Shown: one piece after another, positions 1 to 64,000 of the stretch | Numbering within the stretch: the stretch's first letter is position 1 | How the letters are laid out: each line of letters starts with the position of its first letter | Sequence record: OQ721909 | Length of the DNA stretch: 64,000 nt | Direction: 5' to 3' (one strand) | Source: Escherichia phage vB_VIPECOOM01 | Notes under the pieces: model-generated | What the model saw: the letters and a program-made list of their open reading frames with translations, nothing else | The model's database searches: none | What the model was told of the DNA's origin: nothing | Position numbers and translations under genes: made by a program

Positions 1-931
1 CAGAAACTTTATCTTTAATTTTAGAAACAACTTTATCACCGGAACTTAATTGTGACAAACAGGTTGGACATAATCCACCTTCGTGATACATATTAATGAC
101 TTTATTATACGAGTCAATTTTTGATTTAATTAAAAATGCTTCTTGACCGATTTTATTAAATGCATCAGTCGGGTCTTCATCCAAAACAATATTAACTAAT
201 CTTTCATTAGCTTCTTCTATTTCCGATTTTAGCGTTCTAGCTTCTTTTGCCAAATCATCGTACATATTCTGCAGACGAGTAAGGTTATCACCAGACAATT
301 TTTTCTGGCGTTCAACATTATCATTATATATTTTAATTTGTTGGATAATACTATCTTTTTTAACATCAAGCACTTGGTTTTGTGAATTTAATTCACGTAT
401 TAGTGCTTTATTAAGCTTATCCATTTCAGCTAATGTTCCTACCTCGAGCAGGTCTTCGACGAGTTTTCTTCTTGCAGGAGTGGATAGGCCCATAAAAGGG
501 GTATATCCAGCCGTGCCGAGTACGACAATCTGTTTGAAACTGGCATATGACATTCCGATAAGCTGTTCAAATTCTGCTTGGAAATCTTTACTGCTGGCAG
601 ATTCATTAAGACGTGTACCGTTAACGGTGATTTCGAAAACGTTCGGTTTTTGTCCTCTTTTGATATAGTACTTTTTCTCATCATATTCCATCCACAGTTC
701 AACTAAAAGTTCTTTCTTATTTGTGCTGTTTATTAATTGACCTTTTTTTACATCACGGAATGGCTTGCCAAAAAGCCCAAATGTGATGGCTTCTAACATA
801 GTAGACTTACCACCGCCATTTCGTCCAGTAATAAGAGTTTTTTGAACCTTATCTAATTGAATGTCAATAGGATTTCCACCTACTGACATTATATTTTGAT
901 ACCTAACTCGGTTTAGTTTAAAATTCTTCAC
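1..931 (-). CDS. 46: Recombination endonuclease subunit gp46 (Rad50/SbcC-like ATPase), N-terminal ~310 aa; gene continues beyond window start
   Basis: Walker A GRNGGGKST near N-terminus; probable GTG start at 931 overlapping upstream stop (GTGA) with AAGGAA RBS; alternative ATG at 889. Confidence 0.85.
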   Translation of the reverse strand, partial: MKNFKLNRVRYQNIMSVGGNPIDIQLDKVQKTLITGRNGGGKSTMLEAITFGLFGKPFRDVKKGQLINSTNKKELLVELWMEYDEKKYYIKRGQKPNVFEITVNGTRLNESASSKDFQAEFEQLIGMSYASFKQIVVLGTAGYTPFMGLSTPARRKLVEDLLEVGTLAEMDKLNKALIRELNSQNQVLDVKKDSIIQQIKIYNDNVERQKKLSGDNLTRLQNMYDDLAKEARTLKSEIEEANERLVNIVLDEDPTDAFNKIGQEAFLIKSKIDSYNKVINMYHEGGLCPTCLSQLSSGDKVVSKIKDKVS

Positions 932-1191
932 AAAAGATTCCTTTTAATGTATCTTTTAGACCATTCTATCATATCATCATAATCTAAAAAGTATTCATCA
1001 AATTCAGCCATGCAAACAACACCTTGTGCTGCTTTTGATGTGATATAAATTATTCCAACATATCTAGAATCTTCTTCGGTGTAATCAATATTTGCTATGA
1101 ATTCATCGTTAATGTCAAATGTCGAAAACTTCACAGTATGCATCCTTAATACAAGATACAGCCATATCTTGTAATGATTTAGGTGTGTCAT
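928..1191 (-). CDS. hypothetical protein (46.1-like small ORF)
   Basis: ORF between genes 47 and 46; stop overlaps gp46 start; own start uncertain (1191 or 1143). Confidence 0.5.
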   Translation of the reverse strand: MTHLNHYKIWLYLVLRMHTVKFSTFDINDEFIANIDYTEEDSRYVGIIYITSKAAQGVVCMAEFDEYFLDYDDMIEWSKRYIKRNLL

Positions 1192-1378
1192 TATCTAAAA
1201 TGTTGAAGTTAAAAGATACAGCCCAGTCAGTGCAGACCGTGACCTTTTTAATACAATTATCTTCAACCTCTAGTGGTTCAAACCAGTATTCAATAATTTC
1301 TTTATGCCCAATATCATCTTTTACTTCGCATTCAAAATGCTGACACATTATAACATTTTTAAATTCATCAAAAGTCAT
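1115..1378 (-). CDS. hypothetical protein (46.2-like small ORF)
   Basis: 87 aa ORF; ATGA start/stop overlap with gene 47. Confidence 0.55.
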   Translation of the reverse strand: MTFDEFKNVIMCQHFECEVKDDIGHKEIIEYWFEPLEVEDNCIKKVTVCTDWAVSFNFNILDNDTPKSLQDMAVSCIKDAYCEVFDI

Positions 1379-2394
1379 TGTGTTGCCTCTACATATAACT
1401 GATTTGCATATTGAATAAGTGCTTCGCGATCAGAATCAGTGATGTCTGGAATTGCATTAATGTATTCTTCCATCAACGTCTGAAGAGATTGAACTTCAAC
1501 TTCTTCATTATCATCTGACTCGACAGAGTTATCAATCTTTGACACAACTCGTAATGAATGCACAACTTTTTCTAGTTCAGATTCGAACTTTGTCAGATTT
1601 TTGTCTACCTCAGTTACTATAACACGTACTGATAGATTTGTAAAATCTTTATAGTCAATTTTTCCCTTAAATGGGTATTGAATTCGACGATGCCAGGTAG
1701 TGTTGTTTGGAATAAATTCCATTCGTTCTGTTTCTGTATCAAACATCCAGAACCCGCGAGGGTCATTCTCGTCACCTGCAGTTAGTGTCCATGGTGTCCC
1801 AATATATCTGACGTTAGCAGCCTCAGAGATAGTATGGAAGTGACCAGACCACACCTCTTTATAAGTCTTAAGGAAATCAGGTTCAAGACCATGAGATTTC
1901 ATTCCTTTATAAAAATAAAATCCATTCAGCTCCCAGTGACCGACACAAAAAGAAGCAGATGAAGTTTTGATATGTTCAAGAATTTCGCCAGTATTTTCTT
2001 CACACATCCAAGGAATTAAATCAATCAAACATCCGTCAAAATCTACTGTAGTAGGCTTATCATATACTTTAACATTAGGATATTTAGCCAAAAGCTCAGT
2101 AGAAGCATTTGGAGTTAAAGTATTTTTAAAGTGCATATCATGGTTTCCTACAACGGTATGTAGTGTAATACCAGCATCATCAAGCATCTGAACTATTTCA
2201 CGAGCGAACTCCATAGTTTTATGCGTGATTGCTTTTCGCACATCAAAAATATCGCCGTATTGAATCCATGTAGTAATTCCATTTTTCTTAGAATATTCTA
2301 TTGCTTGTTTAATTCCATCCAGTTGAATGGATTGAACCCACTCATCATCGGCTTTAACGCCTAAATGCCAATCACCTAAATTTAAAATTTTCAT
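1375..2394 (-). CDS. 47: Recombination endonuclease subunit gp47 (Mre11/SbcD-like nuclease)
   Basis: 339 aa; N-terminal GDWHLG, GDIFD and GNHD calcineurin-like phosphoesterase motifs. Confidence 0.92.
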   Translation of the reverse strand: MKILNLGDWHLGVKADDEWVQSIQLDGIKQAIEYSKKNGITTWIQYGDIFDVRKAITHKTMEFAREIVQMLDDAGITLHTVVGNHDMHFKNTLTPNASTELLAKYPNVKVYDKPTTVDFDGCLIDLIPWMCEENTGEILEHIKTSSASFCVGHWELNGFYFYKGMKSHGLEPDFLKTYKEVWSGHFHTISEAANVRYIGTPWTLTAGDENDPRGFWMFDTETERMEFIPNNTTWHRRIQYPFKGKIDYKDFTNLSVRVIVTEVDKNLTKFESELEKVVHSLRVVSKIDNSVESDDNEEVEVQSLQTLMEEYINAIPDITDSDREALIQYANQLYVEATQ

Positions 2395-2554
2395 ATATCA
2401 AGAACCGTCATTGAAATGCAAAATAAAATTATTGAAATAAATCCATCTGGAGTGCTAAAGAATCCAATCCAACATGCTCTCGTGAATAGATAAAACGCTA
2501 GAAAAAGTATCACATATCCAAGAAATATCATTATATCAAACTCCGTATAAAGCT

Positions 2555-2573
2555 AAAGGGCCGAAGCCCTTTA
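2555..2573 (-). terminator. hairpin terminator-like element at 3' end of a-gt
   Basis: AAAGGGCCGAAGCCCTTTA hairpin. Confidence 0.5.
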
Positions 2574-3773
2574 TTTTGTAATAATGTCAAACTGTTCTTT
2601 AAAGCAGAAGCTTGAATCTTGATGCTGATACAAAAATTCATAAGCTTTTTCACGTTCACGGTCATAAAGAGCTCGGTCAGATGACAGTTCTTTAATACGT
2701 TCAAATGTTGATTCCATGTCATTTTCATCAAACCAAACGATACCGCTATCATGAGAAATTAATGGAGTATTATCAACACGGAATTTTAAATTTTCGCCAG
2801 TAGATTTCCAAAATACCGGAATTGTTCCACATGCACCAAGCTCGAGATGAGTATATTCTAAAGAACGCTGTAGATATTTTTTGTCCAACTTACTCAGCTG
2901 ATAACCAAATCCTGATTTACTCATGCGTTCAAGCATTTCGCTATTTACATAACGATCAAGAATTTGCGTTGGCAAATTAGGAGCAATTTTAATTTGGTCT
3001 ACTTGATGAAGACGATAATACTCGTATGGAATTCCTTTTTCTTTAATAGGAATGAACGCTGGAGAACGTTCCAGACCTTCCATAATAGTACTTAGTCCTG
3101 CAGGTTTAAGATGTTTTTCGTGAAAATCAAACATCTGATAAAAGCCTTTCCATGTAGTAGTACGACCAATCCAACGGTTGATATTCATGTTAATTTCAGA
3201 AACATCTTTCCAGTAAGTTGATCGAACCTTCGCAATATCCATAGGAGGCTGAAAGTTATATACGGTCGGTGCTTCTTCAATATCATCAAACAGAGAAACT
3301 GTTTCTGGATACCATTCTTTCATCAAAACTTTATTAAAGTCACCATTATCAGAATGGCTAAAAATAACATCAGCTCGACGAACAGTTTCTTCTAATCCCA
3401 AATTTCGGCGCAAAGAAAGAGAAGAATGGTCATGCTGATAAACTACAACACGAACCGAAGGTTTAATGTTATCAATAATTTTTTTATAGTTATTAATGGT
3501 GTCTTCTTCTACTGAAGTAGCAGGAACTGAATTGATAATTAGAATATCACAATCATTTACCAACTTAAGTGTTTTATCGTATTCTTTTGCCAATAAAACC
3601 GGAATTGAAAATGATTTATAATCATGCGCGCAATTACGGGTAAATGATTTATCTTTAGCATAAACCAAAGTTACTTCATGACCATTTTTAATAAACCAAT
3701 CACGCTGCTCAAGAGAAAATTTAGTTACACCGCAACCTTCAAGACCTCGAGCCATAAAAATACATACTTTCAT
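2571..3773 (-). CDS. a-gt: DNA alpha-glucosyltransferase (glucosylation of hydroxymethylcytosine)
   Basis: 400 aa; matches recalled T4 alpha-gt in length, position and sequence. Confidence 0.85.
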   Translation of the reverse strand: MKVCIFMARGLEGCGVTKFSLEQRDWFIKNGHEVTLVYAKDKSFTRNCAHDYKSFSIPVLLAKEYDKTLKLVNDCDILIINSVPATSVEEDTINNYKKIIDNIKPSVRVVVYQHDHSSLSLRRNLGLEETVRRADVIFSHSDNGDFNKVLMKEWYPETVSLFDDIEEAPTVYNFQPPMDIAKVRSTYWKDVSEINMNINRWIGRTTTWKGFYQMFDFHEKHLKPAGLSTIMEGLERSPAFIPIKEKGIPYEYYRLHQVDQIKIAPNLPTQILDRYVNSEMLERMSKSGFGYQLSKLDKKYLQRSLEYTHLELGACGTIPVFWKSTGENLKFRVDNTPLISHDSGIVWFDENDMESTFERIKELSSDRALYDREREKAYEFLYQHQDSSFCFKEQFDIITK

Positions 3774-3823
3774 TTAATATCCTCATTGTTTTGGTTTATT
3801 TTACCAAAAATTTATAAAGCAAT

Positions 3824-3843
3824 ATAGGAGCCTCGGCTCCTAT
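3824..3843 (-). terminator. hairpin terminator-like element
   Basis: ATAGGAGCC-TCG-GCTCCTAT hairpin followed by T-rich tract on minus strand. Confidence 0.45.
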
Positions 3844-4016
3844 CCGCATAATACGCCATACAGAGGCTCATTAGAGCTTCTAAATTTTATGCGCTTATAT
3901 GTTATAGTTCCTTCTGCTTTAGCTTTATCATGAGACGCTTTAAAGAGTCTCATCATTTCTACTTTAGAGGAACGAATTTTATTATAATCTGTTTCAGAAG
4001 TCTGGGTGTTCATCTT

Positions 4017-4223
4017 TCACAGTTGCCACCATTTTTTGACTTGATAAGAATCAACCCACACTTTCATATTAGGGTCTGCTCTTACAATAGGAGGATTAAC
4101 TTCTTTAATTGAACTATCATGGTATTCTTTTTCAGAAATTTTCACACAAAGATGACCATTCAAAGATTCAGTAAATCCTGCATTAATTTTAAGACGCTTG
4201 AATTTTACGCGTGTAAGCATCAA
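4017..4223 (-). CDS. hypothetical protein
   Basis: 68 aa ORF; overlaps next ORF. Confidence 0.4.
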   Translation of the reverse strand: MMLTRVKFKRLKINAGFTESLNGHLCVKISEKEYHDSSIKEVNPPIVRADPNMKVWVDSYQVKKWWQL

Positions 4224-4506
4224 TCATATCCTCAATCTGCGATCTAGTAGTCTTCCAAAGAATATTAATAAGTTCATCGTTATATGGCTGTTTTAGAATA
4301 TCCCGACTTTTCTTGATAGCATATTCGTATTGAGCAAAATTATTGTTTTCAGCTGCAATCTGAGCGTGCTTGTAAAGACGGTTCAGTTCGCGTTTGTTTT
4401 TAGACAATAACTTATTTGCTTTTCTTTCTGCTTCAAGACGGTTCTTTTCTTCAATAGAAGAAATAAGCTTTTCCACTTCATCATTAATTTCGGGTTTATC
4501 AGTCAT
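4189..4506 (-). CDS. hypothetical protein, predicted coiled coil
   Basis: 105 aa ORF downstream of gene 55. Confidence 0.5.
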   Translation of the reverse strand: MTDKPEINDEVEKLISSIEEKNRLEAERKANKLLSKNKRELNRLYKHAQIAAENNNFAQYEYAIKKSRDILKQPYNDELINILWKTTRSQIEDMIDAYTRKIQAS

Positions 4507-4507
4507 A

Positions 4508-4726
4508 TTATTTCTCTAATATAAAATAAAAATCATCATCTGTTAAATGATACCGATAGTTTAATTCTACACCATTAGATTTAAAAGCGGTATCATACGG
4601 ATTTTCTGGATCAATATCAATGTCAAGAGCTAAAACTTCCCTGAGATACATTTTAAGTAAATAGGGAATAGCTTCAACTTCAGGTATTTCTTCCAAGAAT
4701 CCGGAGAGGTTAATCGTTAGCCTCAT
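4508..4726 (-). CDS. hypothetical protein
   Basis: 72 aa acidic ORF, start overlaps end of gene 55. Confidence 0.45.
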
Positions 4727-5273
4727 ATAAAAAATCCAAACTAGGAGAATCGTCTACAACACTTTTCTTTTCAGCCCCTGGTGTTCTATAGGTTGATTCT
4801 TCGTAATGCGTCATTTTATCGTAGATGTCTTGAATAAAAGTTTCATCTACTAACGCAACCATATCGTCGTCACGACTGTCATAGACATTGTGAACGAAGT
4901 AACTGTATTTCTTTGCAACTTCCTTACGTTCTTTTTTAATACGTTGGACGAATGCATTAAAACAAGCTTGAGTTATATATGCATGTGGGTTTTTATATTT
5001 CGTTTCATCAAAATTATGAAGCCCCTTAATAGAAGCTTCTATACCATCTGCAATCATTTCTTGTTTCCAGGATTGGGTGTATCCTGAAAAGTTGAAACGT
5101 TTAGATAAGCCTTCTGCAATAAGCATAATGGCTAATCCGATAGTATCATTCTGACGAACTACTTTATTTGGGTCTTTATTATTTGCTAATTCTGTTTTCC
5201 AATCAATAATAGCTTGTAAAAGCTCTTTATTGTTTACGTAATTATATTTAGGCTTAGTTTCTGACATTTTCAC
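4710..5273 (-). CDS. 55: Late-promoter sigma factor gp55
   Basis: 187 aa; N-terminus [24 protein letters not shown] matches recalled T4 gp55. Confidence 0.93.
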
Positions 5274-5347
5274 CTCTTAGCTCAATTCATAGATCTATTA
5301 TATCATAATATTTGAAGATCTATCTTAAAGCATAGAGGATGAATCAG

Positions 5348-5617
5348 TTATCTAAGTAAACAGTATGCTTGGAATACTTTCTCCATCATCTTTTTAAATT
5401 CATGAATATCTATATAATGACTGGTTAAATCAGCATGATATAAAAAGTCTAAAAACTTTTCATGTGTGCTAACATATTCACTTTCATTTAATTCAGAAAC
5501 ATGGCTTTCCCAATATCCAACACCAGTCTTATTTGGGAAAAATGAAATTTTCATATATTGGTCAACATAGAAAATTCCATAATTTTCAATAGTAATAGAA
5601 ATATTAATAAATTTCAT
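5348..5617 (-). CDS. hypothetical protein
   Basis: 89 aa ORF in 55-nrdH accessory block. Confidence 0.5.
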   Translation of the reverse strand: MKFINISITIENYGIFYVDQYMKISFFPNKTGVGYWESHVSELNESEYVSTHEKFLDFLYHADLTSHYIDIHEFKKMMEKVFQAYCLLR

Positions 5618-5829
5618 ACATTCATCAACTTAGCCGCTTCAAGAGCTGCATCTAGTGAATCAAATTGGTCAACATATTCAATCAATTCGCCGTAATTGGC
5701 ATATAACCACCATTGGCTAAATTCATACTCAAGGATGAATCCGTTTCCTTCAATTTGAGTTAAACCAATGCCATTTGTATTTACTTCATATCCAGCAAGA
5801 CGCAAATCGTTAATAAGAGCTTCGTTCAT
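5614..5829 (-). CDS. hypothetical protein
   Basis: 71 aa acidic ORF, ATGA-coupled to neighbour. Confidence 0.5.
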   Translation of the reverse strand: MNEALINDLRLAGYEVNTNGIGLTQIEGNGFILEYEFSQWWLYANYGELIEYVDQFDSLDAALEAAKLMNV

Positions 5830-5831
5830 AA

Positions 5832-6158
5832 TTATGCCTTAGTAATTTTCAGGTCAGCAAATTTTTTCTTGCGTTGATTTTTCATACGACGAATAGTTTT
5901 ATCAGAAATTTCATGTTTTTGATAAGCTTTAGATTCTACACCAAAAGCTTTAACATCAAATTCTGACAAAATATATTGAACCAACAATTCACGGACAGTA
6001 TTGCGTCCAATTTTCTGATCATTCTGTTTCATCGTCTGATGAAGCTCTTTTTCCCATTTATCCAAAATTTGAGGAGTTACAATATCGCCTTTTTCTAGCA
6101 AAGAAACTACTTTATCATATGCATAAGAATTGATGGCGTTTTTAATTTGAATAGTCAT
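5832..6158 (-). CDS. hypothetical protein with basic C-terminus
   Basis: 108 aa ORF. Confidence 0.55.
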   Translation of the reverse strand: MTIQIKNAINSYAYDKVVSLLEKGDIVTPQILDKWEKELHQTMKQNDQKIGRNTVRELLVQYILSEFDVKAFGVESKAYQKHEISDKTIRRMKNQRKKKFADLKITKA

Positions 6159-6193
6159 ACATTATCCTCAATTACGTTAAAATTTTATTATCC

Positions 6194-6213
6194 AAAAAGG
6201 GCCGAAGCCCTTA
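6194..6213 (-). terminator. rho-independent terminator
   Basis: AGGGCCGAAGCCCT hairpin with T-run on minus strand. Confidence 0.6.
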
Positions 6214-6411
6214 GCTAAACTGTTTGGCGCCCTTCCAGCCTTCGTACATCATTGCAGCTGATATTAATATTGCTCCTGCGCATTTTGAATATTTGTGATT
6301 CCAAAACCAGTTCAGAAAAACTTCGTCATCAATACCTTGGGCTATCATATTTTCAAAGAACTGACGACGAGCTTCGGCAATTCGTTGTGATAATTTAGAT
6401 TCAGGATTCAT
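6211..6411 (-). CDS. hypothetical protein
   Basis: 66 aa ORF followed by terminator hairpin. Confidence 0.5.
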   Translation of the reverse strand: MNPESKLSQRIAEARRQFFENMIAQGIDDEVFLNWFWNHKYSKCAGAILISAAMMYEGWKGAKQFS

Positions 6412-6627
6412 TTAAATTTTCCAGTTACCGTTTTCATCAATAAATTTAATCCAGTCATTTACTGACCACTTAGTCGTATCGCCTTTTGGAGCAACATTTA
6501 AAGTGTATAATCCTTGTTTAAAAAGCATGCGTTTGATATTCATATTTTCCTCAGCTATAACGATAGCACTCGTTTGATTTACGCTTAGCAACTCGTTGAG
6601 AAGTATTGTAATCAAAATCATCGTCAA
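6412..6627 (-). CDS. hypothetical protein
   Basis: 71 aa ORF. Confidence 0.45.
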   Translation of the reverse strand: MTMILITILLNELLSVNQTSAIVIAEENMNIKRMLFKQGLYTLNVAPKGDTTKWSVNDWIKFIDENGNWKI

Positions 6628-6844
6628 TGTAAACTGATTTTTTCAACTTTCTTACTTCACCACGTAATTGACGATTTAGCTCATCTTTAACTTCTGAATC
6701 AATACCTTTCATTCTACGCCATTTATCTGAGCGAAAAATGTTTTCAACCATATCTTTATGACTTACACCATCAGGAGCTTTACGCTTTCCGAAATAGTCA
6801 TAATCACGAACTTTCAAGTCTTTACGACGATACGTTTTACCCAT
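6551..6844 (-). CDS. hypothetical basic protein
   Basis: ORF-track ORF 6551..6889 trimmed to internal Met (MGKTYRRKD) to avoid overlap. Confidence 0.45.
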   Translation of the reverse strand: MGKTYRRKDLKVRDYDYFGKRKAPDGVSHKDMVENIFRSDKWRRMKGIDSEVKDELNRQLRGEVRKLKKSVYIDDDFDYNTSQRVAKRKSNECYRYS

Positions 6845-7043
6845 GGAGTTTAATTTCCTTAGCAACTGAACTAAATACAGCACGATCACAAATCATCTGT
6901 TTATGTAACTTGAGTATAAGATAATAAACTTCAAAACCGTTTACATAAGTAACGCGAACAACATTACCATTAATAAAATAATATTGTCCCTTTTTAATTT
7001 CTTTATCAACCACAACCATATCAATTCCTCGAAGGCAATTCAT
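6837..7043 (-). CDS. hypothetical protein
   Basis: 68 aa ORF directly downstream of an early promoter. Confidence 0.5.
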   Translation of the reverse strand: MNCLRGIDMVVVDKEIKKGQYYFINGNVVRVTYVNGFEVYYLILKLHKQMICDRAVFSSVAKEIKLHG

Positions 7044-7047
7044 ATGT

Positions 7048-7100
7048 TAATAATACCACAGTTTAAACTTCTTGTAAACAACTTTGTGAAAATTATTTTA
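7048..7100 (-). promoter_or_regulatory. early promoter (sigma70-type, T4 early class)
   Basis: On minus strand: AT-rich UP element, GTTTAC -35, TGGTATTAT extended -10. Confidence 0.6.
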
Positions 7101-7151
7101 GGGAATGATAAGAAGTGAATGATAGTTAGAATGGTAATATACAGAATGTGA

Positions 7152-7176
7152 GAAAGAAAGGCCCAGAGGGCCCGTC
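7152..7176 (-). terminator. rho-independent terminator downstream of nrdH
   Basis: GGGCCCTCTGGGCC hairpin followed by TTTCTTTCT on minus strand. Confidence 0.55.
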
Positions 7177-7485
7177 TTAGTCTTCTATGATATCTCTATC
7201 ATATCCAAGTGAAATGAGAGTTTCTTTGAAGTGTTTGATGTTCTTTTGTCTAGAATCATTGATGAAAATGACTGGATAACGAATGTTAAGAGATGTGAAT
7301 CCAGCTCGTTTAGCAAGAGATACAATCAGTGGACGATCATACTCAATCTTACCATTATTTGTAAGAACTTTATAGAAAGTAAAAGGAGCATTGAGCTCCT
7401 TTAGAAGTTTTGTAACTGATTGACATCCAGGACAACGACCTACTTCATCTGGAATTCCATAGACTTCAATCTTGTTTTGTTTCAC
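7177..7485 (-). CDS. nrdH: Glutaredoxin-like protein NrdH
   Basis: 102 aa thioredoxin-fold protein with CPGC redox motif, adjacent to nrdG/nrdD. Confidence 0.8.
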   Translation of the reverse strand: MKQNKIEVYGIPDEVGRCPGCQSVTKLLKELNAPFTFYKVLTNNGKIEYDRPLIVSLAKRAGFTSLNIRYPVIFINDSRQKNIKHFKETLISLGYDRDIIED

Positions 7486-7487
7486 AA

Positions 7488-7724
7488 CTATTCCTTACTA
7501 AGAGCAGCATTCAGCTTGTTAGTAATTTTATCCAGACGCTCATTGAACTCGCTAGAAGACAGTCCTTTTTCTGGAGAAATCAAACTAATCACGAAAAATA
7601 TAGCAATAAAAGGAATAAGAAAAATAGCTCCAACTGCCATAAACAAAAAGAATGTTACGGTTGTAAGAAAATCAGCTAAACCTTTACGAAATTTATACAT
7701 ATTTACCCTTAATTGATTAACCAA
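7488..7724 (-). CDS. hypothetical membrane protein
   Basis: 78 aa, one long hydrophobic segment. Confidence 0.55.
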   Translation of the reverse strand: MVNQLRVNMYKFRKGLADFLTTVTFFLFMAVGAIFLIPFIAIFFVISLISPEKGLSSSEFNERLDKITNKLNAALSKE

Positions 7725-7814
7725 GCATTGATAAGCACTAAACTATACTGCGAATAAAATTCTGGACCAAAATGAAAAATCATATCATTTATAGTATCAA
7801 TAATATAATTCAGT

Positions 7815-8285
7815 TTAATCATGTTTCCACACCCCATCGGTATTTGACCAAAGCCGTTGATTATCTGATCCTCGCCACAGCTTTTTGGTCGGAAGATTTT
7901 TCTCATACTTCCCATCAATAATAACATCAACATATTTAAGCATTTCTAGTTGTTTAATATCTTCAAACTTATATCCTGTCCACAACCAAATGCTTTTATT
8001 CGGATAAAGATTTTTTACCGTTTGAACAATGCAATGAACAACATCTCGGTTATCAGGATAAAGAGGGTCTCCTCCAGTTATAGTTAATCCTTCTATATAA
8101 TCATTATTCAAACATTCAATTAATTGTTCTAGTGTTTCACCAGTGAATGGAACGCCATTTCTAGCATTCCATGTTGATTTATTATAACACCCTTCGCATT
8201 TATGCAAACAACCTGTAACGAAAAGAACGACCCTGCATCCAGGGCCATTCACAAAATCGCAGGGATAAAATCTATCGTAATTCAT
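7815..8285 (-). CDS. nrdG: Anaerobic ribonucleotide reductase activating protein (radical SAM)
   Basis: 156 aa; Cys-rich CLHKCEGC cluster; ATGA overlap with nrdD. Confidence 0.9.
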   Translation of the reverse strand: MNYDRFYPCDFVNGPGCRVVLFVTGCLHKCEGCYNKSTWNARNGVPFTGETLEQLIECLNNDYIEGLTITGGDPLYPDNRDVVHCIVQTVKNLYPNKSIWLWTGYKFEDIKQLEMLKYVDVIIDGKYEKNLPTKKLWRGSDNQRLWSNTDGVWKHD

Positions 8286-10099
8286 TGGTGTTTAACCCTA
8301 TGCATGATTTCTTTATTTTTGCCGAGATTAAATCCGCGTTCATTCGGATTTCCCAAATAACCACAAGTTCTTCTTATTGTGTTCATCTTTTTAGGATCAG
8401 TTTCTCCACAAATAGAACAAACAAATCCGTTTTCAGTAGGAGTCATTTCATGGGTACTTCCACATGTAAAACATTTATCTACTGGCATGTTAACGCCAAA
8501 ATAATCTAAATGTTGTGCAGCATAATCCCATACAGCCTCAAGACCTTTTAGGTTATTTTTCATATCAGGAAGTTCAACATAAGAAATGTGACCACCTGTC
8601 GCAATGAAATGATACGGGGCTTCGCGAGAAATCTTTTCAAACGGAGTGATATTTTCTTCTACTGAAACGTGGAAACTGTTAGTGTACCAGCCTTTATCAG
8701 TAACGTCTTTTACACTTCCATATTTTTCGGTATCAAGTTTGCAGAAGCGATAGCACAGGTTTTCAGCAGGAGTAGAATACAAGCTAAAAGCAAAACCGGT
8801 TCTTTCAGTCCACTGCTTAAGACGAGCATTCATTTTAGTTAAAATTTCTTGCCCAATATCACGACCGACAAGGATATTCAATTCGTGAATACCAATGTAT
8901 CCTAAAGACACTGAACTTCTACCGTTTTTAAATAACTCAATTATATCATCATCAGGTTTAAGACGAACCCCGAATGCACCTTCTTGGTAAAGAATAGGAG
9001 CAACAGTCGCTTTAACTCCTTTTAAGGAACTAATTCTACACATCAAAGCTTCAAAACACAAATCCATTCGTTCATTGAACAATTCGGCAAATTTCTGTTC
9101 ATTGAACTGTGTTCCAATATAAGAATCTAACGCAATACGAGGAAGATTCAGTGTTACAACGCCAAGATTATTACGTCCATCAAGAATTTCATTACCAGTC
9201 GAATCTTTCCATACACTTAAGAAACTGCGGCAACCCATTGGAGAAACAGGAATAGATGAACCGGTGATGGCTTTATTGTTCTTAGCCGAAATGATGTCAG
9301 GATACATTCTTTTGCTTGCACACTCTAGAGCAAGCTGCTTAATATCATAGTTCGGATCGTCTTTATAAAGATTAACACCTTCTTCAACGAACATAACAAG
9401 TTTAGGGAAAATAGGAGTTATCCCGTCACGACCAAGACCTTTAATACGATTTTTCAGAATTGCTTTCTGAATCATTCGTTCAGTCCAGTCAGTTCCCGTG
9501 CCAAATGTAATTGTTACAAAAGGCGTTTGTCCATTTGAACTAAAGAGAGTATTTACTTCATATTCATAAGCTTGGAACGCATCATATACGTCTTTTTCTG
9601 TTTTAGACTGGGCGTAATTCAACGCATCAGCGATTTGCCATTTTTCTGCATCCTCAATATGTTTTGCATAGGTGCGTTTAACATAAGGAGAAAGTACTTT
9701 GTCTACATTCGCAAAAGTCGTTCCGCCGTATTGATGGGAAGCAACCTGTGCAGTAATTTGTGCCATAATTGCAGTAGCAACGCCGATTGATTTAGGAGTT
9801 TCAATCTGTGCATTACCGAGCTTAAATCCGTTCTCAAGCATTCCTTTTAAATCTACTAAACAGCAATTAGTAAATGGAAGAGCAGGAGAATAATCAATAT
9901 CATGGAAATGAATAATTCCGCTTTCATGCGCTTTCATAATAAAAGACGGGACCATATTTTTGGCAATGTGTTTAGACACAATACCAGCCATAAGGTCCCG
10001 TTGAGTTGGAAAAACACGAGAATCTTTATTAGCATTCTCGTTTAAAAGGTCTTTATTAGTTTTATGAATCAATCCTTCAATTTCTTTTTCAATTGTCAT
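8282..10099 (-). CDS. nrdD: Anaerobic ribonucleoside-triphosphate reductase (class III, glycyl radical)
   Basis: 605 aa uninterrupted ORF; C-terminal Zn-ribbon cysteines and glycyl-radical region; no intron. Confidence 0.95.
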   Translation of the reverse strand: MTIEKEIEGLIHKTNKDLLNENANKDSRVFPTQRDLMAGIVSKHIAKNMVPSFIMKAHESGIIHFHDIDYSPALPFTNCCLVDLKGMLENGFKLGNAQIETPKSIGVATAIMAQITAQVASHQYGGTTFANVDKVLSPYVKRTYAKHIEDAEKWQIADALNYAQSKTEKDVYDAFQAYEYEVNTLFSSNGQTPFVTITFGTGTDWTERMIQKAILKNRIKGLGRDGITPIFPKLVMFVEEGVNLYKDDPNYDIKQLALECASKRMYPDIISAKNNKAITGSSIPVSPMGCRSFLSVWKDSTGNEILDGRNNLGVVTLNLPRIALDSYIGTQFNEQKFAELFNERMDLCFEALMCRISSLKGVKATVAPILYQEGAFGVRLKPDDDIIELFKNGRSSVSLGYIGIHELNILVGRDIGQEILTKMNARLKQWTERTGFAFSLYSTPAENLCYRFCKLDTEKYGSVKDVTDKGWYTNSFHVSVEENITPFEKISREAPYHFIATGGHISYVELPDMKNNLKGLEAVWDYAAQHLDYFGVNMPVDKCFTCGSTHEMTPTENGFVCSICGETDPKKMNTIRRTCGYLGNPNERGFNLGKNKEIMHRVKHQ

Positions 10100-10569
10100 T
10101 TTAAACTCTTTCTAAGCTGCTTCTTAAATGAAGCTATTAATTGTGTTTTGGTGTCAGATTCATTATATTCAAATCCTCTTTGAAGCATCTCAGCCATCAT
10201 TTCCTCTTTTCCTAAACGAGAAAATTCCTTTGATTTATCTCCAACAAAGTTAGGGTGAATATTATTTTGGGTGTAATCGGATTTTAAATAAGTAAGTAAA
10301 TTTTCTAACCATTCAAGATAATCAACACCTTGTCCCTTTAAGCCAGAACGATTAAATTTATGCTTCATTTGACCTTCTGCAGCATTACAGAGATTACATA
10401 GCAACCCACGTACCTTTCCTGCTTTTGGTCCATTTAATTCATGGTCATGGTCAAGGTGATTAGCTTGAACATCAGGATTTAGTTCTCGTTGGCAAATTAA
10501 GCATTTACCGTTTTGTGCATCATAAAATTTCTGTTTTTCTTCTTTATATAATTTGCCAGTCAATAACAT
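10096..10569 (-). CDS. 49: Recombination endonuclease VII (Holliday junction resolvase)
   Basis: 157 aa; N-terminal sequence and Cys/His zinc site match recalled T4 endo VII. Confidence 0.93.
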   Translation of the reverse strand: MLLTGKLYKEEKQKFYDAQNGKCLICQRELNPDVQANHLDHDHELNGPKAGKVRGLLCNLCNAAEGQMKHKFNRSGLKGQGVDYLEWLENLLTYLKSDYTQNNIHPNFVGDKSKEFSRLGKEEMMAEMLQRGFEYNESDTKTQLIASFKKQLRKSLK

Positions 10570-10571
10570 AA

Positions 10572-10605
10572 TAAAACCCTTACCTTAAATAGATAAGGGT
10601 ATTTA
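10572..10605 (-). terminator. hairpin terminator-like element
   Basis: CCCTTATC ... GATAAGGG inverted repeat followed by T-run on minus strand. Confidence 0.45.
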
Positions 10606-10611
10606 TTATTT

Positions 10612-10833
10612 TCAAGTATTGTAAAACATTCGATGCAATCGCTTATATTGTCGAATCATCTTTTTAGTAGGACGAGAATAAGTTCCTATACAAGTGGTCA
10701 TATTAGGGTCAGTAGGACTTCCTTTAATAAAAAGTTTCCAAACCTTACCACCATTTAACTTTTCAGTATAAATTAATTCGGTTTTCATTAAAACGCTCGT
10801 TAGAAAAAGAAATTTGAGTTTCAAGCCATTCAA
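10612..10833 (-). CDS. hypothetical protein (weak ORF)
   Basis: 73 aa ORF overlapping 3' end of pin; start uncertain. Confidence 0.3.
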   Translation of the reverse strand: MNGLKLKFLFLTSVLMKTELIYTEKLNGGKVWKLFIKGSPTDPNMTTCIGTYSRPTKKMIRQYKRLHRMFYNT

Positions 10834-11251
10834 TATATTCTGCAGCAGCTTGCATCAAATTTCCTTCATAGCCATCGTTATTTTCTTGTGCAGCTAATTT
10901 AGCTAATGCATATGAAATGCGTTCACCTTGAAAAGCGGCTTTAGGTTTATGAATAGCTTGATCAACTCGTTCTACAACTTCTTCAATTTCGCCATTTTCT
11001 GCGGATTCAGTATTCCACAAGCACCAATACGTAATTGGCTTATCGTAGATGTTAATAATCTTTCCATCAGAAAGTTCAATTTCAATAATTCCAGTATCAG
11101 GTTCTATATCATCTTCGCATTCTTTTGCAAGTTCACGAACTTTAAAGACAGTACCTGCACTAAGTTCCGGCCAGTAATTACACAGCCCTTTATCAGCACG
11201 ATTAATTCTAAACCACTTATCTACTGCAATCATATCCCATCTCCATATCAA
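10763..11251 (-). CDS. pin: Protease inhibitor Pin-like protein
   Basis: 162 aa; position after gene 49 and length fit T4 pin; no motif-level confirmation. Confidence 0.65.
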   Translation of the reverse strand: MIWRWDMIAVDKWFRINRADKGLCNYWPELSAGTVFKVRELAKECEDDIEPDTGIIEIELSDGKIINIYDKPITYWCLWNTESAENGEIEEVVERVDQAIHKPKAAFQGERISYALAKLAAQENNDGYEGNLMQAAAEYIEWLETQISFSNERFNENRINLY

Positions 11252-11356
11252 TTAAGTCATTTATCGTTGGTTCATTATATACTGTTTCTTCATCAGTGTA
11301 AACCGGTTCTTCCGGCTCTGGCTCTACTGTTTCCCATCTAGCCGCCCACCAAGGTT

Positions 11357-11677
11357 TTATAGCGTAATCCATTCTCGTATTGTCTGAGTTACTACACGTT
11401 CACGGAGCTCGACTAGTTCAACAGTCGGAACTGCATAATACCAGTCAGAATGGTAAGAACCTGAACGGCATTCATTTACGGAAACATGTACATTATGTTT
11501 TGGACTAAAATAAACACACTGCCGATATTGGCATTTGCCATCTTGTACCCAATCTTCTATTTCGATAGGTTTAAGATAATCCGAAAAATCGAAATCATAA
11601 TTTTCTGAAAATGCATCATGGTCTTCGATGATTTCACTCAGAACTGCATCAACATCTAATTTATTTTCAATATTCAT
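11357..11677 (-). CDS. hypothetical protein
   Basis: 106 aa ORF. Confidence 0.5.
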   Translation of the reverse strand: MNIENKLDVDAVLSEIIEDHDAFSENYDFDFSDYLKPIEIEDWVQDGKCQYRQCVYFSPKHNVHVSVNECRSGSYHSDWYYAVPTVELVELRERVVTQTIREWITL

Positions 11678-11687
11678 TTTTCACCAC

Positions 11688-11897
11688 TTAATTTCGCAAT
11701 TTATTAAGTTCTTCATAATCAATCCAGGATTCTAGTCCTGATGGCAAATCAGATTCAATTTCCCAAAGAAGCTCTTCAATTTTCTGAAGACGATCTAATT
11801 CTTCGGCTGGAATAGTAACCATTGACGGAGTTCTTGATACACTAATATCGTAAATCATATTTACCCCAGTTTGACCATGCAATCGCCATATTTCCAT
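11688..11897 (-). CDS. hypothetical protein
   Basis: 69 aa ORF. Confidence 0.5.
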   Translation of the reverse strand: MEIWRLHGQTGVNMIYDISVSRTPSMVTIPAEELDRLQKIEELLWEIESDLPSGLESWIDYEELNKLRN

Positions 11898-12076
11898 TTA
11901 GAAATAGACTTTTCACCGTTAGAATAATAAACTTCGAGTTTAGCACGATTATTTTTAATTTGAATAACCTTTGCTGTCATCAAAGTTCCATACCCGTAAT
12001 AAACTGCAACCTCATCACCTACATATACCGCGCTTCCGCGGTAGTCATGGATATAATCAGTTCCTTCGAGCATCAT
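11861..12076 (-). CDS. hypothetical protein
   Basis: 71 aa ORF. Confidence 0.5.
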   Translation of the reverse strand: MMLEGTDYIHDYRGSAVYVGDEVAVYYGYGTLMTAKVIQIKNNRAKLEVYYSNGEKSISKWKYGDCMVKLG

Positions 12077-12336
12077 TTAAAGTATTCCCGCAATTGGTCA
12101 AATCCACCAACATGACTTCCATCAGGAGCAAATACCTGAGGCATCGTCAGTCCAATTTGAGTATCACGACCCAGTTTAGTTAGAAGCTCAGCGATTTTCT
12201 CATCATCAAAAACACCTTTTTCCGGCATAATGTTGATAAATTCAAACGGCTGTTTCTTCACAGTCAAAAGACGTTTTGCATTATCGCAATACACACATTT
12301 ATGGATGCTGCTATCATAACCATATACTTTAAACAT
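12073..12336 (-). CDS. nrdC: Glutaredoxin (phage thioredoxin)
   Basis: 87 aa; CVYC active site; near-identical to recalled T4 NrdC. Confidence 0.93.
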   Translation of the reverse strand: MFKVYGYDSSIHKCVYCDNAKRLLTVKKQPFEFINIMPEKGVFDDEKIAELLTKLGRDTQIGLTMPQVFAPDGSHVGGFDQLREYFK

Positions 12337-12337
12337 A

Positions 12338-12580
12338 TTATTCCTTAATTCCTAGTACTTGTTTAAAAGTCTCGTCGTAATCAAGACTTTGACCTGTTTG
12401 TTCTTTATGTTTGTATATAATATCACTTACTTCTGATAGCATATTTTTATATGAACGAGTTAAAGCAGATTTAAGCACGCTATATCTATCAGGAAATTTA
12501 CCATGTTCATTATAATACGCTATTGCTAATTCACGGACTGCCTTTTCAGCAGTCTCCATATATTCTTTACGCTTTGTCAT
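12338..12580 (-). CDS. hypothetical protein (nrdC.1-like)
   Basis: 80 aa ORF. Confidence 0.55.
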
Positions 12581-12884
12581 TTTCTTCTCGGTTAAATCGG
12601 TGTTTGCAATGACGGCATTTATAACGAAGATTACTAGTCTGCCAATGGACTAATTGAACCTGTTCAGTACCACATTTTGGGCAGTTCGGAACATTCTTAG
12701 AAGCCCTTTCGCGGCGTTCAACCATAACCATAATGGCATCCCAGGCTGGAGGTTTAAAGTCTAGATCGTCACAACCATGAATCTTTCCACGCATTTCTAG
12801 ATCGTCTTCTTCACCTGCCATAATAATTTTAATTAGACTGGAATTACTTGAAGCTGCAATGTCTTCTAATAGACGCTTTTTCAT
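12567..12884 (-). CDS. hypothetical zinc-ribbon protein
   Basis: 105 aa; CPKC...CRHC four-cysteine ribbon. Confidence 0.55.
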
Positions 12885-13810
12885 TTCAATACCTCAATAG
12901 CATTACGTAAACCATTTGCTTTTGCATTAAGAGATTTTAACAATTTGGTGTGTTCGGCAATCTGGGCTTCAACTTCAATCAAACGAGCATTGAGATATTC
13001 ACGTTCTTCGCTCAGGTTATCAACCTTTTCTACTTTAGGCTCTTTTACAACTGTCTTATATGTATTAGGGTTCTTCAGTTTAATTAGAATGCGTGAACTG
13101 TATAACATTGAACCATTATTTTCGATTTCGTCATACATTTCTACTACGTCCATGATTTTTAACATCATGCGGAGTTTATAAGATAACGAACGAATAGTTT
13201 TGTTGTGCTTATTAATTTCTCTAGAGTTCATGGTACCGAGATTACGTGAGTAGTAATAAGGAACCTGGATATCAATTGATAATGATGCGTTACCATTACC
13301 GGTTGGTTTGAATACTGCAGTAACCCAATCCTTAACATGAACTGTATTTGTACGGTCATCGCCCGCGGTAAATAGTTTACGAGCATGCTTAAAAAGCATA
13401 TTCACTTGGTCATTGAATTGACAAGCGAATTTATCAGCAAATTTAGTTTCAGGAATGGTAGATAACCAATCAGCCAAATGGGTCTTTTTAACATCGTTAA
13501 CAATAGTAAATTCAACCAAATCAGTTATAGATGTCTCAGATTTAATAAAGCTCGGCTTCATAAAGTTTTTAATGTTATCGCGAGCTACAGTAGAAGATAA
13601 CATACGAGAACGTTTAAACCATTGAAGCAAATTGCCCAACGAATGAGAATAAGCGTTCTGTGTATCTTTACAGATATGATTTTCCTGGCCAACATACTGA
13701 AGGAAATCACGAAGAATATTATTGATTACTGCTCTGTGTCCGATCTGATAATTACGGTGTTTAGTAATAAGACTGTCAAAATAATCAATATAATGTTTAC
13801 GAGTTTTCAT
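12881..13810 (-). CDS. hypothetical protein with C-terminal coiled coil (paralog family member)
   Basis: 309 aa; heptad-rich C-terminus; shared internal motifs with next two ORFs. Confidence 0.6.
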   Translation of the reverse strand: MKTRKHYIDYFDSLITKHRNYQIGHRAVINNILRDFLQYVGQENHICKDTQNAYSHSLGNLLQWFKRSRMLSSTVARDNIKNFMKPSFIKSETSITDLVEFTIVNDVKKTHLADWLSTIPETKFADKFACQFNDQVNMLFKHARKLFTAGDDRTNTVHVKDWVTAVFKPTGNGNASLSIDIQVPYYYSRNLGTMNSREINKHNKTIRSLSYKLRMMLKIMDVVEMYDEIENNGSMLYSSRILIKLKNPNTYKTVVKEPKVEKVDNLSEEREYLNARLIEVEAQIAEHTKLLKSLNAKANGLRNAIEVLK

Positions 13811-13862
13811 GTTCTTCTCACTTGGTTAATGATTTATACTCCGAGCCATCCTTGGCTTTAAA

Positions 13863-14864
13863 TTACTTAATTAACTGTAAAGCTTGTTCAAGACGATCCA
13901 GGCGATTAACAGATTCTTCCCAAATCCTTTTAGCCTGCTCATATTCTTTCTGCGCTTTATTAGAAATTTCTAGAACTTCTTTATAAGCCTTTTCTAGTGC
14001 AATAACTTCTGGACGAATTTCTACAGGTTCAGGCGAATCATCAAGATTATCCATTAGTTCCTCAAGTGTAATTTCTTCTTTAGGAGTATTCACAATTTCA
14101 TCACATTTTTGTTGGTAAATTTCTTTATCAGTCGGTGAGTACGCACATTTCACTTCACGAAGACTAACTACAATTTTATATCCTTCCCAACCGCATATAT
14201 TCTTAAAAGGATACGTATGAATATTTTCTACTGTTTCCATACAAAGTAATGCGGTTTCTAATTGACGAGTTATAGTGCTAGCAATTGAGAAAAATTTATT
14301 AATATTCCTTTGGTTAGTTTCTGGTGTAAAAAATCCATAATTCACAAAAATAGATACTTTATTTTTATCAAGTTCATATTCTTTTACGATAATCATATCA
14401 GAAGCCAAAGGATGAATTTGACGATAATCGCCATAACATAATTTAGAAGCTGATTTTAAAATTTGCTTTTTGAAAAGCCTGAAATTACTAATCCAACGAC
14501 GAGTAAAAATATTCTCAGGGTCTTCTTTATTATTAAGATGATAAGAATTAACATCACCGAACCAATTATATCCTACTACATCTTTGGTTCGTTTAATTTC
14601 TTTCCCAAAATTACCAAGAATATCTCGATTAACCAAATATGAAAGAAGACGAGACTCTTTAAAGGTTTTCTTGATAACATCTTTATCTACACGACTAGAA
14701 ATTTTACGAATTTCATGAATAAATTTAACAGAAGAAACAAGACTTGCGTCAACACTATTGAGCCATTGATTGATAATAGAAATAACGCTATTTTGGCCAA
14801 ACAATGGTATAGCTTTATCATCAATAACGCTATTGAATGATTTGATATATTCGTTACGAGTCAT
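13863..14864 (-). CDS. hypothetical protein with C-terminal coiled coil (paralog family member)
   Basis: ORF-track ORF trimmed to Met with GAGGAG RBS (MTRNEY...) because an early promoter lies inside the longer ORF. Confidence 0.6.
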   Translation of the reverse strand: MTRNEYIKSFNSVIDDKAIPLFGQNSVISIINQWLNSVDASLVSSVKFIHEIRKISSRVDKDVIKKTFKESRLLSYLVNRDILGNFGKEIKRTKDVVGYNWFGDVNSYHLNNKEDPENIFTRRWISNFRLFKKQILKSASKLCYGDYRQIHPLASDMIIVKEYELDKNKVSIFVNYGFFTPETNQRNINKFFSIASTITRQLETALLCMETVENIHTYPFKNICGWEGYKIVVSLREVKCAYSPTDKEIYQQKCDEIVNTPKEEITLEELMDNLDDSPEPVEIRPEVIALEKAYKEVLEISNKAQKEYEQAKRIWEESVNRLDRLEQALQLIK

Positions 14865-14892
14865 ATTAATCTCCTCAGTAGAAAGTAAGAAC

Positions 14893-14922
14893 ATTATACC
14901 ACATCCTTGTGGCAAAGTAAAC
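14893..14922 (-). promoter_or_regulatory. early promoter
   Basis: GTTTAC -35 and GGTATAAT -10 on minus strand. Confidence 0.55.
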
Positions 14923-15950
14923 TAGTTTAGTGCATTTAGTGCATTGTTCAGTTTAGAACGTTGCTTCGTGAGATTTTTGACTTTTTCTTGAGCTTTTTCT
15001 AGCATCTTTTCAGCTTCTAACACTTCATTAGTTGCTTTAACGAGTTCATCATCTACTGCCTTGATAGACTTCTCAATCGCATCTGCATGCCATTTTTCAA
15101 CAGGTTTAAGACTCGGATTTTCAACAGGAAGAAAATTCACTTTATTGAATTTCCATGCATCCTTATTACCTGAACTATACATCCAAAATTTAGGATCGTT
15201 TGATGAGTAATTGGATAAATTTAAATTTAAGTTATCTTGCACTTCCTGCTTTTTCTCTTGCGTGACTTCGTCCTTTCTCAAAAAATCGTATTTAAATGAA
15301 ACGATCATATCAAGTTCATATGTTGTTGTGTCTAATTTAAATCGTTCGAAATGTTGTGAAATCTTAGACTGAACAGCGGCAACAACATCCATATACTTAA
15401 ATGCTTCTGTCAACTGCGATTTAAGGCATTCGCAAATTGAAAGAGAATTTTTTGTATTAGGTTTAAAGCTAATTCGTGCAGTTCTATTATTTTCTTTTAA
15501 TGGTCTTACTTCCATCTGAAGAGTATAACCATCAAATTTCAGGTTCTTTAAGTTAATATCAGAACCTTTCAATCGACTCGCAGTTGATAAAATTTGCTTT
15601 AATTGTCTACGGAACAGAGCAATAAATCTCCATTCAATACGATAATGATTTGGATTGAAAAATCCAGATGATAAATCGACCTTACTTTGACCAACGCCTT
15701 GAACAAATAAAGGATTTTTATAATCAATAGTTTTACAGAAATCGGTGAGTTGCTCACGAGCAGTCATTTGTGTAATATATCCCGCTTTACTAAAATTACG
15801 CACCCATTCACTGCTATTCGTATACTTAAAGTGATGAATAACACGATTAACTTTATCAGGGTCTAAATTATTTTCACACAAAAATGTCATAACATCACGA
15901 GTATAACTGGCATTACGAACCATATCTTCAATTTGAGAACGAGTTTTCAT
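14922..15950 (-). CDS. hypothetical protein with C-terminal coiled coil (paralog family member)
   Basis: 342 aa; MKTR N-terminus like 12881..13810. Confidence 0.6.
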   Translation of the reverse strand: MKTRSQIEDMVRNASYTRDVMTFLCENNLDPDKVNRVIHHFKYTNSSEWVRNFSKAGYITQMTAREQLTDFCKTIDYKNPLFVQGVGQSKVDLSSGFFNPNHYRIEWRFIALFRRQLKQILSTASRLKGSDINLKNLKFDGYTLQMEVRPLKENNRTARISFKPNTKNSLSICECLKSQLTEAFKYMDVVAAVQSKISQHFERFKLDTTTYELDMIVSFKYDFLRKDEVTQEKKQEVQDNLNLNLSNYSSNDPKFWMYSSGNKDAWKFNKVNFLPVENPSLKPVEKWHADAIEKSIKAVDDELVKATNEVLEAEKMLEKAQEKVKNLTKQRSKLNNALNALN

Positions 15951-15958
15951 AGTGTTCC

Positions 15959-16885
15959 TTAAGATTTAAGTAAATCAACAATTTTAATTAACTTTTCACG
16001 CTCAGATTTAGCTTTACTACTCAATCCAGATAGTCTGAAAATTTCATCATCATATTGTTGAATAGAAATATTCAGCTCTTCAATCTGTTTATTAAAATAA
16101 TCAATTTGTTCAGAATGTTTTTCGTTACTACGAACTGGTACAGGTTTCGTAGGCAATTTAGTTGAACTGGATTCATTCGGGCGATAAATTAAAATACAAC
16201 TTGAACCAATAGGGCATTTTGCACCAGATGAATATTCTAATGTTCCAGCTTCTTTTAAAACTTCAAAAGCTAAACAGAGATGATGCCCCATATTAACATA
16301 ATCTGTAGAGTGAGCTCTGATGTAATAATCATCTCCACGAATACTAAATTTAAAGCATTTAAGGTCTTCTGTATTATTGGTCTTAAAAATCATTTGTTTA
16401 TCTAGACCTTTAGCTAATCGAGCACCCAATGCTAATAATCGTCGTTGATTTTCCCACAAATCCGCAATCATTTGGTCGAATGATAATTTCGGCATTAGTC
16501 GACCATAAAGGTCATATCCTTTATTATAATTACGAAGGATTTCACTCGCATTAATGCGAGACAATGCTCCAATTTTATTAAGGGCTTTCATAATGCGATT
16601 AGATAAACTCATTCCAGACCCGTTTGTTCGCTGTAAATGTTTTTCTAATCCAAATCCAATATCAACTTTAAACTTATCTAAAATTTCTGCATGAACATCT
16701 TTGTCGATAACATTCAAATCCAAAGTTGGGTTAAATCTATGAAAAAATTTATCTGGCTCTCCACGGCGAAGTACAGTCCATTCATTCATCATTTTTTTAT
16801 TAACTAATGATTTAATTACTGCATTGACATTATTAATTACTACTGACATATTTTCCTCACTCAATTTCAATTTTACTAAATACAC
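15959..16885 (-). CDS. hypothetical protein with C-terminal coiled coil
   Basis: 308 aa ORF; start may be the internal MSVVINN. Confidence 0.55.
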   Translation of the reverse strand: MYLVKLKLSEENMSVVINNVNAVIKSLVNKKMMNEWTVLRRGEPDKFFHRFNPTLDLNVIDKDVHAEILDKFKVDIGFGLEKHLQRTNGSGMSLSNRIMKALNKIGALSRINASEILRNYNKGYDLYGRLMPKLSFDQMIADLWENQRRLLALGARLAKGLDKQMIFKTNNTEDLKCFKFSIRGDDYYIRAHSTDYVNMGHHLCLAFEVLKEAGTLEYSSGAKCPIGSSCILIYRPNESSSTKLPTKPVPVRSNEKHSEQIDYFNKQIEELNISIQQYDDEIFRLSGLSSKAKSEREKLIKIVDLLKS

Positions 16886-17264
16886 AGAATATGATTGAAC
16901 AGACTATATAAGCGCCACACACGGATTGAACTAATACCATCCCAAAGAACCAAACAATATTATCAAACAGTGTTTGTTTTACGTCGAAAGGACGTAAACT
17001 TACAGTAATATTATCACCTTTTTCTATTGAAGAATACATCTCTGGGGAAATATATTCACTAAATCTATAACCGTCTTTGAGTTCATATACGGCAATAAAC
17101 GATAAACTAGACCCTTTTCCTTGTGTTCCTGTAATGGTATTAACTACAGTAACATCATAATCTTTATAGTGCATATAATCATTAATTGCGTAATAACCAT
17201 ATGCAACTACTACACATAAACAACATATCAATAAATTCAATCTTTTAATTATCAACTGTTTCAT
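16857..17264 (-). CDS. hypothetical membrane protein
   Basis: 135 aa; N-terminal and C-terminal hydrophobic segments. Confidence 0.5.
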   Translation of the reverse strand: MKQLIIKRLNLLICCLCVVVAYGYYAINDYMHYKDYDVTVVNTITGTQGKGSSLSFIAVYELKDGYRFSEYISPEMYSSIEKGDNITVSLRPFDVKQTLFDNIVWFFGMVLVQSVCGAYIVCSIIFCVFSKIEIE

Positions 17265-17294
17265 AATAATCTCAATTAAAAGGGCTTAGAACCA

Positions 17295-17320
17295 TTATAC
17301 CATCCTTGGTATAAAGCGGT
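17295..17320 (-). promoter_or_regulatory. candidate middle promoter (MotA-box-like)
   Basis: GGTATAATGG -10 with CGCTTTA about -30 on minus strand. Confidence 0.4.
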
Positions 17321-17847
17321 TATGCGAGTACCGTCTTTAACCGTTCTTCAAACTTCCGAAGAGTATTTTGGCGTTCAGCTCTTTGCTTTTTGTAAGTTTC
17401 AATACGCTCTGAAATGAGAGAGTATCGTTCATTTACTGATTCTTTCATAAAATCAGGAATTTCACGAGAAGCTTTAATCTCGTCAAATTTATCAATAACA
17501 GCTTGCTCTTCAGCAATTAAGTTATCATACATCAAAATATCTTTCTTGATGAACTCAATATCTTCTTGAGTTACACGAGATAATTTAGATGCTTTATCCT
17601 TTTTGTACTGTTCGTTAGTATCACGAGACCAGTGTAATGTACGATTTTTATTCGTATTTTTGTAAATTTCGACAATACCAATCTCATCAATAATAACGAT
17701 CCAATTCCAACGGGATTTGTAAATTTGTCCTCCATCAACAGTGATTTCACCTCCGATTGAGATGTCGTTAAAGAACTTACTCTGTGCTTCAGATTTAAAT
17801 TTACCATCGTTGTAATTTACCAAGTTGAAAATATCTTTAGCGTTCAT
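17320..17847 (-). CDS. hypothetical protein
   Basis: 175 aa ORF downstream of early promoter. Confidence 0.55.
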   Translation of the reverse strand: MNAKDIFNLVNYNDGKFKSEAQSKFFNDISIGGEITVDGGQIYKSRWNWIVIIDEIGIVEIYKNTNKNRTLHWSRDTNEQYKKDKASKLSRVTQEDIEFIKKDILMYDNLIAEEQAVIDKFDEIKASREIPDFMKESVNERYSLISERIETYKKQRAERQNTLRKFEERLKTVLA

Positions 17848-17871
17848 TTTCTGTTCCTCCGTAGTTGATAG

Positions 17872-17905
17872 GGTAATAATACCACAGAGGAACAGTCTTG
17901 TAAAC
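17872..17905 (-). promoter_or_regulatory. early promoter
   Basis: GTTTAC -35 and TGGTATTATTACC -10 on minus strand. Confidence 0.6.
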
Positions 17906-17907
17906 CA

Positions 17908-18213
17908 CTAAAAGAAACTTCTTTCACAATTTTTTCCACTGAACCATGCGCTTACCGCTTTCTTAGTCTCGGGAGCAGTGTGGTCCATAAACCATTCAAA
18001 GGCAGCCTTTTTATGATTCTGAAGGGCTTCTCGGGCTTTAATCTGCTCACGGTCTATTAACACTAACATATGAGCCTTTCTTGTCACCATGGGCTTCTTA
18101 TGATTTTTTGAATACTCCCAGTCATTTGTCCATCGCATTGTCGTTGCGAATTGAAATACTGCTTCTTTAATTTTAGTTTCGTAAATTTCACGAGCCTTTG
18201 AGTATAACATCAC
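17908..18213 (-). CDS. hypothetical protein
   Basis: 101 aa ORF. Confidence 0.5.
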   Translation of the reverse strand: MMLYSKAREIYETKIKEAVFQFATTMRWTNDWEYSKNHKKPMVTRKAHMLVLIDREQIKAREALQNHKKAAFEWFMDHTAPETKKAVSAWFSGKNCERSFF

Positions 18214-18292
18214 TACCTCCGTTTACCAGTTTAATTCTAGTCATCTTTTTAATGGCAGTCCATATAATCTATTTCTGAACTGCCTTTTTGTC

Positions 18293-19012
18293 TTAGGATT
18301 CTTCTAAATGTCTTTTCTGAAAAGTTGATACCATACTACGATACGGTTCATTTGGATATCCGTGTTTTATAGCTTCCTTTGTAAATTTTCTCCATCCATA
18401 TTTAGTTTCTTTCCAAAGCTCGAATAATTCATCTTCATATTGCCATATAGTTAAATGAGAACGCTTTGCAGCTTTAATTCCATTAATATGCTTTTCTTTT
18501 ACTACAGGATTGCTTAGTTTCTTTTTAATAATATTACTAACTTTTCTAACAAAAGCTGGGTCCTTATATCGTTGTGAAGTTTTTATTGAAGTGTTTAATT
18601 TAGCTTCCGGCGTGGATGTGACCTCTTTCATCTTTTTCTTCATATGCTGTATATGATTAGGATTTTTCCATAAATTTATAGAATGCTTTTTGCATTTTAT
18701 CCTAGTTTCATCTGCAACCTTTCCTCCTTCACCCCCGTATGACAGGTTAACACAGTTTTTTCCATATTTCAATTTACCTGCCATGATATATAATATTTCA
18801 GCTTGTACCATTTTATCATAATTATCAAAAACTTCTAAAACCGTTTTTGATAATATGTGGTCATTTGACACTTTTACACGTTCTATATAATTTCCACTAC
18901 CAACATACGAATCATTGATGTTATTAGTTATATGTCGACCATAATAGTATTTCTTAATACCTGTCTTTAAATTTAATATTTCAGTTTTATAGATAGTAAA
19001 ATATTTTTTCAT
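18293..19012 (-). CDS. putative mobile (GIY-YIG-like / MobD-like) endonuclease
   Basis: 239 aa; degenerate N-terminal IY...YYG...YVGSG; basic lysine-rich C-terminal repeats like homing-endonuclease DNA-binding modules. Confidence 0.4.
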   Translation of the reverse strand: MKKYFTIYKTEILNLKTGIKKYYYGRHITNNINDSYVGSGNYIERVKVSNDHILSKTVLEVFDNYDKMVQAEILYIMAGKLKYGKNCVNLSYGGEGGKVADETRIKCKKHSINLWKNPNHIQHMKKKMKEVTSTPEAKLNTSIKTSQRYKDPAFVRKVSNIIKKKLSNPVVKEKHINGIKAAKRSHLTIWQYEDELFELWKETKYGWRKFTKEAIKHGYPNEPYRSMVSTFQKRHLEES

Positions 19013-19977
19013 TTTAATAATACCGTTTCAGCAATTTCTTCCCAACCGTTTTTGTCGGTCATAATAAAGTCAGCAAGATAAAGAGCAGTACGCAGTGAAA
19101 CATTGCGTAAACGATTAACATTAACTTTCATCCATGATAATGCTTTATAAGTTTCTTCATCAGAAAGACCGCGCTTTTGCATCATGTCAGTTGAAAGAAT
19201 AACATCTTCAACCCTGACCATAATTTCTTCATTAGTGTGAACACCCAAATCCAAATAAACTGAGCGGGACACTAATGCTTGTAAGTGTGGAGCAAGTTTA
19301 GTACCACGGTCTAATTCGCGGTCAATGTCAACGTTTGTGATAAAAACAATCGTTCCTTTAAATTCAAACTCACGCTCAATGCCTTTTTCTTCTAAGTAAG
19401 AAGACGCAGTGCTCCAGCAGACTTTACGGGTCTCTCCGGTGTCCAGAGCGGCTTTTAGAAGATTAAGAATATCCATATCAGAGAAAACATCCACATCATC
19501 AATCAAAAGGACAGAATTCTCTTCACGATTATTCCAAAGCTGCTCATAAAGACCAATACCAGAGATTTTACCATTAATGCTTTTATATTCAATGTATCCA
19601 ATATCATTTGCTTTATTTAAAGCTTTATCTAAAGAATACGTTTTACCAATACCTGCTGCGCCAGAGATAATTAATGAACGAATATTTCCATTAATAATAC
19701 CGTTCGTCATCATTCCCATAACATTAAATCTTTTATTAATGCGGGTTTTCATATCTTCATACGATTCTTTAACTTCTTCAACTTTTACACCATCATATGA
19801 AATATCTGATTTGTAAACCCAAACACCGCGACGTTTACCGTCAATTTCAACAAAAACTTTACCATCTCCTTGTGCATCTACCGGAGCATTATCTGGGAAC
19901 CATTCGCCTAAGAGCTCAAAAGTTCCAGAGATTTCTTTACCGAAGTAGATACCCTTATTGATAGTTACAGTTTTCAT
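19009..19977 (-). CDS. AAA-type ATPase (nrdC.10-like)
   Basis: Walker A GAAGIGKT and Walker B VLLIDDVD; trimmed to Met with GGAG RBS (MKTVTINKG) because early promoter lies inside the longer ORF. Confidence 0.6.
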   Translation of the reverse strand: MKTVTINKGIYFGKEISGTFELLGEWFPDNAPVDAQGDGKVFVEIDGKRRGVWVYKSDISYDGVKVEEVKESYEDMKTRINKRFNVMGMMTNGIINGNIRSLIISGAAGIGKTYSLDKALNKANDIGYIEYKSINGKISGIGLYEQLWNNREENSVLLIDDVDVFSDMDILNLLKAALDTGETRKVCWSTASSYLEEKGIEREFEFKGTIVFITNVDIDRELDRGTKLAPHLQALVSRSVYLDLGVHTNEEIMVRVEDVILSTDMMQKRGLSDEETYKALSWMKVNVNRLRNVSLRTALYLADFIMTDKNGWEEIAETVLLK

Positions 19978-20009
19978 TTTATTCTCCAAATCCGTATCAG
20001 TTGATAGTT

Positions 20010-20060
20010 GTATAGTACCATAAAGCTTTATGCTTGTAAACTGTTTTGTGAAAAAATTTT
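20010..20060 (-). promoter_or_regulatory. early promoter
   Basis: UP element, GTTTAC -35, TGGTACTATAC -10 on minus strand. Confidence 0.6.
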
Positions 20061-20065
20061 GAAAT

Positions 20066-20090
20066 AAAAAGGGAGCCCGAAGGCTCCCTA
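20066..20090 (-). terminator. rho-independent terminator
   Basis: GGGAGCC-TTCG-GGCTCCC hairpin followed by TTTTT on minus strand. Confidence 0.7.
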
Positions 20091-21104
20091 TCATTTATAA
20101 TAACTTCGGTGGTTTTCAAGATAAACCTTCTCAAGGAAGTCATCCCAGAAACCCATGTCTACTTTTTGCTGCATACCGTTCTTAGAAGCTTCAATTGATG
20201 CTGCTTCTACTTGATCGACCACATCTTCCAAAAACTCTTGAACAGTTTTAAATGGATGCTTGCCCAGCTTCACGTCGAGAATAAATGGGGCATCTTGTAG
20301 TGGATAAACCAAGTCACCAGTTTTGTAAATTTCCAATAGTTGGAGTCCACCACGACAAGCATGACTCAGAGCTTTCCAGTCAATGCCCTCATTCGCTTCA
20401 GCCTTACGAGCACGTTCACCATATTCAGCATCAAGTTTATTCAGAGATTGCTTAAGCTCAATAAGAGAAAGTGTAGTCTGATATTTACGACCCAACACAG
20501 TATAGAACGTTTGCGGTCCCGTTTTCTCATGATTATGGAACACCCATTCACAGAATTCATTTTCTGGAAGACGATGCTTAATATCTTCAACTTTAGTGCG
20601 ACGTTGCTTAATGGAACCGTCTTCTTGATAATCAACCCACTGATCGGGGATTTGATTAACTACTTTCAATACATCACGCAATGCGGCCAAACGAGAACCC
20701 TTAACACCATATTTAGAAGCTTGCTTGCGGACATATCCTAAATAGGATTTCATGTTAGTTGTATAAAATCGTGAACGATTGTCTTGAATAAACTTCCATA
20801 CATCAGGCAAATCAGATTTAACTACTAGTTCAGGTGGAGTGTGAAGCATATCCAATGCTACAGTTTCACCATCTGCTGCTAATTTAAAGAAATACTTAAG
20901 ACTGTATAGTTCATGGTCAATATCATCTTTAGTGTTTTTAGATGATGTGTTGTTAGTGTTTTTACTCATATGCTCTTTAACATTTCCGATAAGAATATCG
21001 CGAGCAGGAGGAACAAAGATTTCTTTAAAATCTACATCAGATTCTGGAGTAGAAGTTCCATAAAGATGACTACCAAAATAGCTTTTCATTACTGTTTTCA
21101 TCAT
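20091..21104 (-). CDS. Pol-beta-superfamily nucleotidyltransferase-like protein (nrdC.11-like)
   Basis: 337 aa; N-terminal GS-x11-DVD motif; followed by terminator hairpin. Confidence 0.55.
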   Translation of the reverse strand: MMKTVMKSYFGSHLYGTSTPESDVDFKEIFVPPARDILIGNVKEHMSKNTNNTSSKNTKDDIDHELYSLKYFFKLAADGETVALDMLHTPPELVVKSDLPDVWKFIQDNRSRFYTTNMKSYLGYVRKQASKYGVKGSRLAALRDVLKVVNQIPDQWVDYQEDGSIKQRRTKVEDIKHRLPENEFCEWVFHNHEKTGPQTFYTVLGRKYQTTLSLIELKQSLNKLDAEYGERARKAEANEGIDWKALSHACRGGLQLLEIYKTGDLVYPLQDAPFILDVKLGKHPFKTVQEFLEDVVDQVEAASIEASKNGMQQKVDMGFWDDFLEKVYLENHRSYYK

Positions 21105-21562
21105 TCAGCCTTATATTCAATAACAGGACACACTTTAGCTTTACGGGCTTTTAAAAATTCGACGATAATAGATTTCTTTGGTTGAATAGGAGGTAAACCT
21201 TTATACGCCCTATCAATATTTTCTACATGTAAAGCATAATCCTTTTTCCATTTATAATCTTTATATTTTTCATGCAGTTGTGCAGGAATAACAAATGAAC
21301 CAATAATAAGTAAAACAAGCAAAATGGCAAGTATAAATGCTGATGGAATAAGAGTCCATAAACTACCAAAAATAAGCCATTTCTGCATGATTTCTGCGCA
21401 GATGATAGTTAGACCTGCGAGTATAGTACATCCGAAAAAAGAAACGAAAAATGTAGGAATGGCAATAGACCAAAAATACGCGCATAGTGTCTTAGGTCGT
21501 TTCCATTCATCATTAAACATTTTGAATAATTTATAGTGCCAAGAGCTTTCATTAATAATCAT
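21101..21562 (-). CDS. hypothetical membrane protein
   Basis: 153 aa; three predicted transmembrane segments. Confidence 0.55.
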   Translation of the reverse strand: MIINESSWHYKLFKMFNDEWKRPKTLCAYFWSIAIPTFFVSFFGCTILAGLTIICAEIMQKWLIFGSLWTLIPSAFILAILLVLLIIGSFVIPAQLHEKYKDYKWKKDYALHVENIDRAYKGLPPIQPKKSIIVEFLKARKAKVCPVIEYKAE

Positions 21563-21564
21563 AA

Positions 21565-22086
21565 TTATCCTTTCATTGAAGGTGTAACAGTTGTTAAATA
21601 CTTAATCATAGCCTCAGCTTCTGATTTTGATAATGAAATTTCTCCATTGTTTTGACGAATAGAAATAAAATCCGGATGACGGTCACCACCAGCTTTTAAA
21701 ACACACATATAAGTATCAGTTTCATCTTCAATATTTGAAATGATTGAAGCAGTTCCACATGAATGTGGTTTTTGATAAATCAATGCAGCTTTTCTTCCAC
21801 CGTTTGATTGTTCATAAACTTTTAACACATCAAACAAATCGCTTCTTTTATCAATAGCTAAGATGTTGTTTTCATCTTCAATGTTAAATCCTTCGGATAC
21901 TTCATAAAGTGTCACCCACAAATCACCTATATCGATAGTAGCATTTCCTTTTCCACGACTTTCAAGAATATGACAAATTTTCTTGATTTCGTCATAACTC
22001 ATTTTAATAATATCATCTCCTTGAATAAGGAAGATGTCATTTTTAAATTCAACACGAATTAAACCACTTTCACTTGAAATAAACAT
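21565..22086 (-). CDS. hypothetical protein (tandem paralog A)
   Basis: 173 aa; C-terminal SKSEAEAMIKYLTTVTPSM shared with next ORF. Confidence 0.55.
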   Translation of the reverse strand: MFISSESGLIRVEFKNDIFLIQGDDIIKMSYDEIKKICHILESRGKGNATIDIGDLWVTLYEVSEGFNIEDENNILAIDKRSDLFDVLKVYEQSNGGRKAALIYQKPHSCGTASIISNIEDETDTYMCVLKAGGDRHPDFISIRQNNGEISLSKSEAEAMIKYLTTVTPSMKG

Positions 22087-22092
22087 ATTTCC

Positions 22093-22647
22093 TCACTTTG
22101 AAATCATAGTTGGAATGACAGAATCAAGATAAGTCTTTAGCGCAATAGCTTCGTCTTTGGTAAATGTGACAATATGTGATCGAAAATCGTCAATTTGGCG
22201 AATAGTTAAGACATCTCCCTCTTCATAACATTTTGATACATTTAAAAGAGTTTCATCATTCTGATTGCAAGCGTTAGTAATAATAGCATTGCAATTTTTG
22301 AGCCATTTTAAACTATGTTTTCTTTCATTAGAATAATAAAAATATTTAATCTTAGCTATAAAACTATCCCAATGGATAACTGATAAACACATTGACTCAC
22401 TGTTAATATTAAATCCTGGGCATGAAGAATAAAAATGAATTTTGTGCTCATCATTGATGCTTACTATTTTATCAGTATAAGGATATTCAATTTGGGTTAA
22501 ACGAATGATTTCACTGGGCGTAAAATATAGCATATCGTCTTCTTGCGTCAAACGATACATATTATTTACTTTTTCTATAGCCAATTCACCAAAAAGCGGA
22601 CTAACTTCTAATACTAATCGTTTCATATTAATCCTTTTTATTAGCAT
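22093..22647 (-). CDS. hypothetical protein (tandem paralog B)
   Basis: 184 aa; C-terminal TKDEAIALKTYLDSVIPTM. Confidence 0.55.
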   Translation of the reverse strand: MLIKRINMKRLVLEVSPLFGELAIEKVNNMYRLTQEDDMLYFTPSEIIRLTQIEYPYTDKIVSINDEHKIHFYSSCPGFNINSESMCLSVIHWDSFIAKIKYFYYSNERKHSLKWLKNCNAIITNACNQNDETLLNVSKCYEEGDVLTIRQIDDFRSHIVTFTKDEAIALKTYLDSVIPTMISK

Positions 22648-22906
22648 GAATTTGTTCTAAAATTTTAGAGTATTCCTTCGTATCAGATTTACGTACAATC
22701 GATACACTATAAGGCATACTATCAGTATCTTTTATAAAGCGTTCCAAATGACACTCTAACAAAATTTCTGGATTATAAATCGTGTACATCAAATTACCTG
22801 TTGCTCCACGATATTGGCAGATTTCTACTGATTGAGTATCATTCCATAATTTTGTTAAGACTAAATCACCTACTTCTAATTTCGGAAAGCTCACATTATT
22901 CACCAA
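22628..22906 (-). CDS. hypothetical protein
   Basis: 92 aa ORF. Confidence 0.5.
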   Translation of the reverse strand: MVNNVSFPKLEVGDLVLTKLWNDTQSVEICQYRGATGNLMYTIYNPEILLECHLERFIKDTDSMPYSVSIVRKSDTKEYSKILEQIHANKKD

Positions 22907-23081
22907 TTAAAGTTTCAATATAAGAATCAAGATTTACTTTAGCTTCTTCCATAAGAGTTTTGTATTTAATCTTGTTAGCATATCCAGAGAAAGCTGATTC
23001 ATCAATAACTGTTGATGTATGAACAGCTTTACTATACATCTCAATTAATTCTCTTAATTTAAAAGCCTGCTCACTTGTCAT
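22896..23081 (-). CDS. hypothetical protein
   Basis: 61 aa ORF. Confidence 0.5.
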   Translation of the reverse strand: MTSEQAFKLRELIEMYSKAVHTSTVIDESAFSGYANKIKYKTLMEEAKVNLDSYIETLIGE

Positions 23082-23185
23082 TACATGCTCCTTTGAATAA
23101 TATCAATAATATTGTTCACCAAATTATAAGTAAACATTGGGTAATTATATTGAATCATCACATACACAACAAACAAAATTTTCAT
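23081..23185 (-). CDS. candidate small hydrophobic peptide (34 aa)
   Basis: Not in ORF track (below 60 aa); AAGGAGAAGAGA-ATG RBS right after an early promoter; stop overlaps next start. Confidence 0.3.
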   Translation of the reverse strand: MKILFVVYVMIQYNYPMFTYNLVNNIIDIIQRSM

Positions 23186-23208
23186 TCTCTTCTCCTTGGC
23201 AGTTGACA

Positions 23209-23243
23209 AGATTACTATACCATAACCTTGCCAACTTGTAAAC
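23209..23243 (-). promoter_or_regulatory. early promoter
   Basis: GTTTAC -35, TGGTATAGTAAT -10 on minus strand. Confidence 0.55.
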
Positions 23244-23419
23244 CATTAAATGACGTTTTCAATAAAATTCTGAAGCTTTGTGTGAGCATCAACCATGATT
23301 TTCATTTCTTCCTTTGCGAAAGCTGTGCCTCTTTCCCGAGAAGAACACTCATAGTCAGAAACTGCATTAGCATATTCTTCAATTAGCTTCATTAAAAACA
23401 TCTGCTTTTCAGTTTTCAT
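23243..23419 (-). CDS. hypothetical protein (58 aa)
   Basis: Not in ORF track; fills an otherwise uncoded gap; start overlaps stop of upstream ORF. Confidence 0.35.
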
Positions 23420-23603
23420 TATTCCACCTAATCATTTCAAGATATTGAACTAACTTAGCTTTGGATTTATCCAAATCTCTTTTAGCTGCTTCTATACCGT
23501 CGTATGAATATCCTTCACAATGCTCAACTGCCAATTGGTATGAATCTATTTCAACATCACGTGCTAATTTAATGATTTTTTCAAACTGTTCACGTGTTAG
23601 CAT
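23409..23603 (-). CDS. hypothetical protein
   Basis: 64 aa ORF. Confidence 0.5.
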   Translation of the reverse strand: MLTREQFEKIIKLARDVEIDSYQLAVEHCEGYSYDGIEAAKRDLDKSKAKLVQYLEMIRWNNEN

Positions 23604-23605
23604 AC

Positions 23606-23845
23606 TTAAACTCTCGTATTATGATCGATAATTTCATCAAGAAACATATCTAAAGCTTCTACAGCATTATCAACTTTAGCTTCAAGTTCTTCAGCGCCTT
23701 TATTTGCAATGCCTGCCGAAAACCAAGCAAAGTCACTAAGTTCCTCGTCTGCTTTGCGAATTAAAGCTACCAATTCTTTAATTTTATCTGCTTGTTCAAT
23801 ACTAATCATTATTCCACCACATATGAAAGAGAGAATATTGCACAC
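23606..23845 (-). CDS. hypothetical protein
   Basis: 79 aa ORF. Confidence 0.5.
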
Positions 23846-23997
23846 GCCATATGAGTTGCAGCTTCATCACACATATCATAACGTTTCTTAAGAAGTTCTA
23901 CAAGTTCTTCACTAGTAACATCATCCATGTTGACGAAAAAATCACCATTAATGATGACGTAGATATTTCCTTCTTGATTAAGTGCTTCAATTTTCAT
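23809..23997 (-). CDS. hypothetical protein
   Basis: ORF-track ORF trimmed to Met with GAGGAG RBS (MKIEALNQ) downstream of early promoter. Confidence 0.45.
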
Positions 23998-24021
23998 GAT
24001 GTTCTCCTCTTTATCCGATGG

Positions 24022-24055
24022 TTGTATAGTATCACAGCTCAAATGGAAAGTAAAC
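24022..24055 (-). promoter_or_regulatory. early promoter
   Basis: GTTTAC -35, TGTGATACTATAC -10 on minus strand. Confidence 0.55.
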
Positions 24056-24065
24056 TGGTAAAATG

Positions 24066-24089
24066 AAAAAAGTCTCCCGAAGGAGACTA
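24066..24089 (-). terminator. rho-independent terminator
   Basis: GTCTCC-TTCG-GGAGAC hairpin followed by TTTTTT on minus strand. Confidence 0.7.
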
Positions 24090-24092
24090 ATG

Positions 24093-24479
24093 TTATTCGA
24101 GGGAAAGAAGATACTTACTCTGGTAAAACATTCCAGTAATATCATCTATCGTGCTTTGAATGGCTGGAGGCATTTCTTTGTAAATGCTGTTAGATTGGTC
24201 TAGTATACGATCAATCATTTTAATTGTGTCGGTCGGAAGTTTACTAGCATCTGGAATTGAAGGTGTGTATTTTCTACCAGAATACCCCAAATATTGCTCA
24301 CCAAATTTATCAATCAAATCTGGCAACTCAGAGAAAATAAAATCGTATGCTTTGTGTCTAGCATAACTTTTAGTTTCAAAATGTGCAGAATGAAAATAAG
24401 CTTGTGCAGCCATTAATAAACCTAAGTATTCATCTGCCTTTGAAGGTTTTCCACTTTGTGAAAAGTCGCTGAATTTCAT
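24093..24479 (-). CDS. hypothetical protein
   Basis: 128 aa ORF, followed by terminator. Confidence 0.55.
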
Positions 24480-24769
24480 TCAGTCTCCAATTTAATGTTC
24501 ATAATTCTAGCGTATGATTGTGCCATCTCCGCGCCTCGCTCTATACATTCAAAATCGGAAGAGCACGGGTCATTTTTATAAGTCGTTCGCATAAAACTAT
24601 AGAACTGTTCAGATGATTCTACGCTTTTATTCTCAAAAAGCATATAAACGTGTCTAATACCAGATTCCATAAATTTATCAAAATGAGGATCGACATTCGC
24701 TTCAATCGGTGGAGATAAAGCAAACGCTAATCCTAGCATGGCAAATAGTGCCGTTGCTTTTAAGGCCAT
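24476..24769 (-). CDS. hypothetical secreted protein
   Basis: 97 aa; N-terminal signal-peptide-like hydrophobic stretch. Confidence 0.55.
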   Translation of the reverse strand: MALKATALFAMLGLAFALSPPIEANVDPHFDKFMESGIRHVYMLFENKSVESSEQFYSFMRTTYKNDPCSSDFECIERGAEMAQSYARIMNIKLETE

Positions 24770-24781
24770 AAAGGCCTCCTA

Positions 24782-24994
24782 TCATTTTTGTCCTGTATTT
24801 ACTTTATGCCGATGCACGGCCTTAACTTTATCAAGGTATTTTTCAAAATTTCGCAATCTAGTATAGTCTGCCGGAGATTGGTTGAGTGATACTTCTCGAC
24901 GCAAAGCTGAAATGATATTTCCAACTTCCCTACGAATTTCATCTAATTGAAGAACAGTAAGATTGCGAAGTTGCTTTTCAGTTAATTGTAGCAT
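24782..24994 (-). CDS. hypothetical protein
   Basis: 70 aa basic ORF. Confidence 0.5.
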
Positions 24995-25036
24995 ATATAC
25001 CCCTTTAGTTAGATAAACCTATTTATAACTTTTGCA

Positions 25037-25618
25037 CTAACCGAGCTTTTTAGTTAATTCATTCCAATGTTTTCTACACAAAGAAACATAAATTTCATCA
25101 CCAATACAGATTTGATTACCTTCTTTAACTGGTGTTCCATCTTCCATTAATCGAGCTGTCATAATAGCTTTTTTACCACAATGACAAACTGCTTTTAGTT
25201 CAATAAGTTTATCTGCAATCGCCAAAAGTTCTTTAGAACCTTCAAATAATTTTCCAGCGAAATCAGTCCTTAGTCCATAAGCCATAACAGGAACATTATA
25301 TGTATCAACAATTCGGCTTAATTGATGCACCTGTTCAGTTTTTAAAAACTGAGCTTCATCTACAAATACGCAATGAATATCTTTTTGTGCTTCAGCCCAT
25401 TTATAGAACTCAAAAATATCCATATCATCCGTAATAATATTCGCTTCCTGTTTAATTCCAATGCGAGAAACGACTTCACAGACAGAATCGCGAGTATCAA
25501 TAGCAGGCTTAAGAACTAATACACTCATTCCACGTTCTTTATAATTATGTGCAGCAGTCAAAAGAGAAGCAGATTTTCCAGCATTCATTGCTGCATAAGT
25601 AAAAATTAAACTCGCCAT
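25037..25618 (-). CDS. tk: Thymidine kinase
   Basis: 193 aa; P-loop NAGKSASLL; C-terminal zinc cysteines. Confidence 0.93.
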   Translation of the reverse strand: MASLIFTYAAMNAGKSASLLTAAHNYKERGMSVLVLKPAIDTRDSVCEVVSRIGIKQEANIITDDMDIFEFYKWAEAQKDIHCVFVDEAQFLKTEQVHQLSRIVDTYNVPVMAYGLRTDFAGKLFEGSKELLAIADKLIELKAVCHCGKKAIMTARLMEDGTPVKEGNQICIGDEIYVSLCRKHWNELTKKLG

Positions 25619-25627
25619 ATCACCTTC

Positions 25628-25813
25628 TTAAAGCGTATTCACATAAGCTATTAATTCGTTTTCTTTCTTATCAAACCGGTCAGCAAATTCTTCTTGCTGT
25701 TCGGGAGATAGCGGGCCGTATTCATCATAAAAGGTGTTTGCTTCTGCATGCTCATCTAGAAGTTCATGGATAAGCTCAAACAATTTATCTTTTTGTTCTT
25801 TACTCAGACTCAT
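25628..25813 (-). CDS. hypothetical acidic protein
   Basis: 61 aa ORF. Confidence 0.5.
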   Translation of the reverse strand: MSLSKEQKDKLFELIHELLDEHAEANTFYDEYGPLSPEQQEEFADRFDKKENELIAYVNTL

Positions 25814-25983
25814 ATATTAATTTCCAGGAGTTTTAAAATAATTCGCTTTTGCTTAAATATTTCCGTAGTTAAATGGTCAGTATCTTTTTGACCGATTCCA
25901 ATGGCAAAACCTTTATTAACAGCGAGTTCAATTAAATTATCAAGCTCACGTAACACTTCATATTGTAACTCAAAATTATTCAT
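25811..25983 (-). CDS. hypothetical protein (57 aa)
   Basis: Not in ORF track; stop overlaps next start; fills gap. Confidence 0.3.
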
Positions 25984-26207
25984 TTTGGTTTACCTTCTTT
26001 AACGAAATCAGGATAAGGATAAAATCCCGAATAAAATCCTTCGCCTTTATGATTGATGCATCCTTTATTAGAACAATAGCACCAATAATCGAAATCACAA
26101 GCCATTTCATCATTGCATAAAGCAAAAACAACTGGCCATTTACACTTTTCACAATGTGCATTTTTAAGAATACTAGTTTGGCTCATAACCATGTAACCTT
26201 TAAGCAA
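25980..26207 (-). CDS. hypothetical Cys-rich protein
   Basis: 75 aa with about 10 cysteines. Confidence 0.45.
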   Translation of the reverse strand: MLKGYMVMSQTSILKNAHCEKCKWPVVFALCNDEMACDFDYWCYCSNKGCINHKGEGFYSGFYPYPDFVKEGKPK

Positions 26208-26395
26208 TATTCTTCTACATGTTGTTTACGACCTTTCTTATCAATAAAGGTATATTCAACGAATGTTCCAATATAGTCTTTATCTACATCATGTGGACTA
26301 TTAATTGGGCATTTAGTACGGCAAATGCGTTCCCATTGACGAATAATTTCTGCTTTGTTTTTAGGGTCAAACGGATGCGGGTAATGTGCTTTCAT
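26183..26395 (-). CDS. hypothetical protein
   Basis: 70 aa ORF. Confidence 0.5.
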   Translation of the reverse strand: MKAHYPHPFDPKNKAEIIRQWERICRTKCPINSPHDVDKDYIGTFVEYTFIDKKGRKQHVEEYCLKVTWL

Positions 26396-26846
26396 AATCC
26401 ACCACTATTAAATCAATATCAGGAGTAAACATGTCGATTAATTTAGAAACCTTATCCCAATCACCGCCAGCAATACCACAACCTATGCGTGGAATGTAAA
26501 TTACTGGTTTAAACAAAAGGGTCTCTGCCTGTAGATTTAATTCTATCATGCAGTTTACTAAAGCACCATAATCAAGATTAGGACCTGGTTCGTATTGTGT
26601 ATACAGATTATAGCATATACCAAATCCCGCAGGACTATGTTTAAAAACAATAGACATATCGCCTAATTTATCACGAGAACCATATTCAGTAGTGGTTTTA
26701 TCTATTTCTAAAATTTTAGGATAGGCCCTTGCTAATTGACCTGCTACACCTGAACCCATAGTATGAAAACAATTGCACCCGTGCGCAATAATATTACCTT
26801 GAAGAAATAGGGCGACAATATCGCCCTTGATATATTTTACAATCAT
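26367..26846 (-). CDS. Macro-domain protein (putative ADP-ribose binding / hydrolase)
   Basis: 159 aa; GDIV...HGCNC...GSGVAGQ pattern typical of macro domains. Confidence 0.65.
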   Translation of the reverse strand: MIVKYIKGDIVALFLQGNIIAHGCNCFHTMGSGVAGQLARAYPKILEIDKTTTEYGSRDKLGDMSIVFKHSPAGFGICYNLYTQYEPGPNLDYGALVNCMIELNLQAETLLFKPVIYIPRIGCGIAGGDWDKVSKLIDMFTPDIDLIVVDYESTLPASV

Positions 26847-27184
26847 CTAGTACTCAATCCTCGATTATAAGAATCTACCAAACGGTCAACCATTGAATGA
26901 CAAGCGGCTTTATCTTTCTCCTCCGCAACTGAACATTCTAAGGTATTCCACTTTTTAGCATATCGTTTTAATAAAGTATCATTTTTGTATCTGCTTGATT
27001 TATCTCTTTCTCCGTCTTTATATGCATATATTAATTTCTGCGCAAATTCAGCTTGGCATGCTTTATTTTTCCCGCAATAATCCGCGGCAGTACGGTTTAC
27101 ATACTCTCTAATTTCAGTATATGATGTATTTGCTAACGCAGAAAATGAAATTAATCCTATACATAAAACCAAAATTTTAGTCAT
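26843..27184 (-). CDS. hypothetical secreted protein
   Basis: 113 aa; N-terminal signal peptide MTKILVLCIGLISFSALA. Confidence 0.55.
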   Translation of the reverse strand: MTKILVLCIGLISFSALANTSYTEIREYVNRTAADYCGKNKACQAEFAQKLIYAYKDGERDKSSRYKNDTLLKRYAKKWNTLECSVAEEKDKAACHSMVDRLVDSYNRGLSTR

Positions 27185-27722
27185 TTACTATTTCCAAAAG
27201 TTTATTATTTTTAAGGTAGTTAGCCTTTTCTAGGACTTCAGAAGCATATTTAGAACCTGCTTTAACATTCCATCCCGAATTATAAGAGGATATCGCCTTT
27301 CTTATATCGCCCTTATGTATATTTAACCAATAAGAAAGTTCAATGTACGCCCATGAAGCTGAATTGGACCGTTTATTCAACATTCTTTTTATTTCAGCAT
27401 CAGTCATATTATAACCAAGTTCCTTAACTCTTGCTCGCATAGTAGGCAAATAATTTTGGAACATTCCGTAGGCATGATGCTTTGGTTTAGATTTTAAATT
27501 AACTCCGGCAGAGCTTTCTTGCCATAAAATAGCAGCCATTATATGACCTAATCCGCTCTTGTGGATATTTTTATGTGTTTTATATTTTCCATCCTTAGAA
27601 AATTGTTCCCCGAATTGATACGCGTAACGCATGTTATCGAGTTGGACATTACTGAAAGTATGCTCGGAGCTATGTGCCATCATAGAAATGGCCAATAGAC
27701 CAGCGAGTAGTGCTTTTCTCAT
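27177..27722 (-). CDS. Periplasmic lytic-transglycosylase-like (SLT domain) protein
   Basis: 181 aa; signal peptide; WQESS, GMFQ and SYNSGW motifs resembling SLT E-S / GLMQ / AYNAG. Confidence 0.7.
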   Translation of the reverse strand: MRKALLAGLLAISMMAHSSEHTFSNVQLDNMRYAYQFGEQFSKDGKYKTHKNIHKSGLGHIMAAILWQESSAGVNLKSKPKHHAYGMFQNYLPTMRARVKELGYNMTDAEIKRMLNKRSNSASWAYIELSYWLNIHKGDIRKAISSYNSGWNVKAGSKYASEVLEKANYLKNNKLLEIVND

Positions 27723-27729
27723 GCTTACC

Positions 27730-28191
27730 TCATTGAGTTTTAATTACTGCTTTAGAAGCCTTTCCCGGTAAACGACGACTGTTGATAATTGCCATCCTGC
27801 ACTGAAGTGACGGGTCTTTGAACTTCGCATTAGGTTTACAAACTGTAAATCCAAGCCAAAGATTTCCATCAGTGATTTCTAAACGCCCAGGACGATATTC
27901 AACCCCATCAATAAAATCCTCGTCAATGTCAGGACGCGGAGGCATATTCAGGAATTCATTAACTTCTAAAACATGGTCTTTTATTTTATGGAATAATTCA
28001 AAAACATATGTCTCATCAATCTCCCGTTGAATTGCACGATCAAGAAGATGCTGAGAATATTTTAGATGAAACGATGAGACTCCTGCTGCTTTTGATGCCT
28101 CACGAATCTCATTGTTAATTTGACGAAACTCCGACTCAAAGTGACGACGGAGTTTATTTCGACGGATAAAAACTTCTGTGTTGATAGTCAT
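27730..28191 (-). CDS. regB: Endoribonuclease RegB
   Basis: 153 aa; near-identical to recalled T4 RegB. Confidence 0.93.
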   Translation of the reverse strand: MTINTEVFIRRNKLRRHFESEFRQINNEIREASKAAGVSSFHLKYSQHLLDRAIQREIDETYVFELFHKIKDHVLEVNEFLNMPPRPDIDEDFIDGVEYRPGRLEITDGNLWLGFTVCKPNAKFKDPSLQCRMAIINSRRLPGKASKAVIKTQ

Positions 28192-28217
28192 GTTATTCTC
28201 CTCTTAACTGATAGAAA

Positions 28218-28248
28218 AATTATACCACAGTCAAGAGGAAAAGTAAAC
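28218..28248 (-). promoter_or_regulatory. early promoter upstream of regB
   Basis: GTTTAC -35, TGGTATAAT -10 on minus strand. Confidence 0.6.
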
Positions 28249-28251
28249 AAG

Positions 28252-28572
28252 TTATTCTTTAAATCTAATCAATTTATTCATAGACTTTGTAACTTCTGCA
28301 CGAACCTCATGCAGGTTTTTAAGCTGTTCAAGACGCTGCTCATAGTAAGCAATTTCATCTTCTTCGAGACAGTCCTGTGAATCTTCTTTAAGATAACGCG
28401 CATAGTCCTGGAAAGCTTTACGGACTACTTCCTGGAAGTCATCAAGACTTTGAATTTTCTTAGGAGCAACAGATACACGACGAGGGGCAGTATAATACTC
28501 ATAACCAAACCCTGCGCTTAATTGAGCCATTAATATTTTTCCTCTGGTTGGAATACCGCGCGACAAGCCCAC
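28252..28572 (-). CDS. hypothetical protein
   Basis: 106 aa ORF; start may be internal Met at 28530. Confidence 0.5.
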
Positions 28573-28796
28573 ATACTAGCTTCTTTGAGTTTCGTTTTAG
28601 CAATAGTTAGCTGATCGAGGCTTTCAGCATAATTCTTTGCGAATTCGTAGTCTTCGCAATTATCTAGTGCTTCCCAGAATTCATCGTATAAAGCGTCAAA
28701 GATAAGTCCTAAACGAACTTCAGCATCTTTGATAGCATTCACTTTACCGATTTTCTCTTCAGTATGTGGCTTATAACCCTTAATATCTTCAATCAT
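28530..28796 (-). CDS. hypothetical protein
   Basis: 88 aa ORF. Confidence 0.5.
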
Positions 28797-29010
28797 ATTT
28801 TACTTCCTCACCAGTACCCAAATCATATTCAACTAAACGAATAGGTTCATGAATGCCATATCCCTGAACAGAAATTTCTGTCGTAGGATAAATTCCACTA
28901 ATATCACCCATGTTCCATGCTTCATTAAATTGCTGTTCGCCTGAATTACTAAACCACTCGGCGAAAGCATTTAGCACATCTTTAGAACCTTCAATAATTA
29001 TCTTTGCCAT
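28789..29010 (-). CDS. hypothetical protein
   Basis: 73 aa ORF. Confidence 0.5.
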   Translation of the reverse strand: MAKIIIEGSKDVLNAFAEWFSNSGEQQFNEAWNMGDISGIYPTTEISVQGYGIHEPIRLVEYDLGTGEEVKYD

Positions 29011-29378
29011 TACAAACTCTCAGTAAAGGTACGAGCGATAACGTCGCGCTGCTGTTCCGGAGTCAGAGAGTTAAAGCGAACTGCATAACCGGATACACGG
29101 ATGGTCAGCTGCGGATATTTTTCCGGATGCTTAACTGCATCTTTCAGAGTTTCACGACGCAGAACGTTAACGTTCAGGTGTTGACCACCTTCAATTTTAA
29201 CTGTAGGTTGTGTTTCAATTTCAATTTCAATTTCACGAGCATGCAAACCATAGAAAATTTCTGGGTCTACAAAAGAGTCCTCTTTAAAAGTTTTAGAGAC
29301 AATAATTCGTACTTGAATACCATCTTCAAAATAAATAGTACCTTTATGTGTGCCTTCAAGAATTTGATATGCTTTCAT
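29010..29378 (-). CDS. Autonomous glycyl-radical cofactor (GrcA/YfiD-like)
   Basis: 122 aa; C-terminus [15 protein letters not shown]...[29 protein letters not shown] is the glycyl-radical domain of GrcA/PFL; host-like GC-rich codon usage. Confidence 0.88.
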
Positions 29379-29384
29379 ATAACC

Positions 29385-29714
29385 TCAATTAGAAAATAAA
29401 TTTATCCAAGACTGTTCTTTAATTAAAAATGGCTCAGAATCATATGCCATTAAACTTTGGGTGATTAGTCCTTTAAAAGGCCCATCAATAAATTCCATGG
29501 TAAAATATGGAATTTTATTCATTAATCTTGCATTAGGAGCAGTACACAAAACTCTGCATCCTTTGAATACGCCTTTTTGTAATTTGTATTGCTTAGGATA
29601 AAATTCGCTCAAGACGTTGTTATTTGCCAAAATTTCAAAATGATTCACCAATTTATTTTTAATAGTTTTTGGCGAAAAATAAAGATATTCGAAAAGTTGC
29701 GTATCTGTCATCAT
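29385..29714 (-). CDS. hypothetical protein
   Basis: ORF trimmed to ATG that forms ATGA overlap with upstream stop. Confidence 0.5.
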   Translation of the reverse strand: MMTDTQLFEYLYFSPKTIKNKLVNHFEILANNNVLSEFYPKQYKLQKGVFKGCRVLCTAPNARLMNKIPYFTMEFIDGPFKGLITQSLMAYDSEPFLIKEQSWINLFSN

Positions 29715-30253
29715 TGCATTCCAATTACGAAAAACTGTGGACGAGTAATACCACCAATGCAACATTTACTATTGCAGCAGTGTTGCACAGTTTCAATATG
29801 AATATCGTAAATTTTATCCATATCAGGAGATTTAACAGGCTCATCGATTATATACAAAATCCGCGAAAGCGATAAACCTCTGAACTTGCTACCTCTATTA
29901 CCAACAAAACTACGGACAGAATCAGTAAATAAACGGAATCGAATATCATCATTAGAATAGCGTGAAAATTCTTTTTTAATGTGGCCCGCAGAAATTTTAG
30001 CGTAAGCTGAAGTATTAGAAAGAACAATAACTGTTCCACCGTCATACAACCAATTAGCGGCAAAATTAGTTACTGCAGTTGATTTACCGGATTGACGTCC
30101 ACCATCTAGTCGAAGTGTGCAGTATTCTTTAAATAAATGTGGCGAATCAGGTACATAAAATCCACTATTACAAATTTCTTCTACTCTAGCATCAGAATGG
30201 TGTGTAAAAGCATTCATCAGGGATAGATAAGGACCAGTTAAAAATGTTCTCAT
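29711..30253 (-). CDS. hypothetical P-loop NTPase
   Basis: Walker A GGRQSGKST and Walker-B-like ILYIIDE; trimmed to MRTFLTG Met with GAGAGAAT RBS. Confidence 0.55.
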   Translation of the reverse strand: MRTFLTGPYLSLMNAFTHHSDARVEEICNSGFYVPDSPHLFKEYCTLRLDGGRQSGKSTAVTNFAANWLYDGGTVIVLSNTSAYAKISAGHIKKEFSRYSNDDIRFRLFTDSVRSFVGNRGSKFRGLSLSRILYIIDEPVKSPDMDKIYDIHIETVQHCCNSKCCIGGITRPQFFVIGMQ

Positions 30254-30330
30254 TTTATTCTCTCTAAATTTGGGCCATTCCATGGCGCATGAATTGTCCA
30301 TTTCTGTATTTACCCATTACCGCACTTGGG
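30254..30330. repeat. repeated structured intergenic element, copy A
   Basis: ~75% identical to 31205-31283 over ~70 bp. Confidence 0.5.
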
Positions 30331-30398
30331 CTCGACCTTATTACAGGTTGGCGGGAATCCCTCATAGAATCATGAGGTCCAGGTTATTCCCATGTTAT

Positions 30399-30815
30399 TT
30401 AAATGTAAATATTTTTGCCGTAATACTTATACCAGTGCGGCTTCATTAAAATTTTTTCATCGAGTCGTTGTTGACTCAACCTAATAGCTGATTTGCATGG
30501 ATTATAATCATTTTTCCATTCTGCTGGAATATCGCTGATGTCAGGAACTTCAGTATCTTTTATACTAAACCCACGTTTTAAGCATTCCATTATAATGTCT
30601 GATTGACGCTTTCGCAAAAATTCTAACTTGTCGTAAAAGAACGTAACATGACCAGAACCTAAAATAAACTCGGAAGATATTTTAAAATCTTTAACCCGCT
30701 TACCATTTGCCACATGTTTACGAACTATACCAAAAACACGTGGCAATTCACGGTATTCTGCGATTAAATGCTGATCAGCAAGTTCAGATACTAAAGTCAA
30801 ATTAATACGAGTCAT
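30399..30815 (-). CDS. denV: Endonuclease V (pyrimidine-dimer DNA glycosylase)
   Basis: 138 aa; N-terminal [17 protein letters not shown] matches recalled T4 endo V. Confidence 0.93.
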
Positions 30816-30837
30816 TTTACCTCTCCAAGTAATTATG

Positions 30838-30870
30838 AATATACTATCACAATTCTAGGAGAAAGTAAAC
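30838..30870 (-). promoter_or_regulatory. early promoter upstream of denV
   Basis: GTTTAC -35, TGTGATAGTATAT -10 on minus strand. Confidence 0.6.
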
Positions 30871-30872
30871 TG

Positions 30873-31175
30873 TTATTTACCTTTAATTACTTTAGCTGCT
30901 TCGATAGCCGCTTGCTGAAGGTCATCCATAGACATACCGAATTTAGAAGCAAAGTTATCAATTTTCTTTTCGACAGCATTCAAAGGCTTGGCCTGTTTAC
31001 CTTCATTAGCGCCAGGAAGAGCGAGAATACGCTCTTTGTCAATATAAAGGCTTACAAGTTTCTTACGGTCTTTATCGGACAAATCATGAAATGAATGGGC
31101 CTTTTTATTTATAGCGGCTTCTAATTTACCTGCACTCACTCGCGCTTCAGCAATAAATTCTTGATATGTTTTCAT
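30873..31175 (-). CDS. ipII: Internal protein II (capsid-packaged)
   Basis: 100 aa; N-terminal MKTYQEFIAEA capsid-targeting leader. Confidence 0.85.
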   Translation of the reverse strand: MKTYQEFIAEARVSAGKLEAAINKKAHSFHDLSDKDRKKLVSLYIDKERILALPGANEGKQAKPLNAVEKKIDNFASKFGMSMDDLQQAAIEAAKVIKGK

Positions 31176-31204
31176 ATGTTTCCTTTAAATGTAAATAGTT
31201 TTAT

Positions 31205-31283
31205 TCTTTAAGTTTGGGACAATTCGCACGCATGAATTGTCCGTTTCTATATTTATCTATTACCGGGTTCGAACTCGGCTTTA
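31205..31283. repeat. repeated structured intergenic element, copy B
   Basis: Contains 9-bp perfect stem GGACAATTC/GAATTGTCC; paralogous to 30254-30330. Confidence 0.5.
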
Positions 31284-31862
31284 TTAAGAATTACCACGAG
31301 CTGCATTAGCAACGGCGTAAGCGTACTGAACATTAGCGTCTTTAAACGTACCTTTAGAGGTATCTAGTTCTGCCTTAAAGCCGCCTTTAGTCATAACATC
31401 GGCAAATTCTTTACGGAAAGCCATTGCATCAAGGCTTCTCCATGACGATTTGTGCTTGGCGAATTCAAGACCAGCGTAGTTGACAGCCTTAGCTAATTTA
31501 TTATCAATAACCCATTTACCTGCTTTAGGCACAAATACCGGGCCTTTCTGTTTAGAGAATAGTTTTAAATTCCAGCGACGAAGGTCACCGTCAGCTTTAA
31601 CAAAAGCTGCGTCCAAGTTACTAGCAACAACATCTTGAATATGGCCAAATTTAAGCCCATCAACTTCAATATTTAGATCGGTACGCCAGCGAAGTCCTTC
31701 CCAAGCGAAAGCTTTAAAGTCAGAAGCCTTTGTAGCTAAATACCGTTCAATAGTAGCTGTTTTAGGGTCAAAGCCGTTTCCTCGATAAGTCCACTCATCT
31801 TTATTAATTCCTTTGGCCTTTTCCACAGAAGCTTCAGCGATAAATTCTTTATACGTTTTCAT
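31284..31862 (-). CDS. ipIII: Internal protein III (capsid-packaged)
   Basis: 192 aa; N-terminal MKTYKEFIAEA leader. Confidence 0.85.
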   Translation of the reverse strand: MKTYKEFIAEASVEKAKGINKDEWTYRGNGFDPKTATIERYLATKASDFKAFAWEGLRWRTDLNIEVDGLKFGHIQDVVASNLDAAFVKADGDLRRWNLKLFSKQKGPVFVPKAGKWVIDNKLAKAVNYAGLEFAKHKSSWRSLDAMAFRKEFADVMTKGGFKAELDTSKGTFKDANVQYAYAVANAARGNS

Positions 31863-31895
31863 GTGTTTCCTTTAAATATTTTAATTAGTAACTGT

Positions 31896-31930
31896 GAATA
31901 TACTATCACAGTTCTAGAAGAAAGTAAACA
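31896..31930 (-). promoter_or_regulatory. early promoter upstream of ipIII
   Basis: GTTTAC -35, TGTGATAGTATAT -10; near-duplicate of denV promoter. Confidence 0.6.
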
Positions 31931-31943
31931 ACTTTATAGATTT

Positions 31944-32474
<531 letters not shown>

Positions 32475-32930
32475 TTAAAAGAGGCTGTTCATTATTCGGT
32501 AAAGTGAAGGACCCATCACATATTGCCACTGAGTGCGAGGAATAAGAGCAAAAGCATCCATCTCTGGAATCATAACACCATCTTTATTTTCAAAATAAGA
32601 CTCGCAATGGCAATTTCTAAACATCTCATGCTCTACTGGAATCGTATAATAAAACAGCTGTAAGTCTTTATTACTAGAATATTTAAATACACCTAGGTCT
32701 TCTAGAAGGTCTGGATTATAATTGCTAAAACCGGTCTCTTCTAAGCATTCTCTTCGTGCTGCATCTAGTGCGTTTAAATCAGAATTTTCTACACGGCCTT
32801 TTGGAATATCCCAGCGATGTGCCATCATTCCAGGCTTACGAGAACCAGTAACCCGTCCCATGAATAAATCTTTATCTTCTGTCATAAAGATAATACCAGC
32901 TGATAATGTTTTCATTTTAATTTCCTGCAT
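32475..32930 (-). CDS. nudE: Nudix hydrolase
   Basis: 151 aa; Nudix box GRVENSDLNALDAARRECLEETGF. Confidence 0.85.
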   Translation of the reverse strand: MQEIKMKTLSAGIIFMTEDKDLFMGRVTGSRKPGMMAHRWDIPKGRVENSDLNALDAARRECLEETGFSNYNPDLLEDLGVFKYSSNKDLQLFYYTIPVEHEMFRNCHCESYFENKDGVMIPEMDAFALIPRTQWQYVMGPSLYRIMNSLF

Positions 32931-33400
32931 TCGGTGATAAAATTATTTAAATTTTGAGTATATTTCTTTTCATCAAAAATCTTTTGCTGCCTACGTAACC
33001 GCCATGGCATTTCAATGAACACGCACCATATTCCTGATAGTACTGCTGCTGTAAAAATATTAACAAGTATAATTAAAAGAATCCAATCTTCCGTTCTGCC
33101 TACTGGACTTTCTCCAAAGAAGCAAAATACAAATGATGTCACAGGAAAACTAATAATATACCACAGAATAACCTTCTTATCTGTGAACCAATCAGCGTTC
33201 GTTAACTTAGCGCGACCATTTCGAATACACACGAATTTATCATCTGTTACAGTAGATGGCTTAACTGCTTGATATCCCATTCTAAACTCCCTAATCAGCA
33301 AATTTTTCATATCTTCGGAACAGCCATTCCAGTCAACTCTATCGACTGAAATGCCATCGTCCCCATCATCTAAATCATACCAGCGAGTTTTTAAAATCAT
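32912..33400 (-). CDS. hypothetical membrane protein (CRK-tail family)
   Basis: 162 aa; two TM segments; C-terminal FITECRKLK. Confidence 0.55.
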   Translation of the reverse strand: MILKTRWYDLDDGDDGISVDRVDWNGCSEDMKNLLIREFRMGYQAVKPSTVTDDKFVCIRNGRAKLTNADWFTDKKVILWYIISFPVTSFVFCFFGESPVGRTEDWILLIILVNIFTAAVLSGIWCVFIEMPWRLRRQQKIFDEKKYTQNLNNFITECRKLK

Positions 33401-33759
33401 TTAATTTTCCTACAATCACTCACAAACTCTTCCATTGATTCTTTTTCAATATAAGACATGTAGTTATTATATTCCTTTAATTGTATTTTGTAATCCTTTT
33501 TTCTTTGCCAATTTATTTTAAAATTATCATAATGAAAATATAACATGGTACCAAAGAATGAAAATAATGAAATCGCTATAGTATAACGAAGTTCACTCCA
33601 AACCTCTGTTATAATTACTGTGCCGTCGATGTTTAAAATAATACAGTCAATTAACAATCCAATAAGACTACCAGCAAGAGCTGCAAATACTGACACGGCA
33701 AGAATTAATAGTGCCTCAGGAAACGAATATTTGACTTTATTTAGTTTTGGCTTTTGCAT
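33397..33759 (-). CDS. hypothetical membrane protein (CRK-tail family)
   Basis: 120 aa; two TM segments; C-terminal FVSDCRKIK. Confidence 0.55.
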   Translation of the reverse strand: MQKPKLNKVKYSFPEALLILAVSVFAALAGSLIGLLIDCIILNIDGTVIITEVWSELRYTIAISLFSFFGTMLYFHYDNFKINWQRKKDYKIQLKEYNNYMSYIEKESMEEFVSDCRKIK

Positions 33760-34154
33760 CGTGATTCCTTAACAAATTTCATAATTTCATTAAATTCATG
33801 CATATCAAGTTTAAGCTGGTGTTCCTTTTTAATCTTTTTACACTGAGCTTTCCATTCGCGTACGCGTTTACGATAATGTCTTCCTTGATACCAGTATCCT
33901 ACCCAATTTACAGGTACTAATAAAAGTGGAACTATTAATGGAAGAATTAGCATTAACACAAGTATTTCGCCAGAATCAATATCAGTCATAACATCTAAAA
34001 CACCTCCAATAATCAATAGAATCACAAATGATACAGCTACCACAGGACCTATTAATATATCAGTAGGAATTAGCCGGCGCTTTAATTCATACTTCACAGG
34101 TTTACTTGGAAGGTATAGTGATGGCTTTGACATATTCTCTACATTCCTTAACAA
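33741..34154 (-). CDS. hypothetical membrane protein (CRK-tail family)
   Basis: 137 aa; two TM segments; C-terminal FVKESRCK. Confidence 0.55.
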   Translation of the reverse strand: MLRNVENMSKPSLYLPSKPVKYELKRRLIPTDILIGPVVAVSFVILLIIGGVLDVMTDIDSGEILVLMLILPLIVPLLLVPVNWVGYWYQGRHYRKRVREWKAQCKKIKKEHQLKLDMHEFNEIMKFVKESRCKSQN

Positions 34155-34710
34155 ATTTTTCTAATAATAAATCGCTTTCAAAATTGGGATTTTCCACGAA
34201 TTTATCAAAAAGATCATCAACAATAGTCAAGATATTCTTTTTACTAAGAATACGCTTATTTTCATATTTTGTTTCAGAGTCAACTATAAGAGTAAAGAAA
34301 TATTTCTTTCCCTGAAATTTTACCGTAGTATCAATATAAAATAAATTTGACTTTTGTAAATTACGTCTAAACCCCGAGTCACTTAAACTATAAACGCCAA
34401 GATAATCATAATCGTCGTTTAAATAACAAACTGTCCATTCAGGAGAAATGAAATCAGTAAATTCAACATCAAAATCGCACGTCAATGAATGAATTGATTC
34501 AATACTGCTAATAAGTATTCCAGGACGTATTAAAGACTTTTTACCTCTATAAAATCTTCCAGAAAGACTTTCGTCAGTTTCATACGAAGACCCCCAATAG
34601 TAATTACGTCCTTCTGCCATACGTTTAAGAGCATTCAGTAATTGGTCTGGAACATCAACCTGTCTTTGGAACTCTTCAAACATTGAATTGAAATCATTTT
34701 GCATTCTCAT
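34102..34710 (-). CDS. hypothetical protein (CRK-tail family, soluble)
   Basis: 202 aa; C-terminal FVKECREYVK; followed by terminator. Confidence 0.55.
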   Translation of the reverse strand: MRMQNDFNSMFEEFQRQVDVPDQLLNALKRMAEGRNYYWGSSYETDESLSGRFYRGKKSLIRPGILISSIESIHSLTCDFDVEFTDFISPEWTVCYLNDDYDYLGVYSLSDSGFRRNLQKSNLFYIDTTVKFQGKKYFFTLIVDSETKYENKRILSKKNILTIVDDLFDKFVENPNFESDLLLEKFVKECREYVKAITIPSK

Positions 34711-34724
34711 TCCTATTTACTCCA

Positions 34725-34748
34725 AGTAATAGGGGCCGAAGCCCCTTA
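34725..34748 (-). terminator. rho-independent terminator
   Basis: AGGGGC-TTCG-GCCCCT hairpin on minus strand. Confidence 0.6.
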
Positions 34749-34751
34749 TCA

Positions 34752-35345
34752 TTATTTCAGAGAATTAATATATTCCTGGACATCAGCAGAAGTGGTTTCA
34801 ACCCCAGAAATATTACCGTTAAAGGTTTCAACTCGAGCAAGAGTATCTTCAATATCAACCTTAGTTAGCGCTGCGATTTCAACTACATCATCGGCAGTAC
34901 TAATTCCAAGGGCATTTGCCGCACGAGTTTCACGAATATATTCCAATTTAACTGCAAGTTCTTGGCGAGCATCATCTAACTCAACTACTTTCTTGGCGAT
35001 TTCAATTCGCATTTCAGCATAACCGTCAGCTTTAGTAGTCAACTGCTCAGCTGTTCGACGATATAGCAAACCGAGTTTAGCGTGCATTGTTACATCTTGA
35101 CCTTCGGAAAGAAGTTTACGAATTTCACGCTCTTTTGATTCGGCCTGTCGATTCTTTTCGACAATAAGTTCACGAATACGTTTTTCTTCATTAATAGATT
35201 TAACAGAAGCAGTTTTTAGATCTTTAATTTTATCAAGCAGTTTTGCTGCCGCAGCAGTATACTGTTCTTCAACAGATAGATTTTTAGCCATAGCAGAACC
35301 AAGTTTAGTGCGAATAAACTCAACAATTTTCTTCAGTGTGTTCAT
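34752..35345 (-). CDS. hypothetical coiled-coil protein
   Basis: 197 aa, highly helical/charged. Confidence 0.55.
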
Positions 35346-35388
35346 AGTATTTCCTTAGGTTAATTGAGATTTAAAATCTGTGGAAGAA

Positions 35389-35919
35389 TTATATCCCATT
35401 ATTTGAGAGATGTAAACTATTTTTAATTTTACAAATTCGTTCAGCTTCATCGATAGCAGCATTAATAATGCTTTTAGCTATAGGAGTACTAATACTAGTA
35501 GCTTTTACACTTAACACGATTTCTTTATCTTTACCAGGCCAACCCCATGATTTTTCACCGTGAGTGCCTTTAATTACAGCAGACACCTCAAGTGAGCGTC
35601 CATTATCATATGTTTTTACATTAACAACCCAAGGGTCACTTTTCTCAATCGGTTTCTCAACCGGTTTATCCCAGTAAATATTAAGAATGCGTGGGACATC
35701 AAATTTGGCAGGACAAATCTTAACCGTAAGACCTTCGCTTTCTAGCCAATTAATAAGAGGGCGTTCATACAGGCGACGATGTGGGCTTGGGATTCGACAA
35801 GCCTTATGTCCGTTGCTTGCGGCTTCACTAAGCTGTTCTAATACCTGCTTTTGCATTATTGATAAGATACCATCAAAAGATTTTTCGGAAATTTCATTCA
35901 GTTCGGTATAAAGAGACAT
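35389..35919 (-). CDS. hypothetical protein
   Basis: 176 aa ORF. Confidence 0.55.
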   Translation of the reverse strand: MSLYTELNEISEKSFDGILSIMQKQVLEQLSEAASNGHKACRIPSPHRRLYERPLINWLESEGLTVKICPAKFDVPRILNIYWDKPVEKPIEKSDPWVVNVKTYDNGRSLEVSAVIKGTHGEKSWGWPGKDKEIVLSVKATSISTPIAKSIINAAIDEAERICKIKNSLHLSNNGI

Positions 35920-35974
35920 AACAGTTTCCTCAAATTATAGGCTCATAATATCTCAATCATGAGCCTATGTAAAC

Positions 35975-36292
35975 TTATTTCATATTATTGAAATATTCTT
36001 CTGCGATTTCGTCGTTATCATGGTAAACTTTAGAAGACAGTTTAACATAACCTTCTGCTGTGAACATGTTAATCACAACTTTTACAGTATACCATTGACC
36101 ATCTTCATTACCCATTACTGCGTAAGTTTCAAACATCGGATGGTCAGGACCGATAACTTTAATATCATTCACTGTACGACCGAAATCTTCTGAAACGCAT
36201 TTCATAAAGAAGTTGAACAGTTCGCCGTAATTATCCATTTTATTCTCCAAGTTGTTTTTCTGTATCAGTAGTTGATAGTTGTATAGTACCAT
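35975..36292 (-). CDS. hypothetical protein
   Basis: 105 aa ORF directly downstream of early promoter. Confidence 0.55.
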   Translation of the reverse strand: MVLYNYQLLIQKNNLENKMDNYGELFNFFMKCVSEDFGRTVNDIKVIGPDHPMFETYAVMGNEDGQWYTVKVVINMFTAEGYVKLSSKVYHDNDEIAEEYFNNMK

Positions 36293-36330
36293 GGAAGAAC
36301 TGGGATGTAAACAGTTTTGTGAAAAAATTT
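36280..36330 (-). promoter_or_regulatory. early promoter
   Basis: UP element, GTTTAC -35, TGGTACTATAC -10 on minus strand. Confidence 0.6.
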
Positions 36331-36444
36331 TTAAAAAGTTTTAGGGAATTCTAGGGAGGGAAGGGGCAATTAAAGGATAGGATAATATATTATAAAGGGT
36401 AGAAACTAAATGATGCCTAGAGAGGTCCAGAAAGGCCTAGATGC

Positions 36445-36470
36445 CAAAAAGCCCTATCATTTAGATAGGG
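36445..36470 (-). terminator. rho-independent terminator
   Basis: CCCTATC-TAAAT-GATAGGG hairpin followed by CTTTTTGG on minus strand. Confidence 0.6.
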
Positions 36471-36478
36471 ATTTAAAA

Positions 36479-37042
36479 TTATTTATCTAGTTTAGTTATT
36501 ATAGCTTCTGCGGCAGCTTTTAGCTTAGATGCGGTGTTAATACGATTTTTAATTTCAGTATACGCATCGCCAAGAACATCAAGGCTATCAGAATAAACAC
36601 TTACACTATTGCGTTCGCTATTTGAAATAGAACCTTTAGTTTTACGATCAAAATCGGTGTACACGTCTTGAAGATCACGGGCTGCCTTCTTTGCATCATC
36701 CAATGCGTCAAGAGCTTTATTCAAAGCATTAACGTATTTTTTAGTGTCGAACATATTCTTAGAAATTTTAACAGGTGCGCGTTCAGGAGTAGCTAATGCA
36801 GATTTAGGAACCTGAGCGCCAGATGCCAATTTCTTAGAAATTTTGAAAAACGCTTTATTGAATTTATTTTCTTGACTCATCGTAAAAGAACTATTATCGA
36901 TGTTGTACATTTCAATAGCTTTAGCTTTCCACTTAAGAAAATCGCCGCGGTCTTTTGGGTCCAAGTGGAAGAATACTTTAGTAAGATCTGCTTCAGATGG
37001 TAATTTTGCTGCTTCGGTTAAAAATTCGGCATAGGTTTTCAT
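36479..37042 (-). CDS. putative capsid-targeted internal protein (CTS leader, 187 aa)
   Basis: N-terminal MKTYAEFLTEA matches internal-protein leader with L-x-E cleavage site; flanked by terminator hairpins. Confidence 0.6.
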   Translation of the reverse strand: MKTYAEFLTEAAKLPSEADLTKVFFHLDPKDRGDFLKWKAKAIEMYNIDNSSFTMSQENKFNKAFFKISKKLASGAQVPKSALATPERAPVKISKNMFDTKKYVNALNKALDALDDAKKAARDLQDVYTDFDRKTKGSISNSERNSVSVYSDSLDVLGDAYTEIKNRINTASKLKAAAEAIITKLDK

Positions 37043-37131
37043 TTAAAATCCTTGAAATGATTTATCAGTTGGTTATTAATTATTTATTACTTTGCTATTA
37101 TCTGCAGCAGCATTCTCTATGTGATTCAAAC

Positions 37132-37160
37132 TAAAAAGCCCCGACCGAAAGGTCGGGGCT
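37132..37160 (-). terminator. rho-independent terminator
   Basis: AGCCCCGACC-TTTC-GGTCGGGGCT hairpin followed by TTTTT on minus strand. Confidence 0.75.
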
Positions 37161-37167
37161 AAGAATG

Positions 37168-37641
37168 TTATTTGATTTGTTTAGCAGACCAAATGCGGTC
37201 TTTAATAATTTTTTGGATGTCTTCAACATACTCTAGGTCATGAGCATGTGGGTTATCTTTGAAACTATAAGCACGAGCTAGTTTTTGGCCTTCAGTTTTG
37301 ATTACTAAAAGCTCTTTAAGGATAGCTTCATATTTAGCGATAATTCCTTTAACAATATTTTTTTCTTGTGCAACTTTAGGATCTGCTTTAGGAGCAGGTT
37401 TACCCGAAGCCTTTGCAAAAGCAGCGCCAGTAGCAACTAAACTTTTCCAGGCCATACTAACTGCATTTCCTGTAAATCCTTCTGCTTTCATGTCGCGGGC
37501 AAATTGGAATCGTGATTCGTCAGAAGCATCTTTATAGGAATATTTACCCGCTGCAATGGCTGCTTTTGCGACAGCTTGAATTTCGGTGCTAGATGCTTCA
37601 TTTAACACCGCTTCATTTAAAAATTGAGCATATGATTTCAT
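37168..37641 (-). CDS. putative capsid-targeted internal protein (CTS leader, 157 aa)
   Basis: N-terminal MKSYAQFLNEA; TATAAATA late promoter upstream and terminator downstream. Confidence 0.6.
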   Translation of the reverse strand: MKSYAQFLNEAVLNEASSTEIQAVAKAAIAAGKYSYKDASDESRFQFARDMKAEGFTGNAVSMAWKSLVATGAAFAKASGKPAPKADPKVAQEKNIVKGIIAKYEAILKELLVIKTEGQKLARAYSFKDNPHAHDLEYVEDIQKIIKDRIWSAKQIK

Positions 37642-37680
37642 CTTATTTCCTGTTTTAATTCGTGATTTAATATACTACTA

Positions 37681-37688
37681 TATTTATA
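37681..37688 (-). promoter_or_regulatory. late promoter (TATAAATA) upstream of CTS-protein gene
   Basis: Plus-strand TATTTATA; gene start at 37641. Confidence 0.6.
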
Positions 37689-37689
37689 C

Positions 37690-37718
37690 TAAAAAGCCCC
37701 AACCTTTCGGTCGGGGCT
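37690..37718 (-). terminator. rho-independent terminator ending the tRNA / small-RNA transcript
   Basis: Near-duplicate of the 37132-37160 hairpin followed by TTTTT on minus strand. Confidence 0.7.
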
Positions 37719-37719
37719 A

Positions 37720-38029
37720 AGCCTTGCGGCAACCTTGTCGGGGTTCCACCTGCTAAGGCAAGTGTTTGTACGAAACGCCGGGATTCGAACCCGGTTATTA
37801 AGCAGTTGACGCTACTCAATATTTTTAAAAGGCCATATCTCGACCATATCCGAACGTTCCGTCAAAAACGCTACTCGGCTTACGGCAAAGATATTTCCTC
37901 GAATCGATAATTCGGTGCGCCGTTTCTGCTGTGATGTAAGGGGATATTAACAAATCGTAAAGATTTATTAAGACCAGTCCTTACGCAGGGAACATCAGTC
38001 CGACGACTTACCGGTAGCGACCCGGTTTC
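37720..38029 (-). ncRNA. candidate small stable RNA(s) downstream of tRNA cluster (T4 RNA C/D equivalent)
   Basis: ~310 nt non-coding stretch between 116-aa ORF and terminator; contains tRNA-like T-arm ACCGGGTTCGAATCCCGG. Confidence 0.3.
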
Positions 38030-38380
38030 TTAATATTCTTTTAAAGCATCAATTTGTTCACGGCGTTTACGCCATAAATCAATTGCTTCATACGCAGATT
38101 CAGCATTTCGAATTGGACGGCATTTATATAAAGACTTATGATTTTGATATTGTGTAGATAACGGAATTTTATCTAAAAGGTCTTTACGTTCAAAATATTC
38201 GTAACCATCTAAACCAAATGAACGATTTTTGAGAAATTGCCAATGACCGTATTCGTTTTCGACATAAACATAATCCGCGTGTTGATAAAGCAAATTAATT
38301 ACACGTTCAGAAATAACAGTGTCATTGTGATTAAAATAAAATGTTAAATCATGAACTACTAAATAAACATTACCTTTCAT
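38030..38380 (-). CDS. hypothetical protein
   Basis: 116 aa ORF with GAGGAA RBS immediately downstream of tRNA-Arg. Confidence 0.5.
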   Translation of the reverse strand: MKGNVYLVVHDLTFYFNHNDTVISERVINLLYQHADYVYVENEYGHWQFLKNRSFGLDGYEYFERKDLLDKIPLSTQYQNHKSLYKCRPIRNAESAYEAIDLWRKRREQIDALKEY

Positions 38381-38396
38381 ATTTTCCTCACTTAAT

Positions 38397-38472
38397 TGGT
38401 CGAGGCAGTAGGGATCGAACCTACGACCTAGGACTTAGAAGGTCCTTGCTCTTCCTTCTGAGCTATGCCCCG
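38397..38472 (-). tRNA. tRNA-Arg (anticodon TCT)
   Basis: Cloverleaf read by hand: anticodon loop CTTCTAA, T-arm GGTTCGATCC, CCA encoded. Confidence 0.85.
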
Positions 38473-38476
38473 TAAT

Positions 38477-38552
38477 TGGGGTGACCGATGGGAGTCGAAC
38501 CCATGACTACGAGAATCACAATCTCGAGTTCTACCAACTGAACTACGGCCAC
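38477..38552 (-). tRNA. tRNA-His (anticodon GTG), no encoded G-1
   Basis: Anticodon loop TTGTGAT; discriminator C then CCA; closely resembles E. coli tRNA-His body. Confidence 0.75.
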
Positions 38553-38636
38553 ATTAATACCTACTCCAACAATCAAGATGTCTTCACACGAAATTAAGAG
38601 AAGAGTGATCAGTTCAACCCCGATAATCGCGTCAAG

Positions 38637-38652
38637 TAGATATTAATGTGAC
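38637..38652. repeat. perfect 16-bp palindrome TGTGACAATTGTCACA in tRNA spacer
   Basis: Self-complementary; matches CRP-type TGTGA-N6-TCACA half-site arrangement. Confidence 0.5.
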
Positions 38653-38656
38653 AATT

Positions 38657-38731
38657 GTCACAAATTTGGCGGACGTGATAGGATTCGAACCTATAACCAA
38701 TCGCTTAACAGGCGATCGCTCTGCCATTGAG
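38657..38731 (-). tRNA. tRNA-Asn (anticodon GTT)
   Basis: Anticodon loop CTGTTAA; T-arm GGTTCGAATCC; CCA encoded. Confidence 0.8.
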
Positions 38732-38735
38732 CTAC

Positions 38736-38822
38736 ACATCCAAATTGGTGGGGAGTGATGGAGTCGAACCACCCGAGTCGCAATGACAATGGATTTACAG
38801 TCCACACCGCTACCTCTACGGG
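38736..38822 (-). tRNA. tRNA-Tyr (anticodon GTA), long variable arm
   Basis: 87 nt; anticodon loop CTGTAAA; perfect 7-bp acceptor stem; CCA encoded. Confidence 0.8.
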
Positions 38823-38835
38823 ATAACTCCCCTTA

Positions 38836-38910
38836 ATTCTTAATTTGGTGGCCCTGGGTGGAATTGAACCACCATCTGGCGATTATGAGTCGCTTGCTTG
38901 AACCTTCCAG
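38836..38910 (-). tRNA. tRNA-Ile2 or Met (anticodon CAT)
   Basis: Anticodon arm GCGACTCATAATCGC as in E. coli tRNA-Ile2; CCA encoded. Confidence 0.75.
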
Positions 38911-38929
38911 CTACAGGGCCAAATTTTTC

Positions 38930-39412
38930 TTATTTTATGTAATATTTATTTAAAAACTTTCTAGCTTGAGTATGGCTAACATTTATAGCGTTTGCATAAT
39001 TTTTAATAAAACCTCGTTCATCCATATTAAAATTTTCTAATATTTTTAATCGTCTAATTATCTCATCTTGGCTTAAGGTACTTGCATTATTTTTAGAAAT
39101 TTTTTCTAAAGACTGCACTGAGTGTTTTCGACCATTAAAATTAAAATTTTTAGGTTTTGGAGGAAATCTATCATTTAGTCTCGCATCTTTTGTATTTTGA
39201 TTATTAGTTGCGCAATATATGTTATTTAATGAGTATGGTCCTTTATCACCAAAACGACACATACAGTATTCATGACCCTTTCTTCCACGCTTATCATAAT
39301 TTCCCGTTGATTTCCACCAATTCAACCACTCATCAAAAGTTAAATTCCATTCAATGTTTCTACGTATAGCAGAATTCCGCTGAGAAATATATTTTGCATA
39401 ATCTTCTTTCAT
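38930..39412 (-). CDS. putative HNH-like (His-Me finger) endonuclease inserted between tRNA subclusters
   Basis: 160 aa basic protein; HEYCMC ... NNIYCATNNQN spacing suggestive of HNH; position equivalent to T4 segB. Confidence 0.4.
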   Translation of the reverse strand: MKEDYAKYISQRNSAIRRNIEWNLTFDEWLNWWKSTGNYDKRGRKGHEYCMCRFGDKGPYSLNNIYCATNNQNTKDARLNDRFPPKPKNFNFNGRKHSVQSLEKISKNNASTLSQDEIIRRLKILENFNMDERGFIKNYANAINVSHTQARKFLNKYYIK

Positions 39413-39459
39413 CGCAAATTTCTCTACTTATTGCATACACTAAGCTAAATCAGCAAAAC

Positions 39460-39549
39460 TGGCGGAGGCGATAGGATTTGAACCTATGAGTCGCCGGAGC
39501 GACTGCCGGTTTTCAAGACCGGTGCATTAAACCACTCTGCCACGCCTCC
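39460..39549 (-). tRNA. tRNA-Ser (anticodon TGA), long variable arm
   Basis: 90 nt; anticodon loop CTTGAAA; CCA encoded. Confidence 0.85.
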
Positions 39550-39551
39550 AG

Positions 39552-39625
39552 TCTCCGCGGCAGGATTTGAACCTGCGACATTCTGCTCCCAAAGCAGACG
39601 CTCTACCAAACTGAGCTACACGGAG
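39552..39625 (-). tRNA. tRNA-Pro (anticodon TGG), CCA not encoded
   Basis: Anticodon loop TTTGGGA; 3' end abuts tRNA-Ser (dimeric precursor arrangement). Confidence 0.8.
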
Positions 39626-39635
39626 TAAATTAAAT

Positions 39636-39709
<74 letters not shown>

Positions 39710-39714
39710 AAATT

Positions 39715-39801
39715 TGGTGCGAGAAGTGGGACTCGAACCCACAAGGAAATCATTCCGCAGCATTTTAAGTGCTGTGCCTTTACCAATTTGACCATTCTCG
39801 C
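39715..39801 (-). tRNA. tRNA-Leu (anticodon TAA), long variable arm
   Basis: 87 nt; anticodon loop CTTAAAA; CCA encoded. Confidence 0.85.
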
Positions 39802-39802
39802 G

Positions 39803-39875
39803 CTGGGAATAAAGGACTCGAACCTTTGCATCTAGCAGTCAAAGTGCTATGCCTTACCAACTTGGCTAATTCCCA
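39803..39875 (-). tRNA. tRNA-Gln (anticodon TTG), CCA not encoded
   Basis: Anticodon loop CTTTGAC; 3' end one nt from tRNA-Leu 5' end (dimeric precursor). Confidence 0.85.
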
Positions 39876-39961
39876 ATTATTAACAAAGGCTCTTAAGCAA
39901 GAACCCTTGATGATAGAGGGTATTAATCAGTGCGATATGAGTTAATAATAACAAATAATTC

Positions 39962-40486
39962 TTAAAGCAAATTAAACATTTTAACGGTCGGCAAAACAAT
40001 TTCTTCTTCTATATAAGAGTATTTAACACTCTCAACTACACGCAAAAAATCATAATCATAATACTCAGAAGCATTACCTAAAATATTAATAAGTCCTTCA
40101 AGCACTTTATTACCATTCACAAAAAATAAGTCAAATACACGTTCTTCATCTTCTTCAGATTTATTACCAAGATCAACTTCTATGCGAAAGACCTTTTTAA
40201 TGAATTCTGGATAAAGCTGGTCTGAGAACAGTCCTTCAACCAAGTATTCATAAATAAAAAGAGATTGCTCGCTGAACAAACCATTACCGCAATAGCGCTC
40301 AATTTTAGTACTAGAATATCTGCTTTTAAATTTCTTTAAAAGATACTGAAATTGTAAGATTTCATGCTCTTCTACGCCAAACAGTGTTTTAGTTTTATAG
40401 TTGTCACCATCATTTTCCCAGGTAGTGACATCAATTACGTAACCCTGCGGAATTGTAGTACCCAAACAAATATTCATTTTCACCAC
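39962..40486 (-). CDS. hypothetical protein
   Basis: 174 aa ORF. Confidence 0.55.
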   Translation of the reverse strand: MVKMNICLGTTIPQGYVIDVTTWENDGDNYKTKTLFGVEEHEILQFQYLLKKFKSRYSSTKIERYCGNGLFSEQSLFIYEYLVEGLFSDQLYPEFIKKVFRIEVDLGNKSEEDEERVFDLFFVNGNKVLEGLINILGNASEYYDYDFLRVVESVKYSYIEEEIVLPTVKMFNLL

Positions 40487-40770
40487 GCTACATTAATGTA
40501 AGTATATTTAATACATTCAAGACCCAAAGGATTCTTGAAAATATCATATTCAAGAGGACCTTTTTCTGTTTCAATAAAGAAATCAAAATTTACTGTATTA
40601 AATTTACGGTCTTCCTTTACTAATTTAACTTGAGAAGATGAACGGTCAATGTAAACATTTTCAACTTCAAAACATGTTAAAATGCCATAATCATCAATCA
40701 AGGCTTTAGCCGCGTCTTGATCATATTTATATCCATTTTCAATGGATGATACTTTCGCATAAAGAATCAT
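40480..40770 (-). CDS. hypothetical protein
   Basis: 96 aa ORF. Confidence 0.5.
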   Translation of the reverse strand: MILYAKVSSIENGYKYDQDAAKALIDDYGILTCFEVENVYIDRSSSQVKLVKEDRKFNTVNFDFFIETEKGPLEYDIFKNPLGLECIKYTYINVAW

Positions 40771-40772
40771 TA

Positions 40773-41171
40773 TCAGCCTTCATCAACAATAGTGTGAGTA
40801 TTAGCATTTACAATTTGCCACCAATCAAAGCGATTAGAATCCATCGGTTTGTTTTCATTTTCTTTGATAATGTCACGGAGTTCATCTTCAGAGAATGCTT
40901 TAGCAATTAAATCGGTATACCCACCACGGGGATAATAATTATCACCTGCAAACAAAAGGAAATTTACCTTCCCGGAAGGAACATACGCTTCCTTAGGATA
41001 CTTGTTTCCTGTGTGGTCAACCACTTCAATATAACGGTAAGGAATATCGGTTCTTTCAACCCATTGCCATGCCGCTGCAGGGGAATCGAAAGCATCTACA
41101 CCTAAACGATTATCTTCATCTTTAGACGGATTATTTTCGTAATCCGCATATACATAATATTCAACGTTCAT
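40773..41171 (-). CDS. hypothetical protein
   Basis: 132 aa ORF. Confidence 0.55.
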   Translation of the reverse strand: MNVEYYVYADYENNPSKDEDNRLGVDAFDSPAAAWQWVERTDIPYRYIEVVDHTGNKYPKEAYVPSGKVNFLLFAGDNYYPRGGYTDLIAKAFSEDELRDIIKENENKPMDSNRFDWWQIVNANTHTIVDEG

Positions 41172-41356
41172 TATTCACCTTTAGAAATTTTATCCATAAC
41201 GATAGCAATTAAACCAATTAAAAATGCTACTACAAGTGAAAAAACATTTTCTGCCGTAGTCAATAATCCGCATATAAATCCAACAAACATTGAAAAACTG
41301 AAAGCGGAAGCAGAAATTGCAATAGCAACATTTCGAATTAATTCACAACGTTTCAT
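41171..41356 (-). CDS. hypothetical small membrane protein
   Basis: 61 aa from Met with GAGGAGAAT RBS (MKRCELIRN); longer ORF-track ORF would contain its own promoter. Confidence 0.4.
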   Translation of the reverse strand: MKRCELIRNVAIAISASAFSFSMFVGFICGLLTTAENVFSLVVAFLIGLIAIVMDKISKGE

Positions 41357-41380
41357 TTTATTCTCCTCAGTAGTTGATAG

Positions 41381-41414
41381 GGTAATAATATCACTACCCC
41401 ATCTAAAAGTAAAC
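41381..41414 (-). promoter_or_regulatory. early promoter
   Basis: GTTTAC -35, GTGATATTATTACC -10 on minus strand. Confidence 0.55.
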
Positions 41415-41648
41415 TTATTTTTTACGAAAAATTGATTTATTTTCTGCTGCCCATTTTTCAATAACTGCAGCAGGACCAGTAACAACAATTTTATCACCGT
41501 AATCTTCTGCGGCGAGTTGACCGAAATTATCTAATGCATCACGAAGAACTCCATGAGGCATTTCACCCATTTTATCTTTCTTGCCGGTGTAAATAAACTC
41601 AACTTTTACATCAGAAGATTCAGCGATAAACTCTTTGAAAGTTTTCAT
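41415..41648 (-). CDS. ipI: Internal protein I-like capsid-targeted protein
   Basis: 77 aa from MKTFKEFIAES leader; early promoter upstream; position matches T4 ipI. Confidence 0.6.
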   Translation of the reverse strand: MKTFKEFIAESSDVKVEFIYTGKKDKMGEMPHGVLRDALDNFGQLAAEDYGDKIVVTGPAAVIEKWAAENKSIFRKK

Positions 41649-41680
41649 TTTAGTTTCCATTCGATTGTTTTGTTTTGATA

Positions 41681-41735
41681 GGGTAATAATATCACAACTA
41701 AAACCCTATGTAAACAACTTTGTGAAATTATTTTA
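41681..41735 (-). promoter_or_regulatory. early promoter upstream of ipI-like gene
   Basis: UP element, GTTTAC -35, TGTGATATTATTACC -10. Confidence 0.6.
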
Positions 41736-41985
41736 AATCTTCTAATCGTTTCTTCATCTTAGAACCATTTTTAGCAATTTCTCCTGCATCGGAGCATAAT
41801 GCTAAAAGTGCTTTAACTTTCGTTTGGTCTCCTTTAAAAGATGAAGGATCTACTGCAGCAGCAAGTTCTTTAATACGAGAGAAAAGACGCTCAGCTTCAG
41901 CTAAAGCCATTCCAAGCTTTACTTCCATACCGTGGGAAGATTCAGTGATAGTAGTTTTTGTAGCAAACTCTTTGAAAGTTTTCAT
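41728..41985 (-). CDS. hypothetical protein with partial CTS-like leader
   Basis: 85 aa; N-terminal MKTFKEFATKTTITESS; own early promoter. Confidence 0.5.
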   Translation of the reverse strand: MKTFKEFATKTTITESSHGMEVKLGMALAEAERLFSRIKELAAAVDPSSFKGDQTKVKALLALCSDAGEIAKNGSKMKKRLEDLK

Positions 41986-42011
41986 TTTATTTTCCTAATT
42001 AATTTTGATGA

Positions 42012-42742
<731 letters not shown>

Positions 42743-42743
<1 letters not shown>

Positions 42744-43468
42744 TATAGTACCTTTAGTGTATTTTTAATTTTAGAAAAAAGTTCTTCAAGAGAACCATCG
42801 TTTGTAATTACTAAATCGCCATTACGAATTGGCAATCCAGCTTCTGTAATATGTGTATCATTGGATTTTTGACCAGGACGAACTACATGAATTACTGTAG
42901 CACCCATCGCCCTAGCCGCATCCATTTCATGATCTTGACGAGTATCAGGAACGATATAATAATCATAACCTGAGTTAAATTTATCAAGATAATCTAAAGC
43001 AAATAATTTTACCCAATACATGCGGTCGAAGTTATTAACAATCAAATCCGTACCTAGGGCTTGCATCAGACGACGGACTGACCATTGATCTTCAATATTA
43101 TTTATAACGTCAATAATCTTGTTACATGCTACGGAATCAACTGATTCTTGTCCTTCGTCCTCAAAAACACACACACCTTTAATTGGGCTTTTACTATTAA
43201 GATAGCAAAATGCTTGTTCCATAATCGTGATTACTTCTGATTTAGTCAGATTTAAATTAGTCTCACGATCATAGTCAATTCCTTCAAACTCTTTACGAGT
43301 TAAGCAAGGATAGTCAGTGTTTGCTGCGAATACGCCCCATGCATAAGCCAATGCATCCTTAATAGGACCAGCAAGTTGATATTTAACTGCAGAATAATTA
43401 TTCATGATAAAATCTGCAGTAGTATCTTTTCCACTACGCTTTACACCGCTTAAAAAGATTAGTTTCAT
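42743..43468 (-). CDS. 1: Deoxynucleoside monophosphate kinase gp1
   Basis: 241 aa; P-loop GVKRSGKDT. Confidence 0.93.
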
Positions 43469-43517
43469 ATGTTTCTCCTCAAATTTAGTTAAGATTATAA
43501 CACATGAAACTGAAGCA

Positions 43518-44048
43518 TTAAACTTCTGCTATAATTTTGCCATCTTTTTCTACTTGAAAATACGTATAAGGAATCGTTGCTGTGCATACTAAGGCTGGGT
43601 CTGAATCTTCTGTGTAGCTAAATTCTACTTCAGACAGGTCAGAAACCCAAGGCTTATAAAAATTTATTGACATCACGATTTCAGTTTTACTATTATCTAA
43701 AATGTAAAGCGTAATGTATTCAGGACCTGTTTTTTGGGCAGTATTTTCGCCTGTAAGATAGTTACTAGTTCCTAGCATCCATTCATACATTCCTATCCAC
43801 GACTTAAGCTCTTCATCAACTATAAATCTCACGATGAGTGGGTCGTACTCAAATGTAACTCCTGGACGCTGTGCTCGGCCTAGTCCAAATGGCCCAGTCA
43901 CGGTATCAGTAACAGGTATCCTAATTCCTGGAATAGGAACTGACTGAGCATTTAAAGTAAAAGCAGATGTAGTATTACTATGCGGTATTGATACTACAAA
44001 GTTAGTTGTATTTGCTTGGTTAAAAATTTGTTGCAGTGCTTGCGACAT
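43518..44048 (-). CDS. 3: Tail completion / sheath stabiliser gp3
   Basis: 176 aa from Met with GAGGA RBS; length and position match T4 gp3. Confidence 0.8.
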   Translation of the reverse strand: MSQALQQIFNQANTTNFVVSIPHSNTTSAFTLNAQSVPIPGIRIPVTDTVTGPFGLGRAQRPGVTFEYDPLIVRFIVDEELKSWIGMYEWMLGTSNYLTGENTAQKTGPEYITLYILDNSKTEIVMSINFYKPWVSDLSEVEFSYTEDSDPALVCTATIPYTYFQVEKDGKIIAEV

Positions 44049-44154
44049 ATATTCCTCATAATGCTTTATAAATGTTGGTGGTATAATGAGTCTAAGTCCC
44101 TTCCATTCAATTCCAATTAGAACAAACAATAGAAAAGAATGGAAGATAATAGAA

Positions 44155-44979
44155 TTAGATATTTGACCAGACTTTGTTTGCAGAGAAACGTTTTCCTTTT
44201 GAAACGAACTGCTGAAGTGGCATTAACACAACGTTCGCCCAATCTTTCGGGGCGATTTCAACAAGGCTACCCATAATATTACCAGGTATATATGCCTTAA
44301 TCATTTGGTCTGCACCCCTAAATCCTTTCACTTGACTCCAATCAATTTTTAATTTCGTTTTATTAGTAATAGTAGGTGTATTTGAATATTGCTTTAAAAG
44401 CTCTTCTAGAAACTGTTGACGAGCTTTAGGTGGAATATAGTGCAAGTTCAATCCGTACATTAAATTATGTTTACCTAAACCAAGGTAAATTATCAAAGGA
44501 AATTTATCCCAATAAGGAAGAGTTTCTTTGTGTTTAGCATCGTAAGCAAAAGCATATATTCGTCCCGGCTGCGGGCGAACAACTTTATGTCCTTTTACCT
44601 GTTTAATAGTTTCAGCAAACCACTTTCTGGTTTTATTATTAATTGCTGCGCCTTCATTACGAATTTTATCACGCAATGTTTGTCTGAATGAATTTATCAT
44701 AAGCAGTTGTCTTTCTTGCTTATTGAGCTTATTCATTGGTTTTGATTCAAGCTTTTGAATCTTTTCAGCCGTTTTAATTCCTGAAGCATATTTTGACATT
44801 GCCGAAGTAAACGTAGAATATTTAATTCCTCTTTCTTCAGCAAATTGCTTTCCTGTCATTCCTTTTGCTTTGGCCTTTCTGTATTCAAGACCTATCTGAA
44901 TCCATTTCTTTTCGTTTAATGATTGCTTAACCTTTGGAACTTGGGGAGTGCTTTCATTAATTATTTGAAAAATAGCCAT
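44155..44979 (-). CDS. 2: DNA end protector protein gp2
   Basis: 274 aa; position and length match T4 gp2. Confidence 0.85.
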
Positions 44980-45431
44980 TATGCCCCCTTAAAGCCAAGA
45001 GCTCGTAATCCATCTTCTGTTAAAATTCTAAATTTTATTCCACGCTTTTCAGCTAAAGCTTGCGCTGCTTTCCATTTGTCAGTATTAACGGAATATGTAT
45101 AAATTTCATTCATAAATCTTTTCTTCGCTGCGGTTGTTAGATGTGCTGGTTTAACTGGTGGTTGTGTTTCTTTTTTAGGTTTTATTTCAATAAAAAATTC
45201 TTGTCCAGAAGAATCTTTCATCCAAATATCCATGAAGTATCTACGTTTTTTCCCTTCTGCATTACAAAAATAAGGAATTACTGCTGTTTCACTACCCCAT
45301 GCAATAATTTCTGGATTTTTATCTAACCATTCAAAAAAGAATTTTTCCCAATTTGATCTATACGTAATTTTTTTAGGGTCACCTCTATATTTTGATATAT
45401 TTTTAGGAACCCATTTTCCAGAATATGCCAT
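44979..45431 (-). CDS. 4: Head completion protein gp4
   Basis: 150 aa; late promoter immediately upstream. Confidence 0.85.
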
Positions 45432-45442
45432 TGGATTCTCCT

Positions 45443-45450
45443 TATAAATA
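45443..45450 (+). promoter_or_regulatory. late promoter (TATAAATA) for gene 53
   Basis: Exact TATAAATA about 30 nt upstream of gene 53 ATG. Confidence 0.8.
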
Positions 45451-45457
45451 GATAATA

Positions 45458-45465
45458 TATTTATA
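45458..45465 (-). promoter_or_regulatory. late promoter (TATAAATA) for gene 4, divergent from gene 53 promoter
   Basis: Plus-strand TATTTATA about 27 nt upstream of gene 4 start. Confidence 0.75.
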
Positions 45466-45478
45466 AACAGGAGGGCCC

Positions 45479-46069
45479 ATGCTCTTTACATTTTTTGATC
45501 CGATTGAATATGCGGCCAAAACGGTGAATAAAAACGCGCCGACTATTCCTATGACAGATATTTTTAGAAACTATAAAGACTATTTCAAACGCGCTCTTGC
45601 GGGATACCGTTTACGCACTTATTATATTAAAGGTTCACCACGCCCGGAAGAATTAGCAAATGCTATATATGGAAATCCACAGTTGTATTGGGTTTTATTG
45701 ATGTGTAATGATAATTATGATCCGTATTATGGATGGATTACTTCGCAAGAAGCTGCTTATCAAGCATCTATACAAAAATACAAAAATGTAGGTGGAGACC
45801 AAATAGTATATCATGTGAATGAGAATGGTGAAAAATTTTATAATTTAATATCATACGATGATAATCCATATATTTGGTATGACAAAGGCGATAAAGCTAG
45901 AAAATATCCTCAATATGAAGGAGCACTTGCTGCAGTCGATACGTATGAAGCTGCTGTTCTTGAAAATGAAAAACTTCGTCAAATAAAAATAATAGCAAAA
46001 TCAGACATCAATTCATTTATGAACGACCTTATACGTATAATGGAGAAATCTTATGGAAATGATAAGTAA
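45479..46069 (+). CDS. 53: Baseplate wedge protein gp53
   Basis: 196 aa; TATAAATA late promoter and GGAGGG RBS upstream. Confidence 0.85.
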   Translation: MLFTFFDPIEYAAKTVNKNAPTIPMTDIFRNYKDYFKRALAGYRLRTYYIKGSPRPEELANAIYGNPQLYWVLLMCNDNYDPYYGWITSQEAAYQASIQKYKNVGGDQIVYHVNENGEKFYNLISYDDNPYIWYDKGDKARKYPQYEGALAAVDTYEAAVLENEKLRQIKIIAKSDINSFMNDLIRIMEKSYGNDK

Positions 46070-47780
46070 TAACCTTAATTGGTTTGTTGGTGTTGTTGAA
46101 GATAGAATGGACCCATTAAAATTAGGTCGTGTTCGTGTTCGTGTAGTTGGTCTGCATCCACCTCAAAGAGCGCAAGGCGATGTAATGGGTATTCCAACTG
46201 ATAAATTACCATGGATGTCAGTTATTCAACCTATAACTTCTGCAGCAATGTCTGGAATTGGAGGCTCCGTTACTGGTCCGGTAGAAGGAACTAGAGTTTA
46301 TGGTCATTTTTTAGACAAATGGAAAACTAACGGAATTGTCCTTGGCACGTATGGTGGGATAGTTCGCGAAAAACCTAATAGACTTGAAGGATTTTCTGAC
46401 CCAACTGGACAGTATCCTAGACGTCTAGGAAATGATACTAACGTATTAAACCAAGGCGGAGAAGTAGGATATGATTCGTCTTCTAATATTATCCAAGATA
46501 GTAATCTAGACACTGCGATAAATCCTGATGATAGACCACTATCAGAAATTCCAACTGATGATAATCCAAATATGTCAATGGCTGAAATGCTTCGCCGTGA
46601 TGAAGGATTAAGACTAAAAGTTTATTGGGATACAGAAGGATATCCGACAATTGGTATTGGTCATCTTATCATGAAGCAGCCAGTTCGTGATATGACCCAA
46701 ATTAATAAAGTTTTATCAAAACAAGTTGGTCGTGAAATTACCGGAAATCCAGGTTCTATTACAATGGAAGAAGCGGTAACTTTATTTGAACGTGATTTAG
46801 CTGATATGCAACGTGATATTAAATCACATTCTAAAGTTGGCCCAGTTTGGAAAGCAGTTAATCGTTCTCGTCAAATGGCATTAGAAAATATGGCATTCCA
46901 AATGGGCGTTGGCGGCGTAGCTAAATTTAACACAATGTTAACTGCTATGTTAGCCGGAGATTGGGAAAAAGCATATAAAGCTGGTCGTGATTCATTGTGG
47001 TATCAACAAACAAAAGGCCGTGCATCCCGTGTTACCATGATTATTCTTACAGGGAATTTGGAATCATACGGTATTGAAGTGAAAACACCAGCTAGGTCTT
47101 TGTCTGCAATGGCTGCTACTGTAGCAAAGTCTTCTGACCCGGCTGACCCTCCTATTCCGAATGATTCAAGAATTTTATTCAAAGAACCTGTTTCTTCATA
47201 TAAAGGTGAATATCCGTATGTTCACACAATGGAAACTGAAAGCGGTCATATTCAGGAATTTGATGATACCCCTGGGCAAGAACGATACAGATTAGTTCAT
47301 CCGACTGGAACATATGAGGAAGTATCACCATCAGGAAGAAGAACAAGAAAAACTGTTGATAATTTGTATGATATAACAAATGCTGATGGTAATTTTTTGG
47401 TAGCCGGCGATAAAAAGACTAACGTCGGTGGATCAGAAATTTATTACAACATGGATAATCGTCTTCACCAAATAGATGGAAGCAACACAATATTTGTGCG
47501 CGGCGATGAAACTAAGACAGTTGAAGGTAATGGAACTATCCTAGTAAAAGGTAATGTTACTATTGTAGTTGAAGGTAATGCTGACATTACAGTTAAAGGG
47601 GATGCTACTACTTTAGTTGAAGGAAATCAAACTAATACAGTAAATGGAAATCTTTCTTGGAAAGTTGCTGGGACAGTTGATTGGGACGTTGGTGGTGATT
47701 GGACAGAAAAAATGGCATCTATGAGTTCTATTTCATCTGGTCAATACACAATTGATGGATCGAGGATTGACATTGGCTAA
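46053..47780 (+). CDS. 5: Baseplate central spike / tail lysozyme gp5
   Basis: 575 aa; N-terminal OB domain, central T4L-like lysozyme domain, C-terminal VxGxxxxx beta-helix repeats. Confidence 0.97.
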   Translation: MEMISNNLNWFVGVVEDRMDPLKLGRVRVRVVGLHPPQRAQGDVMGIPTDKLPWMSVIQPITSAAMSGIGGSVTGPVEGTRVYGHFLDKWKTNGIVLGTYGGIVREKPNRLEGFSDPTGQYPRRLGNDTNVLNQGGEVGYDSSSNIIQDSNLDTAINPDDRPLSEIPTDDNPNMSMAEMLRRDEGLRLKVYWDTEGYPTIGIGHLIMKQPVRDMTQINKVLSKQVGREITGNPGSITMEEAVTLFERDLADMQRDIKSHSKVGPVWKAVNRSRQMALENMAFQMGVGGVAKFNTMLTAMLAGDWEKAYKAGRDSLWYQQTKGRASRVTMIILTGNLESYGIEVKTPARSLSAMAATVAKSSDPADPPIPNDSRILFKEPVSSYKGEYPYVHTMETESGHIQEFDDTPGQERYRLVHPTGTYEEVSPSGRRTRKTVDNLYDITNADGNFLVAGDKKTNVGGSEIYYNMDNRLHQIDGSNTIFVRGDETKTVEGNGTILVKGNVTIVVEGNADITVKGDATTLVEGNQTNTVNGNLSWKVAGTVDWDVGGDWTEKMASMSSISSGQYTIDGSRIDIG

Positions 47781-47814
47781 TATACTTCCAATGAGCGCTG
47801 ATTTAGGAGAATCC

Positions 47815-48309
47815 ATGGAAGGTTCTTCTATCGACGTCACCTTTACCGCTCAATTAGAAACAGGTGAAACGTTAGTATCTATAAATATAACTAGTTACGA
47901 AGAAACTCCTGGGGTTTTAGTAGAAGAAAATCGTTTATATGGAACGTATGAATCTGTGTTTGGATTTGGAAATGACGCATTGAAATATCGTTTAGATGAT
48001 GAATTTAAAACTGCTGCTTCGTGGGAAGACCTTCCAACTGATTCTAATACTCAGTTATATCTATGGAAAGCTCCTCAAAACCTCCAGAAGACATTCACTT
48101 ACGAAGTAACATTAATATATGACTATCAAGAACAAAGTGAATCTGGAGGTTCTGGTAGTAATTCTAGGTCAACATCTGATACTACTGAACCAACGGATCC
48201 TCCTGCTCCAATAAGAAAAACTCTTGTTAAAAATTACACAAAAACTATAGTTGGAAATTGGAGTCGTTGGGCTAATAAATTAAGAAGCTACGTATATGAG
48301 AGGCAATAA
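47815..48309 (+). CDS. 5.1: gp5.1-like hypothetical protein
   Basis: ORF 47752..48309 trimmed to ATG with AGGAGA RBS outside gene 5. Confidence 0.5.
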
Positions 48310-48602
48310 TGTCAGGATTAAGTTATGATAAGTGTGTTACTGCTGGTCATGAAGCGTGGCCTCCAACAGTTGTGAATGCTACACAAAGTAAAGTATTCAC
48401 TGGAGGAATTGCTGTTCTCGTGGCAGGTGATCCAATTACAGAACATACAGAAATTAAAAAGCCATATGAAACACATGGCGGAGTGGCACAACCTAGAACT
48501 TCTAAGGTATATGTCACTGGAAAGAAAGCTGTTCAAATGGCTGATCCAGTATCATGTGGTGATACTGTGGCTCAGGCATCATCTAAAGTATTCATTAAAT
48601 AG
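48309..48602 (+). CDS. 5.4: Spike tip protein gp5.4 (PAAR-repeat)
   Basis: 97 aa; PAAR-like fold signature; between 5 and 6. Confidence 0.8.
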
Positions 48603-48610
48603 GATTTAAA

Positions 48611-50593
48611 ATGGCAAAGACCCCTGTAAATTATCAATTAACAAGAACAGCAAATGCTATTCCCGAGATATTCGTCGGGGGTACATTTGCTGAAATAAAA
48701 CAAAACCTCATTGAATGGCTTAATGGCCAAAATGAATTTTTGGATTATGATTTTGAAGGCTCAAGATTAAACGTTCTGTGTGACCTTTTGGCTTATAATA
48801 CATTGTACATTCAGCAGTTTGGTAATGCTGCCTTGTATGAAAGCTTTATGCGTACTGCTAACTTACGTAGTTCAGTAGTTCAAGCGGCACAAGATAATGG
48901 ATATTTACCTACTTCAAAATCAGCTGCTCAAACTGAAATTATGCTAACTTGCACAGACGCATTGAATAGAAATTACATTACTATTCCTCGCGGTACTCGC
49001 TTTTTAGCATATGCAAAAGATACTTCCGTTAATCCTTATAACTTTGTATCTACCGAAGATGTTATTGCTATTCGCGATAAAAATAACCAATATTTTCCGC
49101 GTTTAAAATTAGCCCAGGGACGTATAGTAAGAACTGAAATCATTTATGATAAATTAACACCTATTATCATTTATGACAAAAATATAGATAGAAACCAAGT
49201 TAAACTATACGTTGATGGAGCAGAATGGATTAACTGGACAAGAAAGTCAATGGTTCATGCTGGTTCTACATCAACAATTTACTACATGCGTGAAACTATT
49301 GATGGAAATACTGAATTTTATTTTGGTGAAGGTGAGATTTCCGTTAATGCGGCAGAAGGAGCATTGACCGCTAATTATATTGGAGGTCTTAAACCTACCC
49401 AGAACTCTACGATTGTTATTGAGTACATCAGTACTAACGGTGCAGATGCGAACGGCGCAGTCGGATTTTCATATGCAGATACATTAACAAATATAACTGT
49501 CATCAATATTAATGAAAATCCAAACGACGACCCAGATTTTGTTGGAGCAGACGGCGGCGGTGACCCAGAAGATATTGAGCGTATTCGCGAATTGGGTACT
49601 ATTAAACGCGAAACCCAACAACGCTGCGTAACTGCGACTGATTATGATACATTCGTTTCAGAGAGATTTGGTTCTATTATTCAAGCAGTTCAAACTTTCA
49701 CCGATTCTACAAAACCCGGTTATGCATTTATTGCTGCTAAACCTAAATCAGGTCTGTATTTAACTACTGTACAGCGTGAAGATATTAAAAATTATCTCAA
49801 AGACTATAATTTAGCTCCTATTACACCATCAATTATTTCTCCTAATTACCTTTTTATTAAGACTAATTTAAAAGTCACATATGCTTTAAATAAGCTACAA
49901 GAATCCGAACAGTGGCTCGAAGGTCAAATAATTGATAAAATTGATCGTTATTATACCGAAGATGTAGAAATTTTTAACTCATCTTTCGCTAAATCTAAGA
50001 TGTTGACATATGTAGATGATGCAGATCATTCTATCATTGGCTCATCAGCGACAATTCAAATTGTTCGTGAAGTACAAAACTTCTATAAAACGCCTGAAGC
50101 AGGTATTAAATACAATAATCAAATAAAAGACCGTTCTATGGAATCTAATACGTTTTCATTTAATTCTGGACGAAAGGTTGTAAATCCTGATACTGGTTTA
50201 GAAGAAGATGTATTATATGACGTTCGCATAGTATCAACAGACCGAAATTCTAAAGGAATTGGTAAAGTTATTATTGGTCCATTTGCTTCTGGCGATGTTA
50301 CAGAAAATAAAAACATTCGTCCATATACAGGCAACGATTTTAATAAATTAGCAAATTCTAGTGGACGCGACAAATACTATGTTATCGGTGAAATAAATTA
50401 TCCAGCTGATATGATTTATTGGAATATCGCTAAAATTAATTTAACATCCGATAAATTTGAGGTTCAGACTATTGAACTATATTCTGATCCAATAGACGAT
50501 GTTATTTTCACACGTGATGGTTCACTAATTGTATTTGAAAATGATTTACGCCCGCAATACTTAACTATCGATTTGGAGCCTATATCACAATGA
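48611..50593 (+). CDS. 6: Baseplate wedge protein gp6
   Basis: 660 aa; synteny and length. Confidence 0.9.
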   Translation: MAKTPVNYQLTRTANAIPEIFVGGTFAEIKQNLIEWLNGQNEFLDYDFEGSRLNVLCDLLAYNTLYIQQFGNAALYESFMRTANLRSSVVQAAQDNGYLPTSKSAAQTEIMLTCTDALNRNYITIPRGTRFLAYAKDTSVNPYNFVSTEDVIAIRDKNNQYFPRLKLAQGRIVRTEIIYDKLTPIIIYDKNIDRNQVKLYVDGAEWINWTRKSMVHAGSTSTIYYMRETIDGNTEFYFGEGEISVNAAEGALTANYIGGLKPTQNSTIVIEYISTNGADANGAVGFSYADTLTNITVININENPNDDPDFVGADGGGDPEDIERIRELGTIKRETQQRCVTATDYDTFVSERFGSIIQAVQTFTDSTKPGYAFIAAKPKSGLYLTTVQREDIKNYLKDYNLAPITPSIISPNYLFIKTNLKVTYALNKLQESEQWLEGQIIDKIDRYYTEDVEIFNSSFAKSKMLTYVDDADHSIIGSSATIQIVREVQNFYKTPEAGIKYNNQIKDRSMESNTFSFNSGRKVVNPDTGLEEDVLYDVRIVSTDRNSKGIGKVIIGPFASGDVTENKNIRPYTGNDFNKLANSSGRDKYYVIGEINYPADMIYWNIAKINLTSDKFEVQTIELYSDPIDDVIFTRDGSLIVFENDLRPQYLTIDLEPISQ

Positions 50594-53500
50594 CAGTAAA
50601 AGCACCTTCAGTCACTAGTCTCAGAATTTCCAAGTTATCCGCAAATCAGGTGCAAGTACGCTGGGATGACGTTGGTGCTAATTTCTACTATTTTGTAGAA
50701 ATCGCTGAGACAAAAACAAACTCGGGGGAAAATCTCCCGAGCAATCAATACAGATGGATTAACTTAGGATATACTGCAAATAACAGCTTCTTTTTTGATA
50801 ATGCTGACCCATTGACATCATACATTATTAGAGTAGCCACAGCTGCGCAAGATTTTGAGCAGTCTGATTGGATTTATACTGAAGAGTTTGAAACTTTTGC
50901 TACAAATGCTTATACATTTCAAAACATGATTGAAATGCAATTAGCTAATAAATTCATTCAAGAAAAATTTACTCTTAATAATTCTGACTATGTTAATTTT
51001 AACAATGACACTATAATGGCTGCATTGATGAATGAATCGTTTCAATTCAGCCCATCATATGCTGATGTTTCATCAATAAGTAATTTTATTATTGGTGAAA
51101 ATGAGTATCATGAAATACAAGGTTCTATTCAGCAAGTATGTAAGGATATTAACAGAGTTTATTTGATGGAATCAGAAGGGATTCTATATCTTTTTGAGCG
51201 TTATCAACCTGTAGTTAAAGTATCTAATGATAAAGGACAAACCTGGAAAGCCGTAAAGCTCTTCAATGATCGTGTAGGATATCCTTTATCTAAGACTGTA
51301 TATTACCAATCTGCGAACACAACATACGTTCTAGGATACGACAAGATTTTCTATGGCCGCAAATCTACTGATGTTAGATGGTCAGCTGATGATGTCAGAT
51401 TTAGTTCGCAGGATATAACATTTGCTAAACTTGGCGATCAACTTCATTTGGGATTTGATGTTGAAATATTTGGTACTTATGCTACATTACCTGCAAATGT
51501 GTATCGTATAGCTGAAGCTATTACTTGCACCGATGATTACATTTACGTTGTCGCCAGAGACAAAGTTAGATACATAAAAACGAGTAATGCACCTATAGAT
51601 TCTGATCCATTATCTCCAACATATTCGGAAAGGCTATTTGAACCTGATACGATGACTATAACCGGAAATCCTAAAGCAGTATGTTATAAAATGGATTCTA
51701 TTGGTGATAAAGTTTTTGCTCTTATTATTGGTGAAGTTGAAACATTAAATGCTAATCCTAGAACATCAAAAATAATTGATTCTGATGATAAAGGAATATA
51801 CGTTTTAGATCATGATACAAAAACGTGGAAAAGAGTTTTTGGCAACACTGAAGAAGAAAGAAGACGTATTCAACCTGGATATGCGAATATGTCAACTGAT
51901 GGTAAATTAGTTTCTCTGTCTTCGAGTAATTTTAAATTTTTAAGTGATAGCATTGTTAATGACCCTGAAACTGCAGCGAAATATCAGTTAATCGGTGCTG
52001 TTAAATATGAATTTCCTCGTGAATGGCTAGCCGATAAGCATTATCATATGATGGCATTTATAGCAGATGAAAAATCTGATTGGGAAACTTTTACACCTCA
52101 ACCGATGAAATATTATGCAGAACCATTCTTTAACTGGTCTAAAAAATCTAACACCCGCTGTTGGATAAACAACTCTGATAGAGCTGTAGTAGTTTATGCT
52201 GATTTAAAATACACCAAAGTTATAGAAAATATTCCGGAAACATCGCCAGATAGATTAGTTCATGAATACTGGGATGATGGTGATTGTACGATAGTAATGC
52301 CAAATGTTAAATTCACGGGATTTAAAAAATATGCGTCTGGGATGCTTTTTTATAAATCTTCTGGTGAAATAATTTCTTACTATGATTTTAACTATCGAGT
52401 GAGAGACACGGTTGAAATAATTTGGAAGCCAACTGGAATATTTTTAAAAGCATTTTTACAAAACCAAGAGCGTGAAACTCCTTGGTCACCAGAAGAAGAG
52501 CATGGATTAGCTGACCCTGATTTAAGACCATTGATTGGCACAATGATGCCTGATTCTTATTTACTACAAGATTCGAATTTTGAGGCATTTTGCGAAGCAT
52601 ATATTCAATATCTTTCTGATGGATATGGAACTCAGTATAACAATTTACGAAATTTAATTCGTAACAAATATCCACGAGAAGAGCATGCATGGGAATATTT
52701 GTGGTCAGAGATATATAAAAGAAACATTTATTTAAATGCTGACAAACGTGATGCTGTTGCAAGATTTTTTGAATCACGTAGCTATGATTTTTATTCTACT
52801 AAAGGAATTGAAGCATCATACAAATTTCTTTTTAAAGTTCTTTATAATGAAGAAGTTGAAATTGAAATTGAATCTGGGGCTGGTACTGAATATGATATAA
52901 TCATTCAATCTGATTCTTTGACTGAAGACTTAGTAGGACAAACGATTTATACAGCTACAGGAAGATGTAATGTTACTTATATAGAAAGAAGTTATTCTAA
53001 CGGTAAATTGCAATGGACTGTAACTATTCATAATCTTTTGGGAAGATTAATTGCCGGTCAAGAAGTTAAAGCAGAAAGACTCCCTAGTTTTGAAGGCGAA
53101 ATTATTCGTGGTGTTAAAGGAAAGGATTTGCTTCAAAATAATATAGACTATATTAATAGAAGCCGATCATATTATGTAATGAAAATTAAATCCAATTTAC
53201 CTTCTTCTCGCTGGAAATCTGACGTTATTCGCTTTGTTCATCCAGTAGGATTTGGATTTATAGCAATTACTCTTTTAACAATGTTTATTAATGTCGGTTT
53301 AACTCTTAAACATACAGAGACTATAATTAATAAATACAAAAACTACAAGTGGGATTCTGGATTGCCTACTGAATATGCTGATAAAGTAGCTAAATTAACT
53401 CCAACCGGTGAAATTGAACATGATTCAGTAACAGGAGAAGCAATTTATGAACCTGGCCCAATGGCTGGTGTAAAATATCCTCTTCCTAATGACTATAATG

Positions 53501-53688
53501 CTGAAAATAATAATTCAATATTTCAAGGTCAATTGCCGTCTGAACGACGTAAATTAATGAGTCCTCTATTTGATGCATCTGGAACAACATTTGCACAATT
53601 TAGGGATTTAGTTAATAAACGTCTAAAAGATAATATAGGAAATCCAAGAGACCCTGAAAATCCAACACAGGTTAAAATAGATGAATGA
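50590..53688 (+). CDS. 7: Baseplate wedge initiator gp7
   Basis: 1032 aa; synteny and length. Confidence 0.9.
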   Translation: MTVKAPSVTSLRISKLSANQVQVRWDDVGANFYYFVEIAETKTNSGENLPSNQYRWINLGYTANNSFFFDNADPLTSYIIRVATAAQDFEQSDWIYTEEFETFATNAYTFQNMIEMQLANKFIQEKFTLNNSDYVNFNNDTIMAALMNESFQFSPSYADVSSISNFIIGENEYHEIQGSIQQVCKDINRVYLMESEGILYLFERYQPVVKVSNDKGQTWKAVKLFNDRVGYPLSKTVYYQSANTTYVLGYDKIFYGRKSTDVRWSADDVRFSSQDITFAKLGDQLHLGFDVEIFGTYATLPANVYRIAEAITCTDDYIYVVARDKVRYIKTSNAPIDSDPLSPTYSERLFEPDTMTITGNPKAVCYKMDSIGDKVFALIIGEVETLNANPRTSKIIDSDDKGIYVLDHDTKTWKRVFGNTEEERRRIQPGYANMSTDGKLVSLSSSNFKFLSDSIVNDPETAAKYQLIGAVKYEFPREWLADKHYHMMAFIADEKSDWETFTPQPMKYYAEPFFNWSKKSNTRCWINNSDRAVVVYADLKYTKVIENIPETSPDRLVHEYWDDGDCTIVMPNVKFTGFKKYASGMLFYKSSGEIISYYDFNYRVRDTVEIIWKPTGIFLKAFLQNQERETPWSPEEEHGLADPDLRPLIGTMMPDSYLLQDSNFEAFCEAYIQYLSDGYGTQYNNLRNLIRNKYPREEHAWEYLWSEIYKRNIYLNADKRDAVARFFESRSYDFYSTKGIEASYKFLFKVLYNEEVEIEIESGAGTEYDIIIQSDSLTEDLVGQTIYTATGRCNVTYIERSYSNGKLQWTVTIHNLLGRLIAGQEVKAERLPSFEGEIIRGVKGKDLLQNNIDYINRSRSYYVMKIKSNLPSSRWKSDVIRFVHPVGFGFIAITLLTMFINVGLTLKHTETIINKYKNYKWDSGLPTEYADKVAKLTPTGEIEHDSVTGEAIYEPGPMAGVKYPLPNDYNAENNNSIFQGQLPSERRKLMSPLFDASGTTFAQFRDLVNKRLKDNIGNPRDPENPTQVKIDE

Positions 53689-54685
53689 TTCAAGTGTTAT
53701 CTATCGTGCGATAGTTACTTCAAAATTTAGAACAGAAAAAATGTTGAATTTTTATAATTCAATTGGAAGTGGTCCGGATAAAAACACTATCTTTATTACA
53801 TTTGGAAGATCAGAACCGTGGTCATCAAACGAAAATGAGGTGGGATTTGCCCCACCTTATCCCACCGATTCTGTGTTAGGTGTAACTGACATGTGGACTC
53901 ATATGATGGGAACCGTGAAGGTTCTTCCATCTATGCTTGATGCAGTTATTCCTCGTCGAGATTGGGGAGATACTAGATATCCGGATCCATACACATTTAG
54001 AATTAACGATATTGTAGTGTGTAACTCAGCTCCTTACAACGCTACCGAATCAGGCGCAGGCTGGTTAGTATATCGTTGTTTAGATGTTCCTGATACTGGA
54101 ATGTGCTCAATTGAGTCTTTAATTAATAAGGATGAATGCCTTAAGCTAGGTGGAAAATGGACTCCTTCTGTTAGGTCAATGACTCCTCCTGAAGGTCGAG
54201 GAGACGCGGAAGGAACAATCGAACCTGGAGACGGGTATGTATGGGAATATCTTTTTGAGATTCCGCCTGATGTATCTATAAACAGATGCACGAATGAATA
54301 TATCGTGGTTCCTTGGCCCGAGGAATTAAAAGAAGACCCGACTAGATGGGGGTATGAAGATAACCTCACTTGGCAGCAAGATGATTTTGGATTAATTTAC
54401 CGGGTTAAGGCAAATACTATTCGTTTTAAAGCATACTTAGATTCAGTTTATTTTCCTGAAGCTGCATTGCCAGGAAATAAAGGATTTAGACAAATATCGA
54501 TAATCACGAATCCTCTTGAAGCTAAAGTTCATCCAAATGACCCAAACGTTAAAGCTGAAAAGGATTACTATGATCCGGAAGATTTAATGAGGCATTCGGG
54601 CGAAATGATTTATATGGAAAATAGGCCACCTATTATTATGGCAATGGATCAAACAGAAGAAATCAATATTCTGTTTACATTTTAA
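53681..54685 (+). CDS. 8: Baseplate wedge protein gp8
   Basis: 334 aa; followed by terminator hairpin. Confidence 0.88.
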   Translation: MNDSSVIYRAIVTSKFRTEKMLNFYNSIGSGPDKNTIFITFGRSEPWSSNENEVGFAPPYPTDSVLGVTDMWTHMMGTVKVLPSMLDAVIPRRDWGDTRYPDPYTFRINDIVVCNSAPYNATESGAGWLVYRCLDVPDTGMCSIESLINKDECLKLGGKWTPSVRSMTPPEGRGDAEGTIEPGDGYVWEYLFEIPPDVSINRCTNEYIVVPWPEELKEDPTRWGYEDNLTWQQDDFGLIYRVKANTIRFKAYLDSVYFPEAALPGNKGFRQISIITNPLEAKVHPNDPNVKAEKDYYDPEDLMRHSGEMIYMENRPPIIMAMDQTEEINILFTF

Positions 54686-54690
54686 ATTAA

Positions 54691-54716
54691 GGGAGCCCAT
54701 GGGCTCCCTTTTTCTT
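54691..54716 (+). terminator. rho-independent terminator after gene 8
   Basis: GGGAGCCC-ATG-GGCTCCC hairpin followed by TTTTTC. Confidence 0.75.
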
Positions 54717-54724
54717 TATAAATA
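54717..54724 (+). promoter_or_regulatory. late promoter (TATAAATA) for gene 9
   Basis: Exact TATAAATA between gp8 terminator and gene 9 ATG. Confidence 0.8.
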
Positions 54725-54748
54725 CTATAAACTCATAAGGAAACCGCT

Positions 54749-55615
54749 ATGTTCATTCAAGAACCAAAGAAATTGATTGATACCGGCGAAATTGGTAACG
54801 CTTCTACTGGTGATATCTTATTCGACGGTGGTAATAAAATTAATAGTGATTTTAACGCAATTTATAACGCGTTTGGCGATCAGCGTAAAATGGCAGTAGC
54901 AAATGGCACTGGTGCTAACGGCCAAATTATCCATGCTACTGGATATTATCAAAAGCATTCTATCACAGAGTACGCAACTCCGGTGAAAGTTGGTACTAGA
55001 CATGATATTGATACCTCTACTGTTGGTGTTAAAGTTATCATTGAAAGAGGCGAACTTGGCGACTGCGTTGAATTTATTAACTCAAATGGATCAATATCAG
55101 TTACTAATCCTTTAACGATTCAAGCTATTGATTCAATTAAAGGTGTTTCGGGTAATTTGGTAGTAACTAGCCCATATAGTAAAGTTACTTTACGTTGTAT
55201 TTCATCTGATAATTCTACGTCAGTTTGGAATTATTCTATTGAAAGTATGTTTGGCCAAAAGGAATCACCTGCCGAAGGTACATGGAATATTTCTACATCT
55301 GGGTCAGTTGACATTCCATTGTTTCATCGTACTGAATATAACATGGCTAAATTGTTAGTTACATGCCAATCAGTAGATGGAAGAAAAATTAAAACGGCAG
55401 AAATAAATATTCTTGTAGATACTGTTAATTCAGCGGTCATTTCTTCTGAATATGCTGTCATGCGAGTTGGGAATGAAACCGAAGAAGACGAAATCGCTAA
55501 TATTGCATTTAGTATTAAAGAAAATTATGTAACGGCGACTATAAGTTCTTCAACTGTCGGTATGAGAGCAGCAGTTAAAGTTATCGCTACGCAGAAAATC
55601 GGGGTGGCTCAATAA
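54749..55615 (+). CDS. 9: Baseplate protein gp9 (long tail fibre socket)
   Basis: 288 aa; own TATAAATA late promoter. Confidence 0.88.
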   Translation: MFIQEPKKLIDTGEIGNASTGDILFDGGNKINSDFNAIYNAFGDQRKMAVANGTGANGQIIHATGYYQKHSITEYATPVKVGTRHDIDTSTVGVKVIIERGELGDCVEFINSNGSISVTNPLTIQAIDSIKGVSGNLVVTSPYSKVTLRCISSDNSTSVWNYSIESMFGQKESPAEGTWNISTSGSVDIPLFHRTEYNMAKLLVTCQSVDGRKIKTAEINILVDTVNSAVISSEYAVMRVGNETEEDEIANIAFSIKENYVTATISSSTVGMRAAVKVIATQKIGVAQ

Positions 55616-57420
55616 TGAAACAAAATATTAATATCGGTAATGTTGTTGATGATGGTACCGGTGACTACCTGCGTAAAGGTGGTATAAAAATAAATGAAAA
55701 CTTTGATGAACTTTATTATGAACTTGGTGATGGAGATGTTCCATATTCAGCCGGTGCCTGGAAAACTTATAATGCTTCATCTGGACAAACACTAACGGCA
55801 GAATGGGGAAAATCATATGCCATTAATACTTCGTCTGGAAGAGTAACTCTACAACTTCCTAAAGGAACTGTTAATGATTACAACAAGGTAATTAGAGCTA
55901 GAGACGTATTCGCTACATGGAACATCAACCCAGTTACATTAGTAGCTGCTTCCGGCGATACGATTAAAGGGTCTGCAGTACCAGTTGAAATTAATGTTCA
56001 ATTCAGCGATTTGGAATTAGTGTATTGCGCCCCAGGACGTTGGGAATATGTCAAAAATAAGCAAATTGACAAAATTACCAGTTCAGACATTAGTAATGTA
56101 GCTCGTAAAGAATTTTTAGTCGAAGTCCAAGGACAAACAGACTTTTTAGATGTTTTCCGTGGAACTAGTTATAATGTAAATAACATCAGAGTAAAACATC
56201 GTGGTAACGAATTGTATTACGGCGATGTATTTAGCGAAAACAGTGACTTTGGCTCTCCGGGCGAAAATGAAGGCGAATTAGTTCCTCTTGATGGATTTAA
56301 TATTAGGCTAAGACAGCCATGTAATATTGGTGACACCGTTCAAATTGAAACATTTATGGATGGTGTATCACAATGGAGAAGTTCATATACAAGACGCCAA
56401 ATAAAAGTACTAGATTCAAAACTAACATCAAAGACTTCATTAGAAGGAAGTATTTACGTTACTGATTTATCGACGATGAAATCAATTCCATTTTCCGCTT
56501 TTGGATTAATTCCTGGTGAACCTATTAATCCTAACTCTCTTGAGGTTCGTTTTAATGGAATTTTACAGCAACAAGCTGGAACAGCTGGATATCCTCTGTT
56601 TTTGTGTGAAGGCGCTAGTTCAGATACACAAGAAGGATGTATATCTCTTGGTGGTGAATGGAAAGAATCAAACACAGATTATTCTATAGAATATGAAGAT
56701 GGAAAACCTATCAGTCTTTTATTTGATAGAAAATTTGAATCCGGCGACATTATCGTTATAACATGGTTCAATAATGATTTAGGAACTCTTTTAGAAAAAG
56801 ATGACATTATTGAATTAACGGATGACCGTTATGTTAGCAAAGGATCATCTACCGAAGTTACTGGTGATGTGGCCTTAACAGATTTTGATAAAATCGGCTG
56901 GCCAAATGTTGAAAAAGTTGATTCTTATACTAGAACGTATAATTCAATATCATCTATTTTCGACAGCATTTATCCTGTTGGTTCAATTTATGAAAATGCT
57001 ATAAACCCAAATAATCCGGCGACTTATATGGGATTTGGTTCATGGAAATTATTTGGTAAAGGACGAGTTTTAGTAGGATGGAATGATGATGTTACGGATC
57101 CAAACTTTGCTTTAAACAATAATGATTTAGATTCTAGCGGAAATCCTTCACATACTGCTGGTGGAACAGTTGGAACAACAACAGTGACACTTGAGAATGC
57201 AAATCTTCCTGCGACTAAAACTGATGAAAGGGTTTTAATTGAAGACGAAAATGGATCGGTTATTATTGGAGGTTGCCAATATGACCCAGATGAAACTGGT
57301 CCTATATATACAAAATATCGTGAAGACTACGCAACAACAAACTCTTCACATACTCCTCCTGCTAATATTAGTAATATTCAACCGTCTATTACTGTATACC
57401 GTTGGATAAGGATTGCATAA
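55615..57420 (+). CDS. 10: Baseplate wedge protein gp10
   Basis: 601 aa; ATGA overlap with gp9. Confidence 0.88.
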
Positions 57421-58079
57421 TGAGTTTACTTAATAATAAAGCGGGAGTTATTTCCCGCTTAGCAGATTTTCTTGGTTTTAGAACTAAGAAAAATGATATT
57501 TCGGTTATGAATAATCAGCCAGTAGGCGCTGTAACAATTTCACAAATAGCAAAAGGTTTTTATGACCCAAATGTAGAATCTGCTATCAATGATGTTAGAA
57601 ATATGGCAGAGCAACAGGTTGGAGCTGTATTAGTTAATATAAGCGGCGTATCTCCTACTGGCGTGCAACAAACAGACTATTGGTCATTTGAAGGAACCGT
57701 TACTGATACTTCAGCCAAACCAGGTGATCCAGTTATTGTTAACATGTTTGGTATTCCAGTTAAAGCTACTAATGGAATGACTTCAATCGAATTTACTAGT
57801 GCCGTTAGAGTAGCTCTACAGGAAATGGTTGTAAAATTTATTGCAATTGATTCATTTGAAGACCATCCTACAATAGGAAATAAAATACAAGTTAAGTATT
57901 TAGATAACCAAGAACATATCTTAGAACAATACTCTGATAAAGGAATTACTTTCAAACAGGAAATAATTTCTCCTTCTAAACCTGGGTACGGAACTTGGCA
58001 ATTATTAGGTGCGCAAACTGTTACGCTAGATAGTCACACACAACCTACAGTATTTTATTATTTTGAGAGAGTAGCATGA
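57420..58079 (+). CDS. 11: Baseplate wedge protein gp11 (short tail fibre attachment)
   Basis: 219 aa from ATG in TAATG overlap with gp10 stop. Confidence 0.85.
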
Positions 58080-59626
58080 GTAACAATACATATCAGCACG
58101 TATCAAATGAATCAAAATATGTTAAATTCGATCCTACTGGATCGAATTTTCCTAACACTGTTACGACAGTGCAGTCTGCATTATCAAAAATAAGTAATAT
58201 CGGCGTAAATGGTATTCCTGATGCAACTATGGAAGTTAAAGGAATAGCAATGATTGCGTCAGAACAAGAGGTTTTAGATGGAACTAATAATTCTAAAATC
58301 GTTACGCCAGCTACATTAGCAACAAGGCTATTATACCCAAATGCTACTGAAACTAAATATGGTTTAACGCGTTATTCAACAAATGAAGAAACGTTAGAAG
58401 GCTCAGATAATAATTCATCAATAACGCCGCAAAAACTGAAATACCATACTGACGATGTGTTCCAAAATAGATATTCGTCTGAGTCATCAAACGGGGTTAT
58501 TAAAATATCATCTACACCTGCAGCTTTGGCCGGTGTAGATGATACTACGGCAATGACTCCATTAAAAACCCAAAAACTTGCAATAAAATTAATTTCACAA
58601 ATAGCTCCGTCAGAAGACACTGCATCAGAATCTGTGAGAGGTGTAGTTCAATTATCTACTGTTGCGCAAACTCGTCAAGGAACTCTCCGCGAAGGATATG
58701 CAATTTCTCCGTATACCTTTATGAATTCTGTTGCAACACAAGAATATAAGGGTGTTATACGTTTAGGAACACAATCGGAAATTAACAGTAATTTGGGAGA
58801 TGTTGCAGTAACGGGTGAAACACTAAATGGTCGAGGAGCTACTGGTTCTATGCGTGGAGTAGTTAAATTAACGACGCAAGCCGGTATTGCCCCTGAAGGT
58901 GATAGTTCTGGAGCATTAGCATGGAACGCAGATGTAATTAATACTCGTGGTGGACAAACTATTAATGGTTCTTTAAATTTAGACCATCTTACAGCAAACG
59001 GAATTTGGTCGCGCGGTGGAATGTGGAAAAATGGCGATCAGCCAGTTGCGACAGAACGTTATGCATCAGAAAGAGTTCCGGTTGGGACTATTATGATGTT
59101 TGCAGGTGATTCAGCACCTCCAGGTTGGTCTATGTGTCATGGTGGAACCGTGTCAGGTGACCAATTTCCTGATTATAGAAACGTAGTTGGAACAAGATTT
59201 GGTGGTGATTGGAATAATCCTGGTATTCCTGATATGCGAGGTCTTTTCGTCAGAGGAGCCGGCACAGGCGGTCATATTTTAAATCAACGAGGACAAGATG
59301 GTTATGGAAAGGATAGACTGGGCGTAGGATGTGACGGAATGCATGTTGGTGGTGTTCAGGCACAACAAATGTCATACCATAAACATGCTGGTGGTTGGGG
59401 TGAATATAACAGAAGTGAAGGCCCATTTGGCGCGTCAGTTTATCAAGGATATCTTGGAACTAGAAAATATTCCGACTGGGATAATGCTTCATACTTCACT
59501 AATGATGGATTTGAATTAGGTGGACCAAGAGATGCTCATGGTACACTTAATCGTGAAGGATTAATTGGTTATGAAACTAGACCATGGAATATATCATTAA
59601 ACTATATTATTAAAGTTCATTACTAA
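58076..59626 (+). CDS. 12: Short tail fibre gp12
   Basis: 516 aa; conserved N-terminus [13 protein letters not shown] and C-terminal [13 protein letters not shown]. Confidence 0.9.
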
Positions 59627-59635
59627 GGATTACAA

Positions 59636-61093
59636 ATGATTGAATTAAAAGAGTTACCTTTTGTTGATAGCGTTCCTGACGAAGGTCAGGAACGTATTGC
59701 ATGGATTAAAAATGGTGAAGAAATATTAGGAGCTAGTACTAAGTATGGAAATGATGGATCAATGAATAGACCAATTGTTTCCGTGTTTAAAAACGTCGAG
59801 GTTCTTGATGAAAATGTGGGAATTCTTAAAACTGCAATTGAAACATCACAGAAAGATATTAAAACAATTCAAGGAGTTTTAGATGTATCAGGAGATATAG
59901 AAGCACTATCGCAGATCGGTGTTAATAAAAATGACATATCGAATTTAAAGACACTTACTAGTGAACACACTGATATATTAACTGGAACTAATAATACAGT
60001 TGACAAAATTATTGCTGATATAGGTCCATTTAATGATGAAGAAAACTCTGTTTATAGAACAATTAGAAATGATTTACTGTGGATTAAACAGGAATTAGGA
60101 CAATATTCTGGCCAAGACATTAACGGTCTTCCTGTTGTTGGTAATGCTAGCACAGGAATGAAACACAGAATAATAACAAATAGTACATTATTATCTTCAC
60201 AAGGCATTCGTTTAAGCGAATTAGAAAATAAATTTACTGAATCTGACGTAGGATCATTGACTGTTGAAGTTGGTAAATTACGTGATGAACTTGGTAATAA
60301 ACCGGTAGATTTTGGGCCAAATATTTATAATAGATTAAACACCATAGATGATAAACAAACTTTAATAAATTCTGATATAGCAGAAATTAAATCTTCTATT
60401 GGATACCCAGAAAATGTTTCTATAATAACAGAAATTAATAATAACAAAAGTAGCATTGAAGCTATTAATAATGAATTAAATCAGAGTGAAGGTGTTAAAC
60501 AACGCTTAACGGCTATTGAAACTTCTATTGGTTCAGATGATATTCCTTCTAGTATTAAAGGAAAAATTAAAAATCACACAACTTCTATTGAGTCTTTAAA
60601 CGGAATTGTTGGTGAAAACACTTCGTCTGGTTTAAGAGCGAATGTTTCGTGGTTAAATCAAATTGTTGGAACTGACTCCAGCGGAGGACAACCGTCTCCT
60701 TCTGGATCTCTATTAAATAAAGTTTCAGTGCTTGAAGGAGAAGTTTCAGTTTTAAACAATAATGTTCAAAATATACAAGTTGAAATAGGAAATAATAGAA
60801 CAGGAATTAAAGGTCAAGTTATTGAACTTACTTCACTTATAAATGGAAATAATCCTGACGGATCAACTGTTGAAGAACGAGGATTAACTAATTCTGTAAA
60901 AACGAATGAAACCAACATTGCGGCAGTCACACATGAAGTAAATACAGCTAAAGACAATATATCCTCTTTACAGAGCAGCGTTCAAGCTCTACAAGAAGCA
61001 GGTTATATTCCTGAAGCTCCAAAAGATGGCCAAGCTTACGTTCGTAAAGACGGCGAATGGGTACTACTTTCTACCTTTTTATCACCAGCATAA
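59636..61093 (+). CDS. wac: Fibritin (whisker) Wac
   Basis: 485 aa coiled coil; C-terminal foldon [27 protein letters not shown]. Confidence 0.92.
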
Positions 61094-61096
61094 CAT

Positions 61097-61123
61097 GGGG
61101 CCGCAAGGCCCCAAAGGATTTTT
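61097..61123 (+). terminator. hairpin terminator after wac
   Basis: GGGGCC-GCAA-GGCCCC hairpin followed by AAAGGATTTTT. Confidence 0.6.
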
Positions 61124-61125
61124 AA

Positions 61126-62827
<1,702 letters not shown>

Positions 62828-62868
62828 TAAATATTATAAACTAATTAAAGCCCAGATTAGGAGAAATC

Positions 62869-64000
<1,132 letters not shown>

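Follow-up and report, generated by a model that had tools for sequence, protein, structure and literature searches.

Do the two open reading frames found in the interval from e.8 to the tRNA/rnaC operon of a T4-like phage encode further internal proteins (IPs), to be loaded into the head and injected with the DNA, or do they merely begin like such proteins? We examined this question in a window of 64,000 nucleotides from Escherichia phage vB_VIPECOOM01 (sequence record OQ721909), in which an initial annotation had read both frames, here ORF-A and ORF-B, as genes for capsid-targeted proteins. The phage is a Tequatrovirus, and over positions 36300–37800 the window matches Escherichia phage vB_VIPECOOM03 at 100% identity and many T4-like phages of coli, Shigella and Yersinia at 96–98%.

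ORF-A and ORF-B are both present on the minus strand with ATG starts, where the initial annotation had placed them (Table 1), and each is preceded by a Shine-Dalgarno sequence. Their description as large does not hold, as IpIII of the same window has 192 amino acids and the size of the two genes is not unusual; and the number of leader-bearing genes in the window is six and not five (IpII, IpIII, IpVI-like, IpV-like, ORF-A and ORF-B). The order of genes is ipII, ipIII, e, nudE, e.2–e.8, ORF-A, ORF-B, rnaC/rnaD, the tRNA cluster, tRNA.2–4, IpVI-like, IpV-like and 57B.

Table 1. Positions in the window of the two genes, their signals and the comparison genes (slashes mark predicted cuts).
Feature	Coordinates	Strand	Description
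IpII	30873..31175	-	100 aa; comparison gene with canonical leader; phrog_7857, internal virion protein
IpIII	31284..31862	-	192 aa; comparison gene with canonical leader; phrog_5341
Hairpin and T-run after ORF-A	36452..36470	-	terminator-like; marks where the insertion, compared with T4, ends downstream
ORF-A	36479..37042	-	187 aa precursor, ATG start, MKTYAEFLTEAAKL...; ORF and translation
ORF-A leader	37013..37042	-	codons 1–10, MKTYAEFLTE; predicted gp21 cut after Glu10
Late-promoter-like octamer	37081..37088	-	AATAAATA, one mismatch; 39 nt upstream of the ORF-A ATG; putative function
Terminator hairpin between ORF-B and ORF-A	37137..37160	-	near copy of the rnaC-operon terminator
ORF-B	37168..37641	-	157 aa precursor, ATG start, MKSYAQFLNEAVLNEASS...; ORF and translation
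ORF-B leader	37597..37641	-	codons 1–15, MKSYAQFLNE/AVLNE/A; tandem L-N-E sites
T4 late promoter octamer	37681..37688	-	TATAAATA, perfect; 40 nt upstream of the ORF-B ATG, directly past the rnaC terminator
Terminator downstream of rnaC	37695..37718	-	end of the tRNA operon; conserved in T4, there directly before the e.8 upstream region
IpVI-like	41415..41648	-	77 aa; ipI locus; phrog_8111
IpV-like	41728..41985	-	85 aa; ipI locus; phrog_3499

Conservation and position of the two genes

Four of the six leader-bearing genes are labelled 'internal virion/head protein' in PHROGs. ORF-A and ORF-B differ from the T-even IPs in this respect, both falling in phrog_2280 ('unknown function') with full-length profile matches (E = 1.4e-53 and 7.3e-60 respectively) and having no IP annotation in the records sampled; the same profile is also matched by Yen gp154, P0027 and P0022. 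Among 50,697 phage records ORF-A was found in 163 and ORF-B in 510, and the annotated copies (in a sample of 60 records for each family, spread over the ranking) were all named 'hypothetical protein' or something equally uninformative. This universal label is the one point that speaks for chance ORFs or mis-called genes, whereas intact ORFs with a Shine-Dalgarno sequence are kept in 163 and 510 phage genomes, homologues with 24–50% identity occupy the same locus in other genera, and AlphaFold2 predicts folded helical domains. Because of this conservation such a reading is excluded, and we would put its probability close to nil. As far as our literature search showed, neither the two families nor their locus have been annotated or described; the kind of protein to which they would belong is a known one.

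The site of both genes differs from the ipII/ipIII and ipI loci. The interval from e.8 to rnaC is 284 nt long and gene-free in T4, and PST is also empty at this site, so that a third ip locus can be recognised here; 'the two Ip loci' is the wording of a recent study (PMC12373910). The earlier statement that these genes stand outside the classical set therefore holds more strongly than it was made, the e.8–rnaC site being distinct from both established loci. Location at ipI or ipII/ipIII is usual for IPs without defining them, and ORF-A and ORF-B lie elsewhere. In alignment with T4 the insertion begins directly past the rnaC terminator, which is its upstream boundary and presumed site of recombination, and ends past the ORF-A terminator, where homology with T4 resumes.

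The content of the site varies among close relatives in the manner of single-gene cassettes. Besides the empty state of T4 and PST, it holds ORF-B only in RB27, Mosigvirus SF, Jiaodavirus phiKp_22 and Winklervirus Kc304; ORF-A only in CT01, in which the Pro/Lys linker of the protein is deleted too; both genes in the window, SA21RB and RB14; and both in reversed order in Tegunavirus fHe-Yen9-01. ORF-B is missing or truncated in CT01 and F26, and several isolates carry a frameshift in it at an A7 run. Its family is syntenic at this one site in at least five Tevenvirinae genera and, unlike the T-even IPs, is not hyper-plastic. ORF-A is 95–99% identical in 162 of its 163 records; it varies by presence and absence and not by fast sequence evolution.

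A 40-nt direct terminator repeat brackets ORF-B (37124–37163 and 37682–37721, 83% identity; 96% complementarity for the inverted pair), and ORF-A and ORF-B have in common a 42-nt repeat of ribosome binding site and leader (76% identity). Repeated stem-loop terminators at the edges of indels, within a hyperplastic region, are also seen with the promoter-early/stem-loop (PeSL) shuffling cassettes of T4-like phages, which were reportedly described by Arbiol in 2010 and Comeau in 2014. The cassettes studied here differ in what comes after the stem-loop, which is a late promoter for ORF-B and no clear promoter for ORF-A, in place of the sigma-70-like early promoter that defines PeSL. PeSL membership was rejected because no early promoter of the GTTTAC type follows the stem-loops.

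The N-terminal leader and its cleavage site

The T-even IPs are said to comprise IPI, IPII and IPIII of T4 and a polymorphic set, IpIV–IpVI and others, in work attributed to Repoila et al. in 1994, to Black, and to Comeau and Krisch. ORF-A and ORF-B resemble them in having an N-terminal capsid-targeting leader of the type MKT[YF]-x-EF that ends at an [LI]-x-E gp21 site, and each of the two N-termini is of the wider type MKT[YF]xEF[IL]xE. In the window, 478 Met-starts have at least 50 codons after them, and the strength of this resemblance was assessed by scoring the first 11 residues of each against seven accepted IP leaders (IPI, IPII and IPIII of T4; IpIII, IpIV, IpV and IpVI of PST). The four annotated IP genes scored 51–56, ORF-A 48 and ORF-B 36; the best score among the other 472 Met-starts was 23 (background mean 1.2, sd 8.5). 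Chance is excluded as the cause of the match, and on this score the two leaders are statistically indistinguishable from accepted ones, which bears out the ipII/ipIII-like leader that had been proposed for both frames.

The [L/I]-x-E cleavage context, also proposed earlier, was found at the leader end in both genes as FLTE/A (ORF-A) and FLNE/AVLNE/A (ORF-B), a gp21-type site recognised by its sequence motif alone. The first such site ends at residue 10 in six of six leader-bearing genes, and a second L-N-E ends at residue 15 in ORF-B. In the alignment of the ORF-B family a conserved mature N-terminus, ASS[ST][DE][IV], comes after this second site; the final cut in ORF-B is therefore probably after Glu15. 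BLASTP of ORF-A against ORF-B gave an alignment that covers the leader only. A resemblance limited to the first 10 residues is no valid refutation of membership, since this is normal in the IP class, where Ip1, Ip2 and Ip3 have only the leader in common.

The two leaders do depart from the canonical form, with leucine at position 8 and threonine or asparagine at position 9 where the canonical IPs of the same phage have I-A. In fHe-Yen9-01 the A-like gene starts MLQYNEFLKES and the adjacent B-like gene MLEYSEFLKEL, and thus have in common the variant ML[QE]Y-x-EFLKE. Given the non-canonical positions 8 and 9 and this replacement of Lys2, the leaders might be a drifting relic, and IP loci are known to recombine at conserved regulatory and leader sequences (PMC4122927). 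The departure from FIAE and the loss of Lys2 would thus accord with a further explanation, in which the leader was left behind as a vestige when genes of the IP pool recombined and ORF-A and ORF-B are ordinary cytoplasmic accessory proteins, neither packaged nor injected. As a caution, the canonical IpII and IpIII homologues of fHe-Yen9-01 retain MK[TS]Y beside the ML-x-Y (Lys2 to Leu) of the A/B pair, so that the A/B leaders form a sub-type of their own.

Decay would be expected of a vestige, yet the leader peptide is kept over five genera, also in unrelated adjoining genes, while its codons vary synonymously among homologues (TAT/TAC, GAA/GAG, TTA/TTG/CTA and TTT/TTC). On the metagenomic contig L006 the ORF-A homologue P0027 (31% identity, pairwise E 4e-13) starts MITFNEFLNES and the gene next to it MITFKQFLNES, with six synonymous codon differences and unrelated bodies; the body of the second is an ART-PolyVal ADP-ribosyltransferase (45.4 bits against a cutoff of 31.2), a family listed as phrog_4700. 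As the peptide is retained through synonymous codon differences, both in homologues and in adjoining genes, the codon comparison indicates that the leader is a selected peptide module and not a DNA scar. Neighbouring leader genes within one genome, as in fHe-Yen9-01 and L006, moreover carry common lineage-specific variants. Such co-variation would be expected if the leader must fit the scaffold and protease of its own phage, and is not easily explained by a recombination scar in decay.

Expression signals, mature proteins and virion data

The initial annotation had described each gene as an insulated unit with its own promoter and/or terminator. This is correct for the terminators, one of which follows each gene, and for the promoter of ORF-B, where a perfect T4 late octamer is present and a late promoter is also annotated in phage SA21RB; it does not extend to a promoter of ORF-A. 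No consensus promoter was found before ORF-A, which has the one-mismatch octamer listed in Table 1 and a weak sigma-70-like site (9/12), and its expression may depend on read-through. ORF-B differs in its late promoter from ipIII, IpV-like and IpVI-like of the window, which have early promoters of the GTTGTTTAC type and no perfect late octamer within 200 nt. For ipII, neither an early nor a perfect late signal was found in the 110 nt examined.

The predicted mature form of ORF-A has 177 amino acids, a mass of 19.7 kDa and a pI of 9.46; that of ORF-B has 147 (cut after Glu10) or 142 amino acids (Glu15), a mass of about 16 kDa and a pI of 9.40. Both would be basic, lysine-rich (24–32 Lys+Arg) and free of cysteine, as are IpII and IpIII (pI 9.6). 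AlphaFold2 gave the same layout for the two proteins (pLDDT 76.6 for ORF-B). A short helix in the leader is followed by an N-terminal domain of three helices and about 55 residues, from which a disordered Pro/Lys linker leads to a long hairpin of antiparallel helices. The conserved part of the ORF-B family is the predicted folded N-terminal domain.

Searches with the bodies of the two proteins against Pfam, NCBIfam and PDB sequences returned sub-threshold noise only, and an exhaustive HMMER search of ORF-A against 1.84 billion representatives gave one remote homologue, P0027. Foldseek against viral models found matches within the own family only; among these, RB69ORF149c was seen to be an ORF-A homologue, and a 189-aa protein of fHe-Yen9-01 was also recovered. 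Sequence, profile and structure searches showed no match to a known anti-defence protein, and comparison of the mature bodies with IPI*, Ip2 and Ip3 showed no homology of sequence or fold. The earlier remark that the bodies contain no recognisable motif is thus upheld, as neither profile/HMM searches nor structure prediction gave an informative homologue. Paralogy of ORF-A and ORF-B is not claimed, despite the common PHROG and predicted architecture, because BLASTP aligned the leaders only and hhalign of the leaderless proteins gave a probability of 0.7–1.9%.

A literature search found no virion proteomics for either family and no publication naming RB32ORF132c, RB14ncORF136c or RB69ORF149c; the papers on the fPS phages, Kc304 and LC53 contain no proteomics, and the ORF-A and ORF-B sequences are absent from the supplements of Silas 2025. 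The only proteomic support is indirect and comes from a 2026 study of the Jiaodavirus phages ValerieMcCarty03/04, which reported 66 spectra in CsCl-purified virions for gp127/gp119, an Ip4-like 'internal virion protein' (PMC13119998, Table 3), which starts MKTYQEFLNES and so has a leader of the EFLNE type seen in ORF-B. In the table of peptide-spectrum matches no spectra fall over the leader of gp127/gp119 and the first peptide is from residue 13 (PMC13119998, Data S2). The absence of leader peptides is negative evidence, and ValerieMcCarty03 is without an ORF-B homologue.

These data bear on the possibility that the leaders are vestigial. ORF-A has no clear late promoter and the literature search gave no proteomic evidence for either protein, as such an origin would have it; but an EFLNE leader does stand on a protein that is abundant in purified virions, and the perfect late promoter that precedes ORF-B, right past the terminator, would give it the timing of a virion component. 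The peptide-level conservation of the leader together with the late promoter disfavours a vestige, which we judge very unlikely. The reading as capsid-targeted internal proteins, as initially proposed, draws its support from the leader, the gp21-type context, conservation at the peptide level, the basic Cys-free bodies, the late promoter of ORF-B and the cassette polymorphism, and is held back by the failure of the literature search to find virion mass spectrometry for either family.

Relation to known injected proteins and possible function

Given these observations, we consider it likely that the T-even internal protein class includes ORF-A and ORF-B as unnamed members, carried as terminator-bounded cassettes at a third ip locus past the tRNA/rnaC operon. 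As both carry the N-terminal tag for head loading and injection in T4, they are probably extra injected proteins, and there is a good chance that they are packaged and injected. They are like the T-even IPs in being small, non-essential, variable in presence among close relatives and encoded in terminator-bounded single-gene cassettes, and in having mutually unrelated, basic and Cys-free bodies as in IpII and IpIII; they differ in their position at the e.8–tRNA/rnaC terminator locus. A specialist is unlikely to be much surprised by this assignment.

Under this proposal ORF-B would be synthesized late from its own TATAAATA promoter, and ORF-A by read-through and/or from the degenerate late promoter. 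The leader of about 10 residues, MK[TS]Y-x-[EQ]-F-L-x-E, would dock the precursors onto the scaffolding core of the prohead, as its identity to IP leaders suggests, and gp21 would trim it past Glu10 or, in ORF-B, probably past Glu15 at L-N-E. The basic, Cys-free mature proteins (about 19.7 and 16 kDa) would then remain with the packaged DNA and enter the host alongside it, where they could act ahead of phage gene expression and, by analogy with Ip1–3, would most likely bind and block a host nuclease or another defence protein.

Ip1 is said to have been recognised as a GmrSD inhibitor by Bair in 2007. For Ip1, Ip2 and Ip3 alike, the protein inhibited is a GmrSD type IV restriction enzyme, and a different one for each (PMC12373910; Silas et al., 2025). 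Before 2025 Ip1 was the sole IP with a known target. ORF-A and ORF-B would share with them the logic of delivery, a pre-made protein entering with glucosyl-hmC DNA, and come from the same phage group and host-range context, but have no similarity of sequence or fold with IPI*, Ip2 or Ip3; an anti-restriction or anti-defence role is accordingly suggested by analogy only.

A physical role was considered as an alternative, in which the two proteins are packaged and neutralize DNA charge, organize the condensate or fill sites in the scaffold core with no specific host target. The mature pI of about 9.4 with 24–32 Lys+Arg would suit such a role, as would the predicted fold, a generic helical hairpin with a disordered Pro/Lys linker, and internal-protein lysines in T4 touch DNA phosphates (PMC3012670). 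The nearly invariant sequence of ORF-A points in the same direction, as does the conservation of ORF-B, whose single site is syntenic across at least five genera of Tevenvirinae; this is broader and stabler than would be predicted for an inhibitor of narrow specificity. However, T4, PST and many others are without both genes, and ORF-B is absent or cut short in CT01 and F26; from the absence of both genes in many relatives it follows that no general physical role is required, and this explanation is disfavoured. Three of three IPs of known function are specific enzyme inhibitors (PMC12373910), and the conserved part of ORF-B, being a folded N-terminal domain, argues for a specific interaction surface. 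We therefore think a purely physical role unlikely.

If ORF-A and ORF-B are IPs, they belong to the remaining members of the class, which are the obvious next set for the testing of targets, and would be ready anti-defence candidates for the active question of which defences the remaining injected proteins disarm. Their families, with 163 and 510 sequenced phages, include many candidates for therapy or biocontrol. Annotation does not reveal either gene, and the 'two Ip loci' of current work do not include them; with their recognition a third locus is gained, along with two candidates for a possible influence on host range. T2, T4 and T6 are natural gain-of-function recipients, because both genes are absent there.

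T4 Alt and other packaged, gp21-processed effector enzymes offer a last comparison. ORF-A and ORF-B differ from these in that neither has an enzymatic domain; a likeness is seen in L006, where the ORF-A homologue is paired with the leader-bearing ART-PolyVal ADP-ribosyltransferase, and because the gene for this enzyme bears the leader beside an ORF-A homologue, the same leader appears to be used for enzyme delivery. A bolder proposal, to which we attach little credence, is that ORF-A and ORF-B represent an old, paired, two-domain helical class at a third injected-protein locus in at least five Tevenvirinae genera, and might cooperate, for example by way of their helical hairpins, in countering some host function that is not GmrSD-type restriction, or in injection itself, with the same leader system delivering enzymes such as ART-PolyVal.

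Leader-bearing proteins in other phages

On the metagenome contig L006, the ORF-A homologue P0027 (leader MITFNEFLNES) directly precedes a gene for an ART-PolyVal/DUF3990 protein that itself begins with an internal protein (IP)-type leader, MITFKQFLNES. It appears to be a small, leader-tagged ADP-ribosyltransferase that is probably injected, and it recalls Alt of T4.

The record of Tegunavirus fHe-Yen9-01 contains eight leader-bearing ORFs in 48 kb (L014, 52-100 kb), and the IP repertoire of Tegunavirus appears to exceed that of T4. One of the eight encodes only 52 aa, has the leader MKTYIEFINEI and lies upstream of the A-like gene, at a distance of two genes; annotation throughout this record is 'hypothetical protein'. 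Gp125 of Jiaodavirus ValerieMcCarty03 begins MDSLHAPRNG... and has no IP leader; its 'IpIII' label is probably a mis-annotation.

Features discussed, with their coordinates
Feature	Location	Strand	Remarks
ADP-ribosyltransferase (ART-PolyVal/DUF3990), 144 aa	L006:2092-2526	+	phrog_4700; contig logan:SRR28624380_555336
ORF-B leader, tandem cleavage context FLNE-AVLNE-A	window 37597..37641	-	
ValerieMcCarty03 gp125	L011:8561-9142		annotated 'putative IpIII internal head protein'
A7 run 'CAAGAAAAAAATATT' inside ORF-B	window 37335-37345 region; also L009:1951-2286		
ORF-A variant, Shigella phage CT01	L010:2501-2989		clean 25-residue loss of Pro/Lys linker (KLASGAQVPKSALATPERAPVKIS region)
ipIII upstream region	window 31863-31972		
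IpVI-like upstream region	window 41649-41758		
IpV-like upstream region	window 41986-42095		
116-aa ORF between tRNA-Arg and rnaD	window 38030..38380	-	phrog_3355, unknown function
160-aa ORF inside tRNA cluster, between tRNA-Met and tRNA-Ser	window 38930..39412	-	

Sequence variation in ORF-A and ORF-B

The tandem cleavage context of ORF-B is created by a 5-residue insertion that is absent from the Mosigvirus and RB27-type homologues; two [LI]-x-E sites are also present in P0027 (FLNE-SEMINE) and in fHe-Yen9-01 gp154 (FLKE-SLISE). In several independent records or clusters (vB_Eco_F26, SfPhi01, and the protein handles P0017, P0019 and P0020) a frameshift at the seven-A run ends ORF-B just past '...AQEK', which represents either true recurrent inactivation or homopolymer sequencing error. 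Shigella phage CT01, with its shortened ORF-A, also lacks ORF-B.

Promoters and neighbouring insertions

T4 early promoters of the GTTGTTTAC type precede ipIII and the IpVI-like and IpV-like genes of the window, and no perfect TATAAATA was found within 200 nt of any of the three. The late octamer was absent from ipII too, with no GTTGTTTAC-type early promoter in the 110 nt inspected; ORF-B has a late promoter only. Among the leader-bearing genes, ORF-B and the three canonical ip genes with early promoters may therefore differ in timing.

The 116-aa ORF, which had no Pfam match, is absent from T4 and present in F26 and CT01; in Winklervirus Kc304 its homologue lies immediately upstream of that of ORF-B. 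The 160-aa ORF may be an insertion of the homing-endonuclease type, and its position differs from that of T4 segB. The ARAGORN list for the window lacks tRNA-Thr, which relatives have.

Follow-up and report, generated by a model that had tools for sequence, protein, structure and literature searches.

A complete ORF of 160 aa plus a TAA stop (positions 38930–39412, minus strand) interrupts the tRNA gene cluster of Escherichia phage vB_VIPECOOM01 (OQ721909), and the locus raises the question of what the product does and how the gene came to lie among tRNA genes. We addressed this question using the 64,000-nt stretch of DNA that contains the ORF (hereafter, the window), a segment of a Tequatrovirus genome in which positions 38300–40000 are 100% identical to Escherichia phage vB_VIPECOOM03. 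The ORF is a homologue of trna.1 of phage T2L (AJ880101), being the same gene at the same junctions with ~96% identity; trna.1 was annotated as a 133-aa ORF of unknown function (Brok-Volchanskaya et al. 2008, PMC2330249). The protein belongs to PHROG 16521 (E 2.4e-54), which is also described as 'unknown function'. A sequence-only reading of the locus had proposed a free-standing homing endonuclease with a His-Me finger, located exactly where T4 carries segB and involved in the mobility of tRNA modules.

The ORF starts with ATG and ends with TAA, and shuffling the window 20 times at the mononucleotide level produced none of ≥160 aa. Because the shuffles yield no such ORF and the protein is conserved, both in PHROG 16521 and as full-length homologues in many T4-like phages, we regard the gene as real. 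Its product is basic (pI 9.82; 30 K+R versus 16 D+E) and rich in Asn (13.8%) and Lys (10.6%), just as the sequence-only reading had described, and its G+C content is 28.6%, compared with 35.1% in the window. All 10 tRNA genes of the cluster lie on the minus strand together with the ORF, in the order Gln, Leu, Gly, Pro, Ser, ORF, CAU-anticodon tRNA, Tyr, Asn, His and Arg. The upstream neighbor, tRNA-Ser(UGA) (39460–39549, minus strand), is part of the same transcription unit, and the downstream neighbor is the CAU-anticodon tRNA (38846–38920, minus strand), which is designated Met by ARAGORN and tRNA-Ile in T4 nomenclature. No promoter of the ORF's own was found, promoter-like sites being no commoner than in shuffles, and a terminator-like hairpin is located downstream of the tRNA cluster (37695–37718). 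The 26-nt leader (39413–39438, minus strand), which arrived with the insert, carries a weak Shine–Dalgarno-like GAGA as the sole candidate, and its RNA structure is not significant (z −0.59). These observations are consistent with co-transcription of the ORF with the tRNAs, as for segB; transcription with the tRNA precursor is a feature that the ORF would share with SegB-like enzymes (PMC2330249, PMC13096335).

We compared the window with Tequatroviruses that lack the ORF (ph0021 and RB18), in which a tRNA-Thr gene lies between tRNA-Ser and the CAU-anticodon tRNA. Homology ends after the first 16 nt of tRNA-Thr (39439–39454, minus strand; GCTGATTTAGCTTAGT, from the 5΄ acceptor strand to the D loop) and restarts with the first nucleotide (38920) of the CAU-anticodon tRNA, with an insert of 518 nt (38921–39438) in place of 61 nt. 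The downstream junction of the insert is a 9-nt spacer between the stop codon and that 5΄ end (38921–38929, minus strand). ORF carriers have no tRNA-Thr, the 16-nt stub being the whole remnant, and the arrival of the ORF destroyed the tRNA-Thr gene of the phage. The junctions are identical in the window, OE5505, Lutter and T2L, which points to a single insertion event that has spread since. The flanks of the ORF-plus and ORF-less alleles (ph0021 and RB18) are almost identical (97–99%) and so do not reveal a co-conversion tract. T4 segB is located between tRNA-Ile and tRNA-Arg (PMC2988022, Table 1), whereas the ORF flanks tRNA-Ile on its opposite side, at the place of tRNA-Thr; the supposed coincidence with the segB position was mistaken.

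The ORF is nevertheless related to SegB in its C-terminal part. Residues 83–160 showed 32% identity to the C-terminus of RB18 SegB (E 1e-14), 40% to a SegB-like protein of Klebsiella phage Mineola (E 1e-14) and 52% to a SegB-like protein of Shigella phage vB_SdyM_006 (E 4e-22), all three of which have N-terminal GIY-YIG domains plus NUMOD3 and are encoded in tRNA clusters. The similarity is limited to this tail: no match to the GIY-YIG domain was obtained for the ORF in the same kind of search that detected it in the RB18, Mineola and vB_SdyM_006 proteins. Within the tail, a linker predicted with low confidence contains the NUMOD3-like motif GRKHSVQSLEKIS (aa 94–106; linker and motif, 39083–39166, minus strand), which aligned opposite the NUMOD3 stretch of RB18 SegB, and is followed by a helical helix-turn-helix (HTH) DNA-binding module (aa 111–160; 38933–39082, minus strand). 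The Pfam NUMOD3 profile was matched directly by 11 of 39 family members. A canonical HNH endonuclease, the gene for which takes the place of tRNA-Gln in OE5505 and Lutter, carries the same HTH tail (OE5505 protein; hhalign, 82%, E 1e-5); the similarity that hhalign detected between this protein and the ORF lies in the C-terminal HTH only, with none in the N-terminal domain, and BLASTP between the two gave nothing.

As far as sequence comparison can tell, a single DNA-binding tail therefore stands behind three kinds of N-terminal domain (GIY-YIG, canonical HNH and the ORF type), all in phage tRNA clusters. Because the tail is common to known nucleases, the N-terminal domain of the ORF occupies the slot usually taken by a nuclease domain. 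Elsewhere in the family, this domain is combined with varied NUMOD3 and HTH tails. The ORF thus resembles SegB-like enzymes in being free-standing within a tRNA operon, in its homologous NUMOD3 and HTH tail (32–52% identity) and in replacing or displacing tRNA genes, as the segB gene of RB18 occupies the usual place of tRNA-Pro. It differs from them in its insertion site and in its catalytic domain, which is GIY-YIG in SegB and unrelated to the predicted ββα domain of the ORF. Moreover, cleavage and homing have been shown experimentally for SegB, whereas the nuclease role of the ORF is predicted from sequence and a structural model.

The N-terminal domain (aa 1–82; 39167–39412, minus strand) escaped the curated profiles of Pfam and NCBIfam. 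The HNH, GIY-YIG and AP2 families named in the sequence-only reading gave no Pfam or NCBIfam match: the Pfam scan of the ORF returned one sub-threshold DotZ match and nothing relevant, NCBIfam returned none, curated HNH profiles (Pfam PF01844, PF13392, PF02945 and others) were unmatched by the ORF and 39 relatives, and the AP2 domain had no Pfam match in the ORF or its relatives. An exhaustive profile search nonetheless collected 7,771 cluster representatives with a cut-off of E ≤ 1e-3 (5,412 with E ≤ 1e-10), these ∼7,800 clusters being defined at 50% identity. Judged by such searches, the family is very large and has no curated description in Pfam or NCBIfam.

In alignments of 9, 39 and 108 homologues, the invariant residues were W29, W33, R42, G43, M51, R53, D56, G58, Y60, N64 and N73. 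The core motif R53-x2-D56-x-G58-x-Y60-x3-N64-x8-N73 (39194–39256, minus strand) was present in 182 of 182 fetched family proteins, and four family proteins contain two complete tandem copies of the domain. AlphaFold modeled the whole protein with a pLDDT of 90.9 and the N-terminal domain alone with 93.5 (pTM 0.82). The predicted domain (AF2 and DSSP) comprises helices at residues 2–17 and 26–36, strands at 49–53 and 65–69 and a helix at 70–79, that is, a ββα unit with two helices ahead and a core pLDDT above 90. The two Asn residues characteristic of a His-Me finger were found in all 182 proteins, N64 before strand 2 and N73 in the helix, their roles being assigned by position. Of the two stretches that had suggested a His-Me finger, NNIYCATNNQN (aa 63–73) contains both of these conserved Asn residues and was well chosen. 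On the other hand, the histidine of HEYCMC (aa 47–52) is not conserved, as H47 is replaced by N, D, Q, P or C in homologues, and the canonical His position at the end of strand 1 is taken by the invariant R53. The predicted fold thus agrees with a His-Me finger, but the proposed histidine does not.

An HNH enzyme lacking the histidine is known. In the restriction enzyme PacI (PDB 3LDY/3M7K), assigned to His-Me finger group 20 by Jablonska et al. (2017), a tyrosine in the inter-strand loop substitutes for it, and one Asp and one Asn bind the metal (PMC5714182, PMC4081073, PMC3384342). In a survey of lactococcal phages (2025), HHpred assigned two free-standing genes, one of them gene 03 of Lactococcus phage phi93, to a 'PacI-like' class (PMC12724721). 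Two genes lowered plaque numbers when marker exclusion was examined in lactococcal phages, and the single PacI-like gene included in that test was neither of these (PMC12724721). We found that phi93 gene 03 matches PacI (E 1.7e-4), and this alignment yields the PacI motif D92-R93-x-D95-x4-Y100-x3-N104-x8-N113. The offsets from the Arg, +7, +11 and +20, are the same in the ORF (R53, Y60, N64 and N73) and PacI (R93, Y100, N104 and N113). Furthermore, PHROG profiles 3118, 1035, 3322 and 4592 are matched, over identical regions, both by phi93 gene 03 and by the relatives of the ORF; phrog_3118 was matched by 26 of 39 family members (best E 8.5e-7). The PHROGs matched by these relatives include ones annotated as HNH or endonuclease VII, and none of the matches pointed to endonuclease Hef of phage U5.

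We then compared profiles of 187 N-terminal domains of the family and 101 PacI-like domains. The hhalign comparison gave 80.8% probability and an E value of 1.3e-5 over the two N-terminal helices, and when extended it placed R53, Y60 and N64 opposite the R, Y and N of the PacI type; the catalytic hairpin was in register in the same comparison, with an E value of 0.05 that alone is not significant. Comparison of the family with phi93 gene 03 as a single sequence, or as a pair with the PacI fragment, was not significant, and the T4-type endonuclease VII of the window (gp49, 10099–10584) showed no similarity to the family in hhalign. A phmmer search of the ORF against PDB produced only chance matches to eL37, family profile searches against PDB sequences matched neither PacI nor HNH proteins, and Foldseek against PDB found nothing significant (best E 0.29; PacI E 1.1, probability 0.63). 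The proposed link between the ORF and HNH enzymes is thus drawn solely from the predicted structure (as compared with PacI), the PHROG cross-matches and the profile–profile comparison.

The PacI-like phage genes, as exemplified by phi93 gene 03, resemble the ORF in being free-standing and sporadic, and share with its family the N-terminal 'RGIxFxLTxEE' helices and the R, Y, N, N motif. However, phi93 gene 03, itself a putative nuclease, still has a zinc site (CxxC...CxxC) and the motif in D-R-x-D form, and a SegB-type tail is lacking. PacI itself differs further. It has two Cys4 zinc sites, none of which is conserved in the ORF family: C50, C52 and C67 vary, and CxxC pairs are absent. Where PacI has Asp92 before the Arg, the family has A (108), C (46), S (19) or G (11), and one candidate metal ligand may consequently be missing; D56, three residues past R53, is invariant. 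PacI is a homodimer that reads 8 bp alone, whereas the ORF protein has a separate NUMOD3 and HTH tail, and PacI is a bacterial restriction enzyme, whereas the ORF is a phage mobile gene that direct sequence searches do not connect with it. Canonical HNH homing endonucleases (I-HmuI and T4 Mob; Pfam HNH and HNH_3) share with the ORF the arrangement of an N-terminal ββα nuclease domain followed by NUMOD and HTH modules in free-standing phage genes, but have a D-H general-base pair and Pfam matches, both of which the ORF lacks. Taken together, the family is probably a PacI-like, zinc-free and histidine-less clade of HNH enzymes.

The same comparisons could also describe a nuclease fold that has lost catalysis and only binds DNA, site-specifically in the tRNA region, for example as a regulator of the tRNA operon or as a shield against SegB-type endonucleases of co-infecting phages. 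The canonical His is missing, no Asp precedes Arg53, zinc sites are absent and curated nuclease profiles are unmatched. Non-catalytic His-Me fingers that bind DNA are known, such as SMAD MH1 (PMC5714182, PMC3384342), and a tail identical in kind to those of SegB-like enzymes could compete for their sites. Yet the invariance of R, D, G, Y, N and N at canonical active-site positions across ∼7,800 clusters would be unexpected for such a protein, the arrangement with Tyr in place of His is documented as active in PacI (PMC5714182, PMC4081073), and an N-terminal domain that stays constant beside many DNA-binding tails, and also occurs in tandem, shows the pattern of a catalytic module. Catalytic competence of the domain is likely; in view of the missing histidine, zinc sites and Asp ahead of Arg53, the loss of catalysis is still our main alternative, with a minor share of the probability, and we regard it as unlikely.

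The distribution of the gene bears on the same choice. Among 967 phage records sharing the tRNA region, 24 (2.5%) contain the ORF, 15 with an intact copy and 9 with a frameshifted one (T2 strains and SV76). An alignment revealed two 2-bp deletions in the T2 copy, which lie in the N-terminal domain and the 5΄ third of the gene, and SV76 likewise has two 2-bp deletions. On account of these deletions the T2 copy is a pseudogene, whereas the copy in the window is intact. The rarity of the gene and its inactivation in T2 speak against an important and conserved function in Tequatrovirus; tolerance of its loss in T2 would also suit a protein that only binds DNA. In crosses of T4 and T2L, which concerned the defective T2 copy, trna.1 was kept in just 0.4% of progeny (PMC2330249), because T4 SegB converts the region.

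Full-length homologues occur in five other T4-like genera, in all cases inside tRNA clusters and between differing tRNAs. The ORF lies between tRNA-Leu and tRNA-Thr in CkP1 (Karamvirus; Thr by record annotation and Tyr by ARAGORN), Asp and Lys in EcS1 (Kagamiyamavirus), Asn and Tyr in Aeromonas phage 31 (Biquartavirus), Gln and Arg in S16 (Gelderlandvirus) and Asn and Ile in phiAS5 (Chrysonvirus). Several of these homologous ORFs end inside the 5΄ end of the next tRNA gene. Within Biquartavirus, the gene is present in phage 31, and L9-6 has an empty site. The part of the sequence-only reading that ties the gene to variation of the tRNA cluster is supported. Such a patchy and site-hopping distribution, together with decayed copies and low G+C content, fits the behavior of a selfish mobile gene, and suits it better than a regulator that benefits its host. 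In Biquartavirus phage 44RR2.8t, a T5orf172-type gene is located one tRNA further along; we considered this gene (ORF121c) as a relative of the ORF and rejected it, as it belongs to T5orf172/MUG113 and is unrelated.

Residence inside tRNA clusters in every T4-like phage examined, and the frequent overlap of homologous ORFs with the 5΄ end of the tRNA gene that follows, might suggest that the product acts on RNA, in the processing, repair or cleavage of tRNA. However, NUMOD3 and HTH modules bind double-stranded DNA and are common to proven DNA endonucleases (PMC2330249), relatives outside the T4-like phages lie away from tRNA genes, and the nearest structural relative, PacI, cuts DNA. We therefore consider an RNA substrate very improbable. 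The SegB-type tail, patchy distribution and decayed copies uphold the idea of a free-standing homing endonuclease put forward in the sequence-only reading, even though no curated nuclease profile was matched. [quoted passage not shown] We infer the catalytic activity, residue roles, target site and homing of the product as follows. In an N-terminal ββα-metal domain of ∼80 residues, Arg53 would replace the general-base histidine, and Tyr60 in the inter-strand loop, the equivalent of PacI Tyr100, would activate the nucleophile or itself act as base or nucleophile. A divalent metal would be held by Asn73 and probably Asp56, Asn64 would brace the hairpin, and W29 and W33 apparently stand in place of the Cys4 zinc sites of PacI. 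A flexible NUMOD3-like linker would connect this domain to the C-terminal HTH module. Because the tail is homologous to the DNA-binding tails of SegB-like enzymes in tRNA clusters, the enzyme is expected to recognize tRNA-gene DNA. The gene would be transcribed within the tRNA operon precursor, the tail of its product would dock on tRNA-gene DNA, and in a mixed infection the tRNA region of a relative lacking the ORF would be nicked or cut. The target would most plausibly lie in or near the intact tRNA-Thr gene, which has been lost from the ORF's own allele. Recombinational repair would then copy the ORF into the relative, along with neighboring tRNA genes.

These results assign a probable function to T2 trna.1 and PHROG 16521, described as 'unknown' since 2008, and the same assignment covers a family of thousands of metagenomic clusters missed by Pfam and NCBIfam. 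The exchange of catalytic domains on one tail amounts to a natural experiment on the retargeting of homing enzymes. The insertion cost the phage its tRNA-Thr, which is relevant as tRNA content and SegB-driven amplification decide the outcome of tRNA-targeting defences (PMC13096335). A broader reading, which we offer tentatively, is that the ∼7,800 clusters may form an uncatalogued clade of phage nucleases with an HNH fold that lacks histidine and zinc and uses a loop tyrosine as in PacI, and that the T4-like version on a SegB tail may be a second, mechanistically distinct tRNA-gene endonuclease that reshuffles, deletes or amplifies tRNA cassettes. If the tyrosine mechanism is true, an oddity of a single restriction enzyme would extend to a major class of phage nucleases, and if the reading of a second tRNA-gene endonuclease is true, the enzyme could affect escape from host defences that cleave tRNA.

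Finally, the nuclease could be active but domesticated by the phage for a role other than homing, such as excluding or degrading the DNA of competitors or the host, or amplifying tRNA genes against tRNA-targeting defences. SegB has a homologous tail, and it is responsible for the segmental amplification of anti-defence loci, tRNA-Tyr among them (PMC13096335). Relatives outside the T4-like phages were found beside the terminase gene, or in early regions, of unrelated phage contigs, and HNH enzymes with a role in packaging are known from such locations (PMC10055350). Such roles overlap with homing, however, since SegB does both, and we regard an active nuclease of an exclusively non-homing kind as rather improbable. 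Likewise outside the T4-like phages, Aeromonas phage MQM1 has a decayed, fragmented copy beside a DNA polymerase gene split by putative introns.

tRNA-Thr(UGU) is entirely missing from the phages that carry the ORF, and in the window a 16-nt stub of a tRNA-Thr gene (GCTGATTTAGCTTAGT; 39439–39454, minus strand) lies between tRNA-Ser and the ORF. Endonuclease genes of other types in this operon likewise occupy the usual places of tRNA genes. The RB18-type segB (positions 1210–1860 of the RB18 tRNA-cluster locus) stands in that of tRNA-Pro, and a gene for a 202-aa canonical HNH protein (phrog_14736) stands in that of tRNA-Gln in OE5505 (1807–2415 of its locus) and Lutter (1611–2219). One tRNA seems to be lost per endonuclease insertion in the Tequatrovirus tRNA operon. 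Aeromonas phage 44RR2.8t encodes ORF121c, a T5orf172/MUG113-domain protein (579–1133 of its locus), between tRNA-Tyr and tRNA-Lys, and phages 31 and L9-6 lack this gene; with ORF121c, the putative homing endonucleases found in the tRNA clusters of T4-like phages comprise a third class.

The first 10–23 nt of the next tRNA gene often contain the 3΄ end of a homologue of the ORF or of a SegB-like (GIY-YIG) gene, and the stop codon of these overlapping genes is provided by the D-arm of that tRNA gene (loci L006, L007, L009 and L010; L004 and L005). Because the 3΄ end lies within the tRNA, processing by RNase P would cleave the message at or before the stop codon. The same cut has already been proposed for T4 segB. 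The ORF in the window, however, does not overlap a tRNA gene, and is instead separated from the next one by a 9-nt gap.

Four metagenomic relatives of the ORF (P0039, P0040, P0042 and P0050) contain two complete tandem copies of the motif of the proposed nuclease domain (N-domain), and two active sites per chain could make double-strand cleavage possible. In addition, two separate places match the ORF in each of the genomes of Klebsiella phages KP182 (OM337876) and vB_KpnM_SmallBear_ER8 (PP738792), indicating two family copies in some Klebsiella T4-like phages. The endonuclease VII (gene 49) homologue of the window (10099–10584, minus strand), which has the canonical CxxC...DHDH...CxxCN motif, served as a negative reference against which the N-domain was compared.

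Elsewhere in the tRNA region, tRNA-Asn and tRNA-His are separated by a 114-nt spacer (38553–38666) that contains the palindrome GTGACAATTGTCAC; Lutter and T2L lack both this spacer and tRNA-His. Downstream of the trna.2 homologue (38030–38380), comparison with T2L indicates that the stable RNAs rnaD and rnaC should be located at 37695–38030 (minus strand), a region ending in a terminator-like hairpin (37695–37718). No Rfam family matched this region, and the short ORFs called in it are probably spurious. Megablast matches to this coliphage tRNA region included 18 records of Campylobacter phages and a single record of a Pseudomonas phage (PsgM02F); the latter record shows 98.6% identity and looks like a Tequatrovirus.

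Four small ORFs on the minus strand (36479–37042, 37168–37641, 41415–41660 and 41728–41985) have near-identical N-termini (MKTYAEFLTEA, MKSYAQFLNEA, MKTFKEFIAES and MKTFKEFATKT), which resemble the sequence that targets the internal proteins of T4 to the capsid; phrog_2280 is matched by the first two of these ORFs.

What the first reader, a model, noticed from the sequence alone, without database searches (positions are those of the whole stretch)
41415..41985. Tandem ipI-like genes, one with a degenerate capsid-targeting leader
41415..41648 starts MKTFKEFIAES (IPI-like) and 41728..41985 starts MKTFKEFATKTTITESS, a partly degenerate leader with a later I-T-E-S cleavage-like site. Each has its own early promoter sharing the same UP-element/GTTTAC architecture, suggesting duplication and divergence of an injected-effector cassette.
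Basis: seen in the sequence. Interest (0 to 1): 0.5.

Follow-up and report, generated by a model that had tools for sequence, protein, structure and literature searches.

The report
Known ip5 and ip6 internal-protein genes
These are two already-named genes (ip5 and ip6) for small proteins that a T4-like phage most likely packs into its head and injects with its DNA; they sit in a gene slot long known to hold different such genes in different phages, so the finding is real but ordinary.

Summary

The shared early-promoter architecture is confirmed, and each promoter also has a hairpin around its -10 box. A third copy precedes trna.4.

Two points of the interpretation fail:
- The 85-aa leader is not degenerate. 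It is the extended leader of T4 IPI itself (MKTFKEF…ITE), four residues shorter.
- The genes are not diverged duplicates. Similarity stops at the leader in BLASTP and profile comparison, and the predicted folds differ (helical hairpin versus ferredoxin-like).

Only the promoter, ribosome site and leader module is repeated. Comparison with T4, T2, RB15, DalCa and 36 IMG/VR loci shows cassettes swapped, inserted and deleted at these repeats. This matches the published PeSL-like shuffling model.

An anti-defence function, by analogy with T4 Ip1-3 (GmrSD inhibitors), is inferred and not shown.

Verdict: already known, low interest.

The parts
42058..42513 (-). Gene 57B (Acb1, anti-CBASS phosphodiesterase), the upstream boundary of the IP slot. 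Its last codons (GAC GAT TTA AAA TAA) already lie inside the repeated AT-rich promoter module.
   Evidence: Pfam PF23474 Acb1, E 7.8e-60. Near-identical to T4 57B across the part aligned, its 3' end.
41986..42073 (-). Promoter and leader module 1, upstream of ip5. It holds an AT-rich upstream stretch containing the 57B stop codon, -35 GTTTAC (42045-42040), a TG-extended -10 TACTAT (42021-42016), a perfect 10-bp hairpin around the -10 box (42006-42015 / 42026-42035), and the ribosome site AGGAAA.
   Evidence: RNA fold -17.5 kcal/mol, z -2.6. Almost identical to the T4 ipI promoter.
41728..41985 (-). ip5, 85 aa. The leader is codons 1-15 (41941-41985), MKTFKEFATKTTITE. The predicted mature Ip5* is 70 aa (41731-41940), 7.5 kDa, pI 9.2.
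41649..41743 (-). Promoter and leader module 2, upstream of ip6. It starts inside the last codons of ip5 (GAA GAT TTA AAA TAA). It holds -35 GTTTAC (41715-41710), a TG-extended -10 TATTAT (41691-41686), a hairpin (41670-41684 / 41703-41717), and the ribosome site TGGAAA.
   Evidence: RNA fold -15.8 kcal/mol, z -2.7. In T4 the same promoter sequence drives trna.4.
41415..41648 (-). ip6, 77 aa. The leader is codons 1-10 (41619-41648), MKTFKEFIAE. The predicted mature Ip6* is 67 aa (41418-41618), 7.4 kDa, pI 6.5.
   Evidence: phrog_8111, E 3.3e-51. Annotated ip6 in phages VR7, VR25 and fFiEco06. UniRef name 'Ip6 putative internal head protein'. Model is ferredoxin-like, pLDDT 81. pI.
41360..41414 (-). 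Promoter module 3, upstream of the trna.4 homologue. It has -35 GTTTAC, a -10 TATTAT and a hairpin GATGGGGTAGTG/UAUUACCCUAUC. Together with the -10 region of module 2 it forms the direct repeat that brackets the ip6 cassette relative to T4.
   Evidence: RNA fold -16.1 kcal/mol, z -2.9.
41171..41356 (-). trna.4 homologue, a 61-aa small hydrophobic protein. It is the downstream boundary of the IP slot.
   Evidence: phrog_1692, E 6.4e-35. Annotated CDS. The aligned 5' end is near-identical to T4 trna.4.
30873..31175 (-). ipII-like gene, 100 aa, leader MKTYQEFIAE. It lies in the second IP locus, between e and denV.
31284..31862 (-). ipIII-like gene, 192 aa, leader MKTYKEFIAE. It lies in the second IP locus.

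Best explanation
The two ORFs are ip5 and ip6. They are two unrelated members of the T-even 'internal protein' collection and occupy the hypervariable slot between 57B and trna.4, where T4 has ipI.

Each gene is a self-contained cassette made of these parts:
- an AT-rich upstream stretch;
- a T4 early-type promoter with a hairpin around the -10 box;
- a ribosome site;
- a short N-terminal capsid-targeting sequence (CTS);
- a small, family-specific mature protein.

Shown here: the cassette anatomy, the identity with the named Ip5 and Ip6 families, the lack of any relationship between the mature parts, and recombination junctions that fall inside the repeated modules.

Inferred from established T4 biology (CTS work on IPIII; gp21 cleaves after L/I-X-E; PMC9026906):
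- The leader takes each precursor into the prohead scaffolding core.
- gp21 removes it after E15 in Ip5 (I-T-E/SS) and after E10 in Ip6 (I-A-E/SS).
- The roughly 7.5-kDa mature proteins are injected with the DNA.

Inferred by analogy only: once injected they neutralise a host defence. T4 Ip1, Ip2 and Ip3 each block one specific GmrSD type IV restriction enzyme (PMC12373910).

The repeated promoter and leader modules serve as homology patches for the phage recombination system. This is how cassettes are inserted, deleted and exchanged between phages. It is the PeSL-like shuffling model that Arbiol et al. 2010 derive from Repoila et al. 1994.
For: Identity:
- The window is 100% identical to OQ721911.1.
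- Ip5 is 100% identical to RB15 Ip5.
- Ip6 carries that name in VR7, fFiEco06 and UniRef.
- PHROG hits are 1e-49 and 3e-51.

Leader:
- 44 of 47 CTS ORFs surveyed have MKT[FYL]x[ED]F[ILM]xE. The three exceptions are T4 IPI and two Ip5 sequences, which share the extended ...ITE leader.
- T4 IPI is 95 aa and its mature form is 76 residues (PMC3012670). This fits cleavage after TITE at residue 19.
- Variant P0004 joins a 10-residue leader directly to SSHG.

Unrelated mature parts. Different predicted folds.

Shuffling:
- The T4 and window sequences are near-identical through the 57B 3' end, the promoter and the first seven codons. They are unrelated in the mature region, then near-identical again from the next promoter.
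- ip6 is an insertion relative to T4, bracketed by the repeat GTGATAYTATTACCCTATCAA.
- L036 lacks ip5, and the junction lies inside the shared GATTTAAAATAATTTCACAAAGTTGTTTACAT.
- T2 carries ip5-ip7, RB15 carries ip5-ip9-ip7-ip8, and T4 carries ipI.
- 38 loci hold 14 unrelated CTS families, with 0-3 per locus between 57B and trna.4.
- The window's ip6 leader carries a conversion patch: 13 differences from DalCa in 52 nt against 1 in the next 200 nt, p = 4e-9. Its first 21 coding nt are identical to those of ip5.

Literature: PMC2839356, PMC4122927, PMC3012670, PMC12373910.
Against: - Packaging, cleavage and injection of Ip5 and Ip6 were not observed here, and I found no virion proteomics for them.
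- No functional paper on Ip5 or Ip6 is in the held library.
- T2 carries Ip5 and Ip7 yet is restricted by GmrSD-ECOR21 and GmrSD-ECOR17 (PMC12373910). If Ip5 is an anti-restriction protein, its target is a different enzyme.
- The promoters here are early-type, while prohead assembly is late. Late supply would need read-through, for example from the TATAAATA at 43099-43106. This was not shown.
Confidence: 0.85

Rival explanations
1. Tandem duplication followed by divergence. One ancestral ip cassette duplicated in place, and the two mature proteins have since diverged beyond recognition.
For: The two cassettes share a 71-nt promoter repeat at 82% identity and a 31-nt ribosome-site and leader repeat at 97% identity, with similar periods of 330-337 nt. 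The proteins are of similar size.
Against: - There is no similarity beyond the leader by BLASTP or hhalign.
- The predicted folds differ, all-alpha against alpha/beta.
- Each protein has close orthologues that occur independently of the other: ip6 alone in L036, and ip5 with ip7 in T2.
- A near-identical leader next to an unrelated body is the signature of recombination or conversion, not of uniform divergence.
Confidence: 0.05
2. Ip5 and Ip6 are packaged, but they act as internal head components (DNA charge neutralisation, packing or ejection aids), not as inhibitors of host defences.
For: Mature Ip5 is basic, with pI 9.2. T4 internal-protein lysines contact DNA phosphates in the head (PMC3012670).
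Against: - Mature Ip6 is near neutral, with pI 6.5.
- The genes show presence/absence polymorphism among otherwise near-identical phages. This argues against a general structural need.
- All three T4 Ips with a known function are specific GmrSD inhibitors (PMC12373910).
Confidence: 0.12
3. The leaders are carried along only as recombination homology. The proteins are ordinary early cytoplasmic proteins that are never encapsidated.
For: Only early-type promoters lie directly upstream. No TATAAATA late-promoter motif lies between 57B and trna.4.
Against: - The leader is conserved at the residues shown to matter for targeting (4 and 7) and for processing (I-x-E) (PMC9026906).
- T4 ipI has the same promoter and leader, and T4 IPI is a processed, injected internal protein (PMC3012670).
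Confidence: 0.04

Closest known systems
[not shown]
   Same: The 85-aa protein is 100% identical to RB15 Ip5. The 77-aa protein belongs to the family annotated ip6. The genomic slot is the same, between 57B and trna.4.
   Different: Nothing substantive. This phage combines ip5 with ip6, while RB15 has ip5-ip9-ip7-ip8 and T2 has ip5-ip7. The ip6 copy here has an ip5-type first seven codons.
T4 IPI (Ip1), the injected inhibitor of the GmrS/GmrD type IV restriction enzyme
   Same: Same slot, almost the same promoter, the same first seven residues, and for Ip5 the same extended leader ending I-T-E.
   Different: The mature region is unrelated in sequence. IPI* is described as two beta sheets flanked by terminal helices (PMC3012670). 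Ip5 is modelled as a helical hairpin and Ip6 as a ferredoxin-like fold. The targets of Ip5 and Ip6 are unknown.
PeSL mobile regulatory cassettes (Arbiol et al. 2010, PMC2839356; Comeau et al. 2014, PMC4122927)
   Same: The composite element holds the upstream gene's stop codon in an AT-rich tract, a promoter, a stem-loop overlapping the -10 box, a Shine-Dalgarno site and the ATG. Cassette gain and loss junctions fall inside it.
   Different: The authors call the IP-locus elements analogues of PeSLs, not homologues. They are T4 early-promoter based, with weaker AT-rich stems lacking polyG/polyC. Here the homology also extends into the coding leader.

Membership tests
T-even internal proteins (CTS-bearing, gp21-processed, injected) | N-terminal capsid-targeting sequence MKT(Y/F)(Q/K)EF, with the targeting-critical residues 4 and 7 | tested here: met
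   Both ORFs start MKTFKEF. The motif is enriched, 4 copies against 0.01 expected. The role of residues 4 and 7 comes from PMC9026906.
T-even internal proteins (CTS-bearing, gp21-processed, injected) | gp21 cleavage motif L/I-X-E at the end of the leader | tested here: met
   Ip6 has I8-A9-E10. Ip5 has I13-T14-E15, matching T4 IPI I17-T18-E19. Variant P0004 has a 10-residue leader ending ITE before SSHG.
T-even internal proteins (CTS-bearing, gp21-processed, injected) | Location in one of the two IP loci (57B-trna.4, or e-denV) | tested here: met
   Gene order 57B, ip5, ip6, trna.4, as at T4 ipI.
T-even internal proteins (CTS-bearing, gp21-processed, injected) | Physical presence of the processed protein in the virion, and injection into the host | not testable with these tools
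   No proteomic data found. This needs mass spectrometry of virions.
Ip5 / Ip6 named families | Full-length sequence similarity to the named proteins | tested here: met
   100% identity to RB15 Ip5. phrog_3499 at 1.2e-49 and phrog_8111 at 3.3e-51. UniRef names.
T4 IPI (Ip1) GmrSD-inhibitor family | Homology of the mature, inhibitor part | tested here: not met
   BLASTP aligns only residues 1-26 (Ip5) and 1-14 (Ip6) of IPI. They fall in different clusters in the survey.
Tandem paralogues (duplicate genes) | Detectable homology of the two mature proteins, in sequence or fold | tested here: not met
   Searches find similarity in the leader only. Searches give different predicted secondary-structure topologies.
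PeSL-like regulatory/recombination cassette | Promoter plus adjacent or overlapping stem-loop in an intergenic AT-rich element, with rearrangement junctions inside it | tested here: met
   Three promoter and hairpin elements, with fold z-scores -2.6 to -2.9. Junctions seen in T4, L036 and DalCa. Terminator activity and mini-circle formation were not testable.

The most novel reading that the evidence does not exclude
Ip5 and/or Ip6 are injected inhibitors of a host defence different from the three GmrSD variants blocked by T4 Ip1-3. T2 carries Ip5 yet is restricted by GmrSD-ECOR21 and GmrSD-ECOR17. The two proteins would then be ready-made probes for finding an uncharacterised defence system or subtype in E. 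coli. Separately, the leader of ip6 in this lineage has been overwritten by that of its neighbour ip5. This shows that the CTS coding sequence itself acts as a recombination substrate.
Probability: 0.35. Interest if true: 0.45.

Novelty: already known. Interest (0 to 1): 0.12.

Why it matters

The remaining value is practical. Ip5 occurs in about 495 and Ip6 in about 245 of the 50,697 phage records searched, and I found no reported target for either. After the 2025 finding that T4 Ip1-3 each disarm one GmrSD variant, they are obvious candidates for matching to further defence systems. The cassette boundaries mapped here show where such genes can be swapped cleanly.

Tried and rejected
- Pfam and NCBIfam gave nothing for Ip5 or Ip6.
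- PDB sequence search gave no significant hit.
- Foldseek on the Ip5 model gave only generic helical hairpins, with no E <= 0.001. Neither search gives a functional lead.
- An exhaustive phmmer of mature Ip6 against 1.84 billion cluster representatives found two real relatives. The third hit (P0018) is an NHL-repeat artefact. There is thus no non-phage origin to report.
- Literature searches for 'Ip5/Ip6' were swamped by inositol phosphates. A stricter search found nothing.
- Repoila 1994 (PMC395341) is not held, so it is cited only through other papers and the GenBank record. Bair et al. 2007 (PMC1868451) was not read, because the one query sent to it was rejected for a too-short term.
- I considered the longer METK... 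start for ip6 at 41660 and rejected it. That ATG is part of the Shine-Dalgarno-like TGGAAA and has no ribosome site of its own.
- I considered that the hairpins are intrinsic terminators. The only terminator-like site the scan found lies at 43437-43416, outside this locus, and the stems are followed by AUCAAAA rather than a U-run.

Full report
**Source and context**

A 1.5-kb stretch around the finding (41100-42600) is 100% identical to Escherichia phage vB_VIPECOOM03 (OQ721911.1, genus Tequatrovirus). 207 of 789 matching phage records carry the same arrangement over at least 80% of that stretch.

All genes in the region are on the minus strand. In order they are:
- gene 1, dNMP kinase (42743-43468);
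- 57A (42513-42743);
- 57B (42058-42513);
- the 85-aa ORF (41728-41985);
- the 77-aa ORF (41415-41648);
- homologues of T4 trna.4, trna.3 and trna.2;
- the tRNA cluster.

T4 has 57B, ipI, trna.4, trna.3, trna.2. The two ORFs therefore occupy exactly the ipI slot.

**Observation check**

The source record annotates them as 'internal head protein' and 'internal virion protein'.

The leader-coding pattern ATGAAAACNTWYMARGARTTY occurs four times in the 64-kb window, against 0.01 expected by chance. The other two copies head the ipII-like (100 aa) and ipIII-like (192 aa) genes next to the endolysin gene.

Three minus-strand early-type promoters are present, each with GTTTAC, a 17-nt spacer and a TG-extended TAYTAT box. 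They lie upstream of the 85-aa ORF, the 77-aa ORF and trna.4.

The first two promoters share a 71-nt repeat at 82% identity. They also share a 31-nt repeat at 97% identity that runs from the ribosome site through codon 8.

Each promoter carries a hairpin that encloses its -10 box. The fold energies are -15.8 to -17.5 kcal/mol, with z-scores of -2.6 to -2.9.

The repeat begins inside the preceding coding sequence. 57B and the 85-aa ORF both end ...GAT TTA AAA TAA.

**Identity**

The 77-aa protein belongs to the family annotated ip6 in phages VR7, VR25 and fFiEco06, and named Ip6 in UniRef.

The PHROG hits are phrog_3499 'internal head protein' at 1.2e-49 and phrog_8111 'internal virion protein' at 3.3e-51.

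**The leaders**

T4 IPI begins MKTFKEFTSTTTPVSTITE/ATLTSEV. Its mature form has 76 residues (PMC3012670), and 95 minus 19 is 76, which fits cleavage after TITE.

The Ip5 leader, MKTFKEFATKTTITE/SS, is this same extended leader with four residues fewer. It is not a decayed version.

A natural Ip5 variant (P0004) has a canonical 10-residue leader, MQTYQTFITE, joined directly to SSHGMEV. This puts the cleavage site at I-T-E/S.

Ip6 has the canonical 10-residue leader ending I-A-E. This is also the ending in the window's ipII- and ipIII-like genes.

Among 47 CTS ORFs from 38 loci, 44 have the canonical [ILM]-x-E at residues 8-10. The three exceptions are T4 IPI and two Ip5 sequences.

Published mutagenesis of the IPIII leader places targeting mainly at residues 4 and 7 and processing at residues 8 and 10. 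The prohead protease gp21 cleaves after L/I-X-E (PMC9026906). Both ORFs fit these rules.

**Are the two genes diverged duplicates?**

The evidence says no.
- BLASTP aligns only residues 1-12 of Ip6 with 1-17 of Ip5.
- Profile-profile comparison aligns 12 leader columns and nothing else.
- BLASTP of each mature part against all surveyed CTS proteins finds only its own family.
- The AlphaFold2 models differ. Ip5 is a two-helix antiparallel hairpin (pLDDT 71). Ip6 is a beta-alpha-beta-beta-alpha-beta fold (pLDDT 81).

Both models rest on shallow alignments, so the fold argument is supportive and not decisive. Neither protein resembles mature T4 IPI.

Fold and sequence searches against solved structures returned only generic matches.

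**How the locus changes**

Aligning T4 with the window shows a clear pattern:
- The sequences are near-identical from the 3' end of 57B through the promoter and the first seven codons.
- They are unrelated across the mature coding region.
- They become near-identical again at the next promoter.

In T4 that next promoter drives trna.4. In the window it drives ip6. Relative to T4, ip6 plus one promoter is an insertion bracketed by the direct repeat GTGATAYTATTACCCTATCAA.

Other loci show the same kind of change:
- IMG/VR locus L036 has 57B joined directly to the ip6-type promoter. The junction lies inside the shared GATTTAAAATAATTTCACAAAGTTGTTTACAT, so the ip5 cassette is simply absent.
- T2 carries ip5-ip7, RB15 carries ip5-ip9-ip7-ip8, and L035 carries ip7 alone.
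- Across 38 loci there are 14 mutually unrelated CTS families, with 0-3 per locus between 57B and trna.4.
- Ip5 has a 47.6%-identical relative in the other IP locus, between e and denV, in Mosigvirus phages.

In the 50,697-record phage collection, relatives of IPI occur in 292 records, Ip5 in 495, Ip6 in 245 and Ip7 in 284.

One detail is specific to this lineage. Compared with phage DalCa, the window's ip6 differs at 13 positions in the 52 nt covering the ribosome site and leader, but at only 1 position in the next 200 nt (Fisher p = 4e-9). Its first 21 coding nucleotides are identical to those of the neighbouring ip5. This is a conversion patch inside the leader.

**Relation to published work**

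All of this matches earlier work:
- Arbiol et al. 2010 (PMC2839356) state that Repoila et al. 1994 saw PeSL-like sequences at the two highly variable IP loci, that more than 30 IP variants are known, and that these elements may account for the plasticity.
- Comeau et al. 2014 (PMC4122927) repeat the point.
- Rao and Black 2010 (PMC3012670) describe the IPs as a diverse set of defence proteins that share only the CTS.

I could not read Repoila 1994 itself.

**Function**

T4 Ip1, Ip2 and Ip3 each inhibit one specific GmrSD type IV restriction enzyme, with no cross-protection (PMC12373910). By analogy, Ip5 and Ip6 are most likely injected inhibitors of other host defences. This step is inference only.

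T2 carries Ip5 and Ip7 yet is restricted by GmrSD-ECOR21 and GmrSD-ECOR17 (PMC12373910). Those two enzymes are therefore unlikely targets of Ip5.

Predicted mature Ip5 is basic (pI 9.2). Predicted mature Ip6 is near neutral (pI 6.5).

Mature Ip6 has no detectable relatives beyond its own small cluster family among 1.84 billion representative proteins.

One gap remains. Only early-type promoters lie directly upstream, while prohead assembly is late. A late-promoter-like TATAAATA lies inside gene 1, upstream of 57A (43099-43106). It could supply read-through transcripts, but this is untested, and the motif count in the window is at chance level.

**Verdict**

Its interpretation as internal-protein cassettes is right. 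Its reading as 'duplication and divergence' with a 'degenerate' leader is wrong. The whole feature is already known and annotated.

Noticed in passing
window 42058-42513 (-): Gene 57B is annotated 'RNA ligase' in the source record, but it matches Pfam Acb1 (anti-CBASS phosphodiesterase) at 7.8e-60. Acb1, ip5 and ip6 therefore form a contiguous stretch of known and presumed counter-defence genes.
   Followed up: partly
window 41615-41666 (-): The ribosome site and leader of ip6 differ from phage DalCa at 13 of 52 positions, against 1 of the next 200. The first 21 coding nt equal those of ip5. This is a gene-conversion patch confined to the leader.
   Followed up: yes
L036:4430-4570 (IMGVR_UViG_2974787500_000001): A closely related phage lacks ip5. 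57B is joined directly to the ip6-type promoter, and the junction lies inside the shared upstream repeat.
   Followed up: yes
L041:1501-1782 (Mosigvirus PhAPEC2): An Ip5 relative (47.6% identity) sits in the other IP locus, between e and denV. Its leader, MKTYSEFLSESILSE, has two consecutive L-x-E sites. Cassettes evidently move between the two IP loci.
   Followed up: partly
window 41649-41660 (-): An in-frame ATG lies four codons upstream of the ip6 start (METK-MKTF...). It is conserved in DalCa and makes some gene callers extend the ORF (P0007, P0011). It overlaps the Shine-Dalgarno-like TGGAAA and is probably not used.
   Followed up: partly
window 43099-43106 (-): A T4 late-promoter-like TATAAATA lies inside gene 1, upstream of 57A. 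It is a possible source of late read-through transcription into 57B, ip5 and ip6. The motif frequency in the window is at chance level (12 found, 11.1 expected).
   Followed up: no
window 39962-40486 (-); L001:831-1313: A 174-aa ORF (phrog_2290) lies between the trna.2 homologue and tRNA-Gln and has no counterpart there in T4. A 160-aa ORF (phrog_16521) sits inside the tRNA cluster, roughly where T4 has the homing endonuclease gene segB.
   Followed up: no
window 40773-41171 (-): The trna.3 homologue (132 aa, phrog_1411) is flagged 'virion structural protein [STEP3]' in the source annotation. It has no Pfam hit and no CTS-type leader.
   Followed up: no
X03016.1 (T4 ipI record, hit H111): The old GenBank feature gives 'mature IpI (aa 1-80)'. 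Later literature gives a 76-residue IPI*, which fits cleavage after TITE at residue 19. The annotations disagree.
   Followed up: no
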